Shown here one piece after another: positions 1 through 64,000 of a stretch of 64,000 nucleotides of DNA. The position numbers were made by a program, and so were the translations under genes. Every line of letters begins with the position of its first letter. Position 1 is the stretch's first letter. The stretch spans positions 124,001-188,000 of IMG/VR virus record IMGVR_UViG_3300046003_007892; one strand, 5' to 3'. The notes below the pieces were generated by a model. That model worked only from the letters and a program-made list of their open reading frames with translations. It ran no database searches and was not told the DNA's origin.

Positions 1-219
1 GGTCTGGTGGCTGAGATAAAACGAGATGCAGTCCGTGTGGGTCTCGAAGTTGACGGTGAAAATCAGGAAAGCGTCATCGGCCACGGAGATGACGTCAATG
101 TCCTTGAACTGATACCACAAGGTCTGCCCGCGATACCTAGAGCGTACTTCGCAGAAATCTTTCACGCTGCCGGTCATATAGAACCGGTAGGCAAACGGTT
201 CTCCGGTCTCGAACTTCAC
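1..219 (-). CDS. Hypothetical protein, 3'-truncated by window edge; member of small F-x4-D-x3-F-x-L family
   Basis: GTG at 219 overlaps the TGA of 216..446; open to the window edge; contains NFETHTDCISFYLSH. Confidence 0.6.
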   Translation of the reverse strand, partial: MKFETGEPFAYRFYMTGSVKDFCEVRSRYRGQTLWYQFKDIDVISVADDAFLIFTVNFETHTDCISFYLSHQT

Positions 220-446
220 TGGCCGACCATCTTGATGTGGCTGATTCGACATTCGGCGGCGTGACGGAGGAAGAACTCGACGGCGGCAGCCTCGCTCTCG
301 AACTCTTTGTTCACGACGAAATAAATCGTGCTGTCTTCCTCTACAATGGTTCCCTTGGTGAGACCAGTGGTGACGAGGACATCGACATCCCCGGTGAGAA
401 ACATGTCCTTCAACGGTCGCAAAAAGAACCGATACCGGTAGGCCAT
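216..446 (-). CDS. Hypothetical protein (small-family member)
   Basis: ATG 446 in ATGA overlap with upstream stop; EFESEAAAVEFFLRH. Confidence 0.7.
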   Translation of the reverse strand: MAYRYRFFLRPLKDMFLTGDVDVLVTTGLTKGTIVEEDSTIYFVVNKEFESEAAAVEFFLRHAAECRISHIKMVGQ

Positions 447-931
447 CAGTCTTCGGTGTTCTCGGTCAGCCCCATGAGCATGACGAGTCGCTCCCATTGG
501 CCCCGGTAGTCGTCGTTAGCCAGGATGGCGTCGAGCATGATCTGGAAGTCGCAACCCTTCTCGGCCGCGTTCAGGATGTTGGTCACCATGTCGATGTCGG
601 ACTGGTTGTTCTCCGTCGAGGCAAGCTCGCTGTCGAGTTCCTCTGACCGGGTAAACTGCCAACGCAGAGGGATTCGCCGCTCTAGCCCGCCCATGGAGAG
701 CATATTGAAGAAATTGCTGACCCGCTCGTTATTGCTACGCAGAAGAGCCACGTGTTCGGCGTGCTGGGACTTCAGTCTCGTGATCTCCGACATCCACCGT
801 TGCTCGGCGGCCTGCTCGATGGCGAAAGTGTCGGGAGTCTGCGAGGCCATCTGGATGAGGGCGGCGCGGAGATCATCAGAGCCGCCCTGCGAGTTGAGGG
901 CGTCGTTCATGTCGTCGTTGGTTTGGGTCAT
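446..931 (-). CDS. Hypothetical protein
   Basis: 161-aa ORF, AAGGA SD, coupled to the downstream ORF. Confidence 0.7.
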   Translation of the reverse strand: MTQTNDDMNDALNSQGGSDDLRAALIQMASQTPDTFAIEQAAEQRWMSEITRLKSQHAEHVALLRSNNERVSNFFNMLSMGGLERRIPLRWQFTRSEELDSELASTENNQSDIDMVTNILNAAEKGCDFQIMLDAILANDDYRGQWERLVMLMGLTENTED

Positions 932-951
932 TCGTCCTTTCGGCCGACGAC

Positions 952-1263
952 TTAAGCGGTCGGCTCGGTGGTGATCTTCACGCTATGCTGGCCGTGTTGG
1001 GCGCAGAAAGCGGTAGCGCGATCAACGCGCTGGTTTGCGACTTCACGGGGGTAGGTCCCCACGGTGGCGCGCTTCTTGTCCTGAATGGTCGCCGCCAGGG
1101 ACTTGGCCTCGGAGGCTTCCTTGTAGAAGATGGCCGCCAGCAGGGCGATCAGGAACTGCGGCGGCGCCGGGGTTCCATCCTCATTGTGAACGATGACGCG
1201 CCACAGCTTCGGCATCGAGAGCCGTTGCTTGGTACGGGATTCGGTCATCGTATCGTCGGACAA
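952..1263 (-). CDS. clpS: ClpS-like protease adaptor (divergent)
   Basis: PKLWRVIVHNEDGT...IF...A...ATVGTYPREVA...KITTEP follows the ClpS pattern; start could be ATG 1248. Confidence 0.8.
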   Translation of the reverse strand: MSDDTMTESRTKQRLSMPKLWRVIVHNEDGTPAPPQFLIALLAAIFYKEASEAKSLAATIQDKKRATVGTYPREVANQRVDRATAFCAQHGQHSVKITTEPTA

Positions 1264-1320
1264 GGGACACCTCTGAAAAACTTGAAATCAGAGCATGACC
1301 CCAAAACGCGATTTGGTCAA

Positions 1321-1352
1321 CTAAAAAAGACGGCCCCGAGAGGCCGCCTCCT
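1321..1352 (-). terminator. Intrinsic terminator after rpsU
   Basis: Minus strand GGCGGCC-tctcgg-GGCCGTC followed by T6. Confidence 0.85.
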
Positions 1353-1579
1353 TATGCGTTCTCGGCAGCGAGACGCTTGGCTTTGGCGACCCGGCGCGTG
1401 CCTTCGGCTGCCTTGCGACGACGAACCGTGGACGGTTTCTCGAAGAATTGGCGAGCACGAATTTCCTTGAGAATGCCCTCTTGCTTGACCTTGCGGTTCA
1501 GCAAACGGATGGCCTTCTCAATGTTGTTGTTGCGGACTTCGACCAGAAGGCCCCGCTTTTCAAAAGACTTTACAGCCAC
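1352..1579 (-). CDS. rpsU: Ribosomal protein bS21
   Basis: VEVRNNNIEKAIRLLNRKVKQEGILKEIRARQFFEKPSTVRRRK; GGAG SD; GTG start. Confidence 0.95.
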   Translation of the reverse strand: MAVKSFEKRGLLVEVRNNNIEKAIRLLNRKVKQEGILKEIRARQFFEKPSTVRRRKAAEGTRRVAKAKRLAAENA

Positions 1580-1620
1580 GAAAATAACTCCAAGTATTAC
1601 CCCTGCGGCAATACTATGAA

Positions 1621-1650
1621 ATTATAGGTCTTTACTGTATTGGTTGTCAA
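1621..1650 (-). promoter_or_regulatory. Sigma70-type promoter for rpsU
   Basis: TTGACA-N18-TATAAT on minus strand. Confidence 0.8.
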
Positions 1651-1653
1651 ATA

Positions 1654-2190
1654 TTATTGATGGCGTTCTTTGTAGATGTCAGCCTTCGACTTGACCGGAG
1701 CCAGGACGGCTTGCATGTCGCGACCACCATCGGCGAGGGGTTTGTCGAGCTTGTGCTCTCCGACCATCCCAAGGAAGGAATCGACTGTCGCTCGACCGAT
1801 ATCCTTGTGGGCCCGTTCGCGGCCACGGAAGCGGACCACGATCTTGACCTTGTTGCCTTCAGCGAGGAACCCTGCGGCCCGCTTCGCCTTGACGAGAAGA
1901 TCGTTGTCGTCGGTGCCCGGCCGTAGCTGAACTTCCTTGACCTCAATCGTTAGCTCCCGCTGGCGGCGGGCAAGCTCTCGCTCCTGTTTCTTTTTCTCGA
2001 AGACAAACTTCCCGGCGTCCATGATGCGGCAGACCGGGATATCCCCGCTCCCGATTTGAACAACGTCAAGGCCTTGGTGGCGGGCACTGTTGAGGGCTTC
2101 CTTCAACAGATACACACCCATCTGCTTGCCGCTGTCATCTACCAACCGGACCTTCAGGGCCCGGATTTTATCATTCACGAATACGCTCAC
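1654..2190 (-). CDS. infC: Translation initiation factor IF-3
   Basis: VNDKIRALKVRLVD...VCRIMDAGKF...KEVQLRPGTDDND...NKVKIVVRFRGRE; GTG start. Confidence 0.97.
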   Translation of the reverse strand: MSVFVNDKIRALKVRLVDDSGKQMGVYLLKEALNSARHQGLDVVQIGSGDIPVCRIMDAGKFVFEKKKQERELARRQRELTIEVKEVQLRPGTDDNDLLVKAKRAAGFLAEGNKVKIVVRFRGRERAHKDIGRATVDSFLGMVGEHKLDKPLADGGRDMQAVLAPVKSKADIYKERHQ

Positions 2191-2198
2191 GCGAGAGT

Positions 2199-3479
2199 TT
2201 AGCTTTCTACTACGACTGGGGTTGGGGTTGGCTCCACCGGCTTAGTCGGCCCAGTCGGGGAGTGTTCGAGGTGCGGTTGCTCGTGATTGGTCACGACGCC
2301 CTCGTGGACCCGAACCGTTCCGACGCCGTCGTTGCGGAGATCGGGAAGGCGGAACTGGGTCTTCATCAGGATAGTTTCGATGACGCTGCGGAGGCCGCGT
2401 GCGCCGGTCTTTTGGTCGATGGCCCGCTTGGCGATAGCCAGGAGGGCGTTGTCTTCGAAGACGAGATCGACTTCGTCGATCTTGAACAGCTTGGCGAACT
2501 GACGGATGACCGCGTTCTTCGGCTTGGTGAGGATGTGGACCAGTTGCTCCTCAGAGAGTTCATCGAGCACGGCGATGACCGGTAGGCGGCCAACCATTTC
2601 AGGGATGAGGCCGAACTTGACGAGATGGCTGGGCTGGATGTGGACCATGACTTCCGACAGCGGGCGATTGCCCTTGGCGCCGACGTTTGAAGCCGAGAAC
2701 CCGATGGTCGCGCCGGATTTCTCCATGTCCTTCTGAACGACCTTGTCGAGACCGACGAAGGCGCCGCCAACGATGAACAGGATGTTCTTGGTGTTGATCT
2801 TGATCATCGTGTGGTTGGCATTCTTCTTGCCACCCGAAGGAGGAACGTAAACTTCCGAGCCTTCGATGATCTTCAGCAGGGCCTGCTGCACGCCCTCGCC
2901 CGACACGTCGCGCGTTCCTGAGCCGCCAGCTTCCTTGGCTTTTTTCTTGTCGATCTCGTCGATGTAGATGATGCCCCGCTCGGCTTTCTCGACGTCGTGG
3001 TTGCACGACTGAAGGAGACGAGTGATGATCGACTCGACGTCGTCACCCACGTATCCGGCTTCGGTCAGCGAGGTCGCATCGGCGATGGCGAACGGGACGT
3101 CCAGGTAACGGGCGATGGACTGGGCGATCAGAGTCTTGCCCGAGCCAGTCGGGCCCAGCAAGAGGATGTTGGATTTTTCGATTTCGACGTCGTCGATGAT
3201 CGGATATTCAAGACGCTTGTAGTGGTTGTAGACCGCTACGGCGAGGGTCTCTTTGGCCGAATCCTGGCCGATGACGTATTGGTCGAGATGGTCTTTGATT
3301 GTCTGAGGGGTGGGGAGGGATTTCTTTTCCACCTCTTCGTTGGATTTGACCGTCTCGTTCATGACGGAGAGGCAAAGGTTTACGCACTCATCACAGATAT
3401 AGACACTGGGTCCGGCGATCAACTTTTTCACTTCCGTTGCGCTCTTCGAGCAGAAGGAGCAGTGCAGGGAATCAGACAT
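2199..3479 (-). CDS. clpX: ClpX AAA+ unfoldase
   Basis: Zn finger CSFC..ICDEC, Walker [36 protein letters not shown] loop, TGARGLR. Confidence 0.98.
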
Positions 3480-3509
3480 TTCAAATCCTTACTGGGAATA
3501 CTGTAGTAG

Positions 3510-3516
3510 TATTTAG
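3510..3516 (-). promoter_or_regulatory. Late-type promoter CTAAATA upstream of clpX
   Basis: Motif recurs 13 times upstream of genes; here followed by an SD-containing leader. Confidence 0.65.
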
Positions 3517-3546
3517 GAAAGCCGAGGCGGCTTCAATAATTACGAC

Positions 3547-4752
3547 CTAGGACGGGTCATTATCCCGTGGTTGAAAGTTTTCAGCCGTAAGCCACCCAGT
3601 ATCGACCATTTCTTGCTCAGATTTGTCGCTTTCGTGAACGGCGGCGACAATTTCTTCCAGGAGGTGAGGATTGTTTTCCAGGATGGTAAGCACCTGTTCC
3701 TTGGCCGATACTGAACTTTCTTCGGCAACTGTGGACTGAATTTCCGGCTCAGCTTCGGGTGTGTCCGCTACCGTATCGTCTTGACTCGCCAGAGCTTCTT
3801 TGGCAGCGATTTCAAAAATCGATGGTTCCTGGAGGAATGCCGATAGGCGTTCGTTCGGTGCCGGGACGAGTGGGATGACATCCTCGTAGGAAACCGGTCG
3901 TTCATCTTCCGGGATGAAGTCGTCCTCTGGGGAATCTTCTTCGATGACATCGGTCTCGCTGAGGTCTTCCTCGACTGGTTCCTGAACGGCTTCCACGACC
4001 ACCGGCTTCGGTTGGCGAGAACGTGACCATTCTCCAAGCGTGATCGTGCCTGAGATCATCAGGACGATAGCCAGAGGGTCGAAGGCGAACATCAGTGTTC
4101 CGATGACGGCTTGAACGGCTGCCGTGGGGTCTTTGAAGCCCATGGTGGTCAGGGGGCCCAGCTTGGCGGTGGCGGCGTTGGCCTGACTCCGCAAAGGTGC
4201 CATCTCGACGTTCTTGGCGGTGATCTGCGCGTTCAGGGCGGCGATCTCTCTGGAGATGCGATCACGGTCCCGGCGTTGTTGGCTCATGAACGTCGTTGCG
4301 CCCCTGGCCGAGCCGCCCGCAAGATAGGTGTCCACGGTCTTGTTGATGTTGGCTTGCTGGCGTTCCAGTTCCGTCCGTTGGGCGAGCAACTGGTCAAGTT
4401 GAGCCTGATGACTTTCAACCTGCATCGTGATCTCGGCCGCAGGCGCCTTCTGGTCGAGATGGGCCTTCATCAGATAGCCGTAGATGCCCAAGCTCGTGAT
4501 CAGCATCAGGGCGATGACCGCTGCGCAGAGGTAGAAGCGGTGGAACTTGCTGACGAGGGGGTTCTTCCAGTTGGAATGGACCCAACCCGCAGCGACGAGC
4601 TTGCTGACTTCGAGGACGACGCCCATGATGGCGACCGGCAAGAATGCAGCCGAGAACAAAGCAGCCAGTCCGACCACGCTGAAATAAGCCGCAACAGCGG
4701 AGATCGCCACGGCACAAAACAGGGTCAAGGACCCGACGAGAAGTTTTTGCAA
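3547..4752 (-). CDS. Membrane protein with coiled coil and acidic tail
   Basis: N-terminal hydrophobic helices, Q/E-rich heptads, further TM segment, D/E-rich C-terminus; start uncertain. Confidence 0.75.
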   Translation of the reverse strand: MQKLLVGSLTLFCAVAISAVAAYFSVVGLAALFSAAFLPVAIMGVVLEVSKLVAAGWVHSNWKNPLVSKFHRFYLCAAVIALMLITSLGIYGYLMKAHLDQKAPAAEITMQVESHQAQLDQLLAQRTELERQQANINKTVDTYLAGGSARGATTFMSQQRRDRDRISREIAALNAQITAKNVEMAPLRSQANAATAKLGPLTTMGFKDPTAAVQAVIGTLMFAFDPLAIVLMISGTITLGEWSRSRQPKPVVVEAVQEPVEEDLSETDVIEEDSPEDDFIPEDERPVSYEDVIPLVPAPNERLSAFLQEPSIFEIAAKEALASQDDTVADTPEAEPEIQSTVAEESSVSAKEQVLTILENNPHLLEEIVAAVHESDKSEQEMVDTGWLTAENFQPRDNDPS

Positions 4753-4756
4753 AGGT

Positions 4757-5143
4757 TTAGCCTTCTTTCACCAAAGTCAGGCCATGCTCACGATCAAGGA
4801 ACTTGTATTCAACCTTGACTGTCTCAAACACGCCTAGAGCTTCGATCACCATATCTGTGTCTAGCTCAGAGCAGGTGTAAAGATCAAATTGAAGAACAGC
4901 CGGAACGCATTCGTCCCATGAGTGCATGCCGATGTGGCTAGTCTCAATGATGGCGTCGGCGGTCAGTCCACGATTACCTTCTACTGGACAATAACGTGCA
5001 CGCGGCGCGGCGAGTTCTTTCATCCCGATATCCTTGATCAGCTTGGACATCCAAGCACAAACAGCGGCAATGTCCTTCTCCAGCGGAGGATTCATGACCT
5101 CGGCGCGGACAATGAGGTGTTGGTGGCGGTTATCGGGTGTCAT
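4757..5143 (-). CDS. speD: Pyruvoyl-dependent AdoMet decarboxylase-like proenzyme
   Basis: IIETSHIGMHSWDE...FDLYTC matches the ESH.S.HTWPE...DxFTC pattern. Confidence 0.85.
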   Translation of the reverse strand: MTPDNRHQHLIVRAEVMNPPLEKDIAAVCAWMSKLIKDIGMKELAAPRARYCPVEGNRGLTADAIIETSHIGMHSWDECVPAVLQFDLYTCSELDTDMVIEALGVFETVKVEYKFLDREHGLTLVKEG

Positions 5144-5212
5144 TATTCGTGAACGACCTCTCTAAAAGTAGTGGAACCGGAAATACTATCTAGGTTGTAG
5201 TATAGGTGCGAA

Positions 5213-5743
5213 TTAAATCGCGGTGACTGTGATGGCCGCTTCGGCTGCGGCAAGGTTTGCCGCCAGAGAACCCACGTCGATCTTCTCGATGCGAGTGCCA
5301 AAGCGGGCAACGTTGGTCGTGAGGCCAGCGTCATTCTCGGAGGCGGTTGCGGTGGGGTCGAAATAGTCTCCAGACTCGATACGGTTCGTCAGCAGAGAGC
5401 GGGCGATCACGCGCTTGAGCGCAGCGGCGCCGACCAGACCTTCGGCAGCCAAGCAATCCTCGCCGTGTTCGCTCACCAGAGTGAACGCGAACGTGGTGGC
5501 GTCCGTGTTGGCGTCAGCGTCCGACGTCACCGAGGTGACGTAGAGGTTGCCCATCATGCCCAGCATCCCGATCATCATTTCGTAGCGGGAGTTGCCGCGT
5601 TCCTTGGCGAGAGATGCGGCAACATCGGCAGCGAAATCGTCTTCGGCCATGTATTGTTCGATTTTTTTATTGTCGATGAAACCGTCGCCATCGGTTGCCC
5701 CGACCAGCGTTGTGATTTCAACTTCATAGGTTTTGCTCGCCAT
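5213..5743 (-). CDS. Hypothetical protein, probably virion structural
   Basis: Ala/Thr-rich ORF with GGAG SD, downstream of ATAAATA. Confidence 0.7.
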   Translation of the reverse strand: MASKTYEVEITTLVGATDGDGFIDNKKIEQYMAEDDFAADVAASLAKERGNSRYEMMIGMLGMMGNLYVTSVTSDADANTDATTFAFTLVSEHGEDCLAAEGLVGAAALKRVIARSLLTNRIESGDYFDPTATASENDAGLTTNVARFGTRIEKIDVGSLAANLAAAEAAITVTAI

Positions 5744-5768
5744 GGGGTATCTCCAGAATCCAGTCAGT

Positions 5769-5775
5769 TATTTAT
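5769..5775 (-). promoter_or_regulatory. Late-type promoter ATAAATA
   Basis: Recurrent motif. Confidence 0.6.
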
Positions 5776-5862
5776 CGTAATGCACTGTCCACGATTGTAT
5801 TTTGACTGTCGGGACTCTGCTTTGATAAATGGTTTGCAGACACCCTGTGTAAACGAGACCTA

Positions 5863-7731
5863 ATGACAACGACCAAAGAGTGGAAAAAGCTCAGCCCATA
5901 TCAACAAGCCCGCCAACGGACAGAGATGTGGCTAGGCTCACGCGACCCCCATACGCAATCCATTCTCGAATATACCGAGGATGGACCGGTCTCGGTTTCG
6001 ACGACCTGGGTCCCGGCCCTGTTCACCGCGTTCCGCGAACTCTTCGACAACGCTCTCGACGAAGTCGTCTCGCACGGCAACGGTGACCGCATCGACGTCA
6101 GCTATGATGAGACCAGCAAGGTGTTCAGCATCCGAGACAACGGACGCGGTGTCCCCATCGAATGGGACGAGACCGAACAGAAATATGCCGCCACCGTCCT
6201 CCTATCTGAGCAGAACGCGGGACGGAACTTCGAGGATGACCGTGGTGCGACTCGCGGTCTGAATGGCGTCGGCGGCGCCGTGGTCAATTTCACCTCGGAA
6301 TATTTCCTCGCACACATCATTCGTGGCGGTCAGTCCTTCACCCAGAGGTTCGTCGAAGGTTTGGAGCACGTCGCCGAAGACCCCGTCATCCTTCCGGCCA
6401 AGAAATCCGACGTCAACGGGACCCGCATCGAGTTCAAGCTCTCGAAGAAAGTCTTCAAGGACATGCGCCTGCCCGAATCGTTCATTCGTTCGCGAATGTT
6501 CGAGGCCGCCCTCTGCTACCCGAATCTCAAGATTTTCTACAACGGCAAGCAGGTGAAAACGCGCGGCGTCGAGAAAGACCTGTTCCCGAAAAGGAAGCCC
6601 ATCACGGTCGAGATCGACGAGCCCGGTTTCCGCTCACGCTTCTGGTTGGTCCCGCAGTTCTTTGCCGATGGAACCGAGACCTCCCACAGTCTCGTCAACG
6701 CCATCCCGATGTTCAATGGCGGCGTGCACATCGACACCTTCAAGCGGATGTTCTTCTCCGGGCTCATCAACGCGCTGGCCAAGGAATCGAAAAAGCGCAA
6801 GCTGACGCCGAACCGCTCCGACCTCGCGGACGGAATGCTGATCTACAACATCACCGAGATGGATGCCCCGCATTTCGACAGCCAGTCGAAGACCCGAGTC
6901 ATCAACGAAGGGGTGAACAAGATCGTCACCGCCGCGCTCGACAACCCGGATTTCTTCAAGAACGTCATCCGCAAAAATGGTGAATGGATTGAGGACGTCT
7001 ACAAGCGGTGCGCCGAGCGGACCCTGAAGAAAGAATCGTCGGAAATCTCCAAGCTGGCCAAGAAGGGCGGCAAGGTCCGCGTGGCCAAACTCAAGGACGC
7101 CACCCACTCCGACCGCCAGCAGTGCAGCCTCTACATCACCGAGGGCGATTCGGCCGTTGGTGGTCTCGTCGATGCCCGCGACGCCCGCATCCATGCCGCC
7201 ATGCCCCTGAAGGGGAAGGTGATGAATGTGCACGGCATGTCGCCCAAGCAGATTTACGAGAACGAAGAACTGGCCAGGATGATGAACGCCATCGGGCTCG
7301 TGCCCGGCCAGCGCGTGAACCGCCATCTGCTCCGCTATGGCCGCGTCTACATCACCTGCGACGCCGACGAGGACGGTAAGTCGATCACCGGCCTGCTGAC
7401 CAACTTCTTCTACCTGAACTGGCCGGAGCTTTTCGAGGCCGACCGCCCGTTCATCCACGTCTTCGACACCCCGCTCATCATTGCGGCGAAAGGCAAAGAG
7501 CGGAAGTATTGGTACGCCGACAATGAGCACACGTTCAAGCAGGAAGATTTCAAGGGCTGGGAGATCACCCGTGCCAAGGGTCTGGCCCAGTTGAAGAAAC
7601 CGGACTGGCAGTTCGCGCTCAATAATCCGAAGTCCATCCCGCTCACCGATGACGGCGACCTCAATGCCGCCTTGTCACTGATCTTTGACCCCAAAAAAGC
7701 CGACGCCCGCAAAGAGTGGATTGGCATCTAA
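5863..7731 (+). CDS. DNA topoisomerase II large (ATPase+TOPRIM) subunit, T4 gp39/60-like
   Basis: FRELFDNALDE, DNGRGVP, GLNGVG, EGDSA, PLKGK, DADEDG. Confidence 0.97.
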   Translation: MTTTKEWKKLSPYQQARQRTEMWLGSRDPHTQSILEYTEDGPVSVSTTWVPALFTAFRELFDNALDEVVSHGNGDRIDVSYDETSKVFSIRDNGRGVPIEWDETEQKYAATVLLSEQNAGRNFEDDRGATRGLNGVGGAVVNFTSEYFLAHIIRGGQSFTQRFVEGLEHVAEDPVILPAKKSDVNGTRIEFKLSKKVFKDMRLPESFIRSRMFEAALCYPNLKIFYNGKQVKTRGVEKDLFPKRKPITVEIDEPGFRSRFWLVPQFFADGTETSHSLVNAIPMFNGGVHIDTFKRMFFSGLINALAKESKKRKLTPNRSDLADGMLIYNITEMDAPHFDSQSKTRVINEGVNKIVTAALDNPDFFKNVIRKNGEWIEDVYKRCAERTLKKESSEISKLAKKGGKVRVAKLKDATHSDRQQCSLYITEGDSAVGGLVDARDARIHAAMPLKGKVMNVHGMSPKQIYENEELARMMNAIGLVPGQRVNRHLLRYGRVYITCDADEDGKSITGLLTNFFYLNWPELFEADRPFIHVFDTPLIIAAKGKERKYWYADNEHTFKQEDFKGWEITRAKGLAQLKKPDWQFALNNPKSIPLTDDGDLNAALSLIFDPKKADARKEWIGI

Positions 7732-7734
7732 GAC

Positions 7735-9078
7735 ATGAAAACTTCAGAATATATTCTCAAGACCAACCGCGAATATTCCCTCTACGTCTGCTCGCAGCGG
7801 GCCATCCCCAATATCGAAGACGGGCTCAAACCCTCTCAGCGGATGCCGTTGTGGCTGCTGCGGAACAAGGCCGGGAAGATCAAGGTCTCGGCTCTCTCGG
7901 GCATGCTGGCGGCCGAGAAAATCTACAATCACGGTGAGATGTCGGCCAACAACGCCATCTCCCTCCTGGCGGCGCCGTTCAAGAACAACAACTGCCTCAT
8001 CGAAGGCGTCGGTATGTTCGGCAGCCGCGTGGTTCCCGATGGCATCGGGGCCCCTCGTTATGTCGAGGTCGCCCGTGCCGCCATCTCAGAGAAGGTTCTC
8101 TACCGGGACCTCGATCTCGTTCCCCAGACGGAGAACTACGACGCTTCGACCATGCAGCCCATCCACATGCTGCCCATCATCCCTCTGGTGCTCCTCAACG
8201 GCATTGAGGGCATCGCGGTCGGTTGGTCCACCTCCATCCTGCCCAGGTCTCTGAAGGCCATCGTAGACGCCAGCATCGCCGCCCTTGAAGGCAAGAAGAT
8301 CAAGACCCTGGTGCCCCACTACGGCCGGTATGACGTCAGCGTCGCGCCTCTGGCCGTCAACCAGTGGGAAATCCGTGGCAAGGTCAAGATCGAAGACACC
8401 TCGACGATTCGCGTCACCGAGCTTCCTCCGGGCCTGCACGTCGAGAACTTCCTCAAGCGTCTCGACGAGATGGAAGACCGCGATCAGATCACCGGCTTCA
8501 CCGACAACTCATCCGAGGCCATCGACATCGTCGTCCGTTTCAAGCGCGGCACCCTGAAAGCATGGGACGAGGAGTCGGCCATCGACTTCCTCAAGCTGAA
8601 GGAGAAAGTCACCGAGCGCATCACCGTCGTCGATTTCGGCGGGCAGTCCATCCGCACCTATGAGAATGCCGAAGAGGTCGTCAAGGCTTTCGTCCAGTGG
8701 CGTCTGGGTTGGTATTCAAAGCGGTTCGACAAGATGCTCGCCGACGCCGTCTATGAGGTCAACTACTGGCGAGTCCTCAAGGCCCTGTTCGATGACGGCT
8801 TCACCAAACGACTCGGCACGTTCGCCGACAGGTCAGCCGTTGAAGCCGACGTCGAAAAGGTCTCGAAGAAGGTTAAGCTCAACCTGGACGCCAAGCAGTT
8901 GGACCGTGTCGTCAACCTCCCGACCTACCGGTGGACGAAGGCGTTCGAGGCCGACGTGGATGCCAAGATCATCGACATCGACGGGGCCATCTCCGACTAT
9001 CAGGCCATTCTGTCATCGCCGGACCTCCTCAAGTCCGTCTACGCGGGGGAACTCGACGAACTGCGGAAGAAAATCTGA
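7735..9078 (+). CDS. DNA topoisomerase II breakage-reunion subunit, T4 gp52-like
   Basis: RAIPNIEDGLKPSQR, YNHGEMS, GAPRY (catalytic Tyr), LLNGIEGIAVGWST; no CTD. Confidence 0.97.
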   Translation: MKTSEYILKTNREYSLYVCSQRAIPNIEDGLKPSQRMPLWLLRNKAGKIKVSALSGMLAAEKIYNHGEMSANNAISLLAAPFKNNNCLIEGVGMFGSRVVPDGIGAPRYVEVARAAISEKVLYRDLDLVPQTENYDASTMQPIHMLPIIPLVLLNGIEGIAVGWSTSILPRSLKAIVDASIAALEGKKIKTLVPHYGRYDVSVAPLAVNQWEIRGKVKIEDTSTIRVTELPPGLHVENFLKRLDEMEDRDQITGFTDNSSEAIDIVVRFKRGTLKAWDEESAIDFLKLKEKVTERITVVDFGGQSIRTYENAEEVVKAFVQWRLGWYSKRFDKMLADAVYEVNYWRVLKALFDDGFTKRLGTFADRSAVEADVEKVSKKVKLNLDAKQLDRVVNLPTYRWTKAFEADVDAKIIDIDGAISDYQAILSSPDLLKSVYAGELDELRKKI

Positions 9079-9256
9079 TGGTGGTGTTCGTCGTCGGAAC
9101 CGCGCTGTTCCTGTCTGTCATCATCGGCGTTCTCGCGGCCAAATGAATACGGTGTGACCGGGTCCTGCGGGGTCCGGTCATCGGTCGTGTCCTACCAGCT
9201 AACATTTTTTGGGTAGGGTATTGCGGCTCAATCGGCTTCACCGTATAGGTTCGGAA

Positions 9257-9529
9257 ATGATAGTAGATTTCGTACCCCCAACAAAAAAATATCGTTTTGG
9301 AACAGCGAGTAAGAGTGCGCGGCTCACCGACAGCATCGTGATTGCGATTCGTCAGGCTGACCCGAGAATTTCGTGCAAAACCCTTGGCGAACGCTACGGA
9401 TGTTCGCACGTTTCGGTATGGAAGGCCCGCACAGGCGCGTCCTGGAAGCACGTCCCCATGTACGCCCCCGTGATCGATCATTCGCTGGACGGTGAAACCG
9501 GTTACCTCGAACTCCAAACCGGGACTTGA
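9257..9529 (+). CDS. Stand-alone HTH resembling the DNA-binding tail of HNH homing endonucleases
   Basis: ARLTDSIVIAIR...TLGERYGCSHVSVWKARTGASWKHV. Confidence 0.6.
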   Translation: MIVDFVPPTKKYRFGTASKSARLTDSIVIAIRQADPRISCKTLGERYGCSHVSVWKARTGASWKHVPMYAPVIDHSLDGETGYLELQTGT

Positions 9530-9560
9530 AGGAGTCGGAAATGCCATCTATCGTGGCACC

Positions 9561-9782
9561 ATGACCATCAAGAACATCACCCACTGCTATCCGCCCGGTT
9601 TCGAGGACGGAGACGACGATGCGAAGACCTACGACGTCATCCAGTACGCAGACGGCACGGTGGTCATCCACAGCGAGTCCACCAGCCAGACCCTGACCGC
9701 CAAGGAAGGTGTTCCGCAGGAATTCCGTTCGGCGGTGACGCTCGGCAAGAAGCTGGCGAAACAGGCTATAGGGTGGCGATGA
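9561..9782 (+). CDS. Hypothetical protein
   Basis: 73-aa ORF with phage-like codon usage. Confidence 0.55.
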   Translation: MTIKNITHCYPPGFEDGDDDAKTYDVIQYADGTVVIHSESTSQTLTAKEGVPQEFRSAVTLGKKLAKQAIGWR

Positions 9783-10155
9783 TCTCGGCCTGAGGACAAC
9801 CGCGCTTCACGGCGGCCGGAGTGGCGGGGAGTTCGCCGATCAGGATGACTTTGATCGTCAGGTTCTTGCAGTCGATGACGTGCGAATCACACATGAACCC
9901 GTCCGAGTAGATTACGAGTTCGCCCTGGCCGCAGTCGTGCTTGTCCGCCCAATCGACGACCGGCTGGAACAGGGTTCCCCCACCAGAACGCAGACGCTGG
10001 CTCCGAAGCGAGCCCACGCAGGTCTCGGACATAACCTCCGTTGTGAATGTGCAGACGAAATCGAGGGGATGGCCGCGCTTCTCGATATCGGAGACCACCG
10101 CTTCCAGCGTCTCCGCCGTGATTCCACCCGACACGTCGATGGCGAACAGTCTCAT
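9766..10155 (-). CDS. Stand-alone vWA-like (MIDAS) protein
   Basis: AIDVSGGI, GGGTLF, VIYSDG. Confidence 0.75.
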   Translation of the reverse strand: MRLFAIDVSGGITAETLEAVVSDIEKRGHPLDFVCTFTTEVMSETCVGSLRSQRLRSGGGTLFQPVVDWADKHDCGQGELVIYSDGFMCDSHVIDCKNLTIKVILIGELPATPAAVKRGCPQAEIIATL

Positions 10156-10589
10156 GCGCGGGTTTCCTTGCGGGCTGCTTTCTGGCGAGCCAGGGACCGC
10201 TGGCGGTCACGTACCTTCTTGCGGATAATGTTCATGGTCGTGACGTCCATGAGTTCGACGGAGAACTCGTCGGCGGGGCCGTTGTATTCGGCCATCAGGG
10301 CGCCGACCAGACGCTCTGCCGGAGTGGCGAGCGGGAACACGCGTTCGCGGACGATGCAGGACGTGTCGTGCGCGAGTTTGAACTTGGCCGCGTCGATCTC
10401 GGACAGCCAGATGGGCCGCTCGTAGACGTCGGCGAGGGTATGGGAGTTCGAGCGGAACACGTAGAGGACCGTCGAATGATTGTGGGCGAACTTCCACGTC
10501 GGGCAGTTGTCGTCCAGCCATGCGATCACGGTCGGCCACACCGACGAGTGCAGACGGACGTTCAGGAACGCGGTGTTAGGGCGGCTCAC
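10152..10589 (-). CDS. Hypothetical protein (small-family member)
   Basis: GTGA overlap; VIAWLDDNCPTW...WLSEIDAAKFKLAH. Confidence 0.7.
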   Translation of the reverse strand: MSRPNTAFLNVRLHSSVWPTVIAWLDDNCPTWKFAHNHSTVLYVFRSNSHTLADVYERPIWLSEIDAAKFKLAHDTSCIVRERVFPLATPAERLVGALMAEYNGPADEFSVELMDVTTMNIIRKKVRDRQRSLARQKAARKETRA

Positions 10590-10891
10590 AGGCTCGTCCT
10601 CAGGCCGGTCACGCGCTCGAAGACGGGGCGGAGTTGGTCGTTGAAGAGACCATCGACCTTCTCGACCTCGGTGACTTCGAGGTTGGTCGGCGAGTAGCGC
10701 GAGAACGTGATGTTGTAGAGATCGGCCCCGGTGAGTTCGATGGTCACGCGGTTGATGCGCTTGAGGGCGCGGCCGATCTGGAACTGAAGGCTGGTCGGCG
10801 TGGACTGAAGGTTCTTCGCGCCGGTCATGGCAGCGAAGCGGCTTCCGCCAAGCTGGTTCAGGATGGTGTGGGCGACGGTTTGATCGGACAT
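10586..10891 (-). CDS. Conserved phage hypothetical protein
   Basis: TILNQLGG..FAAMTGAKN...DLYNITF...QLRPVFERVTGLRTSL. Confidence 0.75.
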   Translation of the reverse strand: MSDQTVAHTILNQLGGSRFAAMTGAKNLQSTPTSLQFQIGRALKRINRVTIELTGADLYNITFSRYSPTNLEVTEVEKVDGLFNDQLRPVFERVTGLRTSL

Positions 10892-11253
10892 CAGATTGCC
10901 ACCACGCCGCAGGTGACTTCACCGAACATGGCCGGGGTGCCGTTCAGGGGCGGGAAGATTTTGCGGAACTGGCCGGGGAGGACGCGGTCGGGCTGGTCTT
11001 CGCCGCCGATGACGACGCGGTCCACCAGGATGCGGTAGCGTTGGCATCCTTCGAGACGGTCATTCCCGATGGCCTCCAGCACGCCTTCCACATAGGCGGC
11101 GCGCTCGCTGTCGGTTTCCATCCCGAGCACGACGTTGCCGGGAGTGATGAGCGGGAAGTCGAAGGACCGGACCCGCTGGCCGACCGTCAGGGTCTTGCCA
11201 TAGATGTCGGTCGTCGAGGTCAGGGTGGCGGGGTCAAACGTCGGGTTCGTCAT
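10891..11253 (-). CDS. Hypothetical protein
   Basis: GGAG SD; coupled stop/start. Confidence 0.65.
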   Translation of the reverse strand: MTNPTFDPATLTSTTDIYGKTLTVGQRVRSFDFPLITPGNVVLGMETDSERAAYVEGVLEAIGNDRLEGCQRYRILVDRVVIGGEDQPDRVLPGQFRKIFPPLNGTPAMFGEVTCGVVAI

Positions 11254-11312
11254 GGCGATCTCCTCAAACTTGACTCGTTTTCGCATGCCGCGAAAATCTT
11301 GTCAAGTAAATA

Positions 11313-11453
11313 TCAGTGACCCTTGCGCGGACCCTTCGGCGGCTGGTTCATGCGGTGGAAGTTCTTGACCGGCTTGCCCGGAAGGGCACCGGCCTCGAAA
11401 CGGCTCCAGCGGCCATAGTTGTCCGAGAACCTGATGTTGAAGATCATGTTCAT
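11313..11453 (-). CDS. Small hypothetical protein (46 aa)
   Basis: ATGA overlap with upstream stop; MNMIFNIRFSDNYGRW. Confidence 0.45.
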   Translation of the reverse strand: MNMIFNIRFSDNYGRWSRFEAGALPGKPVKNFHRMNQPPKGPRKGH

Positions 11454-11740
11454 GTGTAGGCCTCCAGCATGTCGGCGGCGCGGCGAATGGCGCGCTCATA
11501 GTCGAGATCGGCGGACGGGTCGGCGGGCAGGTGCTTGCGCAGATCGGCCACGAGTTCATCCCGCTCGGTGACGCGGAGTTCGGCCAGGAGCTTCTTGAAG
11601 TCCTTGATGGCCGCGTCGCGGTCGGGCGTCAGCACGTGCAGGGCCTGCAAGTTGGCGATGTGACCCTCGGTCTGCTTGATCATGTGTTCGGTCGGGGCGC
11701 CGCTGGCGACGAGTACCCGCATCCCTTTGGCGAAATCCAT
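11450..11740 (-). CDS. Hypothetical protein
   Basis: TGATG coupling, GGGAGG SD. Confidence 0.65.
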   Translation of the reverse strand: MDFAKGMRVLVASGAPTEHMIKQTEGHIANLQALHVLTPDRDAAIKDFKKLLAELRVTERDELVADLRKHLPADPSADLDYERAIRRAADMLEAYT

Positions 11741-12036
11741 CACGCCCTCCCTGCCATAACGTTGTCGTAGTGTTCCTGGCCGTAGGCCCTGATGTAGGAG
11801 GCCTTGATGATCTCGGCCTTCCGGTTCTTCAAGACGGTGGCGCACATATCGAGCGAGTCGCCCGCCGAGATTTGCTCGAAGCCTTCGCGCCAGACGATCT
11901 TGGTGTGGCCGAACTTCACCACGGAGCCGCGCCCGTATTCGTCCACGACGATGGCGGCGGTCTTGGGGTCACGGCAGGAGGCGACATAGACGCCGTCCGG
12001 GCCGAACACTTTCCAGTCGTGGGATTCGCGAGCCAT
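11740..12036 (-). CDS. Hypothetical protein
   Basis: AAGGAG SD; upstream TTGACA-N16-TAGGTG. Confidence 0.7.
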   Translation of the reverse strand: MARESHDWKVFGPDGVYVASCRDPKTAAIVVDEYGRGSVVKFGHTKIVWREGFEQISAGDSLDMCATVLKNRKAEIIKASYIRAYGQEHYDNVMAGRA

Positions 12037-12098
12037 CAGTTTCTCCTTCACGACCATCACCTAGCATGGTTCGGCAAGGTGTCAATGTTTATTTGACA

Positions 12099-12130
12099 AA
12101 AAAGGGCCCCCACGCTTGCGAGGACCCCTC
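12099..12130 (-). terminator. Intrinsic terminator
   Basis: GC-rich hairpin followed by T6 on minus strand. Confidence 0.65.
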
Positions 12131-12139
12131 CGACCAGAT

Positions 12140-12235
12140 TTAGCGATGCTTCACGAGATACTGAGCGGTTCCTCTCGGGTGTTTCCGAGCGTCTCGCCAC
12201 GCGTTGTCACCGGTCTTTCTTTTTTGCCCAACCAC
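12140..12235 (-). other. Short transcription unit: 31-aa basic peptide or structured sRNA
   Basis: TTGACA at 12258-12263 and terminator at 12099-12130 bracket GTG..TAA encoding VVGQKRKTGDNAWRDARKHPRGTAQYLVKHR. Confidence 0.35.
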
Positions 12236-12402
12236 TCTGGATGCTGCCCCATTTCCTGTCAAGTAAATATTTCACTTTTCTGAAAAAGTATTTTGACCTC
12301 AAGGGGTTAACTATGGCTAAATAGGTTCACACGGGAATTCACCCGTGGTGGGCAGGAAGACCTCTCAAGACGGAGAGGCAGCTAAGACCCACAAGGAGAA
12401 AT

Positions 12403-13053
12403 ATGACTGCTACCCCACAAGGGCGGCGCGTAAATGCGCATGCCATAAAATCCCCCACAATCGAAACCCCCACCATCATCGAGTTTATCCTCGACGAGAC
12501 CGGCTCCATGGGTGTCTGCAAAGATGCTGTCGTGGCCGGGTTCAACGACTACATAGAAGAACAGCGAAGTGTGCCGGGCCTGTGCCAGATCACACTGACC
12601 AAGTTCGAGGGCGGCAAGCTCGTCACGCCGTATCAAGACCTCGACATCGGGCTCGTGCCCCTCATGACTGACCGGATGTTCAATCCTGGTGGCATGACCA
12701 ACCTCTACGATGCCATCGGCGAGCGGATAGCTTCCGTTCAAGAGCGCACTCGGGATTGGTCTGTGACGCCAAACGTCCTGATCGTCGTCATGACTGACGG
12801 TGCCGACAACCAGAGCCGGGACTATTCACACAAGGCCATCAAATCGGTCCTGTGGTCCCACCAGCGTCTGGGCTGGACGTGCGTCTATCTGGGCGCACAG
12901 GAAGGAGCGATGAAGATCGCCTCCGGCCTCGGCTTCAAAGAAGGCAACATCAAATGCTTCAAGCAAGCACAGATGAAAGAGACCATGCGTGATCTCTCTG
13001 CCGCCACCACGGTCTACCGCACTCAACCTGCTACCGCAGCAGCGTTCTTCTAA
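12403..13053 (+). CDS. vWA domain protein
   Basis: FILDETGSM, GGMTNLYDAIG, VMTDGADNQS; AAGGAG SD. Confidence 0.92.
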   Translation: MTATPQGRRVNAHAIKSPTIETPTIIEFILDETGSMGVCKDAVVAGFNDYIEEQRSVPGLCQITLTKFEGGKLVTPYQDLDIGLVPLMTDRMFNPGGMTNLYDAIGERIASVQERTRDWSVTPNVLIVVMTDGADNQSRDYSHKAIKSVLWSHQRLGWTCVYLGAQEGAMKIASGLGFKEGNIKCFKQAQMKETMRDLSAATTVYRTQPATAAAFF

Positions 13054-13063
13054 GGATAACGAA

Positions 13064-13954
13064 ATGAAAACCAACGAATTTGAAATCCGGCTCCTGATCA
13101 AGGGCCGCCCGGTCGTCGAATACCCCCACAACGGACGCACCTTCATTGAAGGTCGCGAAGGTAGTGAGTTCGAGATCGAGTTCATCAATCACCGCGCTGA
13201 GCGAGTCGAAGCCCTCATCTCCGTCGATGGCCTTTCGGTCACGGACGGCAAGACCGCTGGCATCGAGTCCACCGGCTATCTCGTCGAGCCAAACGGTCGC
13301 ATCACCATTCCGGGCTGGAAGCTCAACAACGAAGCCGTGGCGAAGTTCTTCTTCTCCGGCAAGAACAAATCCTACTCCACCCAGACGACCGGGTCGTCGG
13401 CCAACAACGGCGTCATCGGCGCCATGGTCTTCAGGGAGCGTTACGTTCTGCCCGTGCATGTGGCTCCTCCGGGCGTCTATCACCAGTACCTGCGCGGTGG
13501 CGTTTGGGGCGGGTCGGCAGGAGACGTCAACACCACGCTGATCGGCATGAACGGTGGTTCTGGTCTCGACGCGGATACCCTGGATGGCTTCGGAGTGGCG
13601 TCGTTCACCTCCGCAATGGCCTGTTCTGCTCCTCTTGAGCGGTCGCGGGCGGCTGCTCCCCCGAGCGGGGCTCGTCGCAAGGGTATCGCCACAACCCTTC
13701 AGAACACTCGGCCGGAAACCGTGACCTTGAACCAACTCGGCACTGGCTTCGGTCGCGCTGAGGAGTTCGCCACCACGGTGGTGTCGTTCGAACGCGGTGA
13801 TCTGGCTGCCCAGATCGTCGTCTACTACGACAACGCTCAAGGCCTGAAGGCTCGGGGCATCCAGGTCGGTCGTCCGTCGCGGCTCAAGTATGCTGTGGAG
13901 CCTCAGGCATTCCCTGGCATGGGCTGCACGCCGCCGAAAGACTGGCGGGCGTAA
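13064..13954 (+). CDS. Conserved hypothetical protein (beta-rich N-domain), vWA neighbour
   Basis: ISVDGLSV..G...GYLV....IPGW...F.F...SY...GVIGAMVFRE; strong codon bias. Confidence 0.8.
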   Translation: MKTNEFEIRLLIKGRPVVEYPHNGRTFIEGREGSEFEIEFINHRAERVEALISVDGLSVTDGKTAGIESTGYLVEPNGRITIPGWKLNNEAVAKFFFSGKNKSYSTQTTGSSANNGVIGAMVFRERYVLPVHVAPPGVYHQYLRGGVWGGSAGDVNTTLIGMNGGSGLDADTLDGFGVASFTSAMACSAPLERSRAAAPPSGARRKGIATTLQNTRPETVTLNQLGTGFGRAEEFATTVVSFERGDLAAQIVVYYDNAQGLKARGIQVGRPSRLKYAVEPQAFPGMGCTPPKDWRA

Positions 13955-13960
13955 TAAATA

Positions 13961-13993
13961 AGGGGGAGGGGTTTCGGCCCCTCCTTTCTTTTT
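13961..13993 (+). terminator. Intrinsic terminator
   Basis: GGAGGGG-tttcgg-CCCCTCC then T-rich run. Confidence 0.85.
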
Positions 13994-13996
13994 ATG

Positions 13997-14025
13997 TTGA
14001 CACCCTGAGTGGTATCGCCTACATT
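13997..14025 (+). promoter_or_regulatory. Sigma70-type promoter
   Basis: TTGACA-N17-TACATT. Confidence 0.75.
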
Positions 14026-14066
14026 CAAATCTCAACCCCGGCTCGGGTTCGCCCCGGCCACCTTTC

Positions 14067-14199
14067 GGAGACTACCGTCGTGACCATGTAGATTGCTACT
14101 AACGACATTCTGACCGACCACCAGATCGACTCCCCGTGCCTCCCGCACGGTACGGAGCCGGTCTTTTTTTGTGCCCGGAGTTCGCTCCAATGGAAATGA
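14067..14199 (+). promoter_or_regulatory. Attenuator-like leader: amber-interrupted uORF, terminator and SD-sequestering hairpin
   Basis: GGAG-N9-GTG ACC ATG TAG; readthrough frame stays open to TGA 14197-14199 overlapping ATG 14196; hairpin 14134-14150 and T7 at 14164-14170; GGAG-TTCG-CTCC at 14177-14188. Confidence 0.55.
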
Positions 14200-14525
14200 A
14201 GGATGACTTCTATGACGACAATCTAGATCGCACCTACAACGAATCGGACCTGGAGATACACGCTCTCCTGTTCGATGATGATGATGACTACGAGTGGGAA
14301 GACAGGCCCGCCATAGCCACTATCCGACAGCAGTATCCGGGCTGGTACTTGATGAAGATCATCAACTACTCGGCTCCCAAGCTCGCTGAAATCGAGAAGT
14401 GGCTCGAAGACAATACGAGGGGGCGTTGGGCCCGCATCGGTTGGTCTTCAGGCTGTGCCTACACGGTCGGTCTCGCTTTCGAGAACGACTACGACACCCT
14501 CCTCTACAAGCTGCAATGGCAGTGA
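14190..14525 (+). CDS. Hypothetical protein (small-family member)
   Basis: IEKWLEDNTRGRW...AFENDYDTLLYKLQW; start 14190 or 14196. Confidence 0.75.
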   Translation: MEMKDDFYDDNLDRTYNESDLEIHALLFDDDDDYEWEDRPAIATIRQQYPGWYLMKIINYSAPKLAEIEKWLEDNTRGRWARIGWSSGCAYTVGLAFENDYDTLLYKLQWQ

Positions 14526-14551
14526 AACTCATCTCATCAAAGGAAAACACC

Positions 14552-15124
14552 ATGTCTGCTCTGAACCTCAAGCCCACTTTCACCGACCGCGAATCCTACA
14601 AGGCCTGGATTGCCTCGTGGCGGGCCGCCTACCGCGAAATGTCCCAGGACATCCGCACGCGGAAATACAAGCTCAAGGACGCCCAGCGGGCCGAAGAGAG
14701 CAACGCCGGAACCCTTCAGGCCCAGCTTCGTCAGCACCGCCACATGGCGGCCAAGATGATGATGCTCCGTGAGGAGGCCACGCAGCGTCGTGACCGAATC
14801 CTGGGCATGCACAAAGCCCTGAAGGAACAGTTCGACTCGTTCCCGCTCGACCTCGGCACCTGCAAGAACGTCGATTTCCACTTCAACAAGGGTCACATCG
14901 AATTCCCCTTCCTGCCCATGTGGGCTCTGAAGGTGAAGGGCCAGACCTTCTACGTCCACAACATCGAGTCCGAGGCTCCGTGGAATACCCACGAGCGTTC
15001 CTCGGGTTCGACCAAGGGCGTGCTCCGCTTCAAGAAATGCAACATCGTGATCGATCAGTCCGGCACTGCTCGCATCACGGAGGCCGTCGATTTTTTCGTT
15101 GACGAAATGGCGGAGGCAGCATAG
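14552..15124 (+). CDS. Hypothetical protein
   Basis: AAAGGA SD; FHFNK...PMWALKVKGQTFYV...TKG; ends TAG GAG TAA. Confidence 0.8.
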   Translation: MSALNLKPTFTDRESYKAWIASWRAAYREMSQDIRTRKYKLKDAQRAEESNAGTLQAQLRQHRHMAAKMMMLREEATQRRDRILGMHKALKEQFDSFPLDLGTCKNVDFHFNKGHIEFPFLPMWALKVKGQTFYVHNIESEAPWNTHERSSGSTKGVLRFKKCNIVIDQSGTARITEAVDFFVDEMAEAA

Positions 15125-15417
15125 GAGTAAAGGACTGAGAGTGTCTTGGAGGCCGAGACCGCATTCTGGAACTAAGCGACTTCCCGCAAGGGACGCTCCA
15201 GATGCCCGAACGCTAGCCAAGTAGTCCTCCAAGCGGAGGCAAGAAGTGGGCGCACATCCTGCCGCACTCTCTAGACCCGGCGACGGGTCGAGGTAGAAGC
15301 TCTGAAGCACAAGGAAATCCTCTCGGGGATAGTGTGCCCTCGGAATTGGCGGCTCTTAGCGGGGTCGTCATGTAGCCGGGGAGGTATGGAGGTGAAAATC
15401 CCCCTGAGCATCTATTA
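15125..15417 (+). ncRNA. Unidentified ~290-nt structured RNA with predicted pseudoknot
   Basis: GNRA hairpins (tccc-GCAA-ggga, gacccg-GCGA-cgggtc, ggt-GAAA-atc); crossing helices 15131-36/15223-28 and 15137-44/15264-71; no plausible ORF. Confidence 0.7.
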
Positions 15418-15418
15418 C

Positions 15419-15487
15419 GCGCCCGAAAGGCCTATCCTGGGCTTCTAACCCCCAAGGGTGAGGTTTCGATTACCTCCGGGCGCACCA
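15419..15487 (+). tRNA. D-armless tRNA-like element; anticodon CUA by register (UCU alternative)
   Basis: Acceptor GCGCCCG/CGGGCGC+A+CCA; T arm GAGGT-TTCGATT-ACCTC; anticodon stem TGGG/CCCA; only 12 nt replace the D arm. Confidence 0.7.
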
Positions 15488-15494
15488 TTTTGAG

Positions 15495-15530
15495 GAAAGG
15501 CGGGGACCAGCGGGTCTCCGCCTTTCTTTC
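15495..15530 (+). terminator. Strong hairpin, probable terminator
   Basis: GAAAGGCGGGGACC-agcg-GGTCTCCGCCTTTC then TTTC. Confidence 0.75.
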
Positions 15531-15654
15531 ACAGGCTTCGGTGGCTTGGGAACCTGGGACCCAAGCGACTGTTGAGCCGCCATTGTCTTCGGAGGTGGCG
15601 GTGTGGGGGCGGTATGGATTTGGCGGCGCCGCTGGCCTGCCGTCCCCAACCAGC

Positions 15655-15730
15655 GCGTCGTTAGCTCAGATGGTAGAGCATCGGCTTCTAACACCGAGGG
15701 TCACGGGTTCGAGTCCCGTCCGACGCGCCA
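15655..15730 (+). tRNA. tRNA with CUA anticodon (amber suppressor candidate)
   Basis: 76 nt; D stem GCTC/GAGC; anticodon stem TCGG/CCGA with C31-A39 mismatch puts CTA at 34-36 (15688-15690); T arm ACGGG/CCCGT; G73, encoded CCA. Confidence 0.85.
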
Positions 15731-15783
15731 TTTCCTTTACAATAAATCTTGCCTTTGCTGCATTGCGATGGTATCCCTATTTT

Positions 15784-16371
15784 ATGCAAAATAGTAATGT
15801 CTCTTTGGTCCGAGCAGATGGCTCGCCCCGCATCCGCGTCAACCTGGACGTCGATGGCGTCATGTGTGATTTCGATGGCTGGTGCCGCACCAACTACGGT
15901 GGCGGCTCGCGCGAACTCTCGTTCGAAAACCCCGATGGCAGCATCCTGACTGGCGACGAAGCCCTGTGGGCCTATGTCGATCAGCACCCGGAGTTCTGGC
16001 TCGACATGCCGTTCTTCTACGGTGCCGACGAAATCATGGACATCTGCCGCCCCTACGGCGTCCGGTTCCTGACCGGCTGCCCGCGCGATGAGAATCGTTT
16101 CGCTCGCGCCTCGGCCGAAAAGGTCCAGAAACTGAACGGCAAGTTCCCCGGCATCGAAGTCGTCACGTGCTGGTCGAAGCACAAGATGCTCCACATGCAG
16201 GAGCCCGGCGACATCCTGGTCGATGATTTCATCGCCAACATTCGCCGCTGGGAAAAGGCGGGCGGCTGCGCGGTCTACTTCAAGACCCACAAGCAGGCCG
16301 TGTCCGATCTCCGTTCGGCTCTGGCTCGTCAGTTCCCCGACATCAAAGCGGGCGAGCGCGTCTGGGTGTGA
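15784..16371 (+). CDS. HAD-family 5'(3')-deoxyribonucleotidase-like
   Basis: NLDVDGVMCDF, FLTG, ILVDD...N...W..AGG. Confidence 0.88.
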   Translation: MQNSNVSLVRADGSPRIRVNLDVDGVMCDFDGWCRTNYGGGSRELSFENPDGSILTGDEALWAYVDQHPEFWLDMPFFYGADEIMDICRPYGVRFLTGCPRDENRFARASAEKVQKLNGKFPGIEVVTCWSKHKMLHMQEPGDILVDDFIANIRRWEKAGGCAVYFKTHKQAVSDLRSALARQFPDIKAGERVWV

Positions 16372-16757
16372 TGACCACGGTCCTCTATCCTCTGTCACCA
16401 CGCCAGAAGATCATGGCCTTGATCATTCACGCCCATGCGGCTGTACTGAATAAGAAAAGCCGGTCGTATCCCGACGCAGATTTCGGCGACATCGACTGGT
16501 TTTTCGAGGTCAAAGAGTTCGGCTACACGATGAACTTCAGACTATCGAGTCCTCACGAAATCATGACCCGTGACTGGAAGGTCTATATGGACCCTTCTCT
16601 TCAGGATATGAATTTCGTAGCCAACACCGATGACTTCGGATATTTCACCAAATCGTTCTGGCAACTCTACAGAGACGTCAACGCGGTCTTCGCCAAAGAG
16701 CCGACGCCCGACTGGTTGGTGCCTCGTCTGAAGAAAATAGGGGGCTGTCATCCCTAA
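16368..16757 (+). CDS. Hypothetical protein
   Basis: GTGA coupling; 129 aa. Confidence 0.65.
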   Translation: MMTTVLYPLSPRQKIMALIIHAHAAVLNKKSRSYPDADFGDIDWFFEVKEFGYTMNFRLSSPHEIMTRDWKVYMDPSLQDMNFVANTDDFGYFTKSFWQLYRDVNAVFAKEPTPDWLVPRLKKIGGCHP

Positions 16758-17013
16758 GGCGCGAAAGAAAAAATGTTTCCGGCGCCTCTACACGCCGGAC
16801 TCGACCGGACTCGAATTCCGTTTCGATTTCGTTCGTCCGCTGGGTTCTCGGGCGCGGGCAACGCACCCTCTACGGGATGACCAGTTGCAGGAAATGTGGG
16901 GGCATTGGAGCCGTGACAGCATCGAGCTAGATGACGAGCGGCAGATGATCTCGCTCTACTTTGAGGATGAACGTGATTTTGTCCTCGCCAGCCTGACAAT
17001 TCCCGCAGAATAA
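16750..17013 (+). CDS. Probable small-family protein lacking a canonical start codon
   Basis: Frame open 16741-17013 ending LYFEDERDFVLASLTIPAE; possible ATC start after GGGGG. Confidence 0.45.
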   Translation: MPKARKKKCFRRLYTPDSTGLEFRFDFVRPLGSRARATHPLRDDQLQEMWGHWSRDSIELDDERQMISLYFEDERDFVLASLTIPAE

Positions 17014-17055
17014 GCTTGCCAGGATGGCAACGGGCCTGTAAGGAAAGATTTCTAC

Positions 17056-17146
17056 GCGAGGGTGCCAGAGCATTCAAATGGGCCGGACTGCAAATCCGGT
17101 GGAGCCAATAACTCCTACGAAGGTGCGAATCCTTCCCCTCGCTCCA
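17056..17146 (+). tRNA. tRNA-Cys(GCA) with long variable arm (class II / Tyr-like scaffold)
   Basis: Acceptor GCGAGGG/CCCTCGC, U73, CCA; CCGGA-CTGCAAA-TCCGG; V-arm GGAG-ccaataa-CTCC; T arm GAAGG-TGCGAAT-CCTTC. Confidence 0.88.
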
Positions 17147-17164
17147 CCCTTTCTGGAGCCAGTC

Positions 17165-17641
17165 GTGAATGTCGTAGACGAACACGAATACGGCGACGAC
17201 GGCTACCTTCTCGAAATTCGCGACTGGTGGGGCGGAGAAAGCATCGGTGCCTTCGGTCATATCCCCATCAAGGAAGTCGCCACGCAGGCTCGGCGCGACG
17301 GTAGGTCGTTCGGCTCCCAGGTTCGCGACATCCGTGCATCGGAAGGCTACTACCTGAAATCCATCAACTACGGCGCCTACCATGAACTTCGAGTTGAGTT
17401 CGAAGGTCGGGCGGGTCGCCGGACCATAACCTTGGCTGAAATCTCGGACGCCGTCTACCGCACGTTTTTGGAGTTCAGCGTTTCGTTCGAGAAACCTTGG
17501 ACGTCGATGGTGGTCAGAGCCAGGAACAAACTCCCGGAAGGCTTCATCGTTGGTTTTCAGAGCGACGCCGACCTGACCAAATACATCATGATGCTGGACG
17601 CCGCGATTGCCAGCCTGAACAAACCCTTTATAGTCAAGTAG
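17165..17641 (+). CDS. Hypothetical protein (small-family motif at C-terminus)
   Basis: GGAG SD, GTG start; [16 protein letters not shown]. Confidence 0.7.
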
Positions 17642-17649
17642 GCCCCAAG

Positions 17650-19596
17650 ATGAGCAAGTATCGCACCCACACCTGTGGCAAAGTAGACAAATGGACCGCT
17701 GGCGTCCGGGTCAAGCTCTCCGGCTGGGTCCATTCGCGTCGCGATCACGGTGGCCTGTGCTTCATCGATCTCCGGGACAACTACGGCATCGTCCAACTCG
17801 TCGCCCACCCCGAGAGCCCCGCTTTCGCTATCCTCAACGATGTCCGCCTCGAAAGCGTGATCTGCGTCGAGGGACCGGTGATTATGCGGGCCAAGGAACA
17901 CGTCAACGCCAATCTGGCTTCCGGCGAGGTCGAGGTTCAGGTCATGGCCTGCGAAGTTCTCAGCGAAGCCGAACCCCTTCCGGTGCCGGTCGTGCCGCCG
18001 CGCAACAAGGAAGGTGAGGAAGTCCTCTACCCGGAAGAGCTTCGCCTCAAGCACCGCTATCTCGACCTCCGCCGTGACGCCCTGCACCGCAACATTCTCC
18101 TCCGCAGCGACGTCATCGCTCATATTCGCGAGGGCATGATCTATCAGGGATTCCGGGAGTTTCAGACCCCCATCCTGACCGCCTCTTCGCCCGAGGGGGC
18201 GCGGGACTTCCTGGTGCCCTCCAGGGTCCATCCGGGCCAGTATTACGCCCTCCCGCAGGCCCCGCAGCAGTTCAAGCAACTCCTCATGGTCGCGGGCTTC
18301 GACCGCTATTTCCAGATCGCTCCCTGTTTCCGCGACGAGTCCGCGCGTGCCGACCGCAGCCCTGGTGAGTTCTACCAACTCGACATCGAGATGTCGTTCG
18401 TCGAGCAGGACGAAGTCTTCGCTGTCGCCGAAAAGATTCTGTCGAGCACCTTCGAAAAGTTCGCCCCCAAAGGCATGACCGTCGATCAGGCGCCCTACGT
18501 CCGTATTCCCTACCGGGAATCCATTCAGCGTTTCGGCTCCGACAAGCCCGATCTCCGAAACCCTCTGGAGTTCCGTGACGTCACCGAAACTTTCCGGGAC
18601 GGTGACTTCCCGTTCTTCGCCGACATGATCGCCAAGGACCCCGAGGCCCGCGTCTGGGGCATCGTGGCTTACGACAAGCAGTATCTGCAAGGCCTGCACG
18701 ACCCTCTGCTCCCCGAAGGCTATCCACTGGTCACGTCGGGTTTCTGCAAGAAAATGGACCAGTGGGCCAAAGACGAGGGACGGGGTCTGGCTTATATCCG
18801 CTACGCCGACGACCCCTATGTCGATGGCGTGACCCCCTATGCCCATCGCCCGCATGGGCCGGTGGCGAACAAGATCGGCGAAGACGCGGCTGGCAAGATC
18901 GGCCAGGACTTCAACATCCTCGACGCCAACGAGTGTGCCATCTTCTTCGTCGCGGGGCGGCCGGATGAGATGTATAAGTTCGCCGGACTGGTGCGCACCA
19001 AGCTGGGAGAAGAACTCGACCTGATCGAGAAGAATGCCTTCAGGTTCTGTTGGGTGGTTGACTTTCCCATGTTCGAACTCAACGACGAAGGCCGGGTGGA
19101 TTTCTCCCACAACCCCTTCTCGATGCCACAGGGCGAGATGGACGCTCTGGAGAACCAGAACCCGCTCGACATTCTCGCCTATCAATACGACATCGTCTGC
19201 AACGGCATCGAACTCTGCTCGGGCGGCATTCGGAACCACAAGCCGGAGATCATGCTCAAGGCTTTCGAGATCGCCGGGTATGGGCCCGAGATTGTCGAGC
19301 AGCAGTTCGGCGGTATGCTCAATGCTTTCCGCTACGGGGCTCCCCCGCATGGCGGCATGGCGCCCGGTATCGACCGCATCGTCATGCTCCTGGCTGGTGA
19401 GGAGAGCATCCGCGACGTCATCGCCTTCCCGCTCAACCAGCAGGGCCAGGATTTGATGATGAACGCGCCCGCGCCGCCGACCGAGAAACAGGTTCGGGAA
19501 CTCGGCCTGAAGGTTCGTCTCAAGGATGGGCCGCACCTCATCGACGGCAAGACCGCAGACGTCAAGAACGGCGTCATCACGGTGGTGCAGGGGTAG
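17650..19596 (+). CDS. aspS: Aspartyl-tRNA synthetase, probably non-discriminating
   Basis: YRTHTCG, RRDHGG (His at the ND position), [35 protein letters not shown]. Confidence 0.98.
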
Positions 19597-19597
19597 C

Positions 19598-19912
19598 GTG
19601 AGGGGCATCGAACAACAGACGGTGTATGACAAGCCGCCGCCTGCGGTGGGTGTCCTCGCGGCTGCGCTGAACATCAGCATCCCGGAGGCCAAGGCGGCTC
19701 TTCGGGAGTTGATCTCCGCAGGCTACGTCATCGCCCCGCGTGAGCCTACAAACTCGATGCTGGTCGCCTACTTCGAATCCTACGGCAAAGTTGCCACCAA
19801 CCCGAATACGTTCGTGGTCGGTATTGGAAAAGCTCGGCGGCGATGGGCGGCGATGGGCAAAGCGGGAACAGCGGTCGCGCTCTCGACAAAGGCTATCCCA
19901 GATGAAACGTGA
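19598..19912 (+). CDS. Hypothetical protein
   Basis: GTG start 1 nt after the aspS stop. Confidence 0.6.
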   Translation: MRGIEQQTVYDKPPPAVGVLAAALNISIPEAKAALRELISAGYVIAPREPTNSMLVAYFESYGKVATNPNTFVVGIGKARRRWAAMGKAGTAVALSTKAIPDET

Positions 19913-20120
19913 TCTAGAAGCCATCGACGCCGCGACCGACGCTGCCGCAAAGGTGGTGTCGGCTCGCCTGCCGGAGATCATCCGCGAGCACATGGGCCGT
20001 GACATGACTTTCGCCGAGGTCATCCGTGCCGGTAATGCCGCTGTGCCCGACCCGGCCGCTGGGAGGTGCCGTGCGGCGATCTCGGTTGAACTCTATAAGG
20101 AAACGATGGCCCGCCTATGA
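19902..20120 (+). CDS. Hypothetical protein
   Basis: Overlap-coupled ORF. Confidence 0.55.
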   Translation: MKRDLEAIDAATDAAAKVVSARLPEIIREHMGRDMTFAEVIRAGNAAVPDPAAGRCRAAISVELYKETMARL

Positions 20121-20506
20121 TCGACATCGACGACGAGGACAGCGAAGAAAAAGTCTGGGATGATTTCCAGAAAAACGGGTCAGCTTCGATCAGCATCAAC
20201 GGCGAGGTCGTGACCCTGACCGAACTCTTCTTCTACCGAGAGCCCGACAACCAAATCTTTTGGGCCGGGTACGTGGAGCCGCGTCGTGGTCGCGGTGGCG
20301 GCTGTGAAGACCTCAACATCCCCGACAAAGCCTTAGAGGCGATCTGTCCTGGACTGGGCATACACTGGAACACGTGCGAGCAGGGGCACGAAGTCGGCGA
20401 GCCCATCTACATGGGACGGAACAAACGGTCTCAGCAGCCCTACGATGAGGCGGAAATGAAGAGAATCGAGGCCATCTTCGTCTCGAAGGGTTTCCGGGTC
20501 CTCTAA
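20117..20506 (+). CDS. Hypothetical protein
   Basis: ATGA coupling. Confidence 0.65.
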   Translation: MIDIDDEDSEEKVWDDFQKNGSASISINGEVVTLTELFFYREPDNQIFWAGYVEPRRGRGGGCEDLNIPDKALEAICPGLGIHWNTCEQGHEVGEPIYMGRNKRSQQPYDEAEMKRIEAIFVSKGFRVL

Positions 20507-20509
20507 CAT

Positions 20510-20541
20510 TTACTTGACAAGTCATCGCGGCATGCTACTGT
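20510..20541 (+). promoter_or_regulatory. Early-type promoter ACTTGACAAG-class
   Basis: TTGACA-N16-TACTGT; first 20 nt identical to 62407-62426. Confidence 0.75.
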
Positions 20542-20568
20542 GCGGCATCGCTTCACAGGATTGTCCCG

Positions 20569-21426
20569 ATGATCGTCGCCCCGCACCTTCACCTCGCCCT
20601 CTTCTGCCTCGTCAGTTTCCAGGTCTGGACTCGCGAAGACCGCGCGTGGGTGGTCGGCGCCAAGGATGAGATCGACCTCGATTTTGAGGGCGTGCAGGAA
20701 CTGATCGACCTCGGTCTCGTGGACCGTCAGGTGAACCCCAAGCAAGGCGCCAACGTCGGCAACACGTGGCTGCGCGTCGATGACTACGACAGCCCGGCCA
20801 ATAAGGCGTTCGACGAGACGTTCGCTGTCCATCCCCTGCCGGAACATCCGGGCCTGTGGGCCATCGGCGACTGGGATGAGGGCACGAACACCATCTACGT
20901 CCCGGCACCGGAAGGCAGCGTCCAAGGCGAAAACGGCGTCTTCGACAGCGAATCGAACGGTTGCCTCATGATGCCGGTCAATACGCCGGTCCCGCGTCTC
21001 CGCAACGCCTTCAACGAAGACCTCAGGATGTGGGGGCCGACGACCGAGAGAAACGCCTACTATGCGCGTTTCCGGGGTTCGAAGCGGCGTCACAATGTCG
21101 GCTACGCCGACGCCTCCATGCTGGCCACGCTGCGGTGTATCATCGAAGATGAGGTCTACTCGTCGGGTCACCTCTACTGCGTGGGGGTCGAGGACAAGTT
21201 CAAGGGCACGGGCAAGTATGCCCCTATTCTCGACAGCAGTGCCCTGTATGTGATGCTTCGCTTCGGCATTGCGGAAGTCACCCGCGAATACGAGCGCGGC
21301 GTCTCCAGCGAGGGCTACGGCGTCACCGACCTGGGCCGCAAGGTCTACGAAATCCTGATGGCCAACTACGACAAGTTGGCCGACAAGAAACGCTACGAAG
21401 AAATCGCCAAAGCGATGGGGTGGTAA
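20569..21426 (+). CDS. Hypothetical protein
   Basis: 285 aa, strong codon bias. Confidence 0.75.
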   Translation: MIVAPHLHLALFCLVSFQVWTREDRAWVVGAKDEIDLDFEGVQELIDLGLVDRQVNPKQGANVGNTWLRVDDYDSPANKAFDETFAVHPLPEHPGLWAIGDWDEGTNTIYVPAPEGSVQGENGVFDSESNGCLMMPVNTPVPRLRNAFNEDLRMWGPTTERNAYYARFRGSKRRHNVGYADASMLATLRCIIEDEVYSSGHLYCVGVEDKFKGTGKYAPILDSSALYVMLRFGIAEVTREYERGVSSEGYGVTDLGRKVYEILMANYDKLADKKRYEEIAKAMGW

Positions 21427-21427
21427 G

Positions 21428-21730
21428 ATGGCCCAGACGGGAAGACTTGTTCGGAAAACCGACCACGACACCGACGCCGGTATTCTGGCCGTCTACAGCA
21501 ATGGCCTGACCGGAAAGTTCGTCTGCCTCTACGACGGTGCCGCGCAGGGTCTGGACACCGACGCGGGGAAATACACCCTGCTGTGCACCTGCCACGGCCT
21601 GACGCTGTCCCACAACAACCGCGCCCAAGCGGCGCAGATGGCCCGCAACCCGACTGAATGGTGCGAGGAGTGCCGCGATGCGGACGACGAACTCCAAGCC
21701 CTGGCGGCCAAGATCAAAGGAGAACTGTAA
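21428..21730 (+). CDS. Hypothetical protein with possible Zn-binding motif
   Basis: CTCHG...WCEEC. Confidence 0.7.
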   Translation: MAQTGRLVRKTDHDTDAGILAVYSNGLTGKFVCLYDGAAQGLDTDAGKYTLLCTCHGLTLSHNNRAQAAQMARNPTEWCEECRDADDELQALAAKIKGEL

Positions 21731-21936
21731 TGCGTCTCGGCGAACTCAAGAAACAGATCGGCGACCATCCGGGCTCCGTCTTCGCTTGGTCGAACCTCCT
21801 CGATAGCTGGGTTGCCCAACAGAAGGGCAGTCTCAAGGATGCGCTCGACCACAAGTTCGAGAAGAAACGCAACGTCGAGACCTACATGAAGATCGAGCCC
21901 GCGACCGGGCGTCTGGTCCACGACCGCGAAGACTGA
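21730..21936 (+). CDS. Hypothetical protein
   Basis: TAATG coupling, GGAG SD. Confidence 0.65.
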   Translation: MRLGELKKQIGDHPGSVFAWSNLLDSWVAQQKGSLKDALDHKFEKKRNVETYMKIEPATGRLVHDRED

Positions 21937-21972
21937 CTTGACATTACCATCGGGGCGAGTATTGGGTATCGT

Positions 21973-22287
21973 ATGGAATGGTTCACCGAAAAATATGCAG
22001 CCCTGATGGCCAACGAAGTTTTCGTCTCGTTGGCCATGAGCGTGATCGCAGCCGTTGGCTCCACCATGCTGGTCGTCATGCCCCTCCTGGTCTGGTGCGC
22101 ATGGCGGGTGCGGAAGCACATGGCCGACATGGTCAACTGGGACGTCGTCCGCGTCGTCACCACGCAGGCCCACGAATATCAGATTCATCGAACCACCGGC
22201 AAGCGACGTGTGACCTCGCGTCTCATCCCCGTTCCGCCCATCGACAAAGACTGGCTGGCCGGTCGCACGGAGAAACTCCATGACTGA
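21973..22287 (+). CDS. Hypothetical membrane protein
   Basis: One TM segment; upstream TTGACA promoter. Confidence 0.65.
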   Translation: MEWFTEKYAALMANEVFVSLAMSVIAAVGSTMLVVMPLLVWCAWRVRKHMADMVNWDVVRVVTTQAHEYQIHRTTGKRRVTSRLIPVPPIDKDWLAGRTEKLHD

Positions 22288-22960
22288 CGCTCCAATCAAG
22301 ACGGCGGCCGAAATAAGCCGCGAGTATCGTCGCAGCCTCAACAAATGGCAGATCGCTTTTCTGTATCTGTTCTGCGCTTGCGCCATCGCCTTCCTTGTTG
22401 TGATCATCGCCGCCGTGAACGGTTTCCTACCGGAATCGTATCTCAAGACGGCGGTCGAGACTTTTCCGTGGGTCATCGGGCCGATCTTTGGCGCCATCAT
22501 GGTCTTTCAAACCATGAGCATCATTGCCGAAGGCAAAGCCTTACTGGCGAGAGATGTGCGCATCGCCGCCCTGATGGCCCGCCGCTACAAAATCTACACA
22601 GTGGTCTCCCGTGAGGCCATGGCCAAGATGGGCGACGAGGTCGGCAAGATGTTCGCACAGGGCGGACACGCCGCCCTTCATGCTTGGTGGGATTCCTTCA
22701 CTCGCTTCCCCCTGTTTGCTAAGGCGTACAAGGACAGCCAGCACGCTTTCAAGATCACTCTGGTCGTGGACACCGATGCGGAGCTTGAGGCCCTCTACGA
22801 GGCCTTCCAGCCGATTTGCGGGGTATCCCTGGTTCGAGACGCCGGGTTCACCGTTTTCAAGGAGCCCACGATCACCTGTTTGGGCATCGGCCCCATCGCC
22901 GACGAGGACCGGGGTGCGCTGGCCGACCTGAAGACCCTGAGGCCCGCCAAGTCGAAATGA
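22280..22960 (+). CDS. Pth2-type peptidyl-tRNA hydrolase with N-terminal two-TM extension
   Basis: GKMFAQGGHA, KITLVV, VRDAGFT, TITCLGIGP; two hydrophobic helices in the first 85 aa. Confidence 0.88.
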   Translation: MTDAPIKTAAEISREYRRSLNKWQIAFLYLFCACAIAFLVVIIAAVNGFLPESYLKTAVETFPWVIGPIFGAIMVFQTMSIIAEGKALLARDVRIAALMARRYKIYTVVSREAMAKMGDEVGKMFAQGGHAALHAWWDSFTRFPLFAKAYKDSQHAFKITLVVDTDAELEALYEAFQPICGVSLVRDAGFTVFKEPTITCLGIGPIADEDRGALADLKTLRPAKSK

Positions 22961-23325
22961 GTTGGCCCCCTCGCTATCTCGATATCCACAACTACTTCAA
23001 CGAGGATGAATTCCGCTCGTTGGGGTATGTGGATATCGGCCTCTTCACGCAGGCCGAACTCGTTGATGAGGATAGGCGGGTCGATCTGTCCCGCGTCGGC
23101 TTCCCCTACATCTTCCGAATCGAAGACACCGACCGCACGAGCGCATTCACCCTCGCCGTGGCGAACATGATCTTCGCCCAGCCGGGTCTCCTCGAACGCT
23201 GGACGTCGCTCCGGGTGGGGAGCGAGATCATCATGGGGTTCACGACCGCGCTCGAAGTGACCAAGTTCCGCCTCATGGTGGACCCCCTTCTGGCCGAGTA
23301 TCAATTTCAGATTCCCGATGATTGA
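22957..23325 (+). CDS. Hypothetical protein (small-family-like)
   Basis: ATGA coupling; GFTTALEVTKFRLMV. Confidence 0.65.
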   Translation: MSWPPRYLDIHNYFNEDEFRSLGYVDIGLFTQAELVDEDRRVDLSRVGFPYIFRIEDTDRTSAFTLAVANMIFAQPGLLERWTSLRVGSEIIMGFTTALEVTKFRLMVDPLLAEYQFQIPDD

Positions 23326-23785
23326 ATTCCTCACCCCGGTCGAGGATGACCACTTCCTTCGCGGCGCCCCAGCCGAGCCCCTGTTCTGCGACTGGTTCAT
23401 CCCCGAGCATTTCACCCATCTGGGCTACCAACCGCTGGCGGAATGCGGGCCCGTCATGAGCCAGGAAGACGGTGAGAACATCATCGACCTGACGCCCAGC
23501 GGCTTCGTACATTTCATGAAGATTCCGCGTGGTCGAGACCAGATCGCGTTCGGGAACGCGGTCGGTTCGGTCATCATCGACCAGAGTCTTTCGATGCGGT
23601 TTACGTCGATCAATGCCCGCTACGTTGGGGGCGTGTACGACAAGAGTATCGCCCACAAAAACGCCGCACGGCCCACGCTCCACGACGGCGACGGCTATAT
23701 CATGCTCACCAAGTTGTCCGAACTCGCCAAACTCAAGATGCTTATATTGCAAGTCACTGAGGACTATGGTTATCGTTTCAGATGA
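23318..23785 (+). CDS. Hypothetical protein (small-family-like)
   Basis: Overlap coupling; MLTKLSELAKLKML. Confidence 0.65.
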   Translation: MIEFLTPVEDDHFLRGAPAEPLFCDWFIPEHFTHLGYQPLAECGPVMSQEDGENIIDLTPSGFVHFMKIPRGRDQIAFGNAVGSVIIDQSLSMRFTSINARYVGGVYDKSIAHKNAARPTLHDGDGYIMLTKLSELAKLKMLILQVTEDYGYRFR

Positions 23786-24177
23786 CCTACAAATGCCCCG
23801 GCGACGAAAAGCAGCCGAACAACTGGTTCAATCCCGTCACCTTCAAGCCGTATGGCTACGTCGATTACATCGACCTTCGCGATAAAGGTTTCGAGACCCT
23901 GGTCAGCACTGACGGGGAGCGGCGAGAGTGGTCATTCGACACCGCTGCCGTGGGTTTCATGAAGGAATGCTATAGCATCTCTGGAGATCAGAGAACCATG
24001 GACATCATGATGGAGGAATTGGCCGTTCTCCTGATAGAGTACGGTCTCGTCATGCAACCCTGGTCCTCTGTGACCATACGGGGGACCGTCATGATGTTCT
24101 TTACCGACAAAAAAGATTTGACCAAGCTCCTCTTCATTGGAGACCCGGTTTTGGGAAAAATCCCTGACGCCGAATGA
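23782..24177 (+). CDS. Hypothetical protein (small-family member)
   Basis: MFFTDKKDLTKLLFI. Confidence 0.65.
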   Translation: MTYKCPGDEKQPNNWFNPVTFKPYGYVDYIDLRDKGFETLVSTDGERREWSFDTAAVGFMKECYSISGDQRTMDIMMEELAVLLIEYGLVMQPWSSVTIRGTVMMFFTDKKDLTKLLFIGDPVLGKIPDAE

Positions 24178-24179
24178 AT

Positions 24180-24209
24180 ACTTGACAAGTATCCATTATC
24201 CCCTACACT
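24180..24209 (+). promoter_or_regulatory. Early-type promoter ACTTGACAAG-class
   Basis: TTGACA-N16-TACACT. Confidence 0.7.
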
Positions 24210-24223
24210 GGCGTGAGGAGGAT

Positions 24224-24634
24224 ATGATGAAAACCACGACTTTGGATTTGGTGATGGACAAGCCGCTCGCCAACGCCCCGTATGTGCGCCCGCAAGAGAT
24301 GGCGCCCGCGTCGATGAACGGCATCATCTTCGGCGTTCGGTCGCGCATCCTGGTCCGCTCCGCCGATTATCTGCTGGTCTGGGTTCCCGGCCACACCATC
24401 TATCTGAATCGCATGCAGGGCTCGGGCTATGGCTCGTCGTCCCTCCAGGTCGTCGGCAACAAGCGGCCGGTCCAGTATTACCGCACGCTGGTTCGCGGTG
24501 GTCGTCTCAATGAGGCGATGCTCAAGAGCAAGGCGGTCGAGATCGACGAACTCTTCGGTGAAGGAACTGCTGCCGCCATCGATCTCAAAGCCACCTTCGC
24601 CCTCGGCACGCCCGACTGGTTCCAGCCCCGGTGA
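24224..24634 (+). CDS. Hypothetical protein
   Basis: GAGGAGG SD. Confidence 0.7.
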   Translation: MMKTTTLDLVMDKPLANAPYVRPQEMAPASMNGIIFGVRSRILVRSADYLLVWVPGHTIYLNRMQGSGYGSSSLQVVGNKRPVQYYRTLVRGGRLNEAMLKSKAVEIDELFGEGTAAAIDLKATFALGTPDWFQPR

Positions 24635-24909
24635 AGAAAACCACCTACGAGTATGGGGTCCACGAGACCAATGCGGAGGCCTGTCAGTTCGTGGTCTGCT
24701 TCCCGGTACGCCGACATGCAGGGCGTCACTGGGGCGACCGCAAGCTGATCATGAAATGGCTGCGCAACAACGCCCCCAAGGGCAGCTACCTCACGCCGTC
24801 GCACAACTTCCGCAACGAAGCCGGGGAAGAAATCTGGATGGTTCGCGTTGAGACCTTCACGCTCGCCACCGCCCTCTACTTGGTCTTCGGTGAAGGTTTC
24901 GGCGGGTAG
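24631..24909 (+). CDS. Hypothetical protein (small-family-like)
   Basis: LIMKWLRNN...VRVETFTLATALYLVF. Confidence 0.6.
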   Translation: MKKTTYEYGVHETNAEACQFVVCFPVRRHAGRHWGDRKLIMKWLRNNAPKGSYLTPSHNFRNEAGEEIWMVRVETFTLATALYLVFGEGFGG

Positions 24910-26570
24910 ACGGAGTCCACGATCTTCTTCAGAACGCCGCCGTGGCGGTCGTAGGCGCACGCGCCGATAGCACTCGTTCGGTCCAGCTTCTGGACGGCCA
25001 TCTTCATCTGCGCTGGCGTGAATTCCTTCTGCGGCATGTAGCCGACCATCTGCATCCGGTTGTAGGGCTCAAGCTTGTCCAGGAAATTTAGGAAGATCGG
25101 CATCGGGATGCGGTTGGCCTCATAGGAGGCATAATACTTTCTCGCGAACATTTCGACGTCGTGATCGAGTGTCGCTTGCAGGATAAACGGCGGGACGTCG
25201 CCGGGACCACCAGTCCAGGATTCAAGAACGTGGGGGTCGCGGGCAATCAGGGTTTCCATGTTGGCTTGGCTCATCCGCAGGCCCTGGTAATATTTTCTGA
25301 ACTTCTCGTGGTTCTGGAGAATGAACTGCTGAACTCCAGCGGACAGCTTGCGGCCGACTGCGCGGCGAGGCGTCTCTGAGATGATCTCGATCACCTGCTT
25401 GTCTCCAAACGGAGCGATGCTCATGATGAGATTGTCAGTCTCCCCCATGGCGCACAACGGGTCAGCCATGATGCGGTCCTGCACGGACTTCGGAAGATCG
25501 CTCCACTGTATACCATTGTTGCCCAGACCGGACAGCACGATAGACGACGTGTAGAGGAATGAGATGATCTCATCGTCGGACAGTTTGCCTTGCCGCATCT
25601 GGTTGATGAAAATCTGCGGCTTGGCCGACCAGATTGCACGGTTGGACTTCGGCTCGTTGCCTTCGTAGCGGTTATTGACCGTCTGGAGGAGCTTGATGCC
25701 CTTCATGGACATGAAGACAGCCTGCGAGGGCTCGTTCTCGTGGATGATGCCCTGGCCCTCGTGCTTGGACCAGTCGTAGTCCAGGACGCCGTCGTAGCCC
25801 ATCTTGCGAAGAATCTTGTTCCAGTCCAGAGACGGGTTGAGGCTTTCTTCGTCGTCGGCCCAAGAATTCTGGGTCTCGTATTCGTCGAGGTCGCGATGAT
25901 ATTGCTCTACCGCCCCCGCGTGGGTCTCCAGTGCCTCTTCCCATTCGTCTTCGCTGTCGAAGTCCTCGTATTCTGGCTCGTCGGGCCATTCCGGGCGGGT
26001 CAGGTCGGGGTCCACGAGACGCATCTTCGTTTTTTCGAGTGCGGCCTTGTAGAGAACATTCCACAGGGCGCCGCCCTCGGTATCTACGGGGAGATCGTCA
26101 TCCGGGACTTCGTTGAACTCCGAAGATGCGTAGCGGACATCCGATACGCTCACCTTGGCGAGGTCGAGAACATTCAGCGACGGGCTGATCTCGAATACCT
26201 GGATGTATGGAGCCGTGGAAGCGAACTCGACGCCGCCTTTGCCCTTATGGAGCACGTAGTCGATAGGGTAGGCGTAGATGCCCAGCGGTGTCCGATAGCT
26301 GGACTGGGGGTTGATGCCCAGTTTGGCTCCACGGGTATTGTGGGTCTTACCGGATGCGCCCGAGACGCCGCCGTCGCGGAAGTTCTTGCCTTCGATCTTG
26401 CCGCCGTAACTGCCAGCCTTGCCCATATGGGTCAGGTTGCCGACGTCTTCCGTGTAGGAGACGAACACGTCCTTTCGGCCCTCGTAGGGACGAAGCTGAT
26501 CTTCAATCGAACGCTTGAAGTTCTGGTCGGGATTCCGTCGCTGTTCGAGGAGGATTTCGTGGAAACGCAT
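24876..26570 (-). CDS. Putative internal head protein with ART-like motifs and acidic insert
   Basis: MRFHEILLE N-terminus; PLGIYAYP, GYDGVLDY, GIIHENEPSQAVF; CTAAATA 4 nt upstream of ATG. Confidence 0.75.
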   Translation of the reverse strand: MRFHEILLEQRRNPDQNFKRSIEDQLRPYEGRKDVFVSYTEDVGNLTHMGKAGSYGGKIEGKNFRDGGVSGASGKTHNTRGAKLGINPQSSYRTPLGIYAYPIDYVLHKGKGGVEFASTAPYIQVFEISPSLNVLDLAKVSVSDVRYASSEFNEVPDDDLPVDTEGGALWNVLYKAALEKTKMRLVDPDLTRPEWPDEPEYEDFDSEDEWEEALETHAGAVEQYHRDLDEYETQNSWADDEESLNPSLDWNKILRKMGYDGVLDYDWSKHEGQGIIHENEPSQAVFMSMKGIKLLQTVNNRYEGNEPKSNRAIWSAKPQIFINQMRQGKLSDDEIISFLYTSSIVLSGLGNNGIQWSDLPKSVQDRIMADPLCAMGETDNLIMSIAPFGDKQVIEIISETPRRAVGRKLSAGVQQFILQNHEKFRKYYQGLRMSQANMETLIARDPHVLESWTGGPGDVPPFILQATLDHDVEMFARKYYASYEANRIPMPIFLNFLDKLEPYNRMQMVGYMPQKEFTPAQMKMAVQKLDRTSAIGACAYDRHGGVLKKIVDSVYPPKPSPKTK

Positions 26571-26574
26571 CCAC

Positions 26575-26581
26575 TATTTAG
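26575..26581 (-). promoter_or_regulatory. Late promoter, leaderless configuration
   Basis: CTAAATA-GTGG-ATG; the TAA is also the stop of 26578..26994. Confidence 0.7.
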
Positions 26582-26994
26582 ACCGGGTCGCTGACCTCGA
26601 ACGAGTCGAAAATAAAAACGAGACGGTGAACCTGGGGGTTGCCGTCCATGGTGTTCATATTCATGTCGGTGACCGCGTGCGTGTAGAGACGGCAGCCGAG
26701 AAAGTTTCTCGTCGCCCCCTTCTCTCTCTTGCCCTGCCGATTGATATTGTGGGGCGTCATTCGAACCGCGACTTTGCTGGCCTCGTCATTGGAACCTCGG
26801 GACGACGCCATGCGGCCGATCATCCTGACGATGCGTCCGTCGAGATCATCGGCGGCAGCTAGCCAAACCCGATGAGCGGTGAGATCAAATCCGATTTCGT
26901 GGACATGGTTGGCCCAGATGCTCGGCTCATCGGCCAGCATGAGCATCATTCCAGTCACATCCACCACGAACCTGTTGGACGCGGTTCTGGTCAT
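26578..26994 (-). CDS. Hypothetical protein, paralog of 26991..27464
   Basis: RFVVDV...HRLVFIFDSFEV aligns by eye with its neighbour. Confidence 0.7.
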   Translation of the reverse strand: MTRTASNRFVVDVTGMMLMLADEPSIWANHVHEIGFDLTAHRVWLAAADDLDGRIVRMIGRMASSRGSNDEASKVAVRMTPHNINRQGKREKGATRNFLGCRLYTHAVTDMNMNTMDGNPQVHRLVFIFDSFEVSDPV

Positions 26995-27464
26995 CGGCCG
27001 CCCTTGCGGAGCTTGATCGGTTTCGTCTTCGGCAAACGGACCTCGAACAGCCCGTAGGTGAACGTCAGACGATGCGAGATCATGACCCGCTCGGATTCAT
27101 AGTCGCGCCTCATCGGCGTGATGCGGTCGTGCCGTTTCAGCACGAGATCGCTGAACACCTTGGTGTGCCCCTCTGTGAATTCGTCCGGGTCACCCTTGAC
27201 CGAAATCGTGAGCCCGTCTGGACAGTGGAGGCGCGACATCATCATGGCCACCTGACCATGGCGGTCCTCCGAGACGGTGAACCTTACGGTTTTCTTCGCG
27301 ACGTTGAAGTGGATGTTCCACACGAACCGACCGATATCTTCGCAGTCGTTGAGGGCCAGGAAGACCGAGTTGACGGTGACCTCGAAGTCTTGGTTGAGGG
27401 CCGTGAAATCGTCATCCTCTCCAAGAAAATGTTCGTCCTCGGGGTCGTACTTGTAGACGCTCAC
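26991..27464 (-). CDS. Hypothetical protein, paralog of 26578..26994
   Basis: DFEVTV...HRLTFTYGLFEV. Confidence 0.7.
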   Translation of the reverse strand: MSVYKYDPEDEHFLGEDDDFTALNQDFEVTVNSVFLALNDCEDIGRFVWNIHFNVAKKTVRFTVSEDRHGQVAMMMSRLHCPDGLTISVKGDPDEFTEGHTKVFSDLVLKRHDRITPMRRDYESERVMISHRLTFTYGLFEVRLPKTKPIKLRKGGR

Positions 27465-28072
27465 GCGCCCTTCTCCCCATGGATGGCTTTCACGAGGGCC
27501 ATCTGCGTGGTGAGCAGATGCTTGATGTTCTCGTAGGCGGCCTCCTGGTCGGGGAAGAGGCGACGAGCCTTCTTGATCATCGGCAGGAAGAACTCCTCGC
27601 CCTCAGCCACGTAGGCGAGTTGTTTCTTGGCATTGAAAACGCCCACCATGGAGTTGAAGTTGTGGCCCCGGTCGGCGCCCTTGCCGATGCTCGCATAGGG
27701 GTCTTGAGCGATGCTGGCGAAAACCTCGGTAGGGTTGCGTTTGACGCCCTTGAACTCCTTGGTCATCGCCCAGACAGAGGTCGCGACATCCTCGCCGAAG
27801 CGGCGGGCCTGTTCGTCGCGCGCAATCCCATAGTCTTCGGAGACGTCGTGGAGGAGACAGACCGTCAGGGTCTTCTCCATGTCGCGCAGCGCGGGCAGGG
27901 TGCGGACGTAGTGGCAGATCGCGATCTGATGACTGAACTCCGGCGTGACGCCGTCCTTGCGGAAGCCATTGTGATGGAAAGCTGCGAACTCCATGGCCTC
28001 TAGGGCGAGGTTGTAGCCTCGACCCAGAAGCCAGTATCGGAGGGCGATTTCTTGTTTCTTGAGAGGGTCCAT
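27461..28072 (-). CDS. HD-domain RelA/SpoT-type hydrolase (Mesh1/small alarmone hydrolase-like)
   Basis: AAFHH.G.RKDGVTPEFSH, LLHDVSED, KGADRGHN. Confidence 0.88.
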   Translation of the reverse strand: MDPLKKQEIALRYWLLGRGYNLALEAMEFAAFHHNGFRKDGVTPEFSHQIAICHYVRTLPALRDMEKTLTVCLLHDVSEDYGIARDEQARRFGEDVATSVWAMTKEFKGVKRNPTEVFASIAQDPYASIGKGADRGHNFNSMVGVFNAKKQLAYVAEGEEFFLPMIKKARRLFPDQEAAYENIKHLLTTQMALVKAIHGEKGA

Positions 28073-28102
28073 GACTTCATGATGGCTCCTTACTCAGGAT
28101 TG

Positions 28103-28789
28103 TCAAGAAGAAGGAGCATCAATTCCCGCAAGTCTGGCAAGAATTTCGCAGTCGCCTACGTTGACCTCGACCAGACCCATTGCTTCGGTGCGGTCAGCGA
28201 AGCATTTGTTCGCAGCTTCGGCCACAGCGACACCCGCATCGCGCTTGCCGTTGTCATATCCCTTGCCTTGTCCGAAGTGATGACCGAGGCCGAACATGAC
28301 GGCGCAGACGAACGTCAGAAGGAGTATGCTGCTGACGATCTCAACCACGCTGTGCTCGCCGGGTTTCTTGACGACGGGCTTGGGCTTCGGGGCATTGGTG
28401 ACGAGGGCGGCAGCCGGTGACACAGCCTCATTGAGGATTTGGCGAGAGCCGGAAAGACCCAGTCGATCACCTAGAGGGCTGTAGCCGTCGCTGATCAACG
28501 GCGCGATCAGACGAAGCTTGTTCAGTTTATCGATTCGGCTGTTTTCCAGTTTGGTGACGTCGAGGAGACCGCGCTCGACCGCAAACGACGTGGCGCCGAG
28601 AACATCACCGATCTCGTCGTGGATGAGGTCCAGGTTGGTCCTCTTCGATTTGTCGTCGGGATTGTAGGAGTCGTAGCCGTGGCGGAGGGTCTTGCCGATG
28701 ATCTGCACGACTTCGCCGCACTCTTCTGACAGGACGCCGATCTCGTATTGATGAGCAAGTTTCTCGGGATGGGGATGACGATTGGACAA
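28103..28789 (-). CDS. MazG-like NTP pyrophosphohydrolase fused to a C-terminal TM region
   Basis: LSEECGEVVQIIGKTLRHG...DEIGDVL; then SILLLTFVCAVMFGLG. Confidence 0.8.
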   Translation of the reverse strand: MSNRHPHPEKLAHQYEIGVLSEECGEVVQIIGKTLRHGYDSYNPDDKSKRTNLDLIHDEIGDVLGATSFAVERGLLDVTKLENSRIDKLNKLRLIAPLISDGYSPLGDRLGLSGSRQILNEAVSPAAALVTNAPKPKPVVKKPGEHSVVEIVSSILLLTFVCAVMFGLGHHFGQGKGYDNGKRDAGVAVAEAANKCFADRTEAMGLVEVNVGDCEILARLAGIDAPSS

Positions 28790-28842
28790 AATATGACCTA
28801 GTGGGACGTGGTTATAGGTCTGTTGCTGTCCCTCAATACGAC

Positions 28843-28867
28843 AAAAGACCGGGGATTAACCCCGGCC
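28843..28867 (-). terminator. Intrinsic terminator
   Basis: GGCCGGGG-ttaat-CCCCGGTC-TTTT on minus strand. Confidence 0.8.
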
Positions 28868-28909
28868 TTATGGTAACCGATAGGGTTCGGCAGAGCCGAA
28901 TTAAATCGA

Positions 28910-29218
28910 TCAGACGGCGCGCAGCGTCGGCGTTGTTTTGCCGCGTTGAATGCCGAACGGTTCTCCCGCGACCTGAAGGGCCTGCTTGGCGGTTTGCAGC
29001 GCGGCGAGGGCCTCGCCGATTTTGTTGATCTGGATGGTCTCCAGTCCAGCCCGCGTCTTCGACAGCGCAGTCAGGCGCGTGATCGAATCGTTGACGACCA
29101 GCAGGTTGCTCGTCAGTTCCTGTTCCAGGAGAGCAGGCAGGGACTGCGAGATCGAATTGATCTGGTCGATCACCGAGAGATCGGTTGTCGGGGCGACAGA
29201 TGCGGGAATTGCGGACAT
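28910..29218 (-). CDS. Small coiled-coil-like protein downstream of the large ncRNA
   Basis: GAGGAGG SD; L/I/A/Q-rich heptads. Confidence 0.75.
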   Translation of the reverse strand: MSAIPASVAPTTDLSVIDQINSISQSLPALLEQELTSNLLVVNDSITRLTALSKTRAGLETIQINKIGEALAALQTAKQALQVAGEPFGIQRGKTTPTLRAV

Positions 29219-29284
29219 GGGTTCCTCCTCAGGAATTTCACAGGATGGTCACAGAATATCCGGTTTCCCAAATTTGGAAAGGTT

Positions 29285-29938
29285 TTTTTCGGACTACGAG
29301 ATGTCCGACTGTCGTCGTCCATCTGCTTCTGTTCGTCTCACTCGCAAGCTCGTTCGCTTGAACATCAGCAATTCAGACACTTAAACAAACAAGTCATCAT
29401 CCCTAGATCGCGAAGCATCACTTTTATCCCCCTATGATTCTGGAGGTCCCCATAGGGGCAGAATCATAGAAGGAAAAGTAATCAGACACCCTGAGTCGGC
29501 TCATGACCAGCCACATCAGCCGCGATGTCGTTTTACGGACGGCTGGCGGTTCCCCGCTACCAGCATGAGCGGCCCAATCCCGGCGAGCTTACTATGGTGA
29601 ACGAGACCTCAGCTTGTTCCTCTGGATATCGATCAGGTCGATTTAATCCCCAGGAGCCTATGTCTCAGCGTGCTATTTTTGTGCCGAACGGTTATGGAAT
29701 TGCTTCCAAGCTTACACGGAGGGCGATGGGCGGACCCCACGTGCACGGATAGACGTCAAGCGTTAGACGTAGCTATCCTCTTTGTTTAAGTGCCTTTTCG
29801 CGAATACGAACTCCGCCGAGGGGCTGACCGCTGGGAAGCAAATCACCTCACTGGTCGTCCTACCCTGTAGCCGGTCATTCTTCCCGACTTTCAGTGTTGA
29901 GGCGGGCATCACCTCTAGTAGCCCTGGACGCGCTATGT
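29285..29938 (-). ncRNA. Unidentified ~650-nt highly structured RNA
   Basis: Own promoter; no credible ORF; 12-bp long-range helix 29378-89/29781-92; 11-bp helix 29432-42/29459-69 extended by G-U only on the minus strand; GGAA and GCAA GNRA loops; G(CUUG)C loop with tandem GA pairs. Confidence 0.8.
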
Positions 29939-29945
29939 AGGGGTA

Positions 29946-29975
29946 ACTATAGAATCGAATCCTCGGAGTCGTCAA
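29946..29975 (-). promoter_or_regulatory. Sigma70-type promoter for the large ncRNA
   Basis: TTGACG-N18-TATAGT. Confidence 0.75.
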
Positions 29976-29993
29976 ATAGAATCAGAGGTTGTA

Positions 29994-30803
29994 TTAGCGG
30001 CACCCCATGGCGCGTCTATACTGTGCGAAGTTTGCTTGCACCCATTGGATTACTACGCTCATGTCGTCGTTCACGAACAGAGGCCGCAATCCCCTGTTCT
30101 GGTTTTTGTTTATCACCTTCCAGGTCCCGCCATCGTTGGCGATGAAGACGATATCGCGGGGGTCAACGTCTGCTCCCCAGAACACGATCTGTTCTTCCTG
30201 ATCGCCGTGGTGGTCACACTTGACGCCTGAGTTCATGAACATGACGGCCTCTCGCCCATACTTGCTGCCGCTGTCGGCATTGCGGTAGTTGGCGTCGTAG
30301 GCGAAATTGTAGCCGCCGTGCTTTTTTGCCTCGTCTGAGAACCACGTAGTCAGCCCGAGCTTGTCCATCTCGTCCATTCCGTACTTGAAACCATAGAGGG
30401 AGATTTCGCGGGCGTTGTCCGAAAAATGGATGAGCCACGTCGTGCGAGGAATCAGGCGATCTTTCCCGAGTGTCATGTGGGCGGTGGTCGGGGCATCGGC
30501 CGGGTCGTGGTGCAAGATCGTACCGATGATATCCTGGGCGCATTCTTTCTGGATGTGCTCGGGGAGCTTGTAGAAAAAATCGGCATCATACGTGATGGAG
30601 TTGGCGAGATCGTTCCAGGTGACCTCTTCGCCCGCCGCCTCATTGGTCTCGTCGGGATAGTTGTCCACGAGCCATGACGCGATATGACTCCAGTGCTGGT
30701 AGGGGTCGAAATCTCCACCCTTCATGTACTGGAGGAAATTCGTGTTGTCGGGAGAATACTTCTCCATCACGGACTCGGCGACGATTTCGAAGTAGGTTTT
30801 CAT
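29994..30803 (-). CDS. Putative internal head protein, ART-like C-domain
   Basis: MKTYFEIVAE resembles the T4 capsid-targeting sequence; WLIHFS...NFAY...DQEEQIVFW; ATAAATA 5 nt upstream. Confidence 0.75.
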   Translation of the reverse strand: MKTYFEIVAESVMEKYSPDNTNFLQYMKGGDFDPYQHWSHIASWLVDNYPDETNEAAGEEVTWNDLANSITYDADFFYKLPEHIQKECAQDIIGTILHHDPADAPTTAHMTLGKDRLIPRTTWLIHFSDNAREISLYGFKYGMDEMDKLGLTTWFSDEAKKHGGYNFAYDANYRNADSGSKYGREAVMFMNSGVKCDHHGDQEEQIVFWGADVDPRDIVFIANDGGTWKVINKNQNRGLRPLFVNDDMSVVIQWVQANFAQYRRAMGCR

Positions 30804-30808
30804 CCACC

Positions 30809-30815
30809 TATTTAT
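30809..30815 (-). promoter_or_regulatory. Late promoter, leaderless configuration
   Basis: ATAAATA-GGTGG-ATG. Confidence 0.7.
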
Positions 30816-30850
30816 TGACTGGCCGGGCCCGGTTGTCCTATCGCTCCCGT

Positions 30851-31261
30851 ATGAACATGTCATTTGAGAGCCACGGCTTCACCTACCTGATCGGGCACCC
30901 GATCACCAAAATCGAAATCGGCAACTCGGGTGCCTATCTGCGTCTGACTGCCTTCGGCGTCGAGTATGCATTCGGAGCCTTCGGTGACTGCTGCTCGCAT
31001 AGTTGGATTGAGCACATCGACGGCGTCGCCGCTTTGCATTCTGGAATCGTTGAGGTCGAAGAAGTCACCCAGACCGTAGACGAGAAAGACAACCGGGACG
31101 AACTCGTTCAGGTGTATTTCTACAAGCTCATTACTGCGCTCGGAAATGTCACCATCGAGATGCGGAATGCCAGCAACGGCTACTACGGTGGCTGGCTGGA
31201 GACTTGCCCGCACGGCACTCCAAAGGACGTCGTGTGGAAGACCATCACGGAGGATTTCTGA
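30851..31261 (+). CDS. Conserved phage hypothetical protein
   Basis: GDCCSHSW...EMRNASNGYYGGWL. Confidence 0.75.
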   Translation: MNMSFESHGFTYLIGHPITKIEIGNSGAYLRLTAFGVEYAFGAFGDCCSHSWIEHIDGVAALHSGIVEVEEVTQTVDEKDNRDELVQVYFYKLITALGNVTIEMRNASNGYYGGWLETCPHGTPKDVVWKTITEDF

Positions 31262-31530
31262 TGCTAACCGCGAGTGATCGTGCCCTCCAACTCGCCTTGC
31301 TGGTTCTCGTCGTCCCATACGCGATTTTGTGTTGGGTGGTGGCTCCATGCTTCCTGCTTTTTGCCGCGATAATAACGCTCGGCGCCGCCTTGCTCGACCG
31401 GTGCGGCTTCGAAGAGTTCTCCGGGATGTTCATCGTCACGCTGTTTGTCGTCACATCGCCGTTCCGCTTCGTGTTCGACCGAATCTACGCAGCCGTGTTG
31501 GGTCGCGAACACGAGTGGAAGTTTCACTAA
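31261..31530 (+). CDS. Hypothetical membrane protein
   Basis: Two or three hydrophobic helices; TGATG coupling. Confidence 0.65.
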   Translation: MLTASDRALQLALLVLVVPYAILCWVVAPCFLLFAAIITLGAALLDRCGFEEFSGMFIVTLFVVTSPFRFVFDRIYAAVLGREHEWKFH

Positions 31531-31533
31531 ATA
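31527..31533 (+). promoter_or_regulatory. Late promoter, leaderless configuration
   Basis: CTAAATA-TGGA-ATG; the TAA is the upstream stop. Confidence 0.7.
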
Positions 31534-31537
31534 TGGA

Positions 31538-32122
31538 ATGCGTCTGACCGAACTCTCTATCCCGCACGACCGCGAAGAACTCTCGCTGGAACTCATGGTC
31601 GCAGGCTACAGTCCGTTGGGTTCCGGCGACTTCGCCGATGTCTACCACAAGCCCGGCGCCGCCTACGTCCTAAAGGTTTTCGAGCCTCGCGACGAAGCCT
31701 ATCGGGCATTCCTGACCCTGGCCCGCTCCCATCAGGACAACCCGCATTTCCCGAAGATCATCGGGAAGCTCGTAAATATCAAAAACAAATGGTTCGCTGT
31801 TCGGCTCGAAAAGCTGGAGCGGTATCGCTACGACAGCACTCTGATCTACCGCTACATTCGCTGGCGGGATGAGCGAGGCAAGCATGACCCGCAGGGTATG
31901 TTCGCGATGGAACTCGAAGACGCGTTCGAGTTCATGGAGGAATACCCGAAACTCCAAGAAGCATGCGATCTCATCATCGACAATCTCCTCACGCAGGGCG
32001 GCCAATCCCTGGCCGGTCATGTGCCGGATTTCCGTCAGGACATCCGCAACGACAACATCATGATGCGGGGAAATACCATCGTGATCGTTGACCCTATCGT
32101 GCCCAACAAAGAGATGAAGTAG
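31538..32122 (+). CDS. Protein kinase-like fold enzyme, putative head cargo
   Basis: LGSGDFADVY, VLKV, DIRNDNIM (DxxxxN), IVIVDP; MRLTE N-terminus. Confidence 0.8.
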   Translation: MRLTELSIPHDREELSLELMVAGYSPLGSGDFADVYHKPGAAYVLKVFEPRDEAYRAFLTLARSHQDNPHFPKIIGKLVNIKNKWFAVRLEKLERYRYDSTLIYRYIRWRDERGKHDPQGMFAMELEDAFEFMEEYPKLQEACDLIIDNLLTQGGQSLAGHVPDFRQDIRNDNIMMRGNTIVIVDPIVPNKEMK

Positions 32123-32132
32123 CGGATAGAAG

Positions 32133-32160
32133 AAAGGCCCGGACTTGCGTCCGGGCCCCT
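32133..32160. terminator. Hairpin between convergent genes
   Basis: GGCCCGGA-cttgcg-TCCGGGCC. Confidence 0.7.
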
Positions 32161-32161
32161 C

Positions 32162-32707
32162 TCAAAATCCTCTCAATCTTACAAAAACGTGCTGACCATT
32201 CCTCCAGGAGTGGAGCGGGTTTCGGGCCCAAGATGGTCTGACGCTGACGTTATGGAAGTGGGTAGCCCCTCCGGTCGGGTCGCCTGACGTGGCGAGATCG
32301 GTCCCATAGAGGGTATCGTAGGCGAGTTGCTGGGAAGCCAGCCAAGCAGAGCGTTCGCGGGGAATGATTCCGCCAACCGGGCGGGTCGTCCACGTGAACT
32401 GTCCGTCATCCCATACGACGCCGCATACTGTTTGCGGAAAACGAGGGGATTCGGAACGGTTGAGAACTACGTGCGCTACGGCACGTCGGCCGTCGATGTC
32501 ACGGACACCTCGGGCTTCATGATAGATAGTCAGAGCGAGACAAAGAAACTCACGACGCTCGTTATCTTGCAGTTCCTGGGCTTGTTGGAACACGGGCACC
32601 TGACTACTCAGGGGTCCCATCTTCCATGCGTTCGCGAACGCGGTAGTAGACGTAAAGAGTGAAATGACTACTGCCGCAGCCGCGAGAGCGGCTTTGGATA
32701 TCTTCAA
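32162..32707 (-). CDS. Secreted SleB/Hydrolase_2-family cell wall hydrolase
   Basis: Signal peptide; CLALTIYHEARG, AVAHVVLNR, FPQTVCGVV, QFTWT, GGATHFH; late motif at 32736-32742. Confidence 0.92.
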   Translation of the reverse strand: MKISKAALAAAAVVISLFTSTTAFANAWKMGPLSSQVPVFQQAQELQDNERREFLCLALTIYHEARGVRDIDGRRAVAHVVLNRSESPRFPQTVCGVVWDDGQFTWTTRPVGGIIPRERSAWLASQQLAYDTLYGTDLATSGDPTGGATHFHNVSVRPSWARNPLHSWRNGQHVFVRLRGF

Positions 32708-32797
32708 AATAGCGGTCCTTTTGCTGTTGAAGGGTTATTTAGGCATTTTGGTTGCCCAAATGTCAAAATCAGCGTGGCGCGCATTGTCGCAGCCAGT

Positions 32798-32923
32798 TCA
32801 CTGGCGGTGTTTCTGCCATGCGGAGATGCCCCACAGGGTGCCGACGAGGGCGCCGATCACGTAGCCGAGACCGAATGCGGGCATGGAAATGTTGGCGAGT
32901 TGGTCTGCTGTCAGGCCGTACAT
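32798..32923 (-). CDS. Small single-TM protein
   Basis: GGAG SD; FGLGYVIGALVGTLWGISAW. Confidence 0.5.
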   Translation of the reverse strand: MYGLTADQLANISMPAFGLGYVIGALVGTLWGISAWQKHRQ

Positions 32924-33067
32924 TTTCTGCTCCGAAACAATTTGATCGCGTGGGGAATAAACTCGTATAACCAAACCAGACGGAAACGTTCCGAGCCCGG
33001 CGTTCTGCAAATCATACCACGGGTTCTCATATTACAGCAAGGCTTCATTATTTTGTCCGCCAACACT

Positions 33068-33445
33068 TTGAACAATAACAACAATCGCCCGAGCACGGGT
33101 CCCCGCAAGCCCCGTTCGGAGACGGCTGTTCGTTCACCGAAAGCGGTGCGCCGCCTGTCGGACCCGGACGCCATCCACGATTTCGTCAAGCCCCTGCGGG
33201 ACCTCGTCGAATCCTTCGGTCTGCACGTCAAGCCGACCGTGCACGTCAATGGCCCGTCGTCGGACGCCGCCATCATCGTCGTCGATTTCGGCTCACCGCT
33301 CGTCCAGGTCCGCCTCAACTCCGAGCAGTCCGGTGAACTCGCTGCCCGCCTGCGCCGCCTCACCAAGGAATTCTACCAAGGCGAAGTCAACGTCCGCATC
33401 GGCGTCGATAACCAGAACGGCATTCACTGGTCGGCTCTCGCTTAA
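33068..33445 (+). CDS. Hypothetical protein
   Basis: Strong codon bias; start uncertain (TTG). Confidence 0.65.
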   Translation: MNNNNNRPSTGPRKPRSETAVRSPKAVRRLSDPDAIHDFVKPLRDLVESFGLHVKPTVHVNGPSSDAAIIVVDFGSPLVQVRLNSEQSGELAARLRRLTKEFYQGEVNVRIGVDNQNGIHWSALA

Positions 33446-33476
33446 TACTTGACAAGTTTTGCAACTGGTCTACAAG
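33445..33476 (+). promoter_or_regulatory. Early-type promoter ACTTGACAAG-class
   Basis: TTGACA-N16-TACAAG. Confidence 0.6.
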
Positions 33477-33518
33477 GGGGTTCCGAGCAATCGGAACCCT
33501 TTTTGGTTGGAGAGCGGC

Positions 33519-33746
33519 GTGAAGTTTTCTGAGGCTCCGGGTTCATCTCTACCCAACGACAGCAGTGGCTGGACCGTTATGGCGTGGATTGTCGGGCTAT
33601 TTTTCTGGAACGTCCGGGACTTCATTTTCGACGTTCCCCATGACCCCACCCATCTCGTCGTCGCTTTCCTGTGTGTGTTCGTCGTCGCATTGCAGATTTC
33701 CCTGAATCGCCTCACTGCGATCATTCGCGGCCTGGAAGGAAAATAA
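33519..33746 (+). CDS. Small two-TM protein
   Basis: GGAG SD, GTG start, two hydrophobic segments. Confidence 0.55.
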   Translation: MKFSEAPGSSLPNDSSGWTVMAWIVGLFFWNVRDFIFDVPHDPTHLVVAFLCVFVVALQISLNRLTAIIRGLEGK

Positions 33747-33747
33747 G

Positions 33748-34044
33748 ATGTCGCTTCATTTCGAACCCGTATCGACCACGGTCGCTCGCGTCGGCTATCG
33801 TGCTGGCAGGGCCCGCGACGTGAATCTCATCCGCTACGCCGTCTATAGCGACGGCGTCTTTGTCGGCCATGTCGCCAATGAAATGGTCACCTTCGAAAAG
33901 AGCCGTCCGGGCAAAAACTATGTGGACCGCCGCTGGCAGTCCCCGCGCTGGAAGTTCTACGAAGAGGACAGCGTGCGGTGCCGCGTCTATTTCGAAACCC
34001 GAGATCGGGCAGTGGCTGAGCTTCTCGCTCAAGTCGCCGCGTAA
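33748..34044 (+). CDS. Hypothetical protein
   Basis: GGAAGGA SD. Confidence 0.65.
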   Translation: MSLHFEPVSTTVARVGYRAGRARDVNLIRYAVYSDGVFVGHVANEMVTFEKSRPGKNYVDRRWQSPRWKFYEEDSVRCRVYFETRDRAVAELLAQVAA

Positions 34045-34124
34045 TTTTGGGTAAACGAAGCCTCTTGCAAACCTGCCAATATAGGTTGTAGTTTGCGACT
34101 CCCTGCCTCAAGGAGTCACCCCAC

Positions 34125-34592
34125 ATGGTCACCAAGCCACCCAGGAAAAACAACCTCAACCTCGCGGCGCAACCGTCCGCTCAGGGCTATCGCTTCATCG
34201 ACAAAGACCCCGACATGGAAGTCGTCGTCGCCGCGATTGCCAACTCGGGCCTCACGGTCGAAGCCATCAGCGAAATGACTGAACGGCAAGGCAACAAGGT
34301 CTCCGCCGCCGCCATGGTGGGCTGGATGTACGGCAAAACCAAGCGTCCCCAGAACTACACCCTCACCGCCGTCATGCAGGCTCTGGGCTATAATCGGAAG
34401 TGGATGGAAGCCAACATGGCCCCGACCGTCTCCATCGCCGTCGCCACCGCCGCCGTGGACAACATGGTGTCGAAGTTCAAGCTCAAAGGCGGTCTGCCGC
34501 CTCGGGGCCAGAAGGGCAAGACGGCCAAGAAAGCCCTCAAGGGAAAGACGGCCAAGTCCGGTAAACCGAAAGCCTTGGAGGCGACATCGTGA
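34125..34592 (+). CDS. Cro/XRE-like HTH protein with Lys-rich tail
   Basis: GLTVEAISE...VSAAAMVGWMYGKTKRPQNYTLTAVMQALG; AAGGAG SD. Confidence 0.7.
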   Translation: MVTKPPRKNNLNLAAQPSAQGYRFIDKDPDMEVVVAAIANSGLTVEAISEMTERQGNKVSAAAMVGWMYGKTKRPQNYTLTAVMQALGYNRKWMEANMAPTVSIAVATAAVDNMVSKFKLKGGLPPRGQKGKTAKKALKGKTAKSGKPKALEATS

Positions 34593-35653
34593 TCGACCCC
34601 AAGCACCTCTCGGAGTTCATCACCTCCCCCGACGCCACCGATATCATGCAGGCTTTCTCCTCCATGGACCAGGGGCCCTTCAGAGCCTCGCTGGTGGCTC
34701 ACCTGATGACGATGTCGTCCATGGCCGCCATGACCGCGAACGCCGCTCCAGCACCCGTTCCCGCGCCCCCTGCACCGGTCCCCGACCGACCGTTCGTCTC
34801 CGAGACTGTGGAAGGACGGATTCTGGAGCGTAAGCTTCGGGGCGAGACCATTCGCAGCATCGAGAAGTCGGAGAACGTCTCCTTCCGTTTCGTTCGCACC
34901 GTTCTGGACAAAGCGTCCAAGCAAGGCGTGGACGTCGGTCGCCTCCCGGCCAAAGCCCCTGCGGCCAAAGCCCCTCCGGCCAAGCACACACTGAGCAAGG
35001 AAGATCGCGGCCTGCGTCGCAAGGAAGCCATCCGTCTTCGCTACCTCGGGATGGGTCCCAAGGAGATCGCCGTTCAACTCGACATGTCGATTGGCAACGT
35101 CGGGAATGCGATCTGGGCCGCGAAGACTGGCGACAAAGGAGAGCCCGTCACGGTCTTTCCCGATATCGACGAGACCATCCTGGCGGGAAGCATCCCCGGA
35201 CCATTCAATGTGAAGTCTTCGGGGAAACGGTTCGTCTGGGCTGATCATCCCGAGATCGAGCACGCCGTGATCGACCGCTTTCTTCAGGGCGAACGAGCCA
35301 GCACCCTGATGAAGTTCATCCGCGAGCAATCCGGCGACGACATCACCGAGAACATGGTTCTGGGCCGTCTCTACAACCGCCGCCCTGAGTTCCCCGTCGA
35401 AGTCCTCCGCGATGGTCCGATCTCGTGGATGGAGGCGTGGACGATCATGTCGGTGGTGAACAAGTCCCCCGAGGGCTGGCTGACCAAACTGTCTGATCGT
35501 CTCGGTCTTCGGGAGCGCATCACGCCGCCGCAGGATATCAACGCGATTGCGGCGCCGGAGAAGATCGCACTCATTCGGTCGGCCTACCACGCGACCATTC
35601 TCGCGCGGGGAAATACGGGAACGGTTGCCCAAACGGTCGCCCAAACGGCCTGA
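34589..35653 (+). CDS. Multi-HTH DNA-binding protein (LuxR/sigma4-like and GcrA-like HTHs)
   Basis: GMGPKEIAVQLDMSIGNV; W...LQGERASTL...ITENMVLGRLYNR. Confidence 0.6.
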   Translation: MIDPKHLSEFITSPDATDIMQAFSSMDQGPFRASLVAHLMTMSSMAAMTANAAPAPVPAPPAPVPDRPFVSETVEGRILERKLRGETIRSIEKSENVSFRFVRTVLDKASKQGVDVGRLPAKAPAAKAPPAKHTLSKEDRGLRRKEAIRLRYLGMGPKEIAVQLDMSIGNVGNAIWAAKTGDKGEPVTVFPDIDETILAGSIPGPFNVKSSGKRFVWADHPEIEHAVIDRFLQGERASTLMKFIREQSGDDITENMVLGRLYNRRPEFPVEVLRDGPISWMEAWTIMSVVNKSPEGWLTKLSDRLGLRERITPPQDINAIAAPEKIALIRSAYHATILARGNTGTVAQTVAQTA

Positions 35654-35698
35654 CCCAACGATGGCCCCGGTGGTGCAAGCCACCGGGGTTCTGTCCGT

Positions 35699-35705
35699 CT
35701 AAATA
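35699..35705 (+). promoter_or_regulatory. Late promoter, leaderless configuration
   Basis: CTAAATA-AGCC-GTG. Confidence 0.65.
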
Positions 35706-35709
35706 AGCC

Positions 35710-36480
35710 GTGCGCATAGCGGTATGTATATCTGGGCAGTTGCGAAACTGGGACCAATGCGGAGCATGGTGGGAACCTCTGTTCTCCCATCTCGCCCCCA
35801 CGTATGACGTCTTCGTCCACACCTGGGATTACCGCACGGAGCCGGGCAGCACGGTCTCGGCCCCGGTCTCCGATATCGAACTCGCCGCCTTTCGGGATTG
35901 CTTTGACCCAGTCGCCATGCAGGTTAGCCCTGCGGCCGATTATGCGTGGCTGGACGAACGAGCAGCCAGGATTCCCAACACCTGCCACCTCGTCACACCC
36001 GGACGACCATCGACCCAGCACGCCAGCCAGTTCGATTCGATGCGGCGAGCCTTCCATCTCAAACGAGAGCACGAGATCGCCGAGGGGTTCCTCTACGACA
36101 TCGTCATACGCGCCCGCACAGACATTCGCATAACCAAGCCCCAGCCCCTTGCGGCTCCAGGACGCGACACCGTCATGGGTGAACTGTTCCGTCGTCTTGC
36201 GTGGCGGCACACCCATTTCTCCGACCGTTTCTTCATCTCCGATTCGGTGACGGCGGACAAGATCGGCAACGTCTTCGCTGCCCTCCCCATGATTCGCTCC
36301 GGCGTTTTCTTTGAACCCGACAAGGACATCACGCCCGAGACCGTTCTGCATTTCTACCTTCGAATGCTGGGACTCAAAATTCAATCTATCGACGTCGCCA
36401 CCCGCCTCGTTCGATCATCTCAATACGCCGCCGCCCAGTGCGAGCTTGGGCGCGGACTGGGAGCCCATGAAACGATCTAG
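35710..36480 (+). CDS. Putative glycosyltransferase-like protein
   Basis: RIAVCISGQLR...DVFVHTWD...YDIVIRARTD...SDRFF. Confidence 0.7.
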   Translation: MRIAVCISGQLRNWDQCGAWWEPLFSHLAPTYDVFVHTWDYRTEPGSTVSAPVSDIELAAFRDCFDPVAMQVSPAADYAWLDERAARIPNTCHLVTPGRPSTQHASQFDSMRRAFHLKREHEIAEGFLYDIVIRARTDIRITKPQPLAAPGRDTVMGELFRRLAWRHTHFSDRFFISDSVTADKIGNVFAALPMIRSGVFFEPDKDITPETVLHFYLRMLGLKIQSIDVATRLVRSSQYAAAQCELGRGLGAHETI

Positions 36481-37183
36481 AATTGCCGTCTGCCTATCGG
36501 GCCAGCCCCGCACGTGGAAGACCTGTGCGGCCAACATTCGAGCTTTCTTCGACCCGGCCGGAGACGTGGATTATTTCATCTCGACCTGGACGCGGAACAC
36601 ATGGTGGAACGACGGTCAGGCGTACCTCGAAGATGCCGACACTGAAGGACTATCTGAGGCTTTCAACCCTGTTGCTCTACGGATTGAACCCCTGCCTAAG
36701 AAATTCGGATGGAACGGTCTATTCGATTCGTTCACTTCTAGTGTGCATGATAAGAAAAGTCATGAAATCGCGAACTCTTTCCTGTATGATGTTGTAGTAA
36801 AAGGCCGGTTGGATTGCGTATTTGATCCTCGCTTGACGTTCAAGCCCGGCGCAGTAGAGTCCATGACCGCCTATTCTGTAAATCATATGGAGAGAATGCC
36901 CCACGAATACTATGGGGCCAATTTCTCCGACATGTGGTTCCACTCTGGAACCATGGAGATGGACATCCTCGCCGACTGCATGCGGGATGCCGACATCATC
37001 GAGCACGAGGACTACGGCCCCGGAGTTCTTCTCTGGAACCACATGACCAAGTATCGCATCCATCCAAGCTATTCTCCCGCGATGGTGCACAACACCATCG
37101 TCCGCAAGGAGTTCGAGCATCTCGACGGCCTCGTGGATTACGAGGAGATCAGGGACCGCTTCAAGGGCTGGGTGGGACGATGA
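36467..37183 (+). CDS. Putative glycosyltransferase-like protein (paralog)
   Basis: RIAVCLSGQPR...DYFISTW...YDVVVKGRLD...SDMWF. Confidence 0.7.
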   Translation: MKRSRIAVCLSGQPRTWKTCAANIRAFFDPAGDVDYFISTWTRNTWWNDGQAYLEDADTEGLSEAFNPVALRIEPLPKKFGWNGLFDSFTSSVHDKKSHEIANSFLYDVVVKGRLDCVFDPRLTFKPGAVESMTAYSVNHMERMPHEYYGANFSDMWFHSGTMEMDILADCMRDADIIEHEDYGPGVLLWNHMTKYRIHPSYSPAMVHNTIVRKEFEHLDGLVDYEEIRDRFKGWVGR

Positions 37184-38766
37184 CCGAGACTGTAGTCATC
37201 CTCGCTGCGGGATACGGGAGCCGCATGGGACCCTACGCGGACAAAATCGCCAAGACCCTCTTGCCGGTCGGCCAGAAAGCTGTGGTGAGTCACATCATCG
37301 ACCGCTTCGACCCCCAGACCCATTTCGTGATCGCGGTCGGTCATCTCGGGACGCAGATCAAATCCTATATCGCGATGGCGCACCCTCGGCTCAACGTCAC
37401 CTTCGTGGACGTCGATATCACTGCGGCGCCCGACTCCACTTTCGGACCAAACGCGGCCGGTCCCGGCACCACCCTCTTGGCCTGTCGCCCCGACCTCGGT
37501 GAAGGCCCGTTCTTTCTCGTGACCGGAGACACCCTGTTCGAACTTCCCGCCGACCTGACGGGCAACTGGGTTGGCATTCAGCACGTCGATGATCAGACCG
37601 AATACTGCAATGTCGTCCTCGACGGCGACATGGTCATAGAGGTGGCGGACAAGGTCGAGAAACCAGGAAGCATGGCCTGGACTGGTCTTGCCCACATCGA
37701 AGATCACAGCTTCCTCGACAAGCTCGACTACGCGTCAAACACCGGCCTTCCGCCTAGCGTGGTCAGATGGTTGAACGTGCGGACCAACCAGGAGAACTCC
37801 CTCTCGCGGGGTATCCGCCACCTGACCGATATGGGCACCCTCAAAGGACGTTGCCATGAGTGGTCGGACACGGGCACCTATGCGAAATACCGAGCAGTCG
37901 CAGGGGCAGAGGGGACATTCGCCTTCGAGAAAGAGGGTGAGTTCCTCTATCGGGTCGGAGATAGAATCGTAAAATATTTTGAGAATCCCAAGATTGCCTA
38001 TGATCGCGTCTGCAAGGCGACCATGCGGGAGGACGTCTTCCCCAAGATCGTCGGCTCCAGTGGGTCCTTCTATGCATACGAGTTCGTCCCCGGCCGGACC
38101 CTATACGAAGGTCTGACGCCGGGGCGTTTCATTGAACTCACCCTCTTTCTTCACGACCGGGTCTGGGACCCCAACGGCGACCCCGTGCACCCAACGCTCG
38201 TTCATGATTTCTATGTCCGCAAGACTGAAGCTCGTCTCGCGGCCTTCATGGAACGGAACCCCGATTTCGAAGAGGCCGAGTGCGTTAACGGTTTCGAAGT
38301 CAGACCCATCGCGGAACTCCTTCTGACCATTCCCGCGCACGAGGGCGTGAAGTCTTTCATCCACGGTGATTTGCAGTTCGACAACATCATCGACGACGGA
38401 ACAAAGTTCACCCTGATTGACTGGCGGCAGGATTTCGCAGGCCGGGTCGAGTACGGCGATCTCTACTACGATTTCGCAAAACTCCTGGCTGGCATATGGG
38501 TGGATTTCAGAGCCGTGAAAACCATTCAGCCAACCGTGGACGGTGGTCGAACGACAACCCTGTCATGCTTGCCGTCGATTGGTAACACGCTCGCCTACGC
38601 GTCGATTCTACAGGCAGCGGCGGCGCGGTATGATCTGGATTTCGCTGTCGTGAAAAAAATCACCGGCCTCATCTACTTGAATATGGCGGGACTCCACAAC
38701 AATCCGCTAGACTTGTATTTCTACAGTCTAGCTCAAGTGGTCCTCTCCGGTTATGATCTCGCGTAA
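37180..38766 (+). CDS. Nucleotidyltransferase + APH/choline-kinase-like fusion
   Basis: ILAAGYGSRM...KTLLPVG; IHGDLQFDNII...LIDWR...GDLYYDFAKL. Confidence 0.88.
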   Translation: MTETVVILAAGYGSRMGPYADKIAKTLLPVGQKAVVSHIIDRFDPQTHFVIAVGHLGTQIKSYIAMAHPRLNVTFVDVDITAAPDSTFGPNAAGPGTTLLACRPDLGEGPFFLVTGDTLFELPADLTGNWVGIQHVDDQTEYCNVVLDGDMVIEVADKVEKPGSMAWTGLAHIEDHSFLDKLDYASNTGLPPSVVRWLNVRTNQENSLSRGIRHLTDMGTLKGRCHEWSDTGTYAKYRAVAGAEGTFAFEKEGEFLYRVGDRIVKYFENPKIAYDRVCKATMREDVFPKIVGSSGSFYAYEFVPGRTLYEGLTPGRFIELTLFLHDRVWDPNGDPVHPTLVHDFYVRKTEARLAAFMERNPDFEEAECVNGFEVRPIAELLLTIPAHEGVKSFIHGDLQFDNIIDDGTKFTLIDWRQDFAGRVEYGDLYYDFAKLLAGIWVDFRAVKTIQPTVDGGRTTTLSCLPSIGNTLAYASILQAAAARYDLDFAVVKKITGLIYLNMAGLHNNPLDLYFYSLAQVVLSGYDLA

Positions 38767-39223
38767 GCCCCAGCATCTCATCTTCGACGTCGATGGCGTA
38801 TTCACTGACGGGAAGTTCTACTACACCGCTGACGGCAAAGTCATGAAGGCGTTCTGCTGCCAGGATAGCGATGGTCTCAGAGACCTCATGGGCGAGTTCA
38901 ACATCCATCTCATCACCGCCGACAAGAACGGCTTCGAAATCTCTCAGGTGCGGGCCAAGGATATGGGATTCCCCATCCATCTGGTCCCCAACGCAGACCG
39001 TGCCGCGCACGTTGCCCACTACGTCAAGTTCGGTGGTGCGATCTTCATGGGTGACTCGATGACGGACATCCCGGCCCTCAGGGAGGCCACCTACGCCATC
39101 GTCCCCAAACAGTCCCGCATCGAAGTCCGCGATGAAGCCGACTACGTGACCGCCTACGCTGGCGGAGAGGGCGCCGTCTTGGACGCCTGCCTGCATCTGA
39201 AAGAGAAGTTCCGAGCCCGCTAA
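38753..39223 (+). CDS. KdsC/YrbI-family HAD sugar-phosphate phosphatase
   Basis: IFDVDGVFTDG, KAF...D..G, FMGDSMTD. Confidence 0.88.
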   Translation: MISRKPQHLIFDVDGVFTDGKFYYTADGKVMKAFCCQDSDGLRDLMGEFNIHLITADKNGFEISQVRAKDMGFPIHLVPNADRAAHVAHYVKFGGAIFMGDSMTDIPALREATYAIVPKQSRIEVRDEADYVTAYAGGEGAVLDACLHLKEKFRAR

Positions 39224-39226
39224 ATA
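39220..39226 (+). promoter_or_regulatory. Late promoter, leaderless configuration
   Basis: CTAAATA-TGGC-ATG; the TAA is the upstream stop. Confidence 0.7.
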
Positions 39227-39230
39227 TGGC

Positions 39231-39740
39231 ATGCGATATGCCGAACTGAGCGAGAAGTGGGTTGGGGCCGTCAAGACCAAATGGTCCAACGATCACATCG
39301 ACCTCTACATGGACCCGTCGCGGGCTGAGTTCATGAAACTCATGAAGGAATGGGGCACCGCCGCCCGCGCACTCGTGTCCACGCAGGGCAACCTTCTTTT
39401 CTGGCATATGGACCAAGCCCTCCACAGCGAGGCCGCAATGTCGATTGAAGGTCACGCCTGGGTCCCCGCCCATCTTGTCCTGTATCCGCCCGGCAACGAA
39501 TGTTCGATCATCATCAACGAGTTCGAGAACTTCATGTGGGATGACGACTTCGATGACGCCAACGGCGGTGGCTATAAACCCCTGCTGACCCGCGTCGTCT
39601 CGACCCTTCAGGCCAACGAGCATCTCCAGCGCATCTACGGCACGGTCGAACTCTGGGGTCTCGCCGAAGACCGTGGTCTCGACAATCCCTACATCGCCAT
39701 CACGCCGGAATGGCTGGCTGCCAACGTGGTGAAGAAATGA
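39231..39740 (+). CDS. Putative internal head protein (domain shared with 41296..42525)
   Basis: MRYAELSE; LYMDPS...ARAL...FW...ALH. Confidence 0.7.
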   Translation: MRYAELSEKWVGAVKTKWSNDHIDLYMDPSRAEFMKLMKEWGTAARALVSTQGNLLFWHMDQALHSEAAMSIEGHAWVPAHLVLYPPGNECSIIINEFENFMWDDDFDDANGGGYKPLLTRVVSTLQANEHLQRIYGTVELWGLAEDRGLDNPYIAITPEWLAANVVKK

Positions 39741-40294
39741 AGTTCGACGACATCCTCCTCCATGAAGCGGTCGGCGACGACTACCTCTATCACGGCACCG
39801 ACTGCGACAACGCCGAGAGCATCCTGCACGCCAACGTCCTGCGCGGAGAGACCGATCACCATTCCACCACCCTGATGCCCATCAAGGGTTTGAACCGGGC
39901 CCACCCCCTGCCATTCCGGGCCAAGGAGGTCGAGCAGAACGGCCGAGTTTGGGGAGTGTCGCTGACCAGGAGCCTGAGGTTCGCCCGGCAGTGGACATCC
40001 GGCTGGGGTGCCGTCTTCGTCCTAGATCGGAAGAAGCTGGCAACCCGTCATCGGTTCGTCCCCATCGACTACGACAAGAATCGCCGCGAGGCCGAGGAGT
40101 TCCTTCTCGGGAGCATCGAGAGCCTTGATGACTTCCTGGTCCGCATCGAGATCAGCGGCGAAGCACACGAAACCCTTCTGGAAGCCAACGAGGATTTTCT
40201 CGACGGTCAGAAGCCCAACGAACTTCTCCTCGCGCACCCCAAGCTTGTCGTGGTCGGCAAGGCGTGGAACATCAATGGGATGGTGAATACCTAG
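39737..40294 (+). CDS. ART-like putative head protein
   Basis: MKFDDILLHE; YLYHGT, VSLTRS..FA, EAEEF. Confidence 0.65.
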   Translation: MKFDDILLHEAVGDDYLYHGTDCDNAESILHANVLRGETDHHSTTLMPIKGLNRAHPLPFRAKEVEQNGRVWGVSLTRSLRFARQWTSGWGAVFVLDRKKLATRHRFVPIDYDKNRREAEEFLLGSIESLDDFLVRIEISGEAHETLLEANEDFLDGQKPNELLLAHPKLVVVGKAWNINGMVNT

Positions 40295-40596
40295 TCGCGA
40301 GGCGGCACATAGAAGCCGTAGCGAATGCGCTCCCGGCGAATTTGCTCGTCGGCCATCGCCTGCTCGTCGTTGAGGTCTTTGTAGATGCCCCAGCGAAGAA
40401 CCCGCCACATTCCACTACCGAGTTTCTCGACCATCGCCTGAGCTTCCTCCTGCGAGCAGAAGCCAGCATAGACGGAGTTGGTCCCGGCACCAACGACGTA
40501 GATGCCGTTGCGGTCCTGCCACTCGGTCCAGGTCCCCTTCACGATCTTGTCGTTCGGGGTCATGCTCTGTTCGACGATGTCTATGATTTCGCGCAT
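40291..40596 (-). CDS. Hypothetical protein with head-cargo-like N-terminus
   Basis: MREIIDIVE. Confidence 0.65.
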   Translation of the reverse strand: MREIIDIVEQSMTPNDKIVKGTWTEWQDRNGIYVVGAGTNSVYAGFCSQEEAQAMVEKLGSGMWRVLRWGIYKDLNDEQAMADEQIRRERIRYGFYVPPRD

Positions 40597-40603
40597 ACCG
40601 CCT

Positions 40604-41299
40604 TTAAGCAGTGTAGGTAATATTTGTCAAGTTAATAGGTTTCTCATTGAGGAGATCGTATCTCTCGATCACGCTCTGAACAAACAGGGGAGAACCCTTG
40701 AGGACGCGAAGTTCGTATTCGTTCTCGCCGGTTTCCCAATCCATCCCGGCCATGATGGTGTGGTGCCAGTCAATGTGGGATGGGTCTACGACGGCGTGGA
40801 TGACCACGTTGACGCCTTCGGACTTGAGATCGCTCCAGACGGGTTCGAAATCCCAAGCATGGGGGTCGTAGGTCCAGTAGATGCCCAAGCTGGTCTGGCC
40901 GATGCGCTGGACGGTAGCCGCCCAGTTGGTCGGGACCTTCATGATGCGGTGGATGGAATACAGGCCGGAATGTTTCTCAATAGCGGTCAGGCGTGCGATG
41001 ACCTCGTCGTAGCGATTGTCGCACCACCACATCGCAAACGCACGGAACTCCGGCGTATCCTGGACGTCGATATCTTCCATGTCCGCGAATTGATCGGGGA
41101 ACGGATAGTTGAAATCACCCTCTCGCCAGTATTCAATCATGCGTGCGCCATTGTCGGAACCCTGGAACTTGCCCGGATAGGCCGCATGCGCTTGATCATC
41201 CCAGAAGAGACCCTGAACGAGGCTGTCCGTCATCTTGGCGCAGATGGCAGCCTTGTCCGTGGCGCCGACGCTTTCCGCGAGCGTGATCAAATGTCTCAT
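40604..41299 (-). CDS. ART-like putative head protein
   Basis: MRHLITLAE; IHRIM, SLGIYWT, ENEYEL. Confidence 0.65.
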   Translation of the reverse strand: MRHLITLAESVGATDKAAICAKMTDSLVQGLFWDDQAHAAYPGKFQGSDNGARMIEYWREGDFNYPFPDQFADMEDIDVQDTPEFRAFAMWWCDNRYDEVIARLTAIEKHSGLYSIHRIMKVPTNWAATVQRIGQTSLGIYWTYDPHAWDFEPVWSDLKSEGVNVVIHAVVDPSHIDWHHTIMAGMDWETGENEYELRVLKGSPLFVQSVIERYDLLNEKPINLTNITYTA

Positions 41300-42525
41300 C
41301 GGAACTCGTAGGGACGCAGTCCCGAGAAGAGTTTCTTGAAGGCCGGGTTGGCGAGCATCTGAGCGGCCGAGTGCTTCGGCACGTAGACGAACACGTCGCC
41401 GGTCGTGAAGAAGGCCATCTTGGAAGTTCCGCCGATTTCGCCCGCCGCATCGCCGAGGAGTTTGTCGAAGTCCGTGGCGGCCATGAAGGGAGCAACGGTG
41501 GTGATGTCGTCGGTCATCTGACGGTAAATCTGTTGGTGGATGGCTGAGTTGGCGTCCCAGATATAGACCGACGCCCCGAACGTGACGCCACGGACGAGGC
41601 CGTATTTGGCGTTAGCGATGAGGCTCCTGGTCGTGTTCGGTGTGGGGTCGATATGAACGATGACTTCGCGGTCCCGGACATCGAACTTCTCCATCCGTTC
41701 CGTCAGGGGGCGAGCCGATTTTCGCAACATCAAATCGCTGTCGGCGTCGAACTCAAATCCGAGACGTTCATACCAGCTTTCAAGATCGATCTGGCCGAGC
41801 GCATTCGTGTTGTCGTCCTCGGCGTTTCCGAACTCGACATCCGATCTAGGGAACAACTCCAGGTCCACGCTGAGTTGATCAGCCGTCCGCATAAGGTCGG
41901 TCATGATCTGGCGACCCTTCCCATCATGGCGTTCGCCAGCCGGAACATGGAGCCATCGAATTTCTACGGTGTCGTGGTTGAGCGCAATGAGCTTCAGGTT
42001 GCTGCGGTGATATTTTTCCGCCATCGCCTTGATGAGCGCAGCAGCGTTGCCGGTGTTCTCGATCAGGGAGCGTTTCATCTCCTCAGAGACGTCGATGATG
42101 CGCGGATTGAACATTCGCTGGAACGCCGGGTTGCCCATCAGGTCGCCCTCGGCACCAGCGGCGACATAGAAGAAACCGACCTCGGGGTCTTCGATGAAGG
42201 TGAAGAAGTTGGCCTTCTCGTATTCCCGACGCGCATCATCGACCACCGTTTGGAGATCAAAGCCCATCATGAACAGGCGGACCTCGTGGAACTGGTCTGT
42301 AACCTGACGCCAGATGTCGGCGTGGATAGCCTTGCTGGCATCCCAGAAGAAAATGTCGTTGTTGACCGCAAAGCCACGCACCATGCCGAACTGCGCATTG
42401 GCCAGCAGGGCTTCCAGCGTGTTCGCGGTTGGATTGCTGTGCACGACAACGTCGCGGCCACGAACATCAAACTGTTCGGCGCGCTCCGTGAGGTCGGACT
42501 CAGCGAGAGATATGAACTGACGCAT
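41296..42525 (-). CDS. Putative head polyprotein: repeat domain - GNAT - repeat domain
   Basis: MRQFISLAE; WLHVPAGERHDGKGRQIM...WYERLGF (GNAT); two copies of LTER..FDVR.R.V.VH..PT.NT...L.ANA..G.VRG. Confidence 0.78.
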   Translation of the reverse strand: MRQFISLAESDLTERAEQFDVRGRDVVVHSNPTANTLEALLANAQFGMVRGFAVNNDIFFWDASKAIHADIWRQVTDQFHEVRLFMMGFDLQTVVDDARREYEKANFFTFIEDPEVGFFYVAAGAEGDLMGNPAFQRMFNPRIIDVSEEMKRSLIENTGNAAALIKAMAEKYHRSNLKLIALNHDTVEIRWLHVPAGERHDGKGRQIMTDLMRTADQLSVDLELFPRSDVEFGNAEDDNTNALGQIDLESWYERLGFEFDADSDLMLRKSARPLTERMEKFDVRDREVIVHIDPTPNTTRSLIANAKYGLVRGVTFGASVYIWDANSAIHQQIYRQMTDDITTVAPFMAATDFDKLLGDAAGEIGGTSKMAFFTTGDVFVYVPKHSAAQMLANPAFKKLFSGLRPYEFR

Positions 42526-43064
42526 TACTCGTCTTCATGCCACGTCTGGGGATTGCCGTAGAAATGGCGAATCTGTTGTGCATCAGCGGGGTCCTGCATG
42601 TCAAACACTGCTTGACGGGACAGTCCCTCGACGTTCTTCAACCATCCATCCACGATGAAGCGATCATCTACCACGGCGAAGGCGTGACCGTCGCAATAGT
42701 CGGCCAGCGCGGATTCGTCGTTGTCCTCATAGTTGATTCCGCCTGCGCCATGCATCCAGAACCCCATTTTCTTGGCTCGCTCCGGTAGGGCGGCGACAAC
42801 GAAGCGGGCCCAACTATCACAGAACACGGCGGGGCCATGGTCTCCCATGACGTGTTGCCCGCCGCCCATGGCGTCGTATTCTTCATCGGAAAGATCATTG
42901 ATCTCGGGGGTGGACTCGTCGTGATCATCGAACTCGATGCTGTTTGGATAGTTGGACTCATCTCCGAAATAGTCTTCGAGTTCGGCCTTGACCTGGAGGG
43001 CCGTCTTAGGAGGCGTGGCGTCTCGGTGGCGAGCCATGGCTTCGAGGAGGTTGGCGTATCTCAA
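42525..43064 (-). CDS. Putative head protein
   Basis: TTG in TTGA overlap; RYANLLE; C...A...GHAF..VDD.FIVDGW could be a papain-like triad. Confidence 0.65.
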   Translation of the reverse strand: MRYANLLEAMARHRDATPPKTALQVKAELEDYFGDESNYPNSIEFDDHDESTPEINDLSDEEYDAMGGGQHVMGDHGPAVFCDSWARFVVAALPERAKKMGFWMHGAGGINYEDNDESALADYCDGHAFAVVDDRFIVDGWLKNVEGLSRQAVFDMQDPADAQQIRHFYGNPQTWHEDE

Positions 43065-43513
43065 CGGTTTTCTCCGATGCGGTCCCATAGGCCATCGAGT
43101 TTGCCACCGATGACCGTGCGGTAGAGGAACTGGTAGCCGTCGTCGCGGAGTTTATCGAAAGCCTGCACGTCTTCGTGCCGGTTATCGCAGATGAAATCTC
43201 CCCGGTCGGTGGTCACGCACAGGACGGCGTGACCCTCATTTTCTTCAGTCTTGCAGACAGTAAAGAGAAGCGCGGATGCGGGGAACCCCGCCTTGAGGAG
43301 CATGTCGAGTTTGTAGAGGGTGATGCCGTCACAATCCTCGATCTTGTCGCTAGCAACATCGCGCGGGAAATCCCAGCGTTCGATGACGCCCCAGGTCTCC
43401 TCGTCCGAGGTCCACACGACCTCATTGCCCAGACGATTGACGCGTCGGAGTTCAGCCCATGCCTTGGTGGTCAGGACGAGACGATTATTTCCATCAACGG
43501 TGTATTTCAGCAT
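43061..43513 (-). CDS. Transglutaminase-like cysteine peptidase (BTLCP/LapG-like)
   Basis: RVN...W...D...W...EDCDGITLYK...GHAVLCV.T..GD.ICDN. Confidence 0.85.
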   Translation of the reverse strand: MLKYTVDGNNRLVLTTKAWAELRRVNRLGNEVVWTSDEETWGVIERWDFPRDVASDKIEDCDGITLYKLDMLLKAGFPASALLFTVCKTEENEGHAVLCVTTDRGDFICDNRHEDVQAFDKLRDDGYQFLYRTVIGGKLDGLWDRIGENR

Positions 43514-43695
43514 TGTTCGAACTCCGGGTTGCGCTCGCAGAACTCTGTCGCCGCTGGGGGAGTTGTGACCCTGCCCTGCGTTTCCATGTGCTCAGCACAG
43601 GGCAGGCCGGGCTCTGGAGTGCAGTGATCGTATTTGGGTTGTTCAGTACAGCCCAAGACAAACAGCGTGGCGAGGATAGCAAAAGCAGCTTTCAT
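43507..43695 (-). CDS. Small lipoprotein
   Basis: MKAAFAILATLFVLGC lipobox; leaderless after CTAAATA. Confidence 0.75.
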   Translation of the reverse strand: MKAAFAILATLFVLGCTEQPKYDHCTPEPGLPCAEHMETQGRVTTPPAATEFCERNPEFEQC

Positions 43696-43700
43696 GCTGC

Positions 43701-43741
43701 TATTTAGACAAAGAAAATCCAGATAAGGTGGAGGATAAATA
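43701..43741. promoter_or_regulatory. Back-to-back late promoters
   Basis: TAAATA on minus strand at 43701-06 and on plus strand at 43736-41. Confidence 0.7.
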
Positions 43742-43769
43742 CCCAAAACACACCGTTTTGGAGAAACCA

Positions 43770-44267
43770 ATGTCTAAGAAACCCGCATGGCTCGAAGTAG
43801 CCGAACGTTACATCGGCACGAAAGAATATCCCGGCGCCGGAAACAACCCCGTCATCCTCCAGTGGGCCAGCAAGACCGCCCGCTTCCTCGGTATTTCCTA
43901 CAAACAGGACAGCGTGCCGTGGTGTGGCCTCTTCACTGCATTCTGCATCAACGAAGTAGGTCTGGTGCCGGTCAAGGTCGCGGTTCGCGCGTCCGAGTGG
44001 GCCAAGTTCGGCGTCGCCGTTCGGGAACCCGTTCTCGGAGCTATCGCGGTCTTCACCCGCGAGGGTGGTGGTCACGTCGGCTTCGTTGTCGGCCATGACG
44101 CCGACGCCCTGCACGTTCTCGGTGGCAACCAATCTGACGCCGTCAACGTCCAGCGTATCGCGAAGTCGCGCTGCTCTGCGATGCGCTACCCGGCCGGTCT
44201 CCCGACCCCGCGTCCGCTCGCACATTCGACCCTGGCTGATTCCCGTCTGAGCACCAACGAAGCCTAA
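43770..44267 (+). CDS. TIGR02594-family NlpC/P60-like peptidoglycan peptidase (endolysin candidate)
   Basis: WLEVA...GTKEYPG..NNP.I, PWCG.F, GGGHVGF, VLGGNQ. Confidence 0.9.
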   Translation: MSKKPAWLEVAERYIGTKEYPGAGNNPVILQWASKTARFLGISYKQDSVPWCGLFTAFCINEVGLVPVKVAVRASEWAKFGVAVREPVLGAIAVFTREGGGHVGFVVGHDADALHVLGGNQSDAVNVQRIAKSRCSAMRYPAGLPTPRPLAHSTLADSRLSTNEA

Positions 44268-44641
44268 TGCGCGATCTGATCAAGCTGGCCGAAGGCCTGC
44301 GGCTCCTGACCCTCTACCACGGCACCTGCGCGCACAACGCGAAGATGATCTGTAAGGATGGTTGGCAGCCGCATTCCGGGGCTCCCTACGGGGCCTCACA
44401 CGGCGGCCAGTCTGATTATCTCTACATGAGTACCGACGAGGAAGACGCTCTTTGGTTTGCCGAAGAGCAGGGCTGCACGACGGTCATTCAGGTCATCAAC
44501 GTCCCCATCGATTACTTGATAGTGGACCCCGAAGACGGTTGCTCTGAGACAGTCGAGGAAGAAATCTCGGGACCGTATCCGGGCAAGGTTGCTTTGACTC
44601 GCGCCCTTGGTCCCGAACACTTCATTCTTTCTCAGGTCTAA
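44267..44641 (+). CDS. ART-like putative head protein
   Basis: MRDLIKLAE; LYHGT, LYMSTD...A..FA. Confidence 0.65.
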   Translation: MRDLIKLAEGLRLLTLYHGTCAHNAKMICKDGWQPHSGAPYGASHGGQSDYLYMSTDEEDALWFAEEQGCTTVIQVINVPIDYLIVDPEDGCSETVEEEISGPYPGKVALTRALGPEHFILSQV

Positions 44642-44644
44642 ATA
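44638..44644 (+). promoter_or_regulatory. Late promoter, leaderless configuration
   Basis: CTAAATA-GCTG-ATG; the TAA is the upstream stop. Confidence 0.7.
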
Positions 44645-44648
44645 GCTG

Positions 44649-45983
44649 ATGATCAGAGAACTCGACTACTGGTATGGCGCGCAGACGAAGCGTTTCCTCG
44701 AACAAATCGTCCGCGCCTTCTCGGGCTATCAATACATGACCGGCTGGCGCAATGGCGACGAGCCCCAGTTGAAGATGGTCCCATGCCGGGTCGATTCTCG
44801 TGATCGCCTCGTCGGTCACATCATGCGCAACAACTCGGAGAACACCCTCCTGGCGGCGCCGATGATCACGGTGTCCCACACCGGCCTGACGATGCGCCGT
44901 GAGGACGTTCAGAACCTGACCCACATCGACACGCTCCAAATTCACGAGCGCGAGGTTGATGAGAACGGCGAGTACACGGGCAGATCGGGGAACCGCTACA
45001 CCGTGGAACGCCTGATGCCCCGGCCATTCAACATGCTGGTCAGCGTCGATATCTGGACCTCAAACCTGGACCAGAAGCATCAACTCCTGGAACAAATCCT
45101 GACCGTGATTGTCCCCACGTTCGAAATTCAGAACTCCGACAATCCGCTGGATTGGACAGCCAAGACGCACGTCGAGGTCGAGGACATCAACTGGTCCTCT
45201 CGTCAAATCCCCATCGGAACTGGCGGAGAGAACGATCTCGAAATCGCGACCATCACCCTGCGGGTTCCGATCTGGCTCTCTCCTCCGGCCAAGATCACCC
45301 AACAGCGTCGCATCGAGAAAATCATCACGAACATTCACGACGACACCATTGAGGGTGACACCGGCTCACCACACGTCGTGACGCCGGGCAACCACCGCAT
45401 CAGTGTCTCGGGCGACACCATTACTCTGCTGGGCTCCAAGGGAGCACTGAAGAATGACGCGAACGAATTCCACTCGTGGGCTGATTTGATCAACGACTAT
45501 TCGAAAGACCTTCGCCCGACCCTGAGCCAACTTCGTCTGAGCAAGAACCTCGTTCTCGAAGACGAAGACGAGATCGTGGGAACGCTTCAGTACGACAACG
45601 CGCACCCGAACAAACTCTTCTGGCAGATCGACCCCGACACCCTACCGTCCAACACCCTCTCGCCGGTTCTGGCGATCATCGACCCACTGCGGAACTGGCC
45701 CGATAACGGCCTGCCGGTTAGTGCCTCCGGTCAACGCTATCTGGTGGTCTCTGCGGTCGGTGCTTCCACTCAAGCTTGGGGCAACCTCGTCGCGTCTGAA
45801 AATGACATCATCCAATACAACAATGGTCAATGGTCGGTCGTGTTCGACGCCAGCGTGGCCATTACTGAGCGGCACTATATGGTAAACCTGAACAGAAGCA
45901 AGCAGTTGAAATGGACGGGAGAGAACTGGGTCGTGGCCATTGACGGTGACTATGCTCCCGGATATTGGCGTCTCGTGCTCTGA
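44649..45983 (+). CDS. Tail completion/sheath stabiliser (T4 gp15-like) with C-terminal extension
   Basis: YWYGAQTKRF...F, VP, MPRPFNM...DIWTSN.DQK.QLLEQIL, WT...EL. Confidence 0.7.
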   Translation: MIRELDYWYGAQTKRFLEQIVRAFSGYQYMTGWRNGDEPQLKMVPCRVDSRDRLVGHIMRNNSENTLLAAPMITVSHTGLTMRREDVQNLTHIDTLQIHEREVDENGEYTGRSGNRYTVERLMPRPFNMLVSVDIWTSNLDQKHQLLEQILTVIVPTFEIQNSDNPLDWTAKTHVEVEDINWSSRQIPIGTGGENDLEIATITLRVPIWLSPPAKITQQRRIEKIITNIHDDTIEGDTGSPHVVTPGNHRISVSGDTITLLGSKGALKNDANEFHSWADLINDYSKDLRPTLSQLRLSKNLVLEDEDEIVGTLQYDNAHPNKLFWQIDPDTLPSNTLSPVLAIIDPLRNWPDNGLPVSASGQRYLVVSAVGASTQAWGNLVASENDIIQYNNGQWSVVFDASVAITERHYMVNLNRSKQLKWTGENWVVAIDGDYAPGYWRLVL

Positions 45984-46055
45984 GTTTGTCAAATAAATGC
46001 TTGACTAGGTTTTTGACTCGTCCTATACATGTTCTCACACCGCTGGAGAACACCG

Positions 46056-46577
46056 ATGACCGACCGCAAATACCTCTCGTGCTCCGAAACCGCGAAGATC
46101 ATTCGGGCCGCCCTCAAGGAGAGCTTCCCCGGCGTCAAGTTCTCGGTTAGGAGCCAGACCTACGCGGGCGGTGCCTCGATCAACATCGGCTACCGGGACG
46201 GCCCTGCCGCCAAGCTCGTCGAAGCCATCACGAGCAAGTTCGAAGCTGCCTCGTTCGACGGCATGCAGGACTTGAAGACCTACAACCGCCACACCTACGA
46301 GGGCCGTGAAGTTTCGTTCGGCGCCGACTACATCTTCGTGCGCCGCGAGACGTCCCATGACGCCCTGGCCGCCGCCAAGGACCGCGCTGACACCCTGCGG
46401 GAAACCGACGTTCAGGCTTACTGCGACGCCGTGAACGGCAACCGCGATCTCGTCTATCGTCACGGTCCCGAGGACGGCGAACTCAACTATCGGGCTTGGG
46501 CCGAGTTCTTCGCTCTCAGCTACCCGGTCAAGCCCAGCCCGACTGCCGACAAGGTCGTCATGGTCCAGAAGGGCTAG
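46056..46577 (+). CDS. LPD29-like domain protein
   Basis: ETAKIIRAALKESFPGVKFSVRS..YAGGASI...FDGMQD...FGADYIFV.R; own TTGACT-N17-TATACA promoter. Confidence 0.75.
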   Translation: MTDRKYLSCSETAKIIRAALKESFPGVKFSVRSQTYAGGASINIGYRDGPAAKLVEAITSKFEAASFDGMQDLKTYNRHTYEGREVSFGADYIFVRRETSHDALAAAKDRADTLRETDVQAYCDAVNGNRDLVYRHGPEDGELNYRAWAEFFALSYPVKPSPTADKVVMVQKG

Positions 46578-46855
46578 TAGAAGAGCGGCTCTCCCCGATG
46601 CGGGTGAGCCGGTTCTTCGCGAGGCGAGGACGGCGTTGTCCGCACATAGGCGGCTGGTGGCTCCGCGTAGGTTCCTTGTGGGGGAACGCTCATGACTGCT
46701 TGCGCGGGCGGGGCCACGACCACAATCCTGACCTCCGGGTCAACGACGGTCGGCATCCGACGATCAGGCTCGGGAGGCCTGATGTCCTTGGCGAGCCAAA
46801 GGCCAGCCAGCACGGCAGAGCCCACGAGACCGATCACAAACATGACTTTCCGCAT
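46574..46855 (-). CDS. Hypothetical protein, N-terminal TM, Pro-rich
   Basis: GGAGG SD. Confidence 0.55.
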   Translation of the reverse strand: MRKVMFVIGLVGSAVLAGLWLAKDIRPPEPDRRMPTVVDPEVRIVVVAPPAQAVMSVPPQGTYAEPPAAYVRTTPSSPREEPAHPHRGEPLFY

Positions 46856-47017
46856 ACTGTCCTCCTGACGAGCCAACGGAAATCTCATTGGTCCGTTCCG
46901 CGTCAATAGCCTGGGATTGTGGAAATAACCAGAAGATTTCGTGGTGCGAAAAAACCGTTGCACGTCTGGCTAGTATATGGGATAGAGGTAATCTCGCTTT
47001 CCCCTTGAGGACTTACC

Positions 47018-47452
47018 ATGCCTGTTCAGAGCCGCGACGAACGCATCGACGCCGACCCAACCATCGAAACCATCGAGAAAAAGATCAAGGGCAAGGTCGT
47101 CTACGTCGCCGACAAAGCCAAGGGGGATTTCCTCGCCAAGGCGGTGCTGGTTTCGCGTGGCGCGGACACCAACATGATCGTCCACCTGGAATGGAAGGGC
47201 AAGGACGGCGGCCTTCGGCGCGACACGGCCCCCTACGCCAACATCCGAACGCTCGACGAGGTCGCCTCGGCCCTGAAGTCGGCGGCCACGGACGCGGTCT
47301 CGCGTGAGAACGTCGAGCGCACCGTCACCGACCTTTACGCCAAGGCCAAGACGCTGGTCCCGGACACCCGCCTTCTGCGCGGCACCGCGATGGCGGCCTT
47401 CGGCATCTTCATGGAGCGGGTCAACCGCCGCAAGGGCGACGACACGAAATGA
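47018..47452 (+). CDS. Hypothetical protein
   Basis: GAGG SD, strong codon bias. Confidence 0.7.
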   Translation: MPVQSRDERIDADPTIETIEKKIKGKVVYVADKAKGDFLAKAVLVSRGADTNMIVHLEWKGKDGGLRRDTAPYANIRTLDEVASALKSAATDAVSRENVERTVTDLYAKAKTLVPDTRLLRGTAMAAFGIFMERVNRRKGDDTK

Positions 47453-47892
47453 TCGAGTATCCGGCCTCATTCTATTGTGCGGTCGGAGAAGGTCATATCC
47501 GGGACCGCAGGCAAGACGGCGAATGGCGGTGGTTCACCATCGACGACCAACACGGTCTGGCCATTCCCCTGATTGCTCTGCGGGCCAACGAAGTCGATGC
47601 GAGCGGCGATCTCTCATACACGGGTCGCTTCGCCAATCTGGTTGAGGATGATCTCGGTCTCGCCGTTGTGGTCATGATCGATTTCTCCCTCAAGCACCAT
47701 CAGGCGTTTCTGAACGACATTTTTCGTTTCGTCGTTGAATCCGGTTCCCCTTGGACGATGCGGGTGGCCCGCCAACTTGAGGTGGCCCCCGTGCAGATGA
47801 TCATCGGGACGGCATGCTTCCGCACCTATGCGGCCATGTTCGAGCAGTGGCCGAAGGACGTCCTCGACGCAACCGACCCCGCCTACCGATAG
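47449..47892 (+). CDS. Hypothetical protein
   Basis: ATGA coupling. Confidence 0.65.
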   Translation: MIEYPASFYCAVGEGHIRDRRQDGEWRWFTIDDQHGLAIPLIALRANEVDASGDLSYTGRFANLVEDDLGLAVVVMIDFSLKHHQAFLNDIFRFVVESGSPWTMRVARQLEVAPVQMIIGTACFRTYAAMFEQWPKDVLDATDPAYR

Positions 47893-47899
47893 GGCCATC

Positions 47900-48808
47900 A
47901 TGTATTCGAAAATCAGAGACCTCCATAACGTAGCCGACGCGGTGTCTGATCGCACGGCACCGGACTCCGTCGTCAACCAAGAGATCGATTCGGCTTGCCG
48001 GGACGTGCCCGGATATCGGTCTCTCGACTATGCGGGTTCCTCGGAAAATGCTCTGGTTCTTGTTTCCCTCCTGGCCGGGACCCGCGTTCGTGTCCTGATC
48101 GATTCGGACCCAGACCGCAGCCCCGAATGGCGATGCCTCATCCGTCTTTCAGGAGAGGATGGGACCTCGGCCCAAGGGTTGACCCATCACAGCATGGCGC
48201 GCGCTATTCTGCGTGCTCTGTTCGCCCACATAGCGAACCAGTGCAGTCATACCTGGACACCAGCCATGGCCAGCTATGGCATGTATTGTGGCACCTGTGG
48301 GGTGTTCTCGACGGCGGTGTTCGACGGCGATGACCCGGTCGAGAAGGTCGTGAACCAAAAATCCATCATCGACGTCATTGATACCCCCGAGGCCCCCAAG
48401 GGAAGTCAACGATTTCGGGGTGAACTCGGTGAGCTTTATCATTGGGCTTCTCAGCACATCGACCGCACACCCAAGCTCCCGTGCGCCGTCACCGATATGA
48501 CCCCGAGGGAGTTCAAGATTTTCGAGGTCACCGCCTACGCGTGCGGGTTCGGCCTGTTCATCCGCGATCTTCTTCACGCCCGCCTTGTGCGCGAGCAGTC
48601 TGAATCCGTGACCGACGCTCTCAATGCGGCGGCAGAGGCTATCGGGACCTGGGTGTGCACCTACGCCTCTGACATGTGCTCAGAGGAAGACGTTGTCGAA
48701 GCCCAGAATCGCATCGCCGAAGGCGGCGGCACGCTCGCCTATACGGCCGAGGTGGGGCGCCGCATCCAGAACGCCATTGATGACATCAAAGGGCGGAAGG
48801 ATGTCTGA
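47900..48808 (+). CDS. Hypothetical protein
   Basis: 302-aa ORF. Confidence 0.65.
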   Translation: MYSKIRDLHNVADAVSDRTAPDSVVNQEIDSACRDVPGYRSLDYAGSSENALVLVSLLAGTRVRVLIDSDPDRSPEWRCLIRLSGEDGTSAQGLTHHSMARAILRALFAHIANQCSHTWTPAMASYGMYCGTCGVFSTAVFDGDDPVEKVVNQKSIIDVIDTPEAPKGSQRFRGELGELYHWASQHIDRTPKLPCAVTDMTPREFKIFEVTAYACGFGLFIRDLLHARLVREQSESVTDALNAAAEAIGTWVCTYASDMCSEEDVVEAQNRIAEGGGTLAYTAEVGRRIQNAIDDIKGRKDV

Positions 48809-49562
48809 CGCCGAACTCCTCCTTGACCCCAAACACAGAGGCGAAGTCTCGCGGGTGCTCCGCAGTGCCTTGGAGATCAAGGACCGTGACCGCCACATCA
48901 TGGCGGTCTACCAGAAAGCCTTGGAGGCTATCGAGCACCATGGCACCAACACACAGTCGGCCTTCGTTGGTCACGTCCGTGGCGTCGTCCGCTACGCCTT
49001 GGGCGAAGTCCAGCGTCTCAAGAAAGAAAACACCACCGCCGACCATGAGATCGCCGTCAATCCCAAGATCGCCGCCATCGTCGAAGAGTGCTGGCGGTAT
49101 TGGGAACAGGTCAAGGGGAACTGCGGCGACGACATCAACATCGAAAACCAGGAGTTCAACGTCGGGCTCATCTCGTCTTGGGTTCGGGCCACGCATTCTC
49201 TGTCGAAGGCTCCCGGCGAATACATGATCTACGAGAAAGACCTGGACGCTGACTTGATCTTCGACGAAGCCGCTGTCGCCTATCTCCTCGCCCAGCAAGG
49301 GACCACGACATTCAAGACCGATGCGGCCACTTACGTGGACATGTCGGGAATCACGACAGCCATGACCGAGATGGTCAAAATCCTTCTGTCGATCTCCCGC
49401 GTCCGCATCATTCTCATGAACCGTACCATGAAGGAGTTCGCCCGCGAGGCCGAGCACACCGAGCACAAACTCCGGCAGGAGAACATGCTCCTCAGGGCAG
49501 AGCGGGACCAACTCAAGAAGCGGCTCGACAAATATGAGCCGGACATTAAGTCAACGATGTAG
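48801..49562 (+). CDS. Hypothetical coiled-coil protein
   Basis: GGAAGG SD; C-terminal heptads. Confidence 0.7.
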   Translation: MSDAELLLDPKHRGEVSRVLRSALEIKDRDRHIMAVYQKALEAIEHHGTNTQSAFVGHVRGVVRYALGEVQRLKKENTTADHEIAVNPKIAAIVEECWRYWEQVKGNCGDDINIENQEFNVGLISSWVRATHSLSKAPGEYMIYEKDLDADLIFDEAAVAYLLAQQGTTTFKTDAATYVDMSGITTAMTEMVKILLSISRVRIILMNRTMKEFAREAEHTEHKLRQENMLLRAERDQLKKRLDKYEPDIKSTM

Positions 49563-49640
49563 CCCTAAATAATCTCAAGCCGGTTGACGAGCGACCCGCG
49601 CGCAGTTACCATTTTTTGGTAGCCCGAGATTGGTTTGAAA

Positions 49641-49844
49641 ATGATCGATTGTCTGCATCGTCCCGCGCCCTTCCACCGCATCCTCGTGGACGGCGTCATA
49701 GGCGTCATCCACAAGATCACCCATGGCCCAAAAAACACTAGACTTATCGTAGTGGTTGTGGGTAAAACAGAGCTTACAATTCCCTTCGCGGCCCTTGCTT
49801 GGGACGCGACGAATGCGCTCTGGAGACCTTTGTGCACGATCTGA
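49641..49844 (+). CDS. Possible small hypothetical protein
   Basis: Follows TTGACG-N17-TACCAT; overlaps the serS start. Confidence 0.35.
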   Translation: MIDCLHRPAPFHRILVDGVIGVIHKITHGPKNTRLIVVVVGKTELTIPFAALAWDATNALWRPLCTI

Positions 49845-51151
49845 AAGCAATCACGTCTGACCCCGAAGCATTCATCACCCGGTCGTTGGGTCGAGTGGAT
49901 GCCCAAAGGGTCAAGCAGATTGCCGAACTTCATAGTGGCGCCAAGACTCATCTTCGCATCGTCGAAGAGGCCGCAGCAAACATAAAGCATCTGAGCCGTC
50001 AGATTGGCCCTCTGATGCGAGACCCCGTCGCCAACGCAGAGCAGATCGCGGAACTCAAGTCCCAGGTCGCCGGGTTCAAGGACGCCGAGGTGCGCTCGGC
50101 CGCCCATCACGAAAAGCTCGAAGAAGCGGCACAGGCCGCTGCTCTGGCACTCCCCAACCTGCCCGCGCCAGACGTCCCATTCGGCGTTGGTGAGGAAGAC
50201 AACGTCCAGACCGCAATCTGGGGCGATCTACCCGTGATCGCCAACCCGCTCGATCACGTCGCCATCGGCGAGCGTCTCGGGATGGATTTCGAACAGACGG
50301 TCAAGATGTCGGGCTCGCGCTATGTCACCCTGCGGGGCTCTCTGGCCCGACTGGAACGCGTGCTCGGGCAGTTCATGCTAGACACCCACGTCGCCAACGG
50401 TTGGGAAGAGGTCACGCCACCCCACATCGTCAAGCCCGACGCCATGTTGGGCACGGGTCAGCTTCCCAAGTTTGGCCACGACATGTTCCATACCGGAGAG
50501 ACTGATCTCTGGACCGAGGACACCCGTTTCCTTATCCCGACCGCCGAGGTCTCCCTGACCAATCTGGTCCGCGAAACCCTGATGGACGCGGAACCCCAGC
50601 ACCGCATGGTTGCCCTGACGCCCTGCTACCGCCGCGAAGCTGGTTCGTCGGGTCGTGACACCAAGGGGATGATTCGCCTCCACCAGTTCAACAAGGTCGA
50701 GTTGGTTTCGGTCGTCGCCGCCGAGCATTCGGAAGCCGAACATATCCACATGCTGGAAGCCGCCGAAGGCATCCTGCGTCTGCTCGGCCTGCCGTTCCGC
50801 CGCATTCTCCTGTGCAGCGGTGACATGGGCTTCTCGGCTCGCAAGACGTTCGATCTCGAAGTTTGGGTCCCGAGCCAGGACACCTATCGGGAGATTTCGT
50901 CGATTTCGAACTGCGGTGACTTCCAAGCTCGCCGCATGGATGCTCGCTGCCGTCGCGGGAGCCGGTCGGACCCGCACCGCAAGGGAACTGACTTCGTCCA
51001 TACCCTCAACGGGTCTGGCGTCGCTGTTGGCCGCGCCCTCGTGGCCATTCTGGAAAACTATCAGGAGCCGGACGGCAACGTCCGCATCCCTGGCGTCCTG
51101 CAAGATCGTCTCGGTGGTGCCGAACTCCTCACCCCGGAAGGTTTCAAATGA
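49832..51151 (+). CDS. serS: Seryl-tRNA synthetase
   Basis: GTG-HDLKAI start with GGAG SD; LIPTAEV, CYRREAGS.GRDT.GMIR.HQF.KVE, EISSISNC.DFQARR, HTLNGSG.AVGR. Confidence 0.98.
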   Translation: MHDLKAITSDPEAFITRSLGRVDAQRVKQIAELHSGAKTHLRIVEEAAANIKHLSRQIGPLMRDPVANAEQIAELKSQVAGFKDAEVRSAAHHEKLEEAAQAAALALPNLPAPDVPFGVGEEDNVQTAIWGDLPVIANPLDHVAIGERLGMDFEQTVKMSGSRYVTLRGSLARLERVLGQFMLDTHVANGWEEVTPPHIVKPDAMLGTGQLPKFGHDMFHTGETDLWTEDTRFLIPTAEVSLTNLVRETLMDAEPQHRMVALTPCYRREAGSSGRDTKGMIRLHQFNKVELVSVVAAEHSEAEHIHMLEAAEGILRLLGLPFRRILLCSGDMGFSARKTFDLEVWVPSQDTYREISSISNCGDFQARRMDARCRRGSRSDPHRKGTDFVHTLNGSGVAVGRALVAILENYQEPDGNVRIPGVLQDRLGGAELLTPEGFK

Positions 51152-51312
51152 GTGAAGACGAAACGCTGACCGAGGACGTCAAGCGCGCATATCAGATTTC
51201 TCGTAATTCCACTGGTTTCTCTGGCGATGCCTTGGCGTCAGTGGTGGCTGGTGTTTTGACCGTCATGGCGATCAACCGTCTCACACAGGCGATTCAAGAC
51301 CGTGAGGAATAG
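51148..51312 (+). CDS. Small hypothetical protein
   Basis: ATGA coupling to serS. Confidence 0.5.
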   Translation: MSEDETLTEDVKRAYQISRNSTGFSGDALASVVAGVLTVMAINRLTQAIQDREE

Positions 51313-51547
51313 CGTCCCGCACGACAAGCTCTCGCCGGGCTTCTGGTATATCCATATCGACGTCAAACCCTTTTATTCTATCGTGGAAATCACGCGAGAT
51401 ATCACCGGGTTCACCAACACCGGAGAGATCATCTTCGGTGATTTGGTCGTGTGGTCCATGGACCATGAAGGCAATCACGAACTCGGGGCCTACTGCCCTG
51501 ACCAGTTCATCGGTCTCGTTCCCGCCCCTCTGCAAGCAATGCCATGA
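51302..51547 (+). CDS. Hypothetical protein
   Basis: Overlap-coupled. Confidence 0.55.
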   Translation: MRNSVPHDKLSPGFWYIHIDVKPFYSIVEITRDITGFTNTGEIIFGDLVVWSMDHEGNHELGAYCPDQFIGLVPAPLQAMP

Positions 51548-51717
51548 GAAACATTCTCGAATACCCCATCACCGACGAGGAAATGCTCAACGCCATCGAC
51601 CGTGCAATTTCGGAGGTCGATTTCAGCACGCTCGCCATGGGGGACATGCATTTGGCTTCCCTTCACGCCGCGCGCGCCCGCCTTCTCGCGACCTTTGAAG
51701 TTCCTCCTTCAATTTAG
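51544..51717 (+). CDS. Small hypothetical protein
   Basis: ATGA coupling; YPITDEEML. Confidence 0.5.
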   Translation: MRNILEYPITDEEMLNAIDRAISEVDFSTLAMGDMHLASLHAARARLLATFEVPPSI

Positions 51718-51751
51718 TTGACGAAAAAATGAAAGACGGTAGTTTGTCAGG

Positions 51752-53548
51752 ATGGATTTCCTGCCCTCTGCCGCTCTTCGCTCCTGGCCGCATCGCCAAG
51801 CCATCGACGTTCTGCGTCACGTCGTAAAGACGCGCCTGCCGAGTGCTGCTCTGAAGGACGCTATGGCCCTGCTGTCGCAGGGTCGGGTCGAGGAACTCAT
51901 CACTGCGTTCCCGGCACTGTCCGGGCGTCAGGTCACCTTCCAGACCGGCTACGGCCCTTCGGGTGCCCCGCACATCGGCACCTTCGCTGAAGTCGTGCGG
52001 ACCTCGTGGGTCCAGCACGCTTTCCGGCACCTGACTGGAGACCGCATCAAGACTGCCCTCTACGTCGTCAGCGATGACTTCGATGGTTTCCGCAAGGTTC
52101 CCGATGGTCTCCCGGCGTGGATGGAAGAGGATTTCGGAAAGCCCCTGACGAGCGTTCGGGACCCCGATGACATCTATGAGAGCTTCGGCGCCGCGAACAA
52201 CGCCAAGCTCCGTGCGTTCCTGGCCAACCTCGGCATCGAACATTTCTTCGTCTCGGCGACGCGGGCGTATGACTCCGGCGTTTTCAACGACGAACTCCTC
52301 AACGTCTTCGATCATCACGACGCCATCCTGGACATCATTCTCCCGACGCTTGGCGAAGAGCGGCGCGCGACTTACTGCGCCTTCATGCCCCTCTCGCAGG
52401 AGGGGCGTCTGCTCCAGACCGGAACCCGTCTATCGCAAAACCATCGCGGCTTGCTCCTCTACGATGACCGGTTCGGCTGCCAGACCGGCAACGTGGTCAC
52501 GGATGGCAACGCCAAGCTTCAATGGAAGGTCGATTGGGCCATGCGTTGGGCTGCGCTCGGCACCGACTACGAAATGTCGGGAAAGGACTTGATCGAGTCG
52601 GTCAAGATCGGCAACCAGATCGTGCGCGTTCTGGGCAGCCAACCGCCCGTGCAGATGACCTACGAGATGTTCCTCGACGAGAATGGCGAGAAGATCAGCA
52701 AGTCGCGGGGCAACGGCCTCTCGGTTGAGCAATGGCTCCGCTATGGCTCGCGCGAGGGTCTGTCCTACTTCATGTTCGGCAACCCCACGGCGGCGAAGAA
52801 GCTCCACGTTGGCGTCATCCCACGCGCCGAGGACGACTATCTCGAAGACCTGGAAGCAGTCACGCCGGATTCGCCGTCGTGGCATATCCACCGAGCCGCC
52901 CCGCCCGCGCCGCTCACCACCGAAACCTCCTACGCGATGTTGGTCAACATGGCGTCGGTTTCGCGCGCCCCGGACCCCGGCATCCTCCTCCAGTATCTGA
53001 GCCAGAATCGTCCCATCGCCGAGGAAGAGATCGCCCGCGTCCATGCCCTGGCGCAGACGGTGGTCAACTACTGTGCTGGTGAGGTCTATCCGCACATGAA
53101 GCCCCGCGTGGCGACCAAGATGGAGAAGGTTGCCCTCTACGAATTCGCCTATGAACTCGAACAGATGGCCGATGGCCTCACGGCTGAGGAATACCAGACG
53201 GTCGTCTACGAGGTAGGCAAGACGCGGGGCTATGCGGACGACCTCCGTGCATGGTTCCGGGTCATCTATGAGACCGTCTTCGGTTCCGAAGAGGGCCCGC
53301 GCATCGGAGCGTTCATCTGTGCCATCGGCCGCCTGAACGCCATCTCGCTTTTCAACGGCGTGCCGATGGCTCGCGACCCCTTCATTGGTCGCAACCCCAC
53401 CGAGGTGCGCGCGTGGGAGATCGCCCGCGAGGCGCACGGCCCAGATATCCCGAGCCCGCACGAAGGCATGCCGCCCTCGGTGTGGTGCGCATTCGTGGCT
53501 GCCGCCGAGAAGGAACTCGGGCTGAGCAAGGAAATCGGAAATGCTTGA
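51752..53548 (+). CDS. lysS: Class I lysyl-tRNA synthetase with C-terminal extension
   Basis: TGYGPSGAPHIGT, SDDFDGFRKVP, KLQWKVDWAMRW, GKDL, KISKSRGNG, GPRIGAF. Confidence 0.97.
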   Translation: MDFLPSAALRSWPHRQAIDVLRHVVKTRLPSAALKDAMALLSQGRVEELITAFPALSGRQVTFQTGYGPSGAPHIGTFAEVVRTSWVQHAFRHLTGDRIKTALYVVSDDFDGFRKVPDGLPAWMEEDFGKPLTSVRDPDDIYESFGAANNAKLRAFLANLGIEHFFVSATRAYDSGVFNDELLNVFDHHDAILDIILPTLGEERRATYCAFMPLSQEGRLLQTGTRLSQNHRGLLLYDDRFGCQTGNVVTDGNAKLQWKVDWAMRWAALGTDYEMSGKDLIESVKIGNQIVRVLGSQPPVQMTYEMFLDENGEKISKSRGNGLSVEQWLRYGSREGLSYFMFGNPTAAKKLHVGVIPRAEDDYLEDLEAVTPDSPSWHIHRAAPPAPLTTETSYAMLVNMASVSRAPDPGILLQYLSQNRPIAEEEIARVHALAQTVVNYCAGEVYPHMKPRVATKMEKVALYEFAYELEQMADGLTAEEYQTVVYEVGKTRGYADDLRAWFRVIYETVFGSEEGPRIGAFICAIGRLNAISLFNGVPMARDPFIGRNPTEVRAWEIAREAHGPDIPSPHEGMPPSVWCAFVAAAEKELGLSKEIGNA

Positions 53549-53855
53549 GTCGTCTGGAAGAATCACCCGCGATGCCCTGCGGTCCATGTGCGAGAACTTC
53601 ATCCATCGGGCAGAAGCCGAGGCCGACGAGACGCGTGAACGTCTCCTGGCCCGCGAGGGCGAGCGACGCCATGGCTGGTTCACGTCAACCGAAAAGCTCC
53701 TGACTGCGCGCAAGCACGAAATCGACGACGCGGTGGCGACGGTCCATGGTCCCCGGTTGGACCGCGCCCGCACGCTCCTCAATTTGGCCAACCACGACGA
53801 ACTCACTGATCTCCGCATCAGTGCAAACGATCTCGCATTCCTCGAAGGTGCCTAG
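53541..53855 (+). CDS. Hypothetical protein
   Basis: Overlap-coupled. Confidence 0.6.
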   Translation: MLESSGRITRDALRSMCENFIHRAEAEADETRERLLAREGERRHGWFTSTEKLLTARKHEIDDAVATVHGPRLDRARTLLNLANHDELTDLRISANDLAFLEGA

Positions 53856-53857
53856 GG

Positions 53858-54082
53858 ATGTTCGCGTTCACTGGTCGCATCGAAACCCATCTCGACGATG
53901 GTGGCCAAGCCCGCATCGCGGAAGACCTGTCCTGCGTGAGCATCGATCATCCAGAAATCTTTGTCCGATTGCAAAGCTGGCATGACGCGGACGACTGGGG
54001 CGACAAGGGCCCCCGCCACCCGGCCATGGACGAACTCGAAGGCCGTAAGGTGATGATCACCATTGAGATTTTGCCCGAATGA
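53858..54082 (+). CDS. Hypothetical protein
   Basis: FVRLQSW...H...ELEGRKVMITIE. Confidence 0.6.
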   Translation: MFAFTGRIETHLDDGGQARIAEDLSCVSIDHPEIFVRLQSWHDADDWGDKGPRHPAMDELEGRKVMITIEILPE

Positions 54083-54345
54083 AAAAGATCACGCTCGAAC
54101 TCGACCTCGATATCCCGGACGAGCTTATGGCTCTGACGAGTGACGCCCTCCTTCTTGCTGCCGCCTCCAACGTAGTTGGCTTCGCCATAAAGGGTCACCT
54201 CCTCACGGTCATATCCAACCTCGGAATCAAAGGACTGCCCGCAGAATCCCAAGCCATTCTGGATAGGAGCAACCTGTCCCACAATGGCTGGGCGGAAGTC
54301 CTCTCTGCCTGCACGGAAGACGCCATTCGAGTGAGGCCGAGATGA
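54079..54345 (+). CDS. Hypothetical protein
   Basis: ATGA coupling. Confidence 0.55.
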   Translation: MKKITLELDLDIPDELMALTSDALLLAAASNVVGFAIKGHLLTVISNLGIKGLPAESQAILDRSNLSHNGWAEVLSACTEDAIRVRPR

Positions 54346-54557
54346 AAAAAGTTCGCCTGAAATCTTTTCCGAAAAAGAACTCTCGCCGAGAGCAAAACCG
54401 GATTGCCCGGCTGATGGCGAGTGAGATTTTCGATGATGGTGGTTCGCCCGCTCGGCCGGTCGCTCCCGGTCAGACGCGCCAGGACTACGTGGAGAAGAAC
54501 TGGCGCGTCCACGAAGATCGCGCCCGCTCCGCCGTGACGCTGAACAAGAGATACTGA
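54342..54557 (+). CDS. Small basic hypothetical protein
   Basis: ATGA coupling. Confidence 0.55.
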   Translation: MKKVRLKSFPKKNSRREQNRIARLMASEIFDDGGSPARPVAPGQTRQDYVEKNWRVHEDRARSAVTLNKRY

Positions 54558-55033
54558 TGAAGACGCTGGAATGCTCTTTCAATCAGGAAGGCATCGGCAA
54601 GACGCTGTCGAACTTGACCTTCCATCCATTCACCTTCCGAGACATCCGTTTCGGGAGCATTGAAGGTTTCCTGCAATCGTTGAAGGTCCGCGACGCCGAC
54701 CGTGCCGCCGACGTTCGCGTGCTGGCCGGATACCGGGCGTGGAAGCTCGGTCAAGAGGGCAACTCCTGGCAGGATAGCCAGACCCTGTGGTTCGATGGCG
54801 CCGCCTACCCCCGCGCCTCGCGCGAGTATCGCGAACTCATCACCGCAGCCTATGATGCCTGCTTCGAGCAGAACGACGGCTTCGTCATCGCCCTGATCGA
54901 GAGCGGCGACAGTTGCCTCGTCCACACCATCGGGAATCACGACCAGACCCGCACGACCCTCACGGAGTGCGAATACATCTATCAACTCTATCGGCTCCGC
55001 GCCCGCGCTCAGCAAATCCTGCGGGAGGACTGA
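54557..55033 (+). CDS. NADAR-like protein
   Basis: LSNL..HPF.F....F.SIEGFLQSLK...A...G...AL..SG...L.H. Confidence 0.7.
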   Translation: MKTLECSFNQEGIGKTLSNLTFHPFTFRDIRFGSIEGFLQSLKVRDADRAADVRVLAGYRAWKLGQEGNSWQDSQTLWFDGAAYPRASREYRELITAAYDACFEQNDGFVIALIESGDSCLVHTIGNHDQTRTTLTECEYIYQLYRLRARAQQILRED

Positions 55034-55452
55034 TGTGGTATGATGAAGAGCGCATTTGCCAGTTCACGATGGTGGACCAGCCGCGCCCCGCCGACCTCAA
55101 CTACTTCAACCTGGGCCGTTTCTGCGGCCCCTATGGTTCCCTGCGCACTCACCTCAAGCTTCGTGACGTCAGCGACGCGACCATAATCGGCCGCCCTGAC
55201 CACAAGCTCCACATTCACGTCTACTATGAGGGCAGAGAGGTGTTGCAGGATTTGCGGCGGGTCGGCTCAGAGCTTGCGAAGATGGACGTAACTTTGCGCC
55301 CGTGGTCGGCAGTGCAGATCGCTCAGCATGGTCGGGGTGACGCTAACAAACACCTGATCGTTCTTATGTTCTCGTCCGAAATCGACGCCATTATTGTTTG
55401 CGGAATGGTACTCCCGTCTCCAACCAAGAAGGTCACCCATGCCGTTCGCTAA
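55033..55452 (+). CDS. Hypothetical protein (small-family member)
   Basis: LMFSSEIDAIIV. Confidence 0.65.
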   Translation: MWYDEERICQFTMVDQPRPADLNYFNLGRFCGPYGSLRTHLKLRDVSDATIIGRPDHKLHIHVYYEGREVLQDLRRVGSELAKMDVTLRPWSAVQIAQHGRGDANKHLIVLMFSSEIDAIIVCGMVLPSPTKKVTHAVR

Positions 55453-55870
55453 TCTGCAAGACCTCTTCAAGGGTGACATCGAACCCTACGAGTGCACCCG
55501 CGTCGGCATGGTGCCGAGACACGAAGTCAACCGTCCCGCCGAAGTGACGTCGTGGGACTGGCCCTATGATTTGATTCTACCGCACATCGGTGGTTTCTCC
55601 GGCCCTGGTTTCTCTGGTTTCACCAGCTATCTCATCTATCGGGATACCATCGACAATCATTTCGCCATCGCCAGTGCTTGCGCTGATCTGATCAGTGCTG
55701 GAACGGTTCTATCGCCCTGGTTGGCCTTGTGCGCTGATATGGACCGTGTCCAAATTTTGTTATTTTCCAATGACAAAGATCAGATTGTAATGCGCATGAT
55801 GATCGATGCAGAAATCATAGTGGTCGAACCAAAAAAACCCTATGCAAGTAATACCCGCCATGCTAGATAG
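55439..55870 (+). CDS. Hypothetical protein (small-family member)
   Basis: LLFSNDKDQIVMRM. Confidence 0.65.
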   Translation: MPFANLQDLFKGDIEPYECTRVGMVPRHEVNRPAEVTSWDWPYDLILPHIGGFSGPGFSGFTSYLIYRDTIDNHFAIASACADLISAGTVLSPWLALCADMDRVQILLFSNDKDQIVMRMMIDAEIIVVEPKKPYASNTRHAR

Positions 55871-55900
55871 CCCATCTGATCTAAGAAAGGTCCCTTGAAC

Positions 55901-57064
55901 ATGTCCGAACCCAAGCCCGTCAAAATCACTCCGACGCCGTCACGCAAGAAAGCCGAAACGCCCTCCGTGCAGCAGGCCACCATCCTGGCTGAAATCCCGG
56001 TCGCGGCCCCGCCCGCTCCGCCCATCCTGTCAGTGGCGCCGACCCGCTCAGCGGTCGCGGTCCAGCAGGCCCCGCTGTCCATCACGGAAATCTCCCAGAT
56101 GGGCGGAACCACGCTGGTCAAGACGGCGGCCATCTCGGGCAAGATCACGTCCGTCGCCAAGGCTGGCGACATGGACGAACTCGGCAAGCTGGTCGGCCAA
56201 CTCCTCATCAAGGCGAAGGAATACGACCCGAGCAAGCTCGGCAAGGGCGGCATTCTGGGCTGGTTCCGCAAGTCCAAGCAGCAACTGCTGAACCACTATC
56301 AGACCGTGGACCAACAGGTCGGCGGCCTCGTCATCGAAGTCGATAAGCGTGTCGGCTTCTTCCGTGGTCGCGTCGCCGATCTGGAAGAGATGTTCAACGC
56401 CAACGAAGAATATCACGAGGAACTCGGTCAGACCATCGCGGCCATGCAGGAGCGCGTCGAGTGGATGCGCAGCAACCAGCCGGTCGTGGACGAGGCCGAC
56501 GCCTTCTCGGCGCAGAAGGCCGCCGACTGGCAGCAGGTGATCACCTTCGCCGAGAAGCGCATCGACGACCTGAGGCGCGGGCAGATGCTGTCCGAGCAAA
56601 CCGGGCCGCAGATCAAGCTGATGGCGATGAACTCCATCGCGCTGTCGCAGACGTTCGACGACATCAAGGTCACCACCATCCCGACCCTGCAACGGACGTT
56701 CGCCCTCTACATCATTAACAAGGAACAGCAGCAAGGCGCGGACATGGCGGAGGCGGTGCGCAACACCACCAACGCGGCCATCATCCAGAACGCCGACCTG
56801 TTGAAGTCCAACACGTCCAAGGTCCACACTCAGCTTTCCAGGTCGAACATCGACATGAAGACGCTGGAGCACAACCAGCAGGCCGTGTTCGATTCCTTGA
56901 AGGAAGTCGAACGCATCCGCGCCGAAATGAAGTCCCGGCTGCAATCGGAGGCACCGAAGATCGAACGCCTGTCGGCCGATCTTCACACCCGCATGGCCGA
57001 GTATGGCCGCGCTCTGCCGGGCGGCAACTCCGCCAAGCAGATCGAACAAACCGCGACCTTCTAA
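55901..57064 (+). CDS. telA: TelA/KlaA-family toxic anion resistance protein
   Basis: Long helical ORF; GWFRK...YQTVDQQV...FAEKRIDDL...QIKLM..N..L...F...TIP. Confidence 0.85.
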   Translation: MSEPKPVKITPTPSRKKAETPSVQQATILAEIPVAAPPAPPILSVAPTRSAVAVQQAPLSITEISQMGGTTLVKTAAISGKITSVAKAGDMDELGKLVGQLLIKAKEYDPSKLGKGGILGWFRKSKQQLLNHYQTVDQQVGGLVIEVDKRVGFFRGRVADLEEMFNANEEYHEELGQTIAAMQERVEWMRSNQPVVDEADAFSAQKAADWQQVITFAEKRIDDLRRGQMLSEQTGPQIKLMAMNSIALSQTFDDIKVTTIPTLQRTFALYIINKEQQQGADMAEAVRNTTNAAIIQNADLLKSNTSKVHTQLSRSNIDMKTLEHNQQAVFDSLKEVERIRAEMKSRLQSEAPKIERLSADLHTRMAEYGRALPGGNSAKQIEQTATF

Positions 57065-57076
57065 GGGAAACCCAGA

Positions 57077-57829
57077 ATGCCCATCGAACTCGACAAGAAA
57101 GCCGAAACCGTTCAGCGCGTGCTGCTCGACAAGGGCTTGGCCACGGCGCCGACCATGCGTGTCGCCGTCGCCATCGACATCTCCTACTCGATGAAGGATG
57201 AATTCGAGGACGGCAGCGTCCAGAAAGTTCTCGACCAGCTTCTCGGCGTCGCCAAGACGTTCGATGATGACGGCGCCTTCGACATGTGGCAGTTCGACGA
57301 CCGCACCGATTACATCGGTCAGGCGTCGGAAGCCGACTACGGCACCTACGTGCGGTCCAAGCGTCTGGGCGTCCGGGGCGGCACCCTCTACTCGCCGTGC
57401 CTGCGCGATATCACGTCGCGGATGTTCGGCGCGGCGCAGACCCAGACGACCACCCAGAAGAAGGGCGGCTTCCTCGGCTTCGGCGCCAAAACCGTGCAGC
57501 AGACGGCGAACATCGGCGGCTCCGACGAGCCCGTCATGGTCCTGTTCATCACGGACGGGGCCCCGCAGGAAACCATCTCGGCTGTCCGGGCCGTGCTGAA
57601 GGACGCGCAGAAGCACAACATCTACTTCCAGATGATCGGCATCAACAACCAGGGAGAAGAGTTCGAGTTGCTCTCGACCCTGGCCGACGAGCTTCCCAAC
57701 GTCGGCTTCGTCAAGATGAACGGCTTCCGCAACACCGACGAGCAACTCTATCGCGCCATGATCACCGACGAACTCGTCGCGTGGGTGTCGAAGTTCGCCA
57801 CGTCGGCTGCGAAACCCGCCGTCGCCTGA
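57077..57829 (+). CDS. Ter-associated vWA protein
   Basis: AIDISYSM, FDDDG, GGTLYSP, FITDG, IYFQMIG. Confidence 0.88.
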   Translation: MPIELDKKAETVQRVLLDKGLATAPTMRVAVAIDISYSMKDEFEDGSVQKVLDQLLGVAKTFDDDGAFDMWQFDDRTDYIGQASEADYGTYVRSKRLGVRGGTLYSPCLRDITSRMFGAAQTQTTTQKKGGFLGFGAKTVQQTANIGGSDEPVMVLFITDGAPQETISAVRAVLKDAQKHNIYFQMIGINNQGEEFELLSTLADELPNVGFVKMNGFRNTDEQLYRAMITDELVAWVSKFATSAAKPAVA

Positions 57830-57924
57830 TTCACCCTGCCGGGGGCGGGCAGCCGCCCCCGGTTCCTTCTCTGCTCAAAGAGTGCATTTCTAGAAAAGGG
57901 GCCCAAGTGCCGCAACGATCTTTC

Positions 57925-58989
57925 ATGAGCTACTTCCGTGGCTCGTTCATTTTCGCCGTCATCGCCATCATCGCGGGCGGCGTCTATGGATACTATACGG
58001 GCGGCACCATCGCCGCCACGCTCACCATGGCGTGGGTCGTCGCCGTGCTGGCCGTCCTTGAGACGAGCCTGTCGTTCGACAACGCCGTCGTCAACGCCAC
58101 CATTCTGGAGAACTGGGATGACAAGTGGCGCCGCATCTTCCTGACCTGGGGTATCTGGATTGCCGTGTTCGGTATGCGGATTGTCTTCCCCATCGCGGTC
58201 GTCGCCATCGCGGCGAACATGAACCCCGTGGACGTCATCAACATCGCCCTGTTCGACCCGGCCACCTATGAGGCCAGGATGCACGAGGTCCATCACGAGG
58301 TCGCTTTCTTCGGCGGCGCCTTCCTCGCCATGGTCGGTCTGGCCTTTTTCTTTGAAGAGCGTCAGGTCTACTGGTGGGAAGCCCTTGAGAGCAAGCTCGG
58401 CAAGGCCGGTGAGATCGAAAGCCTGTCCGCCATTCTGGTCATTCTGGTCGCCGTCTTCGCGTCCGCTGGCCTCGGCGAAGAGCGCATCTCGGCCCTTCTG
58501 GCAGCCATCTTCGGCGTCGGCGCCTTCATCGCCGCCCACGCCATGGGGACCCTGCTCGGCGGTGGTGAGGACGACGGCACCGGCAAGAAGGTCATTCGTG
58601 CTGGCGTCGGTGGCTTCCTCTACATCGAACTGCTCGACGCATCCTTCTCCTTCGACGGCGTGATCGGCGCGTTCGCCCTGACGAACCTGCTGGTCATCAT
58701 CGCCCTCGGCTTGGGTGTCGGCGCCTTCTTCGTCCGCTCGATGACCATCTATCTGGTTGACAAGGGGACGCTGGCCGAGTTTCGTTACCTCGAACACGGG
58801 GCCTTCTACGCGATCATCGCACTGGCCGCGATCATGTTCCTGAGCGGCGTCGGCATCGAACTGCCCGAATGGATTACGGGTCTCATCGGCGCGGCGTTGA
58901 TCGGCGCAGCCCTCGGACACTCCATCCTGGCCAATCGCAAGGACAAGAAACTCGAACAAGCCCACGTGATCAATCAACCGGGCACCTGA
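57925..58989 (+). CDS. TerC-family (DUF475-type) membrane protein
   Basis: LETSLSFDNAVVNA, WGIWIAVFGMR, ELLDASFSFDGVIGAFA, YLEHGA.YAI. Confidence 0.93.
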   Translation: MSYFRGSFIFAVIAIIAGGVYGYYTGGTIAATLTMAWVVAVLAVLETSLSFDNAVVNATILENWDDKWRRIFLTWGIWIAVFGMRIVFPIAVVAIAANMNPVDVINIALFDPATYEARMHEVHHEVAFFGGAFLAMVGLAFFFEERQVYWWEALESKLGKAGEIESLSAILVILVAVFASAGLGEERISALLAAIFGVGAFIAAHAMGTLLGGGEDDGTGKKVIRAGVGGFLYIELLDASFSFDGVIGAFALTNLLVIIALGLGVGAFFVRSMTIYLVDKGTLAEFRYLEHGAFYAIIALAAIMFLSGVGIELPEWITGLIGAALIGAALGHSILANRKDKKLEQAHVINQPGT

Positions 58990-59061
58990 CAACCTCCGGG
59001 AGCCCGCCCTTTCTTGGGCTCTCACTCATCCTCTGTTCAACTCTCGAAGGACCATAAGACC

Positions 59062-59661
59062 ATGGGTATCAATCTCGACAAAGGCGGTCGCGTCGCTCTC
59101 GGCAAGGACGACGGCCACACCAAGTTCATCGTCGGCCTCGGCTGGAACGCCAATCCCGGCACCGGCGCCACCTATGACCTCGACGCCTCGGCCTTCGGCT
59201 GTGCGCCGGACGCTGGCGGCGACCCCCATCTGATCGGTGACGACTACTTCATCTACTACCGCAACCTCAACTCGCCGTGCGGCGGCATCACCCACTCGGG
59301 CGACAACCTGACCGGCGACGGCGATGGCGACGACGAGCAGATCGTTCTGGACCTGTCGAAGGTCCCGGCGCATCTCCAGGAAATCGCCTGCATGGTGACC
59401 ATCTACGACGCCGCCTCCAAGGGTCAGAACTTCGGCCAAGTCCGCGCCGCCTACATCCGCATCGTGGACGCCGAGACGAATGTCGAGGTCGCCCGCTACG
59501 ACCTGACCGAGGACTACCACGACTCGACCGCCATCCAGTTCGGCTCGGTCTACAAGAAGTCGGACGGCTCGTGGGCCTTCAAGGCCATCGGCCAGGGCTT
59601 CAACACCGATCTGCGCGGCCTGCTGGGCGTTTACGCCCCCAACGCGCAGGTGGTCGGCTAA
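59062..59661 (+). CDS. terD: TerD-family protein
   Basis: VGLGW, YDLDASA, HSGDNLTGDGDGDDEQI, IYDA..GQNFGQV, W.FKAIGQG. Confidence 0.95.
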   Translation: MGINLDKGGRVALGKDDGHTKFIVGLGWNANPGTGATYDLDASAFGCAPDAGGDPHLIGDDYFIYYRNLNSPCGGITHSGDNLTGDGDGDDEQIVLDLSKVPAHLQEIACMVTIYDAASKGQNFGQVRAAYIRIVDAETNVEVARYDLTEDYHDSTAIQFGSVYKKSDGSWAFKAIGQGFNTDLRGLLGVYAPNAQVVG

Positions 59662-59688
59662 CCCGCCCTCCCCGGCTGTTAGACGACG

Positions 59689-59719
59689 GAAAGGCGGGTC
59701 CTCGGGCCCGCCTTTTTTC
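59689..59719 (+). terminator. Intrinsic terminator ending the Ter operon
   Basis: GGCGGGTC-ctcg-GGCCCGCC-T6. Confidence 0.85.
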
Positions 59720-59800
59720 GTCCACCGAAATGTAAAATAAAGTCTGGACTTTTAACCTAGTTCCCCTTACGGTGGCAGAGGTGAGAATGGGAGTTCAAGA

Positions 59801-60823
59801 GTGGCGCGCGATAAGGGTTCAACGAAGAAGCTGAAAGCACAGGCGACGGATGTTGCCGGTGAACCCAAGCCTATCGCGCCAGCCTCCCAAGTTGTTGTTC
59901 CGTTCGTTCGGAACGGCGTCAATACCGAGCCGAAAGCTCTGGACCCGACCCGTTTCGAGCCCCGCGCCATCCGCCTCCCGGAGACCCACTTGACCCCGAA
60001 GCCGCCGAAGCCAATCGCGCCAGCAGCAGCCCTGCCGGAACCGGCCGCTCCGCGCTCGCTGATGGACCGGCTGCGCAACAACCCGCCGCCCGCTCCGAAG
60101 CCCCAGCCGGTGGCGCCGCCGCGCGCGTTGGCACCTCCCCGTCCTTCCCCTCCTCGTGTGGAGCCCGTCAAGCCCGTGCCAAATCCGTACAACGTCACGA
60201 TTGACGACAAGATCGACCGCCTGATGGAGCGCGCCTTCGAGATCGACCCCCAGACGACGTCGAACATTCGCTTCCGTCCCCGACTGGACAAAGCGGTCAG
60301 CCAGACCGCCCGCGAGTGGATGGACTGGGGCCAGCGCGGTCTTGAAACCCTCCGCACCGTGACGGTCAAGAACGCCGAGTTCGTCAACAAATACACGACC
60401 CTGAACGCCGCGCAGTGGATTCAGGAGACCCAGAACGCCGCGAACAAGCCGCCGTCCTTCATGGACCGCTTCAACCGCAAGCCCGTCTCCTTCTATGAAG
60501 GCCAGATGGACCGCATTCGCGCCGACCTCGCCGACCTCCTGGTTCCGCTGGAAGCCGAGATCGCCGATCTCCGCCCCCGCTTCGACACCCTGCGCTTGGA
60601 TGTCCTGACCTTCTCGGTCCTCTACGAGACCCTGTCGGACCCGCACGACATCCAGGTCGTGCAGACCCGTCAGCGCACGCTCGTGAATGGCCAGACGTCG
60701 GTCGCCCAACTCCTCCAGATGATGGAGAACACGCGGGCGTCGATCACCCAGAATATCCAAACCATCGACGACCTTCTGCTGACCCTGATTCCGCAGTGGA
60801 AGATGGCTGAGAGCCAGCGGTGA
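59801..60823 (+). CDS. Pro-rich N-terminus + helical domain, possibly a remote TelA paralog
   Basis: SFMDRFNR...YE.QMDRI..DL...Q.RQRTL...QL..M..T..S...NI..I...LIPQW parallels TelA. Confidence 0.6.
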   Translation: MARDKGSTKKLKAQATDVAGEPKPIAPASQVVVPFVRNGVNTEPKALDPTRFEPRAIRLPETHLTPKPPKPIAPAAALPEPAAPRSLMDRLRNNPPPAPKPQPVAPPRALAPPRPSPPRVEPVKPVPNPYNVTIDDKIDRLMERAFEIDPQTTSNIRFRPRLDKAVSQTAREWMDWGQRGLETLRTVTVKNAEFVNKYTTLNAAQWIQETQNAANKPPSFMDRFNRKPVSFYEGQMDRIRADLADLLVPLEAEIADLRPRFDTLRLDVLTFSVLYETLSDPHDIQVVQTRQRTLVNGQTSVAQLLQMMENTRASITQNIQTIDDLLLTLIPQWKMAESQR

Positions 60824-61278
60824 AACGGCGGCAGTTCACGCCCCACGCGTCGATCAAGCCCCTTCCGACCGTGCACCTCTGGGAGAATCGCAACTCGCTC
60901 ACGGGGCAGAACCCGCACGAGGTCAACTTCATCTACACGATCAAGGGTGCGCTTCGAAACGCCCGCACGCTGAAGCAATGGGGGAGCTACAAGCCCGCCA
61001 AGCCGCTCGCCCACAAAGTCGTGCTGGTGTTCAAAGAACCGCTGACTTCCCGCTGGCTGATGGATTCCCCGTTGCTCTCGCTGGTGGCGTGGTTGACCGA
61101 ACACAGCCGTTCGACATGGGAAATCTCGCCACCGTTTCGTGCGCCGATTGATTATACGGAGTTTCCGAGAAGAGAGAATCCGCCCCAGGTCACCGTGGGT
61201 CTGGCCGATCACACCGACTTCGTAGCTCTCATGTTGCTCGGTGAACAGGCCTTCTCCTATCTGGAGACCCGGCCATGA
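60820..61278 (+). CDS. Hypothetical protein (small-family member)
   Basis: LVAWLTEHSRSTW...GLADHTDFVALML. Confidence 0.65.
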   Translation: MKRRQFTPHASIKPLPTVHLWENRNSLTGQNPHEVNFIYTIKGALRNARTLKQWGSYKPAKPLAHKVVLVFKEPLTSRWLMDSPLLSLVAWLTEHSRSTWEISPPFRAPIDYTEFPRRENPPQVTVGLADHTDFVALMLLGEQAFSYLETRP

Positions 61279-61703
61279 TTCCCTGCTGGGAGGCGTTGAA
61301 TAATCGACCGGGCGTTGGGGTGTCTTCGAGAGACCATCTGGAACCCCGGACGGAAAATCAGAAACGTTTTGTGGAAGAACTCCACCCGACGCAGAACCCC
61401 TGCATGGGTCGCGTCCGCAACGGAGTAGACTTCCGTGGTGGCTACGATGAGACCCAGTATATCGAGGTCCAAATCGTCCCGCCCCAATATCCAGACGAGC
61501 CCGACTTGTCTGTGACTCCTCGTTGGGTCATGCTCAACATTCTGGGATGGCTCCACTACGAATCTCGGGGCCGGTGGCGTATTGAGGGCTGGGACAAGTT
61601 CAAGATCGGCATCTCCTTCTGGCACCCCAGTGATGCGGCCGAGTTCGCCATGAACCCGCAGGGTCTGGCGATGTATCTGGAGGACCGCATATGGAACTCC
61701 TGA
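61275..61703 (+). CDS. Hypothetical protein (small-family member)
   Basis: ILGWLHYESRGRW...SFWHPSDAAEFAM. Confidence 0.65.
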   Translation: MIPCWEALNNRPGVGVSSRDHLEPRTENQKRFVEELHPTQNPCMGRVRNGVDFRGGYDETQYIEVQIVPPQYPDEPDLSVTPRWVMLNILGWLHYESRGRWRIEGWDKFKIGISFWHPSDAAEFAMNPQGLAMYLEDRIWNS

Positions 61704-62008
61704 CCGAACACCTGACCGCCTATCTGGGTCAGCACCCCCTCCCTATCCCCGACTTTGGCGAGTTCTTCGAGTTCGCCATGCCGGGCGATTACGCCATGCT
61801 GGTTCTTCCGTGCGGACTCCACTGCCTTATGTGCGATAGCGGTGGCGGCCACGCCTTGCTCGTTCATGCCATGGAGCGCGACGGGCAAGCTTGGAAAGAT
61901 GTCGATTTCGACGAGGCAGACCCCGAGGCCAACATGCGCTGGGCCGACGACGAAGATCGCGCGGCCTTCGTCCTGACCTTGCTCGCCGCCACAAGGGGAA
62001 CCGCATGA
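61691..62008 (+). CDS. Hypothetical protein (small-family member)
   Basis: RWADDEDRAAFVLTL. Confidence 0.65.
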   Translation: MELLTEHLTAYLGQHPLPIPDFGEFFEFAMPGDYAMLVLPCGLHCLMCDSGGGHALLVHAMERDGQAWKDVDFDEADPEANMRWADDEDRAAFVLTLLAATRGTA

Positions 62009-62406
62009 CCGAGGCGTCAATCGAATGCCCGACGTGTGGGCGTCGGTCCTGGCACCCCAAGGACGTAGAGCACCAGTGGTGCGCCGCGTGTGAACGGTTC
62101 CACTGCCTAATGTTTTACCGGACGATGTTCCACATCGTCACCGTCAAGCCCCTGACGTTCATTTGCCGAATGATCGGAGATGGCCTCATTGACGGCGATC
62201 TTGAGGAAGATCGCATCTATACGCCCGCCAGTCATGGAATCCTTCCCCCGGATTCCAGACCCGGCGACATCTGCACCGCCTATATGAACATCAATGCCGT
62301 GCACCGCCACAAACGGTATGATGGGCTCATCCTCCACACCATTGAGCGACAATTCCGCGAGGGTGAACTACCGACGTGGGAAGACCTCATGGAGTCTGAA
62401 ACATAA
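62005..62406 (+). CDS. Hypothetical protein with N-terminal Zn ribbon
   Basis: CPTCG...WCAAC. Confidence 0.6.
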   Translation: MTEASIECPTCGRRSWHPKDVEHQWCAACERFHCLMFYRTMFHIVTVKPLTFICRMIGDGLIDGDLEEDRIYTPASHGILPPDSRPGDICTAYMNINAVHRHKRYDGLILHTIERQFREGELPTWEDLMESET

Positions 62407-62438
62407 TTACTTGACAAGTCATCGCGCTCGGCTATTGT
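62407..62438 (+). promoter_or_regulatory. Early-type promoter ACTTGACAAG-class
   Basis: TTGACA-N16-TATTGT. Confidence 0.75.
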
Positions 62439-62458
62439 GCCGCTGAACGGAGGACACA

Positions 62459-63097
62459 ATGGTTCGCAAGATCACCTATCGGGGTTTCAACATTTCGTTC
62501 TGGGACGCGGCTTTTGACGTCTTGGACGAAAATGGCGTCAACGCCATTCCGGGGAATCTGTCCTTCGAAACCGTCAAGGCGGCCAAGCTCGCCATTGACA
62601 TTCTTTCTGAGGTTTCCTGCCGCCATGGCGCCGGAACCCCCGAGGCCGTGAAAGAGTTCGACCGTCGTCACCGCCTGTCCCTGGCCCGCGCCGCGAACGC
62701 TGACCGGCTCGCCGAAGCGGCTGAGATCATGCTGCGTTCGGTCTCTGCTGACTTCCACAACGACCAGGAGGGCCTCGCCCTGCGGATGGTCTTGCAGGAT
62801 ATCGCCAAGGCCGCCGACCCGCGAGCCACCAGCACGGTGCCGGGCCAGCCGGACAAGATCGCCTTCTACATCAACGACGATGGCAGCCGGGTTGCGGCCG
62901 ACGTCGCCTATCCGGTGATCGAGAATGGCTACAAGGACCCCGTCGAGGTCGAGTTCGACGGTCGCGTCTACATCGTCCGCTTCCGCAACGGTTGCTCGGC
63001 CTATTCGATTTCGGCCAAGGATAAATGCGACGTGCCGGTAGATTCGGATGTCACCGGAGCCATCGCCGACTTGGCCCGCCCGCTCGCGTGCTGCTGA
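62459..63097 (+). CDS. Hypothetical protein
   Basis: GGAGG SD. Confidence 0.75.
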   Translation: MVRKITYRGFNISFWDAAFDVLDENGVNAIPGNLSFETVKAAKLAIDILSEVSCRHGAGTPEAVKEFDRRHRLSLARAANADRLAEAAEIMLRSVSADFHNDQEGLALRMVLQDIAKAADPRATSTVPGQPDKIAFYINDDGSRVAADVAYPVIENGYKDPVEVEFDGRVYIVRFRNGCSAYSISAKDKCDVPVDSDVTGAIADLARPLACC

Positions 63098-63140
63098 ACT
63101 ATTTTCTTGACAAGTAATGCAGATCGACTAGATTGACGTC

Positions 63141-63719
63141 ATGGCCCTGATTGACCCCCGCCCCGCACACACTCTTACGGCTCGCGACCGCAGCTATGCT
63201 GAAAAGCATGCCGCCTCTGGCGCCAAGATGCCGGTGCCGTGGTTCACCGGGTCCACGATGGCCCGCCCCCTCACTTTCCTGATCGATCAGATCGAGGAGA
63301 ACCGCCTGCGTCCCCTTCAGGAGGGCGAACGCTACTGTGGGCCCTTCATTCTGCCGCCCTTCCAGCGTCCGGCCACGTGGTCGCTCGAACAGAAGGTTGC
63401 CCTGATCGAATCCATCTGGGCCGGGCTCCCCATTGGCTCGCTGGTCGTCAACGTCGCTGAGACCTATGCCTCGCGCTTCTCGTCCTGGCTGATCGACGGG
63501 CAGCAGCGTGCGACCGCCATCACCGAATACGCCGCCGACGCCTTCCCGGTGAACGGATGCCTGTGGTCCGAACTCGCCGAGGTGGACCGCCGCGTGTTCC
63601 GCATGGCGAAGATCATTTCCGTCTATGAGACCAAGTTCGAGGACGAGGACGTCCTCCGCGAGGTCTACAACCGCCTCGCCTACGGGGGCACCGCCCACAC
63701 CGAAGAGCAACGGGCGTGA
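63141..63719 (+). CDS. Stand-alone DUF262 (ParB/Srx-like) protein
   Basis: LPPFQRPATW, LIESI..GLPIG, LIDGQQR.TAI; upstream TTGACA-N16-TAGATT. Confidence 0.88.
   Translation: MALIDPRPAHTLTARDRSYAEKHAASGAKMPVPWFTGSTMARPLTFLIDQIEENRLRPLQEGERYCGPFILPPFQRPATWSLEQKVALIESIWAGLPIGSLVVNVAETYASRFSSWLIDGQQRATAITEYAADAFPVNGCLWSELAEVDRRVFRMAKIISVYETKFEDEDVLREVYNRLAYGGTAHTEEQRA

Positions 63720-64000: not shown

Follow-up and report, generated by a model that had tools for sequence, protein, structure and literature searches.

A tRNA-derived element without a D arm in the tRNA island of a lake-water giant phage

A 69-nt tRNA-like element that lacks a D arm was found in the genome of a lake-water bacteriophage, within the 64-kb stretch of DNA analysed here (henceforth referred to as the window; positions 124001-188000 of a 240-kb viral record with an estimated completeness of 45% and a G+C content of 58%). 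The element is real, non-random and tRNA-derived, and among everything searched it is confined to one phage species. It is tentatively explained, with a confidence that falls somewhat short of even, as the remodelled relic of an A73 amber-suppressor tRNA that is probably transcribed and processed but would not be an efficient decoder. The more far-reaching proposal, that the phage uses a natural D-armless tRNA either as a charged suppressor complementing its G73 suppressor or as a selected mimic directed against host tRNA-binding or tRNA-cleaving factors, is considered possible but rather doubtful. Coordinates of all features are provided in Table 1.

The record is common in lake-water metagenomes. 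It contains T4-type tail-sheath-stabiliser and topoisomerase genes, and its topoisomerase II subunit is 48-50% identical to the counterparts of Sinorhizobium phage Phosso and Agrobacterium phage Atu_ph07, which points to a T4-like giant phage whose host is probably an alphaproteobacterium. A total of 24 standard tRNAs were identified in the 240-kb record by ARAGORN, and the window also encodes a peptidyl-tRNA hydrolase and two aminoacyl-tRNA synthetases, one of them AspRS-like and the other a class I LysRS.

Table 1 Coordinates of the element, its neighbours and related features. Positions are those of the window unless another record is named by its handle; G000 is the genome carrying the element.
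Feature	Location	Strand	Basis or remark
190-aa gene, ends in TAG; syntenic anchor of the tRNA island	14552..15124	+	Homologues P0001-P0046
Leader X, 294-nt non-coding, strongly structured	15125..15418	+	Between 190-aa gene and element
D-armless tRNA-like element, 69 nt	15419..15487	+	Sequence; ARAGORN -ps, -mt; Rfam tRNA 29.2 bits; folds
Likely intrinsic terminator, 17-bp G+C-rich hairpin, then T-rich run	15491..15528	+	Fold of 15125-15530
Canonical amber-suppressor tRNA(CUA), 76 nt	15655..15730	+	ARAGORN; Rfam 57.7 bits
5'-3' deoxyribonucleotidase-like gene (NT5C type); borders the island downstream	15808..16371	+	PHROG 2643, E 2e-20
tRNA-Cys(GCA), 91 nt, long extra arm, U73	17056-17146	+	Rfam 50 bits; conserved in L055, L057
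Class II AspRS-like synthetase, large insertion	17497-19593	+	Pfam E 7e-110
PTH2 peptidyl-tRNA hydrolase	22280-22957	+	
Class I LysRS	51752-53545	+	E 1e-94
Long tRNA-Lys genes	G000 83023-83116, 83131-83217		
Long tRNA-Asn gene	G000 40741-40829	-	
Two short tRNA-like remnants	G000 42207-42268, 42345-42446	-	Outside the window; 290-nt gap between two tRNA-Ile genes
Tandem CUA tRNA pairs	L052:4085-4237, L056:3245-3420, L059:282-438, L060:3324-3489, L142:4422-4573, L143:4457-4622		
Anticodon-less tRNA-like family A	L056:3123-3201, L058:2131-2205 (G004), L142:3116-3196, L060:1177-1253 (G002)		
Anticodon-less tRNA-like family B	L142:3199-3309, L143:3130-3238, L058:2206-2313, L052:3632-3748		

Structure and authenticity of the element

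The acceptor stem of the element (15419-15425 with 15477-15483) is formed by 7 of 7 Watson-Crick pairs, all of them G-C. The place of the D arm (15426-15437) is occupied by 12 nt, compared with the approximately 19 nt expected for a D arm and its connectors, and is followed by an anticodon arm (15438-54) whose stem (15438-15442 with 15450-15454) contains 4 pairs and a C31·C39 mismatch. The anticodon loop, UUCUAAC, presents U33, CUA at 15445-15447 (positions 34-36, counted from the T arm) and A37. A variable loop of 5 nt (15455-59) leads into a canonical T arm (15460-76; stem GAGGU/ACCUC, loop UUCGAUU), and the element ends with A73 at 15484 and an encoded CCA at 15485-15487. The perfect 7-bp acceptor, 12-nt spacer, canonical T arm and encoded CCA described in the initial annotation can all be read directly from the sequence.

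The element was missed by ARAGORN under default settings. It was called as a 69-nt tRNA(cta) with a 2-bp D stem when the thresholds were lowered (-ps), and as a 69-nt D-loop-replacement tRNA(tct) in mitochondrial mode (-mt). The Rfam tRNA model RF00005 matched the element at 29.2 bits (gathering threshold 29; E 7e-5) in a search of 86 nt, and reported no match to it in searches of the 64-kb window or of 751 nt. The alignment to RF00005 skips the D arm (15 model positions) and leaves CUA in register. It thereby agrees with the earlier description of a D-armless, tRNA-derived element in a bacteriophage and with the earlier placement of CUA at positions 34-36, which is the register preferred by both the Rfam model and ARAGORN -ps.

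A D arm with a 3-4 bp stem and A14, G18, G19 and A21 in its loop is absent, and at best a 2-bp stem can be formed. The 12-nt replacement contains a GG that could meet the T loop. Upon comparison with 170 D regions of giant-phage tRNAs, with one deletion, the best match to the replacement was 8/12, which equals the shuffled null. Two further features were considered as signs of decay and rejected. The U53-A61 pair belongs to a T arm that is found unchanged in genuine tRNA-Thr, Gly, His and Ala genes, including an alphaproteobacterial tRNA-Thr(GGU). The C31·C39 mismatch, already pointed out in the initial annotation, recurs in the canonical suppressor of a relative (L141) and follows the style of the lineage, with C31·A39 at the same place in the neighbouring suppressor tRNA. 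As genuine tRNAs show both features too, loss of the D arm is the only real departure from a working tRNA.

A relaxed scan for an acceptor stem plus T arm returned 1 CCA-ended match across ten random genomes of the same size, corresponding to a chance expectation of about 0.1 such matches per genome or lower; in the real genome, the element was the sole CCA-ended match outside the called tRNAs. Additionally, three more assemblies from other samples (L046-L048) agree without a difference over the entire intergenic region, making four in total. These results speak against a chance look-alike and an assembly artefact, respectively. A host tRNA half left at an integration site was also considered: such halves exist, and a Hyphomicrobiales genome (L126) duplicates the 3' half of a tRNA-Thr with the same T arm. 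The element, however, contains both acceptor strands, perfectly paired, and resides in a T4-like giant phage related to the lytic Atu_ph07. All three explanations are considered effectively refuted.

Four low-depth lake runs contained the same strain at 2-4x and showed no differences, with positions 15382-15519 of the window uncovered by contigs. The contigs stop at 15380/81 and restart at 15520/23 (two runs each), such that the gap spans the element and the terminator. Low coverage of a very stable structure, strain variation and filtering are possible causes, and a hole of this kind proves nothing.

The tRNA island in this phage and its relatives

The element is separated from the upstream 190-aa gene by leader X, which contains only short ORFs (none longer than 52 aa) and has no match to an Rfam family. 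The fold of 15125-15530, comprising leader X, the element and the terminator, has a z score of -3.55. Two blocks of leader X (15304-15326 and 15371-15402) recur between the two tRNAs of another phage (L049:1404-1476). The second block includes a hairpin with the loop UGAAAAU, whose stem differs in L049 by partly compensating changes; as a wider motif, the conserved block gave 0 matches in viral contigs. An intron-split tRNA or a tmRNA within the upstream 294 nt was considered and rejected, as nothing was returned by ARAGORN with introns, by ARAGORN in tmRNA mode or by 3 Rfam E-value searches. Downstream, the terminator hairpin begins 4 nt past the CCA of the element and is predicted as the likely close of the transcription unit containing it; a simple terminator scan did not list this hairpin, which falls just short of its T-run rule.

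The canonical suppressor tRNA at 15655, with G73, a C31·A39 mismatch and an encoded CCA, lies 167 nt downstream of the element. Among paralogues it is nearest to the element, with 66% identity over the 3' 47 nt, and the stem differences between the two are fully compensated. The loop likeness noted in the initial annotation is real, as the 10-mer GGCUUCUAAC around the anticodon is common to both. The anticodon stem and variable loop of the 15655 tRNA are most like those of the phage's own tRNA-Arg(ACG). A tandem duplication of leader plus tRNA was rejected, with only weak collinear matches obtained (E 0.1-0.5). The NT5C-type gene that borders the island occupies the same place in the gene order of L049, L055 and L057.

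The islands of relatives were reached through homologues of the 190-aa protein. Six relatives (L052, L056, L059, L060, L142 and L143; roughly 43-56% protein identity) contain two intact CUA tRNAs side by side, with one A73 and one G73 copy in 5 of the 6 and long variable arms in some copies. Tandem CUA pairs are recurrent in this lake-water giant-phage clade. The A73 suppressors of the relatives all have normal D arms. The phage studied here has one intact G73 copy and the A73 element; L058 has one intact CUA tRNA and a copy of A73 type whose anticodon loop has taken up a 37-nt insertion; L144 has one CUA tRNA in the same slot; and the slot is without a tRNA in L055, L057 and the cultured phages Phosso and Atu_ph07. 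The insertion in L058 forms a hairpin in a copy (L058:2362-2474, G004) whose acceptor strand, GAUUCCG, is the same as in L052, and which ARAGORN reports as a tRNA-Stop(tta) with an intron.

Two relatives share the gene order of 190-aa gene, tRNAs and NT5C around the element. L049, the nearest sampled relative with 65% flanking-protein identity, is without the element; its orthologue of the 15655 tRNA has an anticodon loop collapsed to a tetraloop and no CCA, and its second tRNA has a 6-nt loop. L141 contains the canonical suppressor with C31·C39 and the loop UUCUAAA, flanked by imperfect tRNA remnants. Similar remnants are present in the phage's own genome, where the gap between two tRNA-Ile genes contains two short sequences with acceptor-like and T-arm-like helices that are not called by ARAGORN; CCA is absent in one and out of register in the other. 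These remnants indicate tRNA gene decay inside the phage's own clusters.

Four related phages of 415-608 kb yielded no homologue of the element, whether with BLAST or with a covariance model derived from the element itself, and neither did a structure scan that covered two of these phages in full and part of a third. Pattern scans of viral, metagenome and bacterial collections and a search of 50,697 phage records likewise returned no homologue. Patterns from each of the two flanking proteins, scanned singly against viral contigs, revealed no close relatives, and loci anchored on the AspRS (L022-L028) are without a tRNA island. Two elements in unrelated viral contigs of 46-48% G+C (L008:6760-6826 and L009:6725-6790) were rejected as relatives, their acceptor stems being imperfect and mutually inconsistent. 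They are short, T-arm-bearing, CCA-ended elements just past a stop codon, with the loop CUUCUAACCCC and no D arm; the loop is shared because the search pattern was built that way. Absence in the relatives is weak evidence, since the nearest is only 65% identical in a flanking protein. Free drift in relatives, named in the initial annotation as the mark of a pseudogene, or outright absence from them is what has been seen so far and counts against its reading, with L049 lacking the element and its tRNAs decayed at that place, but L049 is too distant to decide the matter.

The same island in several relatives contains two families of tRNA-like genes in which the anticodon loop is replaced. Members of family A are complete cloverleaves whose acceptor, D and T arms are normal, and 3 of the 4 carry CCA. 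Their anticodon arm has no 7-nt loop and consists of a 7-8 bp stem with a GGAA or GUGAA cap; ARAGORN misreads two members as having 4-base anticodons (ggaa). The covariation of its stems between phages suggests that family A is a conserved tRNA mimic without an anticodon. Family B consists of tRNA-like genes of 108-117 nt with a 31-46 nt insertion instead of the anticodon loop. The insertion contains a long stem that covaries, an asymmetric internal loop in which GGA faces GUUGAA or GUGAA, and a further hairpin. Members of family B are called by ARAGORN as tRNAs with an intron, and the family is conserved in at least 4 giant phages (nhmmer E 1e-21 to 1e-27). As their sequences are read here, neither family can decode, and the stem covariation in both points to selected tRNA mimics in this clade. 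The architecture of the element is the reverse, with the D arm missing and the loop kept. No specific homologue of family A was found in the 240-kb record, and the nhmmer profiles of families A and B matched neither the element nor anything specific in this genome.

Predicted folding and the use of UAG

The lowest-energy fold of the element was predicted at -33.0 kcal/mol, compared with -24.0 kcal/mol for the tRNA-like fold and -28.3 kcal/mol for the best fold retaining the anticodon stem. The acceptor and T helices are retained in this compact four-helix structure. The D replacement pairs with the 5' strand of the anticodon stem in a 7-bp hairpin with a triloop, and a C-run pairs with the variable loop in a second hairpin of 4 bp with a tetraloop, such that the anticodon stem accounts for about 0.08% of the predicted ensemble. 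Relative to shuffled controls, the fold has a z score of -3.6; the z scores are -1.1 to +0.8 for the decayed tRNA sequences of L049, L141 and this phage itself, which have mismatches and no CCA. Selection for the competing hairpin was considered and rejected for lack of significance, since 8-22% of random 12-mers give an equally good fold when put in the D position. The predicted fold argues only weakly against display of the CUA, because random 12-mers do as well at that frequency and because energy models ignore tertiary contacts.

Genes of this phage end in all three stop codons. When TAG was read as sense, the gain in open frame was no greater than that obtained with TAA or TGA (open-frame statistics), and in-frame TAG sites with coding signal on both sides resembled the corresponding TGA and TAA sites. 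The seven TAG cases were rejected as read-through candidates, as they correspond to neighbouring genes or to frames on the antisense strand. The 240-kb record gives no sign of TAG recoding, and suppression looks dispensable. A comparable situation has been described for Xanthomonas phage XacN1, in which two CUA tRNAs and a tRNA pseudogene are present and read-through targets could not be identified (PMC5852040).

Relic, mimic or suppressor

The favoured explanation starts from a pair of amber-suppressor tRNAs located after the 190-aa gene in this giant-phage clade. The element would be a lineage-specific copy, most likely the A73 partner of the intact G73 suppressor downstream, that has lost its D arm and would persist as a relic in an island of continual tRNA gene gain, alteration and loss. 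Because the acceptor/T-arm half, the CCA and the downstream terminator are intact, the RNA is probably still transcribed and would be trimmed by RNase P and 3' nucleases. Because the D arm is missing and the competing fold ties up the 5' strand of the anticodon stem, UAG would probably not be read efficiently. A relic is favoured because the element is unique to one species, because the ancestral state appears to be a suppressor pair, because both relatives with the same gene order show decay at this place and remnants occur in the phage's own clusters, and because suppression is unneeded and an intact suppressor adjoins. Some observations, however, speak against a simple relic. The other helices are intact (7/7, 4/5 and 5/5 pairs), the fold z score sets the element apart from true remnants, and the differences from the paralogue are compensated throughout; of the marks of a pseudogene, D-arm loss and non-conservation are present but uncompensated changes across the remaining stems are absent. 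A D arm erased while the other stems have not drifted points either to one recent complex replacement event or to a D-armless form kept by selection. Furthermore, a D-armless tRNA can be charged and used by the translation machinery of E. coli (PMC11551756).

A functional, non-decoding tRNA mimic, with the intact acceptor/T-arm half and its CCA as the working part, is judged unlikely, though far from negligible. Such an RNA could be an RNase P cleavage mark that sets the 3' end of the structured upstream RNA, a stabiliser of the transcript end of the 190-aa gene, or a sponge for factors that attack or bind the upper half of tRNA, such as CCA-end nucleases, tRNA-modifying toxins, EF-Tu or aminoacyl-tRNA synthetases. 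The perfect acceptor and T helices, the CCA and the adjacent terminator are consistent with this role, as are the very stable compact four-helix fold and the rewriting of the D region with every other helix left intact. The setting also fits, as leader X is structured and partly conserved in L049, covarying non-decoding families occupy the same island of relatives, and the tRNA region of phage T4 likewise yields two stable RNAs of unknown role (PMC3014915). On the other side, the element itself has neither homologue nor covariation, the profiles of the two families do not reach it or anything specific in its genome, its fold stability is not unusual for a G+C-rich context, and no candidate target has been identified.

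A working D-armless amber suppressor, acting as the A73 partner of the G73 suppressor at UAG, is less probable still. Charging would fall to a synthetase of the host or the phage for which acceptor and anticodon suffice, and the phage does encode its own AspRS-like enzyme and class I LysRS. The placement of CUA between U33 and A37 when positions are counted from the T arm, the anticodon arm in the style of the lineage (the 10-mer of the neighbour, and C31·C39 as in L141), the GG that could contact the T loop and the A73/G73 combination that mirrors the suppressor pairs of the relatives all argue for this role, and in E. coli the D-armless mini HisT works with HisRS, EF-Tu and the ribosome (PMC11551756). 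Against it, forming the anticodon stem costs 4.7-9 kcal/mol in predicted folding energy, the element is not conserved outside its species, the A73 suppressors of the relatives all keep normal D arms, no in-frame TAG targets were found, and an intact suppressor lies so close by; the D-armless tRNA in E. coli also needed a PNPase mutation to accumulate (PMC11551756). The specialised suppressor or decoy proposed in the initial annotation fared less well than its structural description, with no homologue outside one species, no in-frame TAG use and a lowest-energy fold that hides the anticodon loop.

To our knowledge, the bacterial and phage tRNAs known so far are all cloverleaves. D-armless tRNAs of metazoan mitochondria, such as tRNA-Ser(AGY), are conserved across animals and have co-evolved with their synthetases, EF-Tu and ribosomes. 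The element resembles them in its 7-bp acceptor, short unpaired D stretch, extendable anticodon arm and normal T arm, but differs in being located in a bacterial phage, in its encoded CCA and canonical T loop, and in not being conserved. The D-arm replacement is recognised by ARAGORN -mt, but neither presence nor covariation was observed in the relatives and collections searched. Apart from animal mitochondria, D-armless tRNAs are described only for one laboratory-evolved E. coli system (PMC11551756), and the earlier statement that such tRNAs are not typical of bacteria stands, as no natural non-cloverleaf bacterial tRNA is known (PMC11551756). That system, mini HisT, is a man-made D-armless tRNA evolved for E. 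coli whose limit was degradation by PNPase and whose in vivo activity required a PNPase mutation (PMC11551756). It shares with the element a bacterial-type D-armless body and was used as a suppressor, the fold being tolerated by the bacterial machinery (PMC11551756), whereas the element is natural.

The tRNA-like domain of tmRNA (RF00023) likewise has an acceptor/T-arm half, a CCA and no true D stem. The features that set tmRNA apart, namely its long connecting helix, its pseudoknots, the reading frame for the tag and G3·U70, are all missing from the element, which carries G3-C70. No tmRNA was identified by ARAGORN -m, and Rfam gave only 6.6 bits elsewhere in the spacer, not on the element. 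The mascRNA (RF01684) is a tRNA-shaped module whose cleavage by RNase P defines the 3' end of the RNA that precedes it. Its model did not match the element, the sole match (17.3 bits) being on the normal tRNA. With mascRNA and with RNAC and RNAD of phage T4 (PMC3014915), the analogy is functional only, as neither sequence nor model matches link them to the element. XacN1 offers a parallel in setting, as it is also a giant phage rich in tRNAs that has two genes of CUA type, lacks identifiable read-through targets and contains one or more defective tRNA copies (PMC5852040). The element differs in not being generally degraded, with only its D arm missing and its other helices perfect.

A functional D-armless phage tRNA would greatly surprise specialists. 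If the element were a D-armless suppressor or mimic, it would be the first natural non-cloverleaf adaptor or decoy of tRNA type in a bacterial translation system and would give phages a new means of reading through stop codons or of opposing host defences directed at tRNA; its expression would mean that molecules of this type are naturally encountered by ribosomes, EF-Tu and a synthetase of bacteria. The evidence so far presents the element as an oddity of a single lineage. As a relic, which is held to be the likelier case, it would provide a clean snapshot of tRNA gene remodelling in giant-phage tRNA islands, and the conserved anticodon-less families of the relatives would be the more interesting objects.

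Several other tRNA genes of this phage are of unusual length. In addition to the tRNA-Cys(GCA) of the window, the same genome contains tRNA-Lys genes of 94 and 87 nt and a tRNA-Asn gene of 89 nt, and long variable arms are unusual for Cys, Lys and Asn tRNAs.

Follow-up and report, generated by a model that had tools for sequence, protein, structure and literature searches.

What is a tRNA that can pair with UAG doing in a virus whose own genes regularly end in TAG? The question is raised by a tRNA gene with a CUA anticodon at 15655-15730 (+ strand) of the window, by which we mean the whole 64,000-nt stretch of DNA analysed here (bases 124001-188000 of a 240,363-bp IMG/VR contig). Suppressor tRNAs in phages are usually explained as tools of recoding, or as the first step towards it once a stop codon is already rare. 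The contig is linear-ended, with a CheckV completeness of 45%, a GC content of 58% and 24 tRNA genes, and near-identical DNA is present in many lake-water metagenomes. In topoisomerase II it shares about 50% identity with Sinorhizobium phage Phosso (469 kb) and Agrobacterium phage Atu_ph07 (490 kb), and the source is a lake-water megaphage distantly related to both; a megablast search with the 5-kb neighbourhood of the tRNA against the GenBank phages returned no match. The window also encodes three aminoacyl-tRNA synthetases: an aspartyl-tRNA synthetase (aspS, 17497-19596, + strand, the longest ORF being given; Pfam PF00152 and PF01336), a seryl-tRNA synthetase (49799-51151, + strand; PF00587 in the genome search, Pfam Seryl_tRNA_N, NCBIfam serS with 419 bits) and a class I lysyl-tRNA synthetase (51752-53548, + strand; Pfam PF01921, NCBIfam NF001968 lysine--tRNA ligase with 561 bits).

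The structural evidence that 15655-15730 encodes a complete tRNA is consistent across methods. ARAGORN called two tRNA genes in the window, this one as cta (+) and another at 17056-17146 (+) as gca, and Rfam RF00005 matched 15655-15727 over model positions 1-71 of 71 with 57.7 bits (E 5e-11; the gathering score is 29 bits). The gene is 76 nt long, carries an encoded CCA and is drawn by ARAGORN as a canonical class I cloverleaf, which we read directly as GCGUCGU/UA/GCUC-AGAUGGUA-GAGC/A/UCGGC-UUCUAAC-ACCGA/GGGUC/ACGGG-UUCGAGU-CCCGU/CCGACGC/G/CCA. Both ARAGORN and the Rfam alignment place the cta at position 34 of a 7-nt loop, so that positions 34-36 are C34, U35 and A36; with U20, U33, A37, C38, G73 and a variable loop of 5 nt, every nucleotide assignment of the preliminary description (CUA, U20, C38, G73, a short variable arm) was confirmed. 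Two mismatches that it did not mention, C31.A39 and U7.C66, were also found. The nucleotides on which the tertiary fold of tRNAs is established to depend are complete (U8, A14, G18G19, U33, the purine A37, T54-Psi55-C56 and A58), and direct reading additionally gives the G15-C48 and A26.G44 positions and the T-loop UUCGAGU. ARAGORN puts the label "Pyl" on any cta anticodon. The body of tRNA-Pyl has a short variable loop, a small D-loop lacking G18G19 and a 6-bp anticodon stem; a tRNA-Pyl identity was rejected here, since the body is canonical: G18G19 and a T-Psi-C loop are present and the variable loop has 5 nt. A consensus scan of the gene's vicinity turned up no sigma-70-like promoter.

It is in the anticodon arm that this tRNA is peculiar. 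Efficient suppressors have the arm CU-CUA-AA and, according to the "extended anticodon" work of Yarus, they reportedly combine A37 and A38 with a paired 31-39. The present arm has the loop UUCUAAC, with U32 and C38, closed by C.A at 31.39 (a position that is left open by RNAfold), and so departs from this context at C38 and C31.A39. Charged with some amino acid, the tRNA would decode UAG in the infected cell in competition with release factor 1 (RF1), resulting in partial readthrough at UAG codons that may belong to the phage or to the host. From what is generally known of anticodon-arm effects, U32, C38 and the unpaired C31.A39 would be expected to make this suppression weak, and probably it is. 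The reading that we favour, to which we give slightly better than even chances, is therefore that of an intact tRNA whose CUA pairs with UAG in a phage of standard code, giving weak and partial UAG readthrough against RF1, and conserved as a trait within a clade.

The gene does not stand alone. At 15419-15487 (+ strand), 167 nt upstream, lies a second CUA tRNA-like element of 69 nt, which ARAGORN called as tRNA(cta) at a relaxed threshold only (-ps80) and which had no Rfam match at E<=1. Its 7-bp acceptor stem is perfect (GCGCCCG/CGGGCGC) and is followed by A73 and CCA; its T-arm is canonical (GAGGU-UUCGAUU-ACCUC), whereas the D-arm is reduced and rudimentary. The minimum-energy fold (z -3.6) keeps the acceptor and T arms and loses the anticodon arm. 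The element has in common with the CUA tRNA the 10-mer GGCUUCUAAC, which forms the anticodon-loop string, and its position 31 is also unpaired (C.C). It may be a decayed A73-type partner of the CUA tRNA, or else play some other role as a tRNA-like element. Between the two, at 15492-15529 (+ strand), a 17-bp hairpin (-30 kcal/mol, z -4.7) is followed by the U-rich CUUUCUUUC; it looks like a terminator, although its T-run was too short for the consensus terminator scan to call it. The 114-nt leader that abuts the 5' side of the CUA tRNA (15541-15654, + strand) gives three GC-rich hairpins on folding (-59 kcal/mol, z -2.7) and matches no Rfam family. Across four lake metagenomes neither the CUA tRNA nor the tRNA-like element has any variant, but the strains, with 19 clustered differences in 3.4 kb, are so nearly identical that this is weak evidence of selection.

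If 31.39 is unpaired, a different geometry can be drawn, with a 4-bp stem and a 9-nt loop, CUUCUAACA, from which AGA might be read through UCU, or a four- or five-base codon might be read. The body does resemble tRNA-Arg(UCU): the phage tRNA that matches it best over the full length is a tRNA-Arg(UCU) of an Acinetobacter phage (82% in BLAST, 64/76 positions when globally aligned), which shares the D-arm, the variable loop, G73 and the string CUUCUAA, and the preliminary description of "Arg(UCU) shifted by one base" stands, since this heptamer lies one position 5' of its place in tRNA-Arg(UCU). Besides the heptamer, such a geometry has in its favour the open 31.39 in RNAfold and the fact that the upstream element is read as tct in the mitochondrial mode of ARAGORN. 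The CUA tRNA differs from the Acinetobacter tRNA, however, in its loop register, which is shifted by one base and makes 34-36 CUA, and in having U20 for A20. C35 is an Arg identity element, and a tRNA-Arg(UCU) identity was discarded because U20 and U35 are present and the UCU register leaves no anticodon stem. Moreover, the phage already has a separate, normal tRNA-Arg(UCU) with A20, which is the strongest Arg determinant in E. coli (PMC9976931). Three unrelated phage suppressors (L011, L012 and L022) combine an identical UUCUAAC loop with an A31.C39 mismatch; CUA is thus found repeatedly in this arrangement. Taken together, we find the reading of any codon other than UAG highly improbable.

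On the status of TAG in this phage the result is plain: the code is standard and TAG is a real stop in the sequenced part of the genome (about 45%). Using a simple, purpose-built codon-model gene caller, 324 genes were called on the contig, of which 151 end in TGA, 97 in TAA and 76 in TAG (about 23%). All the TAG-ended ORFs cited in the preliminary description were recovered in the window (14399-15124, aspS at 17497-19596, 31445-32122 and 48624-49562). Code 11 does better than TAG-as-sense both in coding density (0.82 against 0.795) and in total score. TAG stops are evenly distributed, along the contig as well as over gene sizes, with no TAG-depleted block, and the extensions after TAG are neither longer nor more coding-like than those after TAA or TGA. 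In the subset of genes with comparable homologues, the end falls within 10 residues of the homologue end for 16/26 TAG-ended, 32/39 TAA-ended and 32/47 TGA-ended genes, which are similar shares, and the homologues of those 16 usually end in TAA or TGA. Every candidate "split gene" suggested by ORF geometry was rejected: the ORFs are neighbouring genes, and either the TAG is directly followed by a start codon or a hairpin lies between them.

The same conclusion comes from comparison with four IMG/VR relatives, which were found through their AspRS (51-63% identical to that of the phage) and fetched in full: G001 (517 kb), G002 (608 kb) and G003 (578 kb), each of which is rated complete, together with G004 (415 kb). 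In a tblastn scan with TAG translated as X, which required that the query frame score best of the six and that conservation extend to both sides, no in-frame TAG in a true reading frame of the contig was conserved with any of the four (0 sites); without the best-of-six filter, the scan is swamped by wrong-frame and antisense alignments, such frames being open in GC-rich DNA. The claim that no long gene is broken by an in-frame TAG thus holds for the window and, with no conserved split, for the whole 240-kb contig, and with it the claim that this is not recoding: code 11 scores better, no in-frame TAG is conserved, and TAG ends coincide with homologue ends. Since the code is standard and TAG ends about 23% of the genes, the tRNA serves no recoded gene set there.

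Recoding proper could then be sought only in the remaining part of the genome (about 55%), for example in late or lysis genes. The contig is indeed 45% complete with linear ends, and in recoded phages the in-frame stops can be limited to late modules (bioRxiv 10.1101/2021.08.26.457843). The complete relatives are informative here, since G001, G002 and G003 carry CUA tRNAs while G001 and G002 fit the standard code better; in G003, a gene-by-gene scan for TAG recoding gave two hits only, one at a gene junction and one in an antisense frame. The latter candidate, at 535768, reads as an antisense-frame artefact and was rejected. In addition, TAG makes up 23% of the stops on the contig without a depleted block, and high GC together with frequent TAG is the opposite of the published path to recoding, in which TAG stops are lost in low-GC phages and a suppressor is gained afterwards (bioRxiv 10.1101/2021.08.26.457843); this route does not fit a high-GC, TAG-rich clade. 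We therefore regard true TAG recoding outside the contig as very unlikely.

A scan of the contig for TAG-split genes, as the preliminary description had suggested for the full genome, found none in this 45% of it, nor was any readthrough target or conserved extension after TAG found on the contig. Back-up stops after TAG are not enriched in the phage, in G003 or in G004, and therefore there is no genomic footprint of active suppression. A search for RNA-seq runs listed none. Judged from the sequence, "regulated partial readthrough", the wording of the preliminary description, is plausible.

Carriage of CUA tRNAs is, on the other hand, a clade-wide trait. One such tRNA is present in G001, two in tandem in G002 (4091-4256, one of them with a long variable arm), two in tandem in G003 and one, with a long arm, in G004; all four genomes fit the standard code better than TAG-as-sense, with TAG at 11-14% of their stops. 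The cultured Sinorhizobium phage Phosso has two CUA tRNAs, annotated as "tRNA-OTHER" and "tRNA-Pyl(cta)", the former ("tRNA-OTHER / Undet") at 171983-172058, between the CysRS and SerRS genes. What is new here is that the four IMG/VR relatives, three of them complete, and Phosso all carry one or two CUA tRNAs under a standard code, one or two per phage being the rule in these high-GC freshwater and soil megaphages. A pattern match in Atu_ph07 was rejected: the hit is no CUA tRNA, and none was found there by pattern search. Among G002, G003 and Phosso, the short CUA tRNAs are alike, with a CU-CUA-AA loop, and occur as a G73 type and an A73 type. The lake CUA tRNA (G73) finds its best match among the 259 tRNAs of five phages at only 58/76 positions and, from these sequences, would be no obvious orthologue of the relatives' suppressors, though the trait is conserved. 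Synteny is not conserved either, since no CUA tRNA stands next to aspS in the AspRS-based relatives L004-L010.

As a side observation, ARAGORN reports four-base anticodons (ggaa, ccta) for tRNAs next to CUA tRNAs, in G002 (1944-2020) and in an unrelated IMG/VR phage, L017 (10090-10167); these could be frameshift-type tRNAs or miscalls.

The conservation of CUA tRNAs across the clade argues that the tRNA is kept by selection, which bears directly on the possibility that it is a drifting tRNA duplicate with a chance CUA anticodon and little or no function. Drift would account for the mismatches U7.C66 and C31.A39 and the non-optimal loop, and would sit well with the lack of a close orthologue, the clearly degenerate adjacent copy and the missing footprint of suppression. 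Nearest-neighbour typing against phage tRNAs, and against all 259 tRNAs of the five genomes, gave no clear parent of the body (the closest are Arg(UCU), Lys and Asp, at about 76-84% identity), and no copy of this body with a free anticodon arm was found in IMG/VR. Against drift, CUA tRNAs are present in all five IMG/VR megaphages examined and in Phosso, the tertiary nucleotides of the lake tRNA are all intact, and its 57.7 bits in Rfam fall within the range of the relatives' tRNAs (about 56-78 bits). This makes a functionless duplicate quite unlikely in our estimation.

A further possibility is that the CUA tRNA and its tRNA-like neighbour do not decode at all, but act as decoys or antidotes against an anticodon-loop nuclease or toxin, or as ligands that regulate the neighbouring synthetase; the decoy idea arises because the loop contains the tRNA-Arg(UCU) heptamer CUUCUAA. 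In its favour, the two elements, 167 nt apart, have different bodies but a common GGCUUCUAAC, both being mismatched at 31.39. The phage also has many redundant and odd tRNAs, four of them with Lys anticodons, and CUA tRNAs adjoin synthetase genes both here and in Phosso. The relatives speak against it, as their CUA tRNAs have ordinary CU-CUA-AA loops on 5-bp stems, so that the only feature common to all is the CUA anticodon itself, which points to decoding. We consider a non-decoding role unlikely and retain partial UAG readthrough as the better account.

Which enzyme would charge the tRNA is a separate matter. The preliminary description had put forward the phage AspRS, taken to be non-discriminating, on account of G73, U35 and C38, and the class I LysRS, which reads U35. 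The phage AspRS matches the NCBIfam aspartate--tRNA ligase with 740 bits (residues 53-675 cover profile positions 2-588 of 590) and is named there only as a bacterial-type aspartate--tRNA ligase. The identity set of E. coli tRNA-Asp comprises G34, U35, C36, C38, G73, G10 and G2-C71; of these the CUA tRNA has U35, C38, G73 and G10, while C34, A36 and C2-G71 replace G34, C36 and G2-C71. Both tRNA-Asp genes of the phage carry A38, so C38 is no hallmark of its Asp tRNAs. For bacterial AspRS, G34, U35 and C36 are the strongest determinants, with G73 also major (PMC9976931), and with C34 and A36 in place of G34 and C36 the proposal of this enzyme is weak. Class I LysRS is not supported: the enzyme of B. 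burgdorferi, the sole class I enzyme studied, recognises U35, strongly U36, and an essential G2.U71 pair (PMC9976931), whereas the CUA tRNA matches at U35 alone and has A36 and C2-G71. Known identity rules would thus count against both candidates.

Other synthetases can be considered on the same basis. SerRS requires a long variable arm, which the lake CUA tRNA does not have; the long-arm suppressors of G002 and G004 could be used by SerRS. Amber suppressors of E. coli built on other bodies tend to be charged by GlnRS or class II LysRS. Misacylation by these two enzymes is the subject of one source (PMC1483225). If a phage synthetase does charge the tRNA, the pair would be of interest for genetic-code engineering.

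A second component that bears on termination lies outside the window. A gene at genome 93104-93784 (- strand) matches the C-terminal two thirds of RF1; the encoded protein lacks domain 1, retains the GGQ motif and has the tripeptide PPT at the place of PxT, which we take to be the RF1 codon-recognition motif. Direct reading and Pfam reveal an in-frame TGA at genome 93683-93685, presumably at the position of a conserved RF1 tryptophan. The orthologues of G001, G003 and G004, at only 48-52% protein identity, all have this in-frame TGA as well. It is the only conserved in-frame stop that the comparative scan found in real coding frames, and the scan flagged it in G003 and G004. ARAGORN found no UCA tRNA in the phage or in the four relatives. 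From the sequence, programmed UGA readthrough would appear to produce an RF1-like factor expected to act at UAG and UAA. No report of a conserved in-frame TGA in such an RF1-like gene was found in the literature searched.

This conserved UGA makes deliberate control of termination, CUA tRNAs included, more credible. Extending this line of thought, the phages might carry a UAG-termination module that leaves the code unchanged, composed of one or two suppressors (often of the G73 and A73 types) and a UGA-readthrough RF1-like factor without domain 1; the peculiar arm of the lake tRNA and its neighbour could then make them private substrates of a phage synthetase, which would be a natural orthogonal pair. 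We offer this as a speculation, and an unlikely one as it stands. In G002 the suppressors are present and the RF1-like gene is absent, so the two are not strictly linked.

Suppressor tRNAs in jumbo phages of standard code are already known, and were published without explanation. The Ralstonia jumbo phage RsoM2USA has a CUA suppressor despite abundant UAG in its genome (PMC8504454), and for phage G, also a standard-code jumbo phage, the literature reports a UUA suppressor whose role is left unexplained. Like the lake phage, RsoM2USA, phage G and Phosso are large, encode many tRNAs and translation genes of their own, and use their stops normally; the lake tRNA differs from theirs in its arm (U32, C38, C31.A39) and in the degenerate second copy adjacent to it, and its body has no close similarity to the type found in Phosso and G003. 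A CUA tRNA is also present in TAG-recoded phages (code 15: crAss-like, Lak and others), in many of them with the same U32-U33-CUA-A37 loop, but there many genes contain in-frame TAG, the GC is low, TAG stops are few and an RF2 is sometimes encoded, whereas the lake phage has no in-frame TAG, a GC of 58%, TAG at 23% of its stops and an RF1-like protein as its sole release-factor homologue. The classical amber suppressors supE, supD and supF resemble what is proposed here in having an elongator body, a CUA anticodon, competition with RF1 and partial readthrough; they differ in being one anticodon mutation away from an identifiable parent, while for the lake tRNA no parent can be named.

High-GC megaphages of an entire clade, including a cultured one, retain suppressors while TAG is common among their stops, which is a misfit to the usual explanation of phage suppressors. 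It points to a different use of readthrough, which might be to tune termination during infection, to extend some proteins or to disturb the host. Phosso, which grows on Sinorhizobium meliloti, makes the question accessible in the laboratory.

Several minor observations concern the surroundings of the locus and the tRNA set. The 19 single-base differences among the lake populations cluster at 17240-17569, 1.5 kb from the CUA tRNA, a stretch of 330 bases that precedes the annotated aspS ORF and includes its beginning, while the 3 kb flanking it, all tRNAs included, has no variants; the true start of aspS is probably downstream of this variable stretch. The two tRNA-Asp(GUC) genes, at genome 26938-27089 (- strand), have the anticodon loops CUGUCGA and UUGUCUA, that is, G37/A38 and U37/A38 in place of the usual purine 37 and C38. 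The second tRNA called in the window (17056-17146, + strand, just upstream of aspS; 50 bits in Rfam, and supported by its fold) is also unusual, with 91 nt, U73 and a type II body combined with the Cys anticodon GCA. A long variable arm is normally confined to Ser, Leu and Tyr tRNAs, and this is one of several tRNAs of the phage in which it occurs with an unexpected anticodon: Cys (GCA, U73) at 17056-17146, Lys (UUU and CUU, U73) and Asn (GUU), the others being located at genome 83023-83116 and 83131-83217 (- strand) and 40741-40829 (- strand). In all four relatives there are similar tRNAs with a long arm, whose anticodons are those of Lys, Asn, Cys, Gln or Thr, and every one of the phages with these odd long-arm tRNAs (the contig and the four relatives) encodes a SerRS.

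What the first reader, a model, noticed from the sequence alone, without database searches (positions are those of the whole stretch)
17056..17146. tRNA-Cys built on a class II (Tyr-like) scaffold with altered elbow
Seen: GCA anticodon and U73 (Cys identity) combined with a 3-bp D stem, a 19-nt variable region with a 4-bp stem, and a GAAGG/CCTTC T arm like bacterial tRNA-Tyr. The D loop lacks G18G19 and the T loop has G55. Established: bacterial tRNA-Cys is class I, and SerRS recognises long V-arms. Inference: a nuclease-resistant Cys tRNA, or a substrate for phage SerRS (Ser at UGC, or an indirect Cys route).
Basis: partly seen in the sequence, partly recalled or inferred. Interest (0 to 1): 0.65.

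Follow-up and report, generated by a model that had tools for sequence, protein, structure and literature searches.

The report
Phage cysteine tRNA with extra arm
A giant lake-water phage carries a real cysteine tRNA with a long extra arm, one member of a widespread and apparently undescribed phage tRNA type that most likely still carries cysteine, not serine.

Summary
Window 17056-17146 (+) is a 91-nt tRNA with anticodon GCA, U73, encoded CCA, 7-bp acceptor stem, 3-bp D stem, 19-nt variable region with a 4-bp stem, no GG in the D loop and G55 in the T loop.

It is not a one-off. The window lies in a 240-kb fragment of a megaphage. Long-arm tRNA-Cys with the same plan (7/5, 3-bp D stem, U73) turned up in at least 64 distinct IMG/VR phage loci and in cultured Rhizobium phage B1VFA. 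It was almost absent from bacterial genomes.

The serine reading is not supported:
- The arm geometry and acceptor stem are not Ser-like.
- UGY codons in this phage sit at conserved Cys positions.
- 50 other phages with this tRNA encode neither SerRS nor CysRS.
- No SepCysS/SelA homologue was found.

Best reading: a working Cys tRNA charged by CysRS (this phage encodes one). The G55 / no-GG elbow matches a recurrent A18:G55 covariation in phage tRNAs.

Why the arm exists is inferred. The same phage clade puts extra arms on Lys, Asn and Thr tRNAs, the known targets of anticodon-stem nucleases, so a shield against tRNA-cutting defence nucleases is plausible but untested.

The parts
17056..17146 (+). 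Class II-type tRNA-Cys(GCA), 91 nt with encoded CCA
   Evidence: ARAGORN; Rfam RF00005 50 bits; MFE = cloverleaf; identical in contigs from three further lake samples
17065..17081 (+). D arm: 3-bp stem CCA/UGG and 11-nt loop GAGCAUUCAAA with A18 U19 (17072-17073) in place of G18 G19
   Evidence: Sequence. The 3-bp D stem is supported by covariation in 60 related tRNAs. Loss of GG covaries with G55 across phage tRNAs.
17083..17099 (+). Anticodon arm CCGGA-CUGCAAA-UCCGG; anticodon GCA at 17090-17092; A37; CNG triplets at 28-30 and 40-42
   Evidence: Sequence. Nearly identical arm in the nearest relative, L297.
17100..17118 (+). Variable region, 19 nt: U44, 4-bp stem GGAG/CUCC, 7-nt loop, 3 unpaired 3' nt (UAC)
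   Evidence: hairpin -4.1 kcal/mol. The geometry is Tyr-like, not Ser-like.
17119..17135 (+). T arm GAAGG-UGCGAAU-CCUUC with G55 (17125) and C56
   Evidence: Sequence. G55 with A18 recurs in 17 other phage tRNAs.
17143..17146 (+). Discriminator U73 and encoded CCA
   Evidence: Sequence. U73 occurs in 58 of 60 class II tRNA-Cys.
17497..19596 (+). Context: phage aspartyl-tRNA synthetase, 350 bp downstream
   Evidence: NF001750 740 bits; Pfam PF00152/PF01336
49799..51151 (+). Context: phage seryl-tRNA synthetase, full length with N-terminal arm
   Evidence: TIGR00414 419 bits, positions 4-416 of 418; PF00587
15655..15730 (+). Context: class I tRNA with CUA (amber-reading) anticodon
   Evidence: ARAGORN; Rfam 57.7 bits; no sign of TAG recoding in the 240-kb record

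Best explanation
This is a functional elongator tRNA that reads UGC/UGU and is charged with cysteine by CysRS. The phage's own CysRS is encoded 3.7 kb upstream of the window, and host CysRS is also a candidate. CysRS would recognise the GCA anticodon and U73. The body is a class II body: 3-bp D stem and a variable arm of Tyr-like geometry.

The tRNA belongs to a widespread, phage-restricted type of long-arm tRNA-Cys. In most phages that type must work with host enzymes.

Shown here: the structure, its recurrence, its covariation, the Cys meaning of UGY, and the lack of linkage to phage SerRS or CysRS.

Inferred: charging by CysRS.

Inferred with less confidence (about 0.3): the extra arm, perhaps together with the A18:G55-type elbow, is kept because it makes the tRNA a poor substrate for host tRNA-cutting defence nucleases that dock on or cut the anticodon stem next to positions 44-48. 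The phage would then keep a working Cys tRNA when host tRNA-Cys is destroyed.
For: Structure and detection.

Family:
- A control pattern of equal information content (G55) gave 113 loci in all, with only 3 such tRNAs.
- The same pattern over 596 Gb of bacterial and archaeal genomes gave 7 in 120 loci. [quoted passage not shown]
- Cultured example: Rhizobium phage B1VFA, annotated tRNA-Cys-GCA, 87 nt.

Shared plan over 60 distinct sequences: U73 in 58, 3-bp D stem in 56, V stem of 3-4 bp in 49. 18 of 20 cloverleaf pairs show compensatory changes. The 60 tRNAs have 59 different V regions, and 42 of 60 fold better than 95% of shuffles.

Cys, not Ser.

Works without phage synthetases: 0/50 records with CysRS and 0/50 with SerRS, including 17 records at least 90% complete. 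It is the only Cys tRNA in 3 of 4 complete genomes examined; those four were picked from the records already found to hold a long-arm tRNA-Cys.

Elbow: G55 goes with loss of GG (U55+GG 1146, G55+noGG 18, U55+noGG 16, G55+GG 1; Fisher p 1.5e-29).

Shield idea:
- In the five related megaphages the long-arm forms are Lys UUU/CUU, Asn GUU, Thr UGU/CGU, Gln, Ile UAU and Cys.
- Over all the loci, long forms make up 25% of Asn GUU, Thr UGU and Lys UUU against 6.7% of other class I isoacceptors (p 5e-8).
- Those three are the relevant targets of the PARIS nuclease AriB, which cuts between 40 and 41 (PMC12409363).
- P2 OLD cuts the anticodon stem at 28-30 and 40-41. The tRNAs named as inactivated include Cys and are all class I (PMC12445682).
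- Class I Lys-UUU copies in three of the four megaphages that have one (G000, G001, G003) carry the AriB motif UAAUCA at 36-41, while all five class II copies differ at position 41.
Against: - No charging, expression or nuclease data exist for this tRNA. No RNA run holds it.
- U19 opposite C56 would break the 19:56 pair, and this is unique among the G55 tRNAs seen (17 of 18 have A18 G19). The elbow may therefore be weakened rather than re-engineered.
- The isoacceptor overlap with AriB and OLD targets is post hoc and comes from E. coli systems. The host here is unknown.
- This tRNA keeps the CNG/CNG/A37 features of OLD substrates, so any resistance would have to come from architecture alone.
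- 17 of 60 class II Cys have Ser-like arm geometry, with 1 unpaired 3' nt, so some family members might be dual substrates.
- The loci were selected with a Cys-specific pattern, so how often phage tRNA-Cys is class II cannot be estimated without bias.
Confidence: 0.7

Rival explanations
1. The extra arm has no function of its own. The tRNA descends from a class II tRNA (Ser-GCU, Ser-GGA or Tyr-GUA are each one anticodon change from GCA) that switched identity by an anticodon change plus N73 to U. The arm is carried along because CysRS does not care about it.
For: With anticodon and N73 masked, class II Cys tRNAs score best on phage Ser (39/60) or Tyr (12/60) profiles rather than on class I Cys (8/60). 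Class II Cys genes sit beside Ser and Tyr genes (G003 order Ser-Ser-Ser-Cys-Tyr-Tyr; G037). CysRS identity rests mainly on GCA and U73 (PMC7609411).
Against: In 0 of 40 loci is a co-resident Ser, Tyr or Leu gene closer than the nearest foreign class II Cys, so there is no sign of recent local remoulding. The arm hairpin is kept through near-total sequence turnover. The arm geometry and acceptor stem have moved away from Ser. The type is the sole Cys tRNA even in a phage with only three tRNAs (G048). The non-random choice of isoacceptors with extra arms suggests selection.
Confidence: 0.3
2. It is a SerRS substrate: the phage SerRS serylates it through the long arm. That would give Ser at UGY codons or Ser-tRNA(Cys) for an indirect route to Cys.
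For: Long arm present; phage SerRS present. SerRS ignores anticodons, and U73 is tolerated in some tRNA-Ser (15/70 phage tRNA-Ser here; allo-tRNA discussion in PMC5389517). Its best masked profile score is on Ser.
Against: - The arm is a 4-bp stem with 3 unpaired 3' nt, against the Ser pattern of 5-7 bp with 1 nt.
- The acceptor starts GCG, not GGA.
- UGY aligns to Cys 40% and Ser 5%, symmetric between phages with and without this tRNA.
- The CysRS zinc ligands C28/C209 are encoded by UGY.
- No SepSecS/SepCysS or SelA homologue was found.
- SerRS is present in all five megaphages whether or not they have class II Cys, and in 0/50 other carriers.
Confidence: 0.05
3. It forms a private pair with the phage CysRS: the arm and the odd elbow make it a poor substrate for host enzymes and a good one for the phage enzyme. 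The phage would then keep Cys decoding under its own control.
For: A CysRS gene lies about 21 kb from the tRNA gene in the same record, and the family match starts at residue 70 of the longest ORF. All five related megaphages encode CysRS.
Against: The phage CysRS aligns end to end with E. coli CysRS, including the anticodon-binding domain. Relatives with the same CysRS have only class I Cys tRNAs (G001, G002, G004) or both kinds (G003). 50 other carriers of class II Cys have no CysRS at all. The 69-residue 'extension' may simply be a mis-called start.
Confidence: 0.1
4. It is a decaying tRNA gene, or a tRNA used outside translation, for example as an aminoacyl donor. The loss of G18/G19 and of U55 would then reflect relaxed or different constraints.
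For: U19:C56 cannot pair. From my own memory, not checked here: the non-proteinogenic tRNA-Gly of Staphylococcus also lacks GG and has UGC in place of T-psi-C. No RNA evidence exists.
Against: All 24 stem pairs (acceptor 7, D 3, anticodon 5, variable 4, T 5) are Watson-Crick, and CCA is encoded. The tRNA is identical in three further lake samples, although a neighbouring stretch varies in one of them. A18 with G55 is a recurrent covariation found in many isoacceptors and in whole tRNA sets of some phages. It is the only Cys tRNA found in the 240-kb record.
Confidence: 0.1

Closest known systems
Canonical bacterial/phage class I tRNA-Cys
   Same: GCA anticodon, U73, 7/5 acceptor/T branch, 3-bp D stem (16 of 23 class I phage Cys here), and an anticodon arm of the usual kind.
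   Different: Variable region of 19 nt with a hairpin instead of 4-5 nt. D loop without GG, and G55 in the T loop.
selC* tRNA-Cys (Mukai et al. 2017, PMC5389517; review PMC7609411)
   Same: A Cys-identity tRNA (GCA or UCA, U73) with a long variable arm. This shows that CysRS-type enzymes can charge long-arm tRNAs.
   Different: selC* has a Sec-like 8/4 branch with an A51a bulge, a long D stem, dedicated CysRS*/SelB* partners, and occurs in anaerobic bacteria. This tRNA is 7/5 with a 3-bp D stem and occurs in phages, most of which have no synthetase.
allo-tRNAs (PMC5389517) and nematode nev-tRNAs (PMC3333845)
   Same: Long-arm tRNAs that carry anticodons of class I amino acids.
   Different: Those keep Ser or Leu identity and are charged with Ser or Leu, giving missense or suppression. 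allo-tRNAs are 8/4 or 9/3. Here the identity elements point to the anticodon's own amino acid, and UGY is read as Cys.
Bacterial tRNA-Tyr and tRNA-Ser (class II)
   Same: 3-bp D stem, G9, D-arm sequence and a variable hairpin. The arm geometry is like Tyr, and the masked sequence profile is closest to Ser.
   Different: Anticodon GCA, U73 (Tyr has A73; Ser mostly G73), no GGA acceptor start, and an arm shorter than in Ser.
Nuclease-resistant phage tRNAs (T5 tRNA-Lys/Thr/Asn against PARIS AriB, PMC11464382 and PMC12409363; phage tRNA-Thr against P2 OLD, PMC12445682; T5 tRNA-Tyr against retron-Eco7, PMC11555353)
   Same: Phage-encoded copies of tRNAs that host defence nucleases destroy. The isoacceptors that carry extra arms in this phage clade (Lys, Asn, Thr) are the same ones.
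   Different: The known cases escape by base changes in the anticodon stem-loop or by overexpression. An added variable arm has not been reported as an escape device in the papers I could search.

Membership tests
tRNA (Rfam RF00005) | Cloverleaf scoring above the gathering threshold | tested here: met
   50 bits against a threshold of 29; ARAGORN call
tRNA-Cys identity set | GCA anticodon and U73 discriminator | tested here: met
   17090-17092 is GCA and 17143 is T
tRNA-Cys identity set | Actual aminoacylation with cysteine by CysRS | not testable with these tools
   Indirect support only: UGY is read as Cys
Class I tRNA architecture | Variable loop of 4-5 nt | tested here: not met
   19-nt variable region with a 4-bp stem
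Class II tRNA architecture | Variable arm over 10 nt with a stem, plus a 3-bp D stem | tested here: met
   D stem covariation
tRNA-Ser (SerRS substrate) | Long variable stem (5-7 bp) with one unpaired 3' nt | tested here: not met
   4 bp and 3 unpaired nt, against the Ser pattern in 70 phage tRNA-Ser
tRNA-Ser (SerRS substrate) | G73 and an acceptor stem starting GGA | tested here: not met
   U73 and GCG. However, 15/70 phage tRNA-Ser also have U73
Bacterial tRNA-Tyr | GUA anticodon and A73 | tested here: not met
   GCA and U73; 37 of 38 phage tRNA-Tyr have A73
selC* tRNA-Cys | 8/4 acceptor/T branch with a bulge, and a long D stem | tested here: not met
   7-bp acceptor stem, 5-bp T stem, 3-bp D stem
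allo-tRNA | 8/4 or 9/3 acceptor/T branch | tested here: not met
   7/5 branch
Phage long-arm (class II) tRNA-Cys, as delimited here | 7/5 branch, 3-bp D stem, variable region of 14-23 nt with a 3-5 bp hairpin, GCA, U73, phage context | tested here: met
   All met. The record is an IMG/VR virus contig.
Phage long-arm (class II) tRNA-Cys, as delimited here | Consensus elbow (GG in the D loop, UUC in the T loop) | tested here: not met
   A18 U19 and G55. Three other members share A18 and G55 (L366, L379, L427).
Nuclease-resistant phage tRNA | Resistance to a defined host tRNase, and rescue of infection | not testable with these tools
   Circumstantial only

The most novel reading that the evidence does not exclude
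Adding a variable arm, and in some cases swapping the G18:psi55 elbow pair for A18:G55, is a general structural counter-defence of phages that has not been recognised. It would turn class I tRNAs (Cys most widely; Lys, Asn and Thr in this megaphage clade and in cultured Proteus and Rhodobacter phages) into class II shapes. Their own synthetases would still charge them, but anticodon-stem-cutting defence nucleases of the OLD/AriB kind, or other tRNases, could no longer dock on or cut them.
Probability: 0.3. Interest if true: 0.8.

Novelty: new variant of a known kind. Interest (0 to 1): 0.62.

Why it matters
Textbooks restrict long variable arms in bacteria and their phages to tRNA-Leu, -Ser, -Tyr and -Sec. 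The data here show a recurrent phage type of long-arm tRNA-Cys. In one megaphage clade and some cultured phages there are also long-arm Lys, Asn and Thr tRNAs. These sit in public records annotated as ordinary tRNAs.

If they are charged with their cognate amino acids, two things follow. CysRS, LysRS, AsnRS and ThrRS would tolerate a class II body. Phages would also be selecting tRNA architecture, not only anticodon-loop sequence.

If the arm blocks defence nucleases, that adds a new kind of move to the tRNA arms race between phages and bacteria. It would also offer a simple design rule for nuclease-proof or orthogonal tRNAs.

The A18:G55 covariation is a natural alternative to one of the most conserved tertiary pairs in tRNA.

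Tried and rejected
- **Exact relatives of this tRNA.** An exact-motif search in IMG/VR gave 0 hits. BLAST against cultured phages gave none, and against E. coli genomes none.
- **Synteny.** Loci found through the neighbouring AspRS do not carry the tRNA at the same place.
- **Cultured homologues of other class II Cys sequences.** Several BLAST searches found only tRNA-Ser or tRNA-Tyr, or nothing. One found Rhizobium phage B1VFA.
- **TAG recoding** as the reason for the nearby CUA tRNA. TAG ends 75 of 317 called genes, with no excess of gene-like read-through. The crude ORF-coverage test was uninformative.
- **Recent origin from a co-resident Ser, Tyr or Leu gene.** Not seen in 0/40 loci. The comparison is biased, however (best of many against best of few, and pattern-forced identities), and monophyly of the family could not be shown. 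For this tRNA the best foreign Ser (0.70) is as close as the best foreign class II Cys in IMG/VR (0.67).
- **Variable arm in the family alignment.** MAFFT plus RNAalifold did not recover it, because arm lengths differ. It was tested separately by shuffling.
- **Literature.** Nine searches found no description of long-arm Cys, Lys or Asn tRNAs in phages. That library lacks most subscription journals, so this is not proof of novelty.
- **Reads.** Only DNA contigs were available, so nothing can be said about expression or RNA ends.
- **Not used.** The large protein searches, structure prediction and complex prediction, because the question is about an RNA.

Full report
**1. What is at the coordinates**

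ARAGORN finds two tRNAs in the window. One has a CUA anticodon, at 15655-15730. The other is tRNA-Cys(GCA) at 17056-17146 on the + strand. Rfam's general tRNA model matches 17056-17143 at 50 bits (threshold 29), and no other family competes. The minimum-free-energy fold of the 91 nt is the cloverleaf plus an extra hairpin.

Read base by base:
- a 7-bp acceptor stem with no mismatch
- U8 G9
- a 3-bp D stem (CCA/UGG) with an 11-nt loop GAGCAUUCAAA
- anticodon stem CCGGA/UCCGG with loop CUGCAAA
- a 19-nt variable region (U44, stem GGAG/CUCC, 7-nt loop, then UAC unpaired)
- T stem GAAGG/CCUUC with loop UGCGAAU
- U73 and an encoded CCA

**2. Where the window comes from**

The window is bases 124001-188000 of a 240,363-bp IMG/VR virus record, rated 45% complete. 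That makes it a fragment of a phage of roughly half a megabase. Public runs holding it are lake-water metagenomes. Contigs from three further samples cover the tRNA without a single difference, although one of those strains differs at 19 places just downstream.

The record holds 24 tRNA genes. The tRNA lies 350 bp upstream of a phage AspRS. The window also holds a PTH2-domain protein and a full-length SerRS. A full-length CysRS lies 3.7 kb before the window start.

**3. The tRNA is one of several long-arm tRNAs in this phage and its relatives**

In the same record, four tRNAs with class I anticodons are 87-94 nt long: Asn GUU, Lys UUU, Lys CUU and this Cys. Normal-length Lys UUU and Lys CUU lie beside the long ones.

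The AspRS led to four related megaphage records of 415-608 kb. I fetched them whole. Each has 52-69 tRNAs, and every one has long-arm Lys tRNAs. The other long-arm forms are:
- Asn in three of the five phages
- Cys in two (G000 and G003; in G003 it lies between Ser and Tyr genes)
- Gln UUG in two
- Thr in two
- Ile UAU in one
- CUA tRNAs in two

**4. Long-arm tRNA-Cys is common in phages and rare in cells**

A pattern asks for the Cys anticodon loop, then a gap that only a long variable region can fill, then a standard T loop. ARAGORN calls a tRNA-Cys(GCA) of 80 nt or more in 61 of them, on contigs from 6 kb to 527 kb.

A control pattern of the same information content, with G55 in the T loop, returned 113 loci in all and only 3 such tRNAs. 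That sets the chance background.

Two of these have the 8-bp acceptor and long D stem of selC*-type tRNAs. Three lie among 4, 10 and 31 tRNA genes within 8-kb loci, as in phage tRNA arrays; one of these is identical to a gut phage tRNA. Two fit neither description: L248, with two tRNA genes in its locus, and L330, with one and a poor acceptor stem.

A cultured example exists. Rhizobium phage B1VFA carries an 87-nt tRNA annotated simply as tRNA-Cys-GCA. Proteus phage 1, a T5-like phage, has an 85-nt tRNA-Asn. Rhodobacter phage RcXuper has an 88-nt tRNA-Lys(CUU).

**5. The family plan**

Over 60 distinct long-arm Cys sequences:
- the discriminator is U in 58
- the D stem has 3 bp in 56
- the variable stem has 3-4 bp in 49
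- 38 have three or more unpaired nucleotides on the 3' side of the arm

An alignment of the 60 gives the 7/3/5/5 cloverleaf, with compensatory changes at 18 of 20 pairs. The variable regions are almost all different (59 distinct), yet 42 of 60 fold better than 95% of their own shuffles. The hairpin is therefore kept while its sequence turns over.

**6. Ser or Cys?**

Arm and acceptor stem. The phage tRNA-Ser in the same data have one unpaired nucleotide after a 5-7 bp arm (55 of 70), start GGA (52 of 70) and mostly have G73. tRNA-Tyr have short arms with two to four unpaired nucleotides and A73. The window tRNA has Tyr-like geometry, starts GCG and has U73. U73 alone is weak evidence, because 15 of 70 phage tRNA-Ser also have it.

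Codons. The phage's CysRS aligns end to end with E. coli CysRS and keeps the zinc-ligand cysteines. Over 161 alignments to the three relatives that lack a long-arm Cys tRNA, this phage's Cys codons face Cys in 40% of columns and Ser in 5%. The rest follow the usual Cys spectrum (Ala, Val, Leu, Ile). The reverse comparison gives 46% and 5.6%. UGY therefore means Cys here.

Enzymes. No SepSecS/SepCysS or SelA homologue is in the record.

Other carriers. Of 50 other phage records with a long-arm Cys tRNA, none encodes CysRS and none encodes SerRS above the family cut-off, including 17 records rated at least 90% complete. In three of four complete genomes examined, chosen from those carriers, it is the only Cys tRNA. 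One of these phages has just three tRNAs. The type must therefore work with host enzymes.

All five megaphages encode both CysRS and SerRS, whether their Cys tRNAs are short, long or both. This argues against a private pairing of arm and synthetase.

**7. The elbow**

All three long-arm Cys tRNAs found with G55 also lack GG in the D loop and have AG instead. Across 1,188 phage tRNAs collected here, the counts are (Fisher p 1.5e-29):
- U55 with GG: 1,146
- G55 without GG: 18
- U55 without GG: 16
- G55 with GG: 1

The G55 tRNAs cover many isoacceptors, and in some phages several tRNAs of one array. G18 to A thus goes together with U55 to G, an alternative to the G18:psi55 tertiary pair.

The window tRNA fits at A18 and G55. 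It is the only one with U rather than G at position 19, which would leave U19 opposite C56. Its nearest relative (80% identity, on a 7.6-kb contig binned with a Christensenellaceae genome) has an almost identical D and anticodon arm, but with GG and UUC. The window tRNA's elbow is therefore derived.

**8. Origin**

With anticodon and discriminator masked, long-arm Cys tRNAs score best on a phage Ser profile in 39 of 60 cases, Tyr in 12 and class I Cys in 8. The window tRNA scores Ser 24.4, Tyr 17.4 and class I Cys 9.9 bits. Ser-GCU, Ser-GGA and Tyr-GUA are each one base from GCA, so an identity switch from a class II ancestor is likely.

No co-resident Ser, Tyr or Leu gene is closer than the nearest foreign long-arm Cys (0 of 40). 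There is thus no sign of recent local remoulding. That comparison is biased, and I could not show that the family is a single clade.

**9. Why keep the arm?**

This part is inference.

Which tRNAs carry extra arms. The isoacceptors with extra arms are not a random set. Leaving out Cys (which was selected for) and the normal class II species, long forms make up 25% of Asn GUU, Thr UGU and Lys UUU (28 of 112) against 6.7% of all other class I isoacceptors (45 of 675) (p 5e-8).

What defence nucleases target. Those three are the biologically relevant targets of AriB, the Toprim nuclease of the PARIS defence system. AriB cuts between positions 40 and 41 of the anticodon stem, and T5 escapes it with its own variant tRNAs (PMC12409363). 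[quoted passage not shown] All of these are class I (PMC12445682).

Geometry. A variable arm leaves the tRNA body at positions 44-48, directly next to the cut strand.

Paired copies. In three of the four megaphages that have one, the class I Lys UUU copy carries the AriB motif UAAUCA at 36-41. All five long-arm copies differ at position 41.

For Cys, the window tRNA keeps A37 and CNG triplets on both strands of the stem. Any protection would therefore have to come from shape.

All of this is consistent with the arm acting as a shield, but it is post hoc, rests on E. coli systems, and is untested.

**10. Comparison with known kinds**

The tRNA fails the defining 8/4 or 9/3 branch of selC* tRNA-Cys and of allo-tRNAs. 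It also fails the Ser and Tyr identity sets (see the membership table).

What it shares with selC* is that a Cys-identity tRNA can carry a long arm. What it shares with allo- and nev-tRNAs is a class I anticodon on a class II body. Those are charged with Ser or Leu, whereas here the code is unchanged.

Nine full-text searches found no paper describing long-arm Cys, Lys, Asn or Thr tRNAs in phages. The library misses most subscription journals.

**11. Verdict**

The Ser reading is not supported. The tRNA is most likely a working Cys tRNA of a widespread phage type that has not been pointed out, with a rare variant of a recurrent alternative elbow. The adaptive role of the arm is open; a shield against tRNA-cutting defence nucleases is the best lead.

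Noticed in passing
window 15655-15730 (+): A class I tRNA with a CUA (amber-reading) anticodon, Rfam 57.7 bits. All five related megaphages carry one or two CUA tRNAs, two of them with long arms. TAG nevertheless ends 75 of 317 called genes in this record, with no excess of gene-like read-through, so there is no sign of TAG recoding in the 240 kb available.
   Followed up: partly
outside the window: G000:C1 40741-40829 (-), 83023-83116 (-), 83131-83217 (-): The same phage has long-arm tRNA-Asn(GUU) of 89 nt, tRNA-Lys(UUU) of 94 nt and tRNA-Lys(CUU) of 87 nt. The two Lys genes lie beside normal-length Lys UUU and Lys CUU genes. Long-arm Lys tRNAs occur in all five related megaphages and share the T arm GUGGGUUCGAGUCCCAC with the long-arm Thr tRNAs.
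   Followed up: partly
many loci, e.g. L366:3529-3616, L379:4556-4642, L427:6069-6155, several tRNAs in L219; G000:C1 42533-42607: In phage tRNAs, G55 in the T loop goes with AG instead of GG in the D loop. Counts: U55+GG 1146, G55+noGG 18, U55+noGG 16, G55+GG 1 (p 1.5e-29). This covers Leu, Ala, His, Trp, Gln, Phe, Asp, Gly, Lys and Cys tRNAs and amounts to an alternative A18:G55 tertiary pair.
   Followed up: partly
G000-G004 Lys UUU genes: Class I Lys-UUU copies in G000, G001 and G003 have UAAUCA at positions 36-41, the E. coli AriB cleavage motif. All five long-arm Lys-UUU copies differ at position 41, and some at 38-39. This looks like sensitive and resistant copies kept side by side.
   Followed up: partly
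L510:1494-1578 (Proteus phage 1, MT679223) and L511:1495-1582 (Rhodobacter phage RcXuper, OP186293): Cultured phages carry an 85-nt tRNA-Asn(GUU) (in a T5-like Demerecviridae phage) and an 88-nt tRNA-Lys(CUU). Both are annotated as ordinary tRNAs and could serve as experimental systems.
   Followed up: partly
phage tRNA-Ser in all loci: 15 of 70 distinct phage tRNA-Ser have U73 instead of G73.
   Followed up: no
window 17016-17030: A small hairpin (UUGCCA-GGA-UGGCAA) lies directly after a TAA at 17011-17013 and 25 nt before the tRNA. No sigma-70-like promoter lies between the upstream ORF and the tRNA, so the tRNA is probably processed out of a longer transcript.
   Followed up: no
window 22280-22960 (+); 5863-9078 (+); 17497-19596 (+): A PTH2 (peptidyl-tRNA hydrolase 2) domain sits in a 226-aa protein. 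There is a type II topoisomerase pair (GyrB-like and ParC/GyrA-like). The AspRS family match begins at residue 53 of a 699-aa ORF.
   Followed up: no
G004:C1 379988-380070 (-); G025 (19th tRNA listed); G011 (first two tRNAs listed): An 83-nt tRNA-like gene with a 6-nt anticodon loop lies next to tRNA-Tyr in G004. G025 has a 77-nt tRNA with a UCA (opal-reading) anticodon. The gut phage G011 has two CUA tRNAs.
   Followed up: no
L280 (contig WGMA01000024.1, Phycisphaera MAG): 31 tRNA genes lie within an 8-kb locus of a 128-kb contig binned as a bacterial genome, including a long-arm tRNA-Cys. This is probably a phage or prophage tRNA array.
   Followed up: no
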